A stretch of 14,816 nt of DNA from an uncultured Deferribacteres bacterium. GTDB lineage: Bacteria; Zhuqueibacterota; Zhuqueibacteria; Zhuqueibacterales; Geothermadaptataceae. Under the pieces are notes generated by a model. It was not told the DNA's origin. It did not search any database and saw only the letters and a list, made by a program, of their open reading frames with translations. Where the stretch lies: the NCBI GenBank assembly GCA_964014485.1, contig CAXHAT010000196.1, positions 1 through 14,816 on the forward strand. Reading direction: 5' to 3'. The translations under genes were made by a program, and so were the position numbers. Position 1 is the first letter of the stretch. Every line of letters starts with the position of its first letter. Shown here one piece after another: positions 1 to 14,816 of the stretch.

Positions 1-3000
1 TGCTGGCCGACTTTGATCGTGTAGAGATAAAGTCCGCTGGCCACGCGAGCGCCGGAGTGGTCGCGGGCGTCCCAGGTCACTTTGTGCGCGCCGGGGGCGT
101 AATCACCGAAAGCCAGCGTGCGCACGAGCTGTCCCGCGCTGCTGTAAATATTCAGCGAAACATGCCCGGCTTCCGCCAAATCAAATTGAATCGTCGTGGT
201 CGGGTTGAAAGGATTCGGATAATTCTGATGCAGCGCAAACGCCGTCGGCAACGCTTGTATCTCTGACCGTTCATCAGCTTCAACAAAAGCTTTTGGACTG
301 CCGCAACGATTTAGCGCATCACAATAGCTTTCCCACGCCTTGCTGTAGTCCTTGATACCGTCACCGTGATAGGTCCCGCTGACTTCTGTGTCGCCGTCAG
401 CGAGATCCTTGTCGCCGTCGTCAATGTCGTCCTGCATTTTGCCGCTTGGATTCGGATCGCAGACAAAGACGTCGTTGCGTTTTTGGGTGGCAATATCGCG
501 GGCGAGACTGGAGAGCAGTACCGCCGCCGGGTCCGTGTCCGCGCCTTTGTGGCGCGCTTTTTCCAAATCGTCAGCGGCGTCGCGAATGAGATCAAAGAAG
601 TCTCCGGTGTTTCCGGCCGCATCAGCGCTCAGGGCCTGGTTCAATGCGTCTTTTGCACTCTGCAATGCGCTTAGTGCGTCTGAGGGCGTGTTCGGATCGT
701 TGATCAAAGCCTGCACCTGCGCACAAGCCGTATTGATCACATCCGCAGGCGATTGTACGGTGATCGTGACTTGATCCGTGGCTTGGCAGCCATTGTCCGA
801 AGTGACGGTTACCGTGTAAGTCGTCGTCGTGCCCGGCGTAGCCATTGGATTGGCGGCGGCCGGATCGTCCAAATCGCCGGAAGGCGTCCAGGAAATAGTG
901 AGCGCTCCGGGGCCGGAAGCCGTTGGCGCGCCGCCCAGCTGCACGGTATTTCCGGCATAGATAGTCTGATCTGCGCCAGCGTCCGCAGTCGGATTGGCGT
1001 TGATCGTTAAGTCTCCCGCACCCGTACCGGCACAGCCGTGGACGTCGGTGACCGTGACGTCATAAGTTCCTGCAACGGTTGGATTGATCGATTGCGTACT
1101 TGCCGTAAAACCGCCCGGCCCCATCCAGGCGTGAGTGAAGGGCGCCGCGCCGCCTGAAACATTTGCCGTCATCGTTGCGGTTTGGCCTGAGCAGACCGAA
1201 ACGTCAGCCACAGTGACCACCGGGTTGGCATTAATCGTCAAAACGCCGGAGTCCGTGCCGGTGCAGCCGTGATTATCGGTCACTGTGACGCTGTAAGTCC
1301 CAGCCGTCGTTGGATTGATCGATTGCGAGGTTGATGTAAAACCGCCCGGCCCGGTCCAGGCGTAAGTGAAGGGCGCTGCACCGCCGGAAACGGTGGCGGA
1401 CATCGTTGCGCCGCCGCCCGCGCAGGTTGCAGCATCAACCACGGTGACGGTCGGATTGGCGTTGACGCTCAAGTTTCCAGAATCCGTGCCGGTACAGCCG
1501 TGATTGTCGGTCACAATAACACTGTAGGCGCCGGCTGCTGTTGGATTGATCGATTGTGACGTTGCCGTAAAACCGCCCGGCCCCGTCCAGGCGTAGGTAA
1601 AGGGCGCCGCCCCGCCGGACACGTTCGCCGTCATGCTTGCGGTTTGGCCAGCACAGACTGAAACATCGGCAACCGTCACCGAAGGGGCTGATCGGACCGT
1701 GACAACGACTTGATCCGTATCCGTCCCGCCGTTGCCGTCGTCCACGGTTAAATCAATCGTGTGCGCGCCGACGTTGAGCGAAACCGTTGGGGTGACGCCC
1801 GTTCCAAGCGTGGTCGCGCCTTCTTTCCAGGTATAGGTCAGGGGATTTGAATCGGGATCGCTTGAGCCGGAGCCGTCGAGAGTGACGTTGGCCGAGCCTG
1901 TGGAAGTACAAATGCTCTGATCCGCTCCGGCGTGGGCGGTTGGGGCTTGATTGGTCGACGCTTCAAAGTAATAGGCGGTTTCGGCAAATTCCGTCCCGAT
2001 CATGGCATTGTCGCCGTCCAACGAAATAGCTTGGCCAAACCCGTCATTGAAATCGACGTCGCTGGAAGTGAATTTATCTTTTTCGCTCCATGTCCCGTCC
2101 CCGTTTCTTTCAAAAAGGTAGACGAGTCCTTTGGCGTCGTACTGGTCGAGGAAGCCTTTCTCTGGAGCGCCAATCAGAGCACGCTCTCCGCTAACAGCAA
2201 CGACTCGTCCGAAAAAATCAGCACCTAGTCTATCACTGTGCTGGAGTGTCGCGGTTTCGCTCCATGTTCCATTTGCATCTCGTTCAAAGACGTAAGCCGT
2301 GCCAACTTGAAACTTGGCGCCGACATTTGTATTCTGCGCTCCGATAACGGCTCGATCTCCGTCTAATGAGACAGAGACGCCGAACCTGGGTTCTGGAGTT
2401 TGGCTACTCACCTGGATTCTCGCCGTCTCGCTCCAGGTTCCACCAGCGCCTCGCTCGAAAATGTAGGCGGCGCCTACCGCATTGTTTTCACTCCAGGCGC
2501 CGATAAGGGCTCGTTTCCCGCTCATTGAAATGTCATTACCAAAATTGGCAAGGGCCTGGTTGGTGCTGGGTTGAATTTTTGCCACTTGCCCCCACGTTCC
2601 AGCGGCGTTGCGCTCGAAAACATAGACAGCTCCGGCATAGGCGCCGCCGGTTGCCTCATCAGCGGCTCCGACCATTGCACAGTTTCCATCAATTGCGACC
2701 ACCCCGCCAAAAGAGTCTTCTACTTCTTTATCACTGGCTTCGAGTTTGGCGACTTCACTCCAGGTTCCGCCGGCACTCCGTTCAAAAATATAGGCGGCGC
2801 CGGTAAAATTACCTTTCCGATAAGCGCCAACAATCGCGTAATCGCCGCTAATCGCCACCGATGATCCAAAGTGATCAAAAATCACAGGATCGCTTTGGGT
2901 CAGGTTTGCAACTTCAATCCACGCTCCGCTTGCATTTTGCTCAAAAATGTACGCCCCGCCCGAACTCTGCGCAACGCCGTTTTTGAGCCCGGCGCCGAAT

Positions 3001-3182
3001 ATCGCGCGATTCCCGTCGAGGGCAAGCGAAGATCCGAATCTCGGATCGGACCCTCCAGTGCCTGCATCACTTGCAGTGAGTTTGGCCACTTCCGTCAATT
3101 GTGCTTGAGAAACACTTGCCAACAAGCAAAGATTGAGCAGTATTGTCACTGCGCCTGCAATGGCTTTTTGAACCTTTTTCAT
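1..3182 (-). CDS. Large secreted/surface protein, 3'-truncated at the window edge: signal peptide, 7 FG-GAP blades, PKD/Ig domains, three SprB-like repeats, a helical domain and a T9SS type A sorting/FlgD-Ig-like C-terminal domain
   Basis: Manually translated; absent from the ORF track because no stop lies in the window. ATG at 3182 with an AAGGAGA RBS (3193-3187). Signal peptide MKKVQKAIAGAVTILLNLCLLASVSQA|Q. Seven FG-x-x-(V/L/I)-(A/S)-(L/I/M/V)-(D/S)-G repeats, most followed by G-x-(A/V)-Y-x-F-E. PKD-like NQAPTAHAGADQ...LDGSGSSDPD...LTYTW. C-terminus LPTAFALHQNYPNPFNPTTTIQFDL...VTWDARDHSGARVASGLYLYTIKVG. The frame is the same at both ends (1060 full codons). Confidence 0.93.
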   Translation of the reverse strand, partial: MKKVQKAIAGAVTILLNLCLLASVSQAQLTEVAKLTASDAGTGGSDPRFGSSLALDGNRAIFGAGLKNGVAQSSGGAYIFEQNASGAWIEVANLTQSDPVIFDHFGSSVAISGDYAIVGAYRKGNFTGAAYIFERSAGGTWSEVAKLEASDKEVEDSFGGVVAIDGNCAMVGAADEATGGAYAGAVYVFERNAAGTWGQVAKIQPSTNQALANFGNDISMSGKRALIGAWSENNAVGAAYIFERGAGGTWSETARIQVSSQTPEPRFGVSVSLDGDRAVIGAQNTNVGAKFQVGTAYVFERDANGTWSETATLQHSDRLGADFFGRVVAVSGERALIGAPEKGFLDQYDAKGLVYLFERNGDGTWSEKDKFTSSDVDFNDGFGQAISLDGDNAMIGTEFAETAYYFEASTNQAPTAHAGADQSICTSTGSANVTLDGSGSSDPDSNPLTYTWKEGATTLGTGVTPTVSLNVGAHTIDLTVDDGNGGTDTDQVVVTVRSAPSVTVADVSVCAGQTASMTANVSGGAAPFTYAWTGPGGFTATSQSINPTAAGAYSVIVTDNHGCTGTDSGNLSVNANPTVTVVDAATCAGGGATMSATVSGGAAPFTYAWTGPGGFTSTSQSINPTTAGTYSVTVTDNHGCTGTDSGVLTINANPVVTVADVSVCSGQTATMTANVSGGAAPFTHAWMGPGGFTASTQSINPTVAGTYDVTVTDVHGCAGTGAGDLTINANPTADAGADQTIYAGNTVQLGGAPTASGPGALTISWTPSGDLDDPAAANPMATPGTTTTYTVTVTSDNGCQATDQVTITVQSPADVINTACAQVQALINDPNTPSDALSALQSAKDALNQALSADAAGNTGDFFDLIRDAADDLEKARHKGADTDPAAVLLSSLARDIATQKRNDVFVCDPNPSGKMQDDIDDGDKDLADGDTEVSGTYHGDGIKDYSKAWESYCDALNRCGSPKAFVEADERSEIQALPTAFALHQNYPNPFNPTTTIQFDLAEAGHVSLNIYSSAGQLVRTLAFGDYAPGAHKVTWDARDHSGARVASGLYLYTIKVGQ
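995..1690 (-). repeat. Three tandem 231-bp (77-aa) SprB/Ig-like coding repeats
   Basis: AAAACCGCCCGGCCC recurs with CCGCCCGG at 1111, 1342 and 1573 (period 231). Each unit encodes V-x-D-x-x-x-C-x-G-x-x-A-x-M-x-A-x-VSGGAAPFT(Y/H)AWxGPGGFT...SINPT...Y-x-V-x-VTD-x-HGC. Confidence 0.9.
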
Positions 3183-3244
3183 ACGGTCTCCTTGTTTTAG
3201 TGTCTGTTGAATTATTTTCTGCCATTTTTTGGCAAAACTTTCCA

Positions 3245-3399
3245 AACGCAGAGATGCAAAGGTCGCTGAGCTACGCGGAGTTTTTATAACACAAATGTTG
3301 GAAACCCTATTTATGAATTTGCATCGCCGAGAACTTTCCAAAATGAACTCAAAATTCAATTTTCTCTGCGCTTCTCAGCGACCTTTGCGTCTCTGCGTT
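3245..3399. repeat. REP/REPIN-like inverted repeat pair (36-bp arms, 83-bp spacer)
   Basis: 3245-3280 AACGCAGAGATGCAAAGGTCGCTGAGCTACGCGGAG versus the reverse complement of 3364-3399, AACGCAGAGACGCAAAGGTCGCTGAGAAGCGCAGAG: 31/36 identical. Confidence 0.85.
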
Positions 3400-3607
3400 A
3401 AGTCATGAGATTGAATGATCGCTTCTGATTGGTTCCGGCTTGTCCGGGTTGGGATGAATGGTGAAACGGCAATCGTGAATCGGTATTTTTTCCATTCTTG
3501 ATTGCTAACAGAAAAACGAATGAACACGGTCAGAAGGAGCGCGGATTGAGGGTGGTCGCAAAATATGAGAATGCACGGTTTTCGTCATTGCCGTCAAACA
3601 CTTCGCG

Positions 3608-4450
3608 CTTGGTCGGAAACGATATTAGGTGCATCGTTCATGCTTTTGAACAACCTGCACTGCAATTGTATTTTGAAGGAAAGCTGCGTTCAGGAATGCA
3701 GCGGCTTTTCCTTCTCCCTGCTGACCGAGTGGATGGGGCTGCGTTTTTACGCAATAAACCATCCGTGCTCACGTGCGGAAAAGCGCCTGAGCACATCGAT
3801 CATTCCGCCCTTTTCGCGTTCAAAGGGAGAAAGCATAGCCGTTTTTGAAGAAGACGGGCGCGCTCAAATTCCAGGCGTTGAAGAAATTTGCCCCTCGACC
3901 GCACAAAGCCGAGAATTTCCTCGCACAAAAAGAATTGTTTCAGCGTTTACCCTCGCCCGTCTACTTGGCGGCGAGCCTCTGCTCGAAATGTTAAAATGTT
4001 GGTGTAGAATCCGTTCTGGAAGGCGATGCAAGCCTGCCTGTTTGCATCGTTTCGCACGGGGAGTATTGTTTTACCTCTCCGCCTGCGCGACTTTGGTACG
4101 TTTTATAACCTGGTCATGGTTTTCGTTTTAAGTTTACGTCCTGTTTTTATTTTTGCGGAAAGTTTTAAAGGGTGTTCGGAGTACGGTAGTTCTCAACGAT
4201 TTGTCCTTACCAAACTTTGTTCCTTCTTCCCTTTTTTGAAGAAGCATCGGGAGGCGAGTGAAGAGCGAGAAGGGTAAACGCCCCGCGCTTCTACGCGAAC
4301 CTCCCGGCGCCTTTAAATTTTTTAAAAATAGGATCACGGACGACCGCATCTTGCCGCCGCCCGCAATCCTGCATCCAGGGTTTTTTCTGGAGTATCAATG
4401 TCGCGTCTCGAAAGGGTCTGTTTTCTGTGGGAATAAGATAATCGGCAAGA
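3608..4450 (+). ncRNA. Candidate large structured non-coding RNA (unclassified)
   Basis: At least 15 adjacent or nested helices, including long-range closing stems 3608-16/3721-29, 4139-49/4323-33, 4248-54/4300-06 and 4349-56/4443-50. Internal non-Watson-Crick pairs are repeatedly G-U on the + strand. No credible protein is encoded here. Confidence 0.55.
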
Positions 4451-4467
4451 GGAAGAAATGCTCCCGC

Positions 4468-4541
4468 ATATTGGCCATTCTCTAACGCAAAATGGCCATT
4501 ATAGCTGTAAAACGGCCATTTTTAGCCGTAAATCAGCCATC
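4468..4541. promoter_or_regulatory. Four direct repeats at a 20-21 bp period; probable transcription-factor binding array
   Basis: (G/A)GCCAT cores at 4473, 4494, 4514 and 4535 (spacing 21, 20, 21). Units: ATATTGGCCATTCTCTAACGC / AAAATGGCCATTATAGCTGT / AAAACGGCCATTTTTAGCCGT / AAATCAGCCATC. Confidence 0.6.
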
Positions 4542-4595
4542 GTTGGAAGTTTGAATTTCAGTTACGAATGCAGGATAGTAGCTGGACGGAAAGAG

Positions 4596-7500
4596 CTATT
4601 TGCTCTTGATTTGTAGCGTAATAGCCGAAGGCGTTTTGCCGAATTCTTCTTTGAACACTTTTGAGAAAGCGGAGACGTTGTTATACCCGACTTGATAAGC
4701 GATTTCCGTGATCGTCCCCGCTTCCTTTTCGATAAGCTGTTTGGCGCGCTGTAAACGCATGGTGCGAATAAACCGGGCGGGCGAATGATCCGTCAGCGCC
4801 TTGATTTTGCGCTGTAATTGCCTTTGGCTCATGCCAACCTTTTTGCATAAATCAACAACCCCAAAATCTTCTTCAGCCAGGTTTTCTTCAATCGCGGCCT
4901 TTACATTTTCAAAAAAATCTTCATCCAGCGACGAGACCTGGACGGCGGACGGCGAAGTCGAGAGCGTTTTACTGAACTGTTCGCGCAATTTGCGCCGCAT
5001 CTCGATCAACTTCTCGACACGAAGATTGAGTTCTTTTGTACTGAACGGCTTAATCAGATACGCGTCAACGCCGGTTTTTAAGCCTTCCAGTTTTTCTTCT
5101 TTTGCCGCTTTCGCCGTGACCATGATGATCGGGATATGACTCGTCACTTTGTCGGTTCTCAGTCTGCGCGATAATTCATAACCGTCAATTTTCGGCATCA
5201 TGACGTCGGTGATGATGAGATCAGGAATGAACTCCCTGGCTTTCTCAAATCCTTCTTCGCCGTTTTTAGCTTCAATCACGCTGTACCGCTCTTCTAAGTG
5301 CTGACGAATGTAGGCGCGCACGTCAGCGTTGTCTTCCACCACAAGCACGAACTCGCTGGAAGTCGGAGAATGGAGATTGAAGGACGGATGAACGACATTG
5401 TTGCCGGACGGCTCCAACTGGGGCGTGATTCCGGCGTGGAAAATTTCATCGTTGTCCTTTGCTCTTCTTGCTCCGGTTTCCGTCCCCCGTTCTCCGGGCT
5501 CCGCGACTAATGGGAGCGTAACAAAAAACGCTGTGCCAAAGCCCTCGTCGCTTTCCACTGAAATCTGGCCGCCGTGCAGTTCGACGAGTTCTTTGGTTAG
5601 CGCGAGACCTATGCCCGTGCCTTCGTGTTCGCGCGTTTGTGAGCCGTCGACTTGGTAGAAACGATCGAAAATGTGCGCCAAGCGATCTTTCGGAATGCCC
5701 AGCCCGCTGTCGCGGACAGTGATGAGTAGAAAATGATTGGTATTTGGTTGGTTGTCTTGCTTTTGATCACTATTTACAGCCAACTGGATGCTAATTCTTC
5801 CCCCTTCCAACGTGAATTTTATGGCGTTTGAGAGCAGGTTGTGCATGATCTGCTCGATTTTTTCAGCTTCAAAATTGATGAAGATTGCGTCGTGCTCACA
5901 AGAGAAATGCAATTTGATCTTCTTCGTGTGAGCAAGCGATTCGAACGAGTAAGTTAGATTTTTAATCAGTGGAAGAATGTCTCCGGGCTGAGGGTGCAAT
6001 TTTAGCGCTCCGGATTCCAACTTGGACAGGTCGAGCAATTGATTGATAAGCCGCAGCAGTTGTTTCCCGTTTCTGGCGGCCATGTCTAGTTTTTCCTTCA
6101 TCGCTTGCGTAGGCGAGTCGGGCAACACGCTGCCGATCTGCCCCAGAATCAACGTGAGCGGCGTACGGAATTCATGCGAAATATTAGCAAAAAAGCGAGA
6201 TTTGGTCAGATCGAGTTCTTTGAGTTTTTGTGCCTGAATTCGCAGCTGATCTCTTTGCGCTTTTACGTCGCGAGTTCTTTGCCCAACCAGTGACTCGAGT
6301 TCCTGCGTGCGTTTTTGAAGCCGTCTGACTCGAAAACGCACAAGCCCCATAACGCTGGAGCTTGCTATAAATAAATAAAGCAAAAAGGCCCACCAGGTTC
6401 GATACCACGGCGGGAGCACGACGAATGAGAATGCCGCTTCTTTGCCGAGATGACCAAAAAGGTTTTTTGCACGTACGCGAAATCGATAATCGCCTTCAGG
6501 CAGGTTGGTATATTCTTTTTGTGCGGATTTTGTCCAGCCGGACCAGGTTTTATCAAATCCTTCCAAAAAGGTCTGAAATTCGGTTCGTTCCGGGACCTCA
6601 AAAGTTGTTGCGGCGAAACCAAAACGCATGGTGTTGAACGAGTAGGACAAACGCGGATTCTTGAGCTTTGAATTGACCTTTTCATTAGAAGGCGAAAAAT
6701 TCAAAGCAACAGAGTCCCCGCCGGCGGAAACAGCACGAATTAGCGTTTGAAAGTCGACCTCGTAGTTTTGATCGGCGGTTGGGTCGAAGCGGAAGAGCCC
6801 GTCTGAGCCGCCGAACCAGGCCACGCCGGATTTTTCGCCGTAAACCGTTGTGATGTTATAGTCTTTGAGCGGCAGAAAAGGTTTTTCAATTAAGGTTTCT
6901 CTATTGTTGGCGCCAATGTTTAGGAGCTTCAGATTTCCGCCGTTTTTTAGCCAAATATGCGCTGAACTGCTTGCCAGAACGCGCGAGCCGCTTGGAAGTT
7001 TTTCGCTATATCCCGGTATAGTCGTTTCAAAAAAACGATTTTGATTTTCATCAAATCTATGAAACGCTCTTTTGCATCGAAAATACGTCACTCCATTAAA
7101 AGTGAATACGTCGCGAATATGCTCTCCCAGCCTCTGGCCTTTGCCAAATTCGTCGATGATTGTCTTAAATCCGGGCGCTTGAGATTGCTGCGAATTCGGC
7201 GAATAACGAGTTCTAAAAAGACGAGAACCCGAGTGCAAAGTCCAAAGTTCGCCGGGCCGAGTTTCTACAATTTTCGAAATCGTCGCTTTTAAGTCGAGCG
7301 CTTTCCCTAATTCTTGCCAAGAGCCTGTTGCCTGGTCTCTCCGAAGAATACTGACGCCATTGATTAATCCTGCAAAGAGTAAGGCAGAGTCGGCTTTGGA
7401 TTGATGAATTTTGTAAGTATAAAAGTCCCGCCTTACTGATTCTCTTACGATGCCAAATCCATCCTTTTTGATCTCAAAAACCCCGTCAGCGCCGGCGGCT

Positions 7501-8738
7501 AACAGGCGAGACTTATCTGGATCGCTTCCAACGGAAAAAATTGATAAATCCCAAAAAACGGAATTTATGCCGGGGACTTTGCGAAAGACGCCGCTTGTCT
7601 CGTCCAGAAAATAGACGCCGGTTCGTGTTGCAATAAACAACTGATTCTTGTAGCGTAAAATATCGTGAACATTGCCTTCGAAGCCTTCATATCGTGTAAT
7701 TGGAGACGCGATCGAGACGCGGCTCAAGCCGTTGTCTAACGCCAGCCAAAGGCCGCCTTCTCGATCCTGGAACGCCGACCAAGCAGTATTGTTTTGCAAT
7801 CCTGAGTTTTTGTTGAAAAGCTGTACCAAAGTTCCTTGCTGATCAACGATCAACGCACCGCCTAACCTCGTGGTTATCACAAATTGGTCATTTGCTAATC
7901 TCAGTTTTTGGTTATAGACGTGGTTCCTTTTTAAATAATCATTGATCTCATGTGACGAGCCTATAGATTTAGCGCCGTTCAGAACAAAACGCTTGTCGTT
8001 GATGGAATAGGAAAATATGCCATTGCCATAAGGCGTTAAATGTTTTGCTTGCTCGCTCTGAATTTTACTGTCAATTTTGACTGGGACTAACGTATCACCC
8101 AAGACCTTTACTAATCCCAAACGACGTGCTTTGAGATAAAGCGCGCCATCGAGAAAAAGACCGTCGAAAAACTTATGTTCAGGAAATACCTTTCGTACGG
8201 TATCGTTCGCCCAATAGAAGAGGTGTTCATTAGGCATAAAATAGACGCCGTCTTTTGCATCAACAATATGCCAAACGTGCGTAAAATCATGGTAACGTCG
8301 ATTTAATTTTGACAGAAGAGATTGAAAACGGAGCTTGCCAACGGAATCGGGCGTTAGAAAGCCGAAATCGCCTCGCGCTCCCACATAGATGCGATTGTCG
8401 GCGTCTGCTGATAATGAATAAACGGGGGGCTCTTCGCCGCCGACAATTGTGCGCCAGGAAACTCCGTCGTATTCAAGAACGCCCGATTGATTTGCGGCGT
8501 AAATAAGGCCGTTTTGATCCTGAATCACTTCCCAGTTTTGCGGCGCGGCCCCGTAATCTCTCGGCTTAAAATTTTGGATATAAAATTCTCCGTAACGTTT
8601 CGCCGCCGGAGCTTGCGCCAAAACGCCAACAGGAGAAATATCAAGAAGGAGTCCGGTGAGAAGAAGAAGGTAAAGGCGTGTTTCAAAAAAAACGCGCCCA
8701 CCCCCTATATTTGATGATGGATGCATTCGTAATTTCAT
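4596..8738 (-). CDS. Hybrid two-component sensor histidine kinase/response regulator (Reg_prop propeller, Y_Y_Y, TM, HisKA, HATPase, REC, AraC HTH)
   Basis: YTNLPEGDYRFRVRAKN (Y_Y_Y); PPWYRTWWA followed by a TM helix; FFANISHEFRTPLTLI (H-box); NLLSNAIKFT, DSGLGI and GTGIGLAL (ATPase boxes); VVEDN...DLIITDVMMP...KPF (REC); ITEIAYQVGYNNVSAFSKVFKEEFG (AraC). The track's GTG start at 8783 lies inside a MITE terminus, so ATG 8738 (or 8726) is more likely. Confidence 0.95.
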   Translation of the reverse strand: MKLRMHPSSNIGGGRVFFETRLYLLLLTGLLLDISPVGVLAQAPAAKRYGEFYIQNFKPRDYGAAPQNWEVIQDQNGLIYAANQSGVLEYDGVSWRTIVGGEEPPVYSLSADADNRIYVGARGDFGFLTPDSVGKLRFQSLLSKLNRRYHDFTHVWHIVDAKDGVYFMPNEHLFYWANDTVRKVFPEHKFFDGLFLDGALYLKARRLGLVKVLGDTLVPVKIDSKIQSEQAKHLTPYGNGIFSYSINDKRFVLNGAKSIGSSHEINDYLKRNHVYNQKLRLANDQFVITTRLGGALIVDQQGTLVQLFNKNSGLQNNTAWSAFQDREGGLWLALDNGLSRVSIASPITRYEGFEGNVHDILRYKNQLFIATRTGVYFLDETSGVFRKVPGINSVFWDLSIFSVGSDPDKSRLLAAGADGVFEIKKDGFGIVRESVRRDFYTYKIHQSKADSALLFAGLINGVSILRRDQATGSWQELGKALDLKATISKIVETRPGELWTLHSGSRLFRTRYSPNSQQSQAPGFKTIIDEFGKGQRLGEHIRDVFTFNGVTYFRCKRAFHRFDENQNRFFETTIPGYSEKLPSGSRVLASSSAHIWLKNGGNLKLLNIGANNRETLIEKPFLPLKDYNITTVYGEKSGVAWFGGSDGLFRFDPTADQNYEVDFQTLIRAVSAGGDSVALNFSPSNEKVNSKLKNPRLSYSFNTMRFGFAATTFEVPERTEFQTFLEGFDKTWSGWTKSAQKEYTNLPEGDYRFRVRAKNLFGHLGKEAAFSFVVLPPWYRTWWAFLLYLFIASSSVMGLVRFRVRRLQKRTQELESLVGQRTRDVKAQRDQLRIQAQKLKELDLTKSRFFANISHEFRTPLTLILGQIGSVLPDSPTQAMKEKLDMAARNGKQLLRLINQLLDLSKLESGALKLHPQPGDILPLIKNLTYSFESLAHTKKIKLHFSCEHDAIFINFEAEKIEQIMHNLLSNAIKFTLEGGRISIQLAVNSDQKQDNQPNTNHFLLITVRDSGLGIPKDRLAHIFDRFYQVDGSQTREHEGTGIGLALTKELVELHGGQISVESDEGFGTAFFVTLPLVAEPGERGTETGARRAKDNDEIFHAGITPQLEPSGNNVVHPSFNLHSPTSSEFVLVVEDNADVRAYIRQHLEERYSVIEAKNGEEGFEKAREFIPDLIITDVMMPKIDGYELSRRLRTDKVTSHIPIIMVTAKAAKEEKLEGLKTGVDAYLIKPFSTKELNLRVEKLIEMRRKLREQFSKTLSTSPSAVQVSSLDEDFFENVKAAIEENLAEEDFGVVDLCKKVGMSQRQLQRKIKALTDHSPARFIRTMRLQRAKQLIEKEAGTITEIAYQVGYNNVSAFSKVFKEEFGKTPSAITLQIKSK

Positions 8739-8768
8739 TGTCAGCTCGCTCAGATTCGGCGCCGCAAT

Positions 8769-8971
8769 TTCACTACCTGACACTTTTTATAGCAACTTTT
8801 CGAGCGTCTCAAAAAGTCCAAAATTGTCATGCTGTGAGCATCTTTTTAGACCTAATCCTTGAATTCTTGGGGAAAATCTATGCCGGACGCTAACAAAGAT
8901 TTTTACAGAATGACAATTCGAGGCCTTCTCGCCATGCCTAAGGCAATTTGTAAAAAGTGTCAGGTAGAGAG
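8769..8971. mobile_element. MITE copy 1 (203 bp) with terminal inverted repeats and a 9-bp TSD
   Basis: TIR CTACCTGACACTTTTT (8773-8788) is the perfect reverse complement of AAAAAGTGTCAGGTAG (8952-8967). The element is flanked by the direct repeat CGCCGCAAT at 8760-8768 and 8972-8980. Confidence 0.88.
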
Positions 8972-9179
8972 CGCCGCAATAAATGAGAAACTGTCTAACT
9001 TACCTATTTGTGAAAAAGAAGCAAGTTTTTCATCAAAACAATACCCGACGTGCGCCCGATTAGACGAAGGAAAACCAATCACTTTATGAGCAGCGATTTT
9101 TCCTGCGCCATTCGCCTTTCACGGAAAAACTTTTGATTCCGGAGATATGTTTTTCATATTGTTGCGCGAACTTTGAGCT

Positions 9180-9384
9180 TTCACTACCTGACACTTTTTG
9201 TATAGGCTTCTAAAACTGGCGAGAGACGCCGGAATTGTCATGCTTGAAGCGTCTTTTTTGATCCGCCCCTTGAACTTTTGAGCATGATCTGTACTGGGCG
9301 ATAACAAAGAATCGTTCAGAATGACAAAACGAAGCCTTTCGACGGCTCGAAAATGCAGTTTACAAAAAAGTGTCAGGTGGAGAG
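9180..9384. mobile_element. MITE copy 2 (205 bp), same family, with a different 9-bp TSD
   Basis: Same ends as copy 1: TTCACTACCTGACACTTTTT...AAAAAGTGTCAGGTGGAGAG. Flanks are CTTTGAGCT (9171-9179) and CTTCGAGCT (9385-9393), 8/9 identical. Internal blocks AATTGTCATGCT, CCTTGAA, TAACAAAGA and CAGAATGACAA are shared with copy 1. Confidence 0.88.
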
Positions 9385-9455
9385 CTTCGAGCTTTAACCA
9401 GGCCGGTGCAAGCAAATTTTCTGCGCCGGTCATTTTCTGATCTTTGTGAGTCGAA

Positions 9456-10193
9456 ATGAAAATTTGCGCTGCACAGACGCGTCCCGCCCGAGGCGACGTT
9501 GAAAAAAATATCGAGCGTCACGAACAACTCATTGCCCAGGCGGTTGCTGAAAGAGCTGACGTGATCATTTTTCCGGAAATGTCATTGACCGGCTACGAAC
9601 CGGAGCTCGCGGCGGACTTGGCAATGGAAATCGACGACGGCAGGCTTGACGTTTTTCAAAAAATCAGCGATACTGCGCGAATAACAATTGGCGCCAGTGC
9701 GCCAACAAAAAGCAACGGCGGCGTCTGCATCAGCATGATTCTTTTTCAGCCAAATGAGGCAAGACGGATTTATTCGAAACAGTTTTTGCACCCTGATGAA
9801 GAAGAATTTTTTGTGCCGGGAAAAAAGTCGGACGGCTTGATTCACGGCAAGCTCAAACTCGCACTCGCCGTTTGCTATGAATTGTCAGTTCCGGAGCATT
9901 CACGGCGCGCTTTTGAAAATGGCGCGAACGTTTATTTTGCAAGCGTGGCAAAGACGGCGGAAGGCGTCGCAGCAGCGGCGGAAGATTTGACTGAAATTGC
10001 AAAAAAATATTCGATGACCGTATTGACGGCGAACTGTGTTGGCCAATCGAGCGACGGCGAATGCGTCGGCAATTCGTCGATTTGGGACGGCAAAGGCAGG
10101 CTTGTTGGGCGGTTAAATGACGCCGATGAAGGAATAATCATGATTGACACAGACACACAGAAACTCACCCTGAAATCTCGCTCAATCGCATGA
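9456..10193 (+). CDS. Carbon-nitrogen hydrolase (nitrilase/amidase superfamily)
   Basis: Glu-Lys-Cys triad contexts IIFPEMSLTGY, YSKQFL and VCYEL, plus ANCVG and GNSSIWD motifs. Its stop overlaps the next start (ATGA). Confidence 0.92.
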   Translation: MKICAAQTRPARGDVEKNIERHEQLIAQAVAERADVIIFPEMSLTGYEPELAADLAMEIDDGRLDVFQKISDTARITIGASAPTKSNGGVCISMILFQPNEARRIYSKQFLHPDEEEFFVPGKKSDGLIHGKLKLALAVCYELSVPEHSRRAFENGANVYFASVAKTAEGVAAAAEDLTEIAKKYSMTVLTANCVGQSSDGECVGNSSIWDGKGRLVGRLNDADEGIIMIDTDTQKLTLKSRSIA

Positions 10194-11590
10194 AACTTTG
10201 GCAACGTTTTGGATTTTGTCTTATCGTCGGCGCGGCGATTTGGTTTTCCCCGACGCCTTCCGGCGTTGAACCCGAGGGATGGCGCGTTCTTGCGGTATTT
10301 GTTGCAACCATCGTCAGCTTCCTTTTGCGTCCGTTGCCAATGGGCGCGATGACGCTGATTGCACTGGTTTTTCTTGCCGCAACCAACACACTCTCGTTCA
10401 AGCAAACGCTGGCCGGGTTTTCAGATACCACGGTTTGGCTGGTGGTGGCGGCGTTTTTGATTGCCGGGACTGTTGCGCGGACGGGATTAGGCAGACGCGT
10501 CGCGTTGATCATGGTGACAAAACTTGGTCGCACAACGCTCGGGCTGGGTTACGCCGCAACGATCACGGAATTCATTTTGGGCGCGCTTGTTCCTTCAAAC
10601 ACTGCGCGCGGCGGCGGGGTGATGGCCCCGGTCATGAATTCTCTCTCAAATGCGCTCGGCTCGACGCCCGGTAAGTCGCCCCGACGGGCGGGAGAATATT
10701 TGATGCTCGTCGGCGCACATGCGAATTTGATTGCGGCGGCCAGCTTTCTCACCGGCATGGCGGCGAACCCGTTGGTTTCCGCGGCGGCCAAAACCGCGTT
10801 TGACGTAGAATTCGAGTGGTTAACCTGGCTGACCGGCTCCATTGTACCGGCGTTAGTGAGCGTGGCTTTACTGCCCTTATTCATTTACAAGCTCCGTCCG
10901 CCGCAAATCAAACAGGGACGGGAAGCCGTTCAAAATGCGCGTGGTGAATTGAAGGAAATGGGGCCGCTGTCGAGAGATGAAAAAATCATGGCCGGCGTTT
11001 TTGTCAGTATGCTCGTTTTGTGGGCGAGCAAGCCATTGCACGGCCTTGCCACAGGCGTCGTCGCGCTCATCGGCGTGTGCGTGTTGCTGATTACGCACGC
11101 CGACACGTGGAAAAACGCAACCGGTCTCGCTCCAGCCTGGGACACGCTTGTGTGGCTGGGCGGCTTGCTCGCCATGGCAAACATGTTGAAGGAATTTGGC
11201 GTTGTTGATTGGTTCGCGAGCGAAATGCAGACGTACGTCTCTGGCATGAGCGGATTTTGGGTGGCGATCATTCTGGCGCTCATTTATTTTTATTCGATGT
11301 ACGGATTTACCATGCTGACCGGGCACATCGCGGCGATGGCGGGCGCATTTTTCGCGGTGGCGCTGGCTGCCGGAACGCCGCCTTTGCTCATGGTCGCGCT
11401 CATCGCTTATTTCTCAAATCTCTGCGGCTGCACCACCAACTATTCAACCGGTCCGTTTTGTATTTATTACGGCCTGGGCTACGTCGAAATCGGGACGTGG
11501 TATCGCGTCGGGTTTCTGGTTTCGTTGCTTCATATTTCGGTGTGGCTCGGCGTCGGCTTGGTTTGGTGGAAAATTTTGGGGTGGTGGTAG
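10190..11590 (+). CDS. DASS family anion/dicarboxylate transporter (CitT/TtdT/2-oxoglutarate-malate translocator-like)
   Basis: Hydrophobic 466-aa protein with TGLGRRVA, PSNTARGGG, FLTGMAANPL, WDTLVWLG and a C-terminal WWKILGWW, all typical of DASS exchangers. Confidence 0.92.
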   Translation: MKLWQRFGFCLIVGAAIWFSPTPSGVEPEGWRVLAVFVATIVSFLLRPLPMGAMTLIALVFLAATNTLSFKQTLAGFSDTTVWLVVAAFLIAGTVARTGLGRRVALIMVTKLGRTTLGLGYAATITEFILGALVPSNTARGGGVMAPVMNSLSNALGSTPGKSPRRAGEYLMLVGAHANLIAAASFLTGMAANPLVSAAAKTAFDVEFEWLTWLTGSIVPALVSVALLPLFIYKLRPPQIKQGREAVQNARGELKEMGPLSRDEKIMAGVFVSMLVLWASKPLHGLATGVVALIGVCVLLITHADTWKNATGLAPAWDTLVWLGGLLAMANMLKEFGVVDWFASEMQTYVSGMSGFWVAIILALIYFYSMYGFTMLTGHIAAMAGAFFAVALAAGTPPLLMVALIAYFSNLCGCTTNYSTGPFCIYYGLGYVEIGTWYRVGFLVSLLHISVWLGVGLVWWKILGWW

Positions 11591-11642
11591 GTTTGAAAAC
11601 AGAGCGTAAGCGTAGTCCTGAAAATTTTACCGGCAGAACCTC

Positions 11643-11671
11643 TTGTCATCAACGACGTGAAAACGTATCTT
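11643..11671 (+). promoter_or_regulatory. Sigma70-like promoter, probably producing a leaderless mRNA
   Basis: TTGTCA (11643-48), a 17-nt spacer, TATCTT (11666-71), then ATG at 11678, 6 nt after the -10 box, with no SD sequence. Confidence 0.55.
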
Positions 11672-11677
11672 TCGAAC

Positions 11678-11920
11678 ATGGAAAAACAAAACGCCCCGAG
11701 AACGTTGACGAAGAACAAAAAGGTCATCATGTCGCGCCTTGTGAAACGCGATCAACAAGATCGTTCATTTGACCATAAGTTTTGGCAAGAAGTCGACGAA
11801 AAAGATCGTTTTGCCGCCGCCTGGCAGATGGTTCAGGAAGTCTATCGCATAAGAGGTGAAGATGGAAAGCAACAGCGACTTCAGAGATCTGTTTCAGTGC
11901 TTAAACGACGCCAGCGTTAG
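11678..11920 (+). CDS. Small basic hypothetical protein, putative partner (antitoxin-like) of the downstream nucleotidyltransferase
   Basis: 80 aa from ATG 11678 (the track starts at GTG 11657), containing DRSFDHKFWQ...RFAAAWQMV...RLQRSVSVLKRR. It overlaps the next gene by 59 bp. Confidence 0.7.
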   Translation: MEKQNAPRTLTKNKKVIMSRLVKRDQQDRSFDHKFWQEVDEKDRFAAAWQMVQEVYRIRGEDGKQQRLQRSVSVLKRRQR

Positions 11921-12326
11921 ATATTTGGTAGTCGGCGCCTATGCGGTAATCTACTACTCGGAACCTCGTTTTACCAAAGACCTGGACATTTGGGTGGAAG
12001 CATCAAAAGAAAACGCTCCCAAAGTTTGGCAAGCTTTGGCATCGTTTGGTGCGCCTCTTGACAAGATAACAATTGAAGACTTGAATAATCCTGAAATGAT
12101 TTATCAAGTTGGGATTGAACCAAATCGATTTGATATCTTGATGGGAGTGAGCGGCATTACTTTTTCGGAAGCCTGGGAAAAGAGAGTTGTCAGCAGTTAT
12201 GAAGACCAGACCATAAATATTCTTGGTTTTGATGAGTTAATCAACTCGAAAAAAGCTGCGGGAAGGCCGCAAGATTTGCTTGACGTGCAGAATCTTCTGG
12301 CACTTAAGAAATCAGGGAAAAAGTGA
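11862..12326 (+). CDS. Nucleotidyltransferase (Pol-beta superfamily, DUF6036/AbiEii-like)
   Basis: YLVVGAYAV...PRFTKDLDIWV (G-x...DxD signature) and a C-terminal K-x-x-AGRPQDLLD. AGAGGT RBS precedes ATG 11862. Confidence 0.85.
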   Translation: MESNSDFRDLFQCLNDASVRYLVVGAYAVIYYSEPRFTKDLDIWVEASKENAPKVWQALASFGAPLDKITIEDLNNPEMIYQVGIEPNRFDILMGVSGITFSEAWEKRVVSSYEDQTINILGFDELINSKKAAGRPQDLLDVQNLLALKKSGKK

Positions 12327-12338
12327 TGTTGTCTTCTT

Positions 12339-13850
12339 TTAATTCGATTCTAATGGACGTGGCGGGCAGCGCCTTGCCGTCATTCTTGAAACAACGATGA
12401 TTGTCAAGAGCCCCGAAATCATCGCCAGCGTCCTGAAAGGAAAAAGCACTGCTCCGGCGTCATCCACCATCGGATAAGGTAAAAACTGCGGCAACCCTAA
12501 CACCGGCTCCCCGCCCCCAAACCTCAAAACAAATGAAACAGTCAATCCGGCAATAGAGCCGTAACGATTCGCTTTTTTGTCGAACAACGCCGTGGCCAGT
12601 TGCGGGAAAAGAATGCAATAAACGAAGTCGCTGCAAAGAAACCAGAGCGCATAAACGCTTTTGATTTGCAGCGCCAGCAAAGTCGCGGCAATCCCAACGA
12701 TCCAAATGCAGCGTTTTAACACGTGCGCCAACTGCTCGCTTGTAATTTTGGGTTTGAGCAATGGCTTATAGACGTTCCACGAAGCCATCGAGGAAGCGGA
12801 CAGGATTGAAGAATCGGCTGAAGACATGACGGCGGCGGCGATAGCGCCCAAAGCAATTGTCGCGACGACGGGATTGGTCAAGTACCGGATCACGTACGGT
12901 AAAATCAGCGCCGGTTCTTCCGGCGGAGCAATTCCTGCCTGAGACCAATCAGCGACGTCGCCGATGACGCCAATGAGAATCGCCGGAACAGCGGCGAAAA
13001 TGCAAACGAATCCGGCGAAGATTGAAAGCCGCATCGCCGTGTTTTCATCCTTCGAAGCCAGGACGCGCTGAAAATAAACCTGCCACGGAATCCCGCCGAA
13101 TATCAGCAACAACGCTGAGTCCCACCAATTCCAATAATAGTCGCCCCAATCGGGATGATTCCAGCCTTGCCACGGCGGAAAGAGCCCGCTTAAAACGCCC
13201 TTTTGGTTTTGGTAAGTTTCCCAGGCTTGCTCGAAGCCGCCGACATGATTCAGCGCAAATGGGATCGCCAGCCAGAGTCCGCCGAGCAGGAAAAGAAGCT
13301 GAACAACGTCTGTAACAGCCACCGCCCAAAGCCCGCCGATTGCGGTATAAGCGATGGCGATAGCCGCGGAAATGAGAATGGAAGTGGTGAAATCTACGCC
13401 GAGAACCGTGCCGAAAGTCGTCCCCAACGCCGTGAGGATCGCCGCCGTCCAGAAGATTTCGCCGGACAGGGCGGGGAGGAAGAGCAGCGCCGCGACTTTT
13501 TTGCCGTAACGAATTTCGAGCGGATCGAGCATGGTGGTAAAACGATGGCGCCGCATTTTGCGCGCGAAAAACAGCCCGCCAATGATAAGACTGAGCGCAT
13601 ACCCCCAGGGCGCCTGCACCCAAGCTAATCCGAACGATGAAGTGTATTCGGCGCTGCCGTTCAAATAACCGCCGCCAACCCAGGTCGCACTCATCGTGAA
13701 GACCGCAAGCCAAAGCGGCAGCCTGCGACCGGCGAGCATGACTTCATCAGCGGATTGCAACGATTTTCGTTTTGCCGCCCGTTTCCCCAGAAAAAAGAAC
13801 AAGCCGTAAAACAACGCCATTGCCACGACGCCCGGCCAAAAAGGATGCAT
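12339..13850 (-). CDS. Sodium:solute symporter, high-affinity choline transporter (SLC5A7/CHT1)-like
   Basis: ATWVGGGYLNGSAE, GLAWVQAPWGYALSL, TMLDP, GGLWAVAVTDVVQL, GGIPWQVYFQRVL, AAVMSSADSSILS and LFPQL motifs; many TM segments. Confidence 0.9.
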   Translation of the reverse strand: MHPFWPGVVAMALFYGLFFFLGKRAAKRKSLQSADEVMLAGRRLPLWLAVFTMSATWVGGGYLNGSAEYTSSFGLAWVQAPWGYALSLIIGGLFFARKMRRHRFTTMLDPLEIRYGKKVAALLFLPALSGEIFWTAAILTALGTTFGTVLGVDFTTSILISAAIAIAYTAIGGLWAVAVTDVVQLLFLLGGLWLAIPFALNHVGGFEQAWETYQNQKGVLSGLFPPWQGWNHPDWGDYYWNWWDSALLLIFGGIPWQVYFQRVLASKDENTAMRLSIFAGFVCIFAAVPAILIGVIGDVADWSQAGIAPPEEPALILPYVIRYLTNPVVATIALGAIAAAVMSSADSSILSASSMASWNVYKPLLKPKITSEQLAHVLKRCIWIVGIAATLLALQIKSVYALWFLCSDFVYCILFPQLATALFDKKANRYGSIAGLTVSFVLRFGGGEPVLGLPQFLPYPMVDDAGAVLFPFRTLAMISGLLTIIVVSRMTARRCPPRPLESN

Positions 13851-13867
13851 TAAATTTGTATCGCTGG

Positions 13868-14413
13868 CTAACGTGTCAGATTGTCGAAAATGGCAAAAGC
13901 CTCGGCGGGCTTTTGGACGAATTGATAATAATTGCAGGCGGATTTTGAAGCGAAATTTTCGCCGATAATGTGGTCAAACAACGTTTTGAGCGGCGTGAAA
14001 AAATCGTTCGTATCCAGAAAAACCACCGGTTTGTTTTGGTACCCCAAGTGCTGTTGCGTAATCATTTCAAACGCTTCTTCCATCGTGCCGAACCCGCCGG
14101 GAAGAATCAAAAACGCGTCGGCGCGTTCCGCCATTTCAGCTTTGCGCTCGCGCATTCCCGACGTTACGATCAATTCATCCGCATCGGTATAGGCAATTTC
14201 AACGTCTCTCAGTTTTTCCGGAATCACGCCGATCACGCGACCGCTATGCTCGTGAACGGAGCGCGCGATTTCCCCCATCAGGCCAACAGTGGCGCCGCCG
14301 TAGATAAGATCAAGCCTTCGCCGACCCAACTCGTGGCCGACTTCGCGCGCCGCAGTAAAATATTCCGGATGAATCTCGTTTCGTGAAGAGCAAAATACGC
14401 AAATCGCCTGCAT
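13868..14413 (-). CDS. LOG family protein (TIGR00730 Rossmann fold; nucleotide 5'-monophosphate phosphoribohydrolase)
   Basis: ICVFCSS, LIYGG-x-x-VGLMG, MRERK and PGGFGTMEE signatures. ATG 14413 is preferred, with CAGGAG upstream. Confidence 0.93.
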   Translation of the reverse strand: MQAICVFCSSRNEIHPEYFTAAREVGHELGRRRLDLIYGGATVGLMGEIARSVHEHSGRVIGVIPEKLRDVEIAYTDADELIVTSGMRERKAEMAERADAFLILPGGFGTMEEAFEMITQQHLGYQNKPVVFLDTNDFFTPLKTLFDHIIGENFASKSACNYYQFVQKPAEAFAIFDNLTR

Positions 14414-14499
14414 GTTTTCATGCACTCCTGCTTGCTTCTTTGTTCAAATGAGCTAAATTAGCCGTCGCTTTTTTTTGAAAAGCTGAAGCCGAGTAGCAG

Positions 14500-14527
14500 G
14501 TAGGGGTTCAAAATTTTGAACCCCTAC
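14500..14527. repeat. 28-bp perfect palindrome, GTAG-class REP element
   Basis: GTAGGGGTTCAAAATTTTGAACCCCTAC is its own reverse complement, begins with GTAG, and lies between divergent genes. Confidence 0.75.
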
Positions 14528-14572
14528 TTTTACATAAAAATAAAAATAGCTTCTGAAGAATGGAGGTTTTAC

Positions 14573-14767
14573 GTGACGGAACAGGATTTTTTTCAGATCA
14601 TCGCCGAAGAGCTCAATATTCGAACGACGCAAGTTAAGTCGACGGTCGAATTGTTGGACGACGACAACACCGTGCCCTTTATCGCACGTTATCGCAAAGA
14701 AGCCACCGGCGGCTTAGACGAAGAGCAACTGCGCTCCGTCGAAGATCGGATTCGTTATCTCCGCCTG
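14573..14767 (+). CDS. tex: Tex (YhgF) family RNA-binding transcriptional accessory protein, N-terminal fragment
   Basis: GGAGG RBS (14562-66) and GTG at 14573. [54 protein letters not shown] contains the Tex hallmark [18 protein letters not shown]. The ORF is truncated by the adapter. Confidence 0.93.
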
Positions 14768-14816
14768 CTGTCTCTTATACACATCTCCGAGCCCACGAGA
14801 CTCCATTGCCTCTCGT
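14768..14816 (+). other. Illumina Nextera adapter read-through (artefact)
   Basis: CTGTCTCTTATACACATCT (Tn5 mosaic end) + CCGAGCCCACGAGAC + index-like TCCATTGCC + TCTCGT. Confidence 0.98.

Follow-up and report, generated by a model that had tools for sequence, protein, structure and literature searches.

A predicted HTCS-type operator and promoter preceding a putative long hairpin-rich 5′ leader of a secreted adhesin-like gene in an uncultured bacterium

We propose that a 1.4-kb spacer between two minus-strand genes combines an HTCS operator, a minus-strand promoter and the long folded 5′ leader of a secreted adhesin-like gene, a reading to which we assign a probability of roughly 0.6. It builds on the geometry of a motif, its recurrence at seven loci, conservation of non-coding sequence and compensation within hairpins, all of which are observed, and it predicts from the sequence that an HTCS binds the motif, where transcription would start, that the transcript would reach the gene and that the leader would act on it. 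The spacer would thus control the minus-strand gene that lies downstream of it and encodes a T9SS-secreted FG-GAP/PKD adhesin-like protein. Four 21-bp half-sites (4466-4545) form the predicted operator of an AraC-type HTCS, most likely the one encoded directly upstream, and would abut a weak -35-like hexamer (4458-4463) followed by a 17-nt spacer and a TATCTT -10 (4435-4440). Since half-sites, -35-like hexamer, spacer and -10 all lie on the minus strand, transcription is predicted to begin near 4428 and to run leftwards. A sequence-only reading had described positions 3608-4450 as a large plus-strand ncRNA; most of this region would instead make up the opening ~820 nt of a hairpin-rich 5′ leader ~1.24 kb in length, whose conserved modules (4021-4052, 3765-3827, 3713/3824 and 4249/4307) probably tune mRNA elongation, stability or translation.

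The window (the whole stretch of DNA analysed, 14,816 nucleotides) is an entire contig, and the region studied, 3608-4450, is intergenic, within a spacer of ~1.4 kb (3186-4595). These limits follow from the true start of the target gene, ATG 3185, which is followed by a signal peptide; its translation, MKKVQKAIAGAV.., is preceded by an in-frame upstream stretch. On the other side, the stop codon of the HTCS gene lies ~50 nt from the repeat array. That the region separates an HTCS regulator from the gene it probably controls, as proposed from the letters alone, holds. Sequencing runs listed as containing the stretch are three DNA runs of one study and no RNA runs. The main features are as follows.

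3..3185, minus strand: target gene, whose secreted FG-GAP/PKD/SprB-repeat product carries a C-terminal T9SS sorting domain (Pfam)
3186..4428, minus strand: inferred 5′ leader of ~1.24 kb that contains the region studied, bar its promoter end; non-coding, minus-strand z -3.35, -4.53 and -5.41 for its parts
4435..4440, minus strand: -10-like hexamer TATCTT (TATCTT at 6/7 loci, TATATT at 1/7), with a fixed 17-nt spacer
4458..4463, minus strand: -35-like hexamer GAGCAT, 9 nt from the proximal half-site core
4466..4545, minus strand: operator-like array of four direct-repeat half-sites at 20-22 bp spacing (TRF, pattern test, paralogs)
4596..8783, minus strand: HTCS gene, 1395 aa, with Pfam Reg_prop, Y_Y_Y, HisKA, HATPase_c, Response_reg and HTH_18/HTH_AraC

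The half-site cores are GGCC at 4473, 4494 and 4514 and AGCC at 4536, with centres near -46, -67, -87 and -109 from the inferred start. TRF reports a period of 21 with 2.5 copies and 81% matches at 4489-4540, and a triple GGCCAW pattern matches once in the window vs 0 in 200 shuffles; genome-wide, the triple-core pattern is present at only three loci. The array adjoins a -35/-10-like pair directed at the next gene, beside an AraC-type HTCS gene. On the plus strand of the same promoter bases no TAnnnT -10 was seen. A consensus sigma-70 scan made no call at the minus-strand module, whose -35 reads RAGC.. and is not TTGACA-like.

Related DNA was sought outside and inside the host genome. Homologues in related genomes, which the sequence-only reading had suggested looking for, did not appear: blastn returned none from 40 relatives, and covariance model R1 (3672-3836) returned none from 28 other genomes of the order. 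A 20-mer of the best-conserved block is present at two metagenome and nine genome loci, which we take as chance matches because similarity extends no further at any of the 11. Conservation is confined to the genome itself, in one full-length paralog and in partial copies on contigs C231/C304 and on C58. By nhmmer, window 3570-4173 aligns to C403 2591-3154 (E 3e-39) and window 4153-4540 to C449 64-461 (E 1.8e-12). C403 terminates in an adapter-like string, and the two contigs overlap by 15 nt and join to form an inverted repeat of 27 nt without mismatch; they probably represent a single locus. Like its counterpart in the window, this locus precedes a PKD gene, a paralog of the target, and is oriented the same way. 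Searching with a profile of the right part brought up a third copy, divided between C231 and C304 (E 1.7e-9 and 1.9e-4), a three-copy profile added C4 (E 3.4e-4), C318 (3.5e-3) and C73 (7.7e-3), and C58 carries diverged left-part modules. Weak nhmmer matches on C8, C392, C105 and C136 were dropped as lying inside long ORFs, and C18 and C7 were left out for want of the box. All comparisons concern two or three paralogs in one genome.

The gene bodies of the window and C403 paralogs share 65-70% nucleotide identity, with 69/180 four-fold degenerate sites identical (38%). The non-coding blocks of the two loci are 72-74% identical (by blastn, 74.1% over 193 nt for window 3672-3856 vs C403 2701-2888). 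Set against the four-fold sites, this indicates that the blocks appear to be constrained or to have been homogenised later, since gene conversion could mimic constraint.

Alignment of the promoter module from seven loci revealed one order on the minus strand: half-sites at 21-bp steps, ~9 nt, RAGC(AT), exactly 17 nt, and TATCTT. The -35-like position, 17 nt upstream of the -10-like hexamer, reads RAGC in 6/7 loci and RAGCAT in 4/7. Half-sites are kept in three to four copies while the spacers between them vary, and the 21-bp spacing also occurs in C449, C231, C4, C318 and C58; the half-site core itself differs between loci (GGCCRAT, GTCCGC, GTCCTA). The C58 module has no -35-like hexamer and only two half-sites. 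Lacking a TATCTT box, C290 was excluded from the alignment.

Downstream of the module lies a gene with a signal peptide or a T9SS tail in six of the seven cases (window, C403, C304, C4, C73 and C58); the C318 module runs into the contig end. Domains of the target proteins include FG-GAP/PKD, PKD, YadA-head, PAD_porph with a T9SS tail, and beta-helix, and one target, a small secreted protein, matches no Pfam family. Upstream there is usually the 3′ end of a gene. An HTCS gene adjoins the module at 4/7 loci (window, C231, C318 and C58). When 11 HTCS C-terminal matches on 10 contigs were inspected, a GGCC-type array after the stop codon was seen in just two cases, the window and C231; other routes than this search led to the arrays of C318 and C58. 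Among 120 other genomes of the class, the operator pattern matched five, about the rate of a backwards-read control pattern; the match in G056 is a long 21-nt tandem repeat and not a promoter module, and the other four were judged from the matched strings only.

We then considered the fold of the region and the strand to which it belongs. All 18 helices named by the sequence-only reading were found in the sequence, at most 1-2 bases from where it had placed them, and its impression of an unusually well folded stretch was confirmed against dinucleotide shuffles. The plus-strand MFE of the 843 nt is -288 kcal/mol vs -260.75 +/- 7.43 in 20 shuffles (z -3.67), and the minus-strand MFE is -275.1 kcal/mol vs -240.75 +/- 8.31 in 20 shuffles (z -4.13). 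The 843 nt thus fold beyond chance, equally on both strands. The supposed plus-strand G-U bias proved compositional: 35 of 283 pairs in the plus-strand MFE are G-U vs 36.8 +/- 3.2 in 25 shuffles (minus strand: 21 of 256 vs 25.6 +/- 5.1 in 25 shuffles). The G-U argument for the plus strand fails because this strand is simply richer in T than in A (T 244, A 188; G 210, C 201). Neither z-scores nor G-U counts show the strand asymmetry expected from selection on a plus-strand molecule; the sequence-only reading had itself named a lack of such asymmetry among the outcomes that would refute it, and that part of the proposal falls away.

At smaller scales, 150-nt windows fold better on the plus strand at 3586-3835 and 3936-4135 and on the minus strand at 4236-4435, and in all four tested segments of 345-407 nt the minus strand is better. 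We obtained single-sequence z-scores for the following eight segments (50-100 shuffles each); the promoter strand has the more negative value in seven, the segments being partly homologous and the tests therefore not independent.

Window 3672-4060: opposite strand z -2.55, promoter strand z -3.35
C403 2701-3045: opposite strand z -3.38, promoter strand z -4.72
C58 5890-6296: opposite strand z -3.12, promoter strand z -5.85
Window 4061-4430: opposite strand z -1.92, promoter strand z -4.53
C73 leader: opposite strand z -1.57, promoter strand z -3.61
C304 leader part: opposite strand z -0.31, promoter strand z -2.44
Window 3186-3570: opposite strand z -4.49, promoter strand z -5.41
C290: opposite strand z -2.44, promoter strand z -0.78 (the sole exception; without a TATCTT box and only a candidate family member)

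Consensus folds (alifold) were tested against column shuffles. Block 3665-3860 gives z -3.68 on the plus and -4.06 on the minus strand, block 4225-4560 gives -2.70 and -4.96, and block 4225-4313 gives -4.09 and -4.63; block 3960-4165 is conserved in sequence and has no consensus-fold signal (-0.79 and -1.06). After control for composition, any strand asymmetry favours the minus strand.

The notion that the helices tile the region as one set of domains does not stand. The helices are real, and some are kept in the paralog; the outer pairs 3608/3721 and 4349/4443 are not kept there. Positions 4430-4450 would be promoter spacer DNA, so that the right-hand closing helix has one arm (4443-4450) in the predicted minus-strand promoter spacer.

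Known RNA families and coding sequence were sought as well. As the sequence-only reading had surmised, no known family is present: Rfam 15 (including OLE, ROOL, GOLLD, riboswitches, RNase P, tmRNA and 6S) gave no match at gathering thresholds in the whole window, and the best sub-threshold matches of a permissive scan scored 14 and 11.8 bits (E-values 2 and 4.6). A coding signal in ORF 3565-4131, which that reading had named as a threat to its proposal, was not found. None of five intergenic ORFs, this one included, contains a Pfam family, and tblastn with six-frame pieces of at least 20 aa gave no match to the paralog, matching only a short multi-copy repeat at 3360-3459. Mismatches to the paralog fall 41/51/41 by codon position (p = 0.47, no codon periodicity), and deletions of 1, 1, 1, 25, 22, 5, 1, 4, 4 and 12 nt in the paralog break the frame. 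A protein-coding reading of ORF 3565-4131 is rejected on these four lines together (Pfam, tblastn to the paralog, substitution pattern and frame-breaking indels).

A structured or MITE-like mobile element, another earlier suggestion, was also rejected. Among the 24 inverted pairs listed none bounds 3570-4545 as a terminal inverted repeat, and there are two full and two partial copies, which are diverged and all in one orientation upstream of a secreted-protein gene.

The conserved modules of the putative leader are listed below.

3672..3730, no strand assigned: block conserved in C403 alone, including hairpin 3675-3714
3765..3830, no strand assigned: hairpins GTGCTCA..TGAGCAC (3765-3794) and CCCTTT..AAAGGG (3808-3827), conserved in C403 and recognisable in C58
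4007..4055, no strand assigned: motif GAATCCNTTCT..GGAAGG, then a hairpin of 11-13 bp (4021-4052) with a 6-nt loop; three copies in the genome
4249..4307, minus strand: helix CGGGAGG/CCTCCCG around a variable insert, retained in C449, where a U-G pair has become G-C and the stem is longer

Leader modules are common to three loci, the window, C403 and C58. Predicted leaders are ~1.4 kb long at C403/C449, ~1.05 kb at C58, ~0.6 kb at C73, at least 0.48 kb at C231/C304 and only ~100 nt at C4. There are exactly three genomic copies of the combination GAATCCNTTCT..GGAAGG (at window 4007, C403 2986 and C58 6243), and by single-sequence folds the hairpin corresponding to 4021-4052 forms in all three copies, each with a different stem. 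On the plus strand it is followed by T3, T4 and T6 in the three copies, so that hairpin and T tract look like a plus-strand intrinsic terminator, to judge from the letters. The hairpin at 3808-3827 has an 8-nt loop in the window vs 13 nt in C58, and AGGGAGA (3824-3830) pairs also with TCTCCCT (3713-3719). A three-sequence MAFFT/alifold analysis of the hairpin modules muddled pair counts because the alignment was not structural, and single-sequence folds were used in its place.

The sequence conserved with C403 ends near 3570-3600, at both loci ~385 nt short of the ATG. The last ~385 nt carry an inserted short repeat with ~50 matches in the genome. An unconserved, repeat-bearing stretch of this kind is odd for a leader acting on the ribosome-binding site.

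This boundary bears on a different reading, namely a stand-alone minus-strand RNA of ~0.85 kb (~4428 to ~3570) made from the HTCS-type promoter, with the adhesin gene served by a proximal promoter of its own. We consider it unlikely; it keeps some plausibility because conservation stops short of the ATG and the multi-copy repeat is inserted between the conserved unit and the gene, and that unit stands apart as a discrete block with a strong minus-strand fold. On the other hand, scans found no minus-strand terminator near 3570 and no proximal promoter-like site in 3186-3570, and at C4 the module lies ~100 nt from the start codon, indicating that it can drive a protein gene directly. A broader proposal covers leader and stand-alone forms alike: an HTCS-activated promoter would launch a conserved, strongly folded minus-strand RNA of 0.85-1.2 kb, an undescribed large cis-regulatory RNA gating T9SS adhesin-like genes. 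This we put forward tentatively, as a minority possibility. It is also conceivable, though improbable in our judgement, that the blocks matter as DNA only, as protein-binding sites or as leftovers of segmental duplication or gene conversion, and that the hairpins have no RNA role. Palindromes do score on both strands, the loci are paralogous over the gene body too, and conservation beyond the host genome was not found. Yet stems change while the hairpin is kept, and a loop goes from 8 to 13 nt between conserved arms, which is easier to reconcile with folding than with a fixed dimer site; block identity also exceeds that at four-fold sites, with the reservation about recent gene conversion made above.

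Two further readings place the RNA on the plus strand. The terminator-like hairpin and T tract, present in 3/3 copies with differing stems, could end an RNA running from ~3672 to 4055, antisense to the leader and a larger analogue of the DonS type. The only sigma-70-like site found, TCGAAA-16-TAGAAT (3983-4010, plus strand), is conserved in C403, and 150-nt windows prefer the plus strand at 3586-3835. However, in each of the three copies the whole-unit z-score is better on the minus strand (plus/minus: -2.55/-3.35, -3.38/-4.72 and -3.12/-5.85); the promoter-like site lies only ~10 nt before the hairpin and so cannot drive the upstream blocks; its single match is below the 1.6 expected by chance; no upstream plus-strand promoter was found; and the G-U content is compositional. 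We give such an antisense RNA an outside chance. The original proposal, a single stand-alone plus-strand structured RNA of ~850 nt (3608-4450) in the size class of OLE, ROOL and GOLLD, fares far worse. Its strand does beat shuffles (z -3.67), and the region is non-coding and without an Rfam match, but the minus strand folds as well or better, the G-U count equals the shuffle expectation, the closing helices 3608/3721 and 4349/4443 are lost in the paralog, 4430-4450 is part of the predicted minus-strand promoter, the proposed limits differ from the core shared by the copies, and homologues are lacking in the 40 and 28 related genomes searched. We regard it as highly implausible; as a giant plus-strand ncRNA the candidate is not supported and should leave the list of new giant ncRNAs.

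If an HTCS operator, minus-strand promoter and folded leader are indeed what the spacer holds, it would show HTCS-type control outside Bacteroides in a clean case that the genome itself replicates. The elements keep a fixed order and spacing (half-sites, 9 nt, -35-like hexamer, 17 nt, TATCTT), would be wired to T9SS surface or secreted proteins and not to sugar-uptake loci, and precede what would be unusually long, conserved leaders. The arrangement yields a small predicted regulon for an uncultured organism, together with concrete DNA fragments for binding tests. Should the leader function at the RNA level, it would count as a new regulatory RNA specific to this lineage, on the basis of two to three paralogs.

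The closest known systems are the HTCS operators of Bacteroides. The HTCS motifs predicted in Bacteroides are described as direct repeats whose tandem sites have on average 21 bp between them (Ravcheev et al. 2013, PMC3878776), and a second report describes the BT4124-bound promoter as two full sites, each of two half-sites (PMC13292587). As far as these sources go, the window agrees in its AraC-type HTCS, its direct-repeat half-sites ~21 bp apart and their position at the promoter of a neighbouring gene, and its four half-sites match the ‘two full sites’ of BT4124 (PMC13292587), with binding in the window being a prediction. It differs in that its host is not a Bacteroides, its type of target is T9SS-tailed or adhesin-like and not a susC/susD PUL, its operator lies just past the stop codon of the regulator itself, and putative leaders of ~0.5-1.4 kb follow in most loci.

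The DonS-family cis-antisense RNAs of Bacteroides PULs, according to the passages used here, are 78-128 nt long, are tied to susC homologs, and are non-coding RNAs of the regulator-target spacer, antisense or divergent to the target 5′ region (Ryan et al. 2020, PMC7366714). On that partial account, the window resembles them in spacer location, and its plus-strand hairpin and T tract (4021-4055) could end such an RNA; unlike them, its unit would be at least 350 nt, no promoter for it was found, and fold statistics favour the other strand. With OLE, ROOL and GOLLD the region shares size class, intergenic position and many helices, and it departs from them in having no Rfam match and no strand-specific signal, in conservation limited to one genome, and in being partly predicted promoter DNA. 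There is also a general class of long, structured 5′ leaders with effects on elongation or translation. Unlike its members, the putative leader matches no known family, and an attenuator-type terminator is not conserved on its minus strand; like them, it is a hairpin-rich stretch between a regulated promoter and a gene, with modules conserved among paralogous loci. The whole arrangement is best seen as a regulatory design that is already known, here in a variant form, with both the lineage and the targets being unusual.

Three further features lie within the spacer (3186-4595) between the HTCS gene and the adhesin-like gene:
3565-4131, plus strand: open reading frame of 188 codons (193 from stop to stop)
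4333-4372, minus strand: 15-bp hairpin, followed by a U/A-rich run at 4332-4317
3245-3270 and 3360-3459: short repeat family, revealed by blastn of the spacer against its own genome

The length of the open reading frame is unusual for non-coding DNA of such composition (rough estimate, P about 0.02). It was rejected as a coding gene because indels in the paralog break the frame, and no family was matched by it. The hairpin is placed about 55–110 nt past the inferred minus-strand start and, together with the U/A-rich run, looks like an attenuator. When compared with the paralogous contig C449 and with C304, a contig of the same genome holding part of a third copy, it was found to be conserved in neither.

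Contigs C403 and C449, which probably form the full-length paralog of the spacer, overlap by 15 nt. In the joined sequence (about 3200-3256 of C403 and 1-45 of C449), a 17-nt loop separates the arms of a perfect 27-nt inverted repeat, and a second inverted pair, this one imperfect, lies to either side of it. The copy in the window is without this palindromic insert, which is probably the cause of the assembly break in the paralog. A 47-nt string, 97.9% identical between the two, is also common to window positions 14768-14814 and C403 3244-3290, both at contig ends. We take it to be a transposase-library (Nextera-type) adapter; if so, these ends represent assembly contamination. Tandem 8-mer repeats (CAACAATC, GGAATAAT and GGAGTGAT) were observed within or adjoining leaders at the end of C304, in C278 from position 45 and at about 31400-31430 of C73, and a contig break falls at one of them.

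A copy of the promoter module was also detected on contig C4 of the same genome, where three tandem paralogous genes on the minus strand (3512-10197) encode proteins of ~650–700 aa with signal peptides. The module is located ~100 nt upstream of the middle gene, whose product combines an S74 chaperone domain with YadA-head repeats. Elsewhere in the class, genome G056 has a 21-nt unit containing AAYGGCCGAT-like cores that is repeated in tandem in more than 12 copies at C140 320-600; this long array is not the promoter module.

The short repeat lies 60–270 nt upstream of the adhesin gene ATG in the window. Fifty of the 52 genome matches of the spacer fall at 3360-3459, and the segment that includes the repeat (3186-3570) has fold z-scores of –5.4 and –4.5 on its two strands. 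Many copies consist of a ~90-nt arm and an inverted 40-nt arm spaced 100–200 nt apart, and in appearance the family looks MITE- or REP-like.
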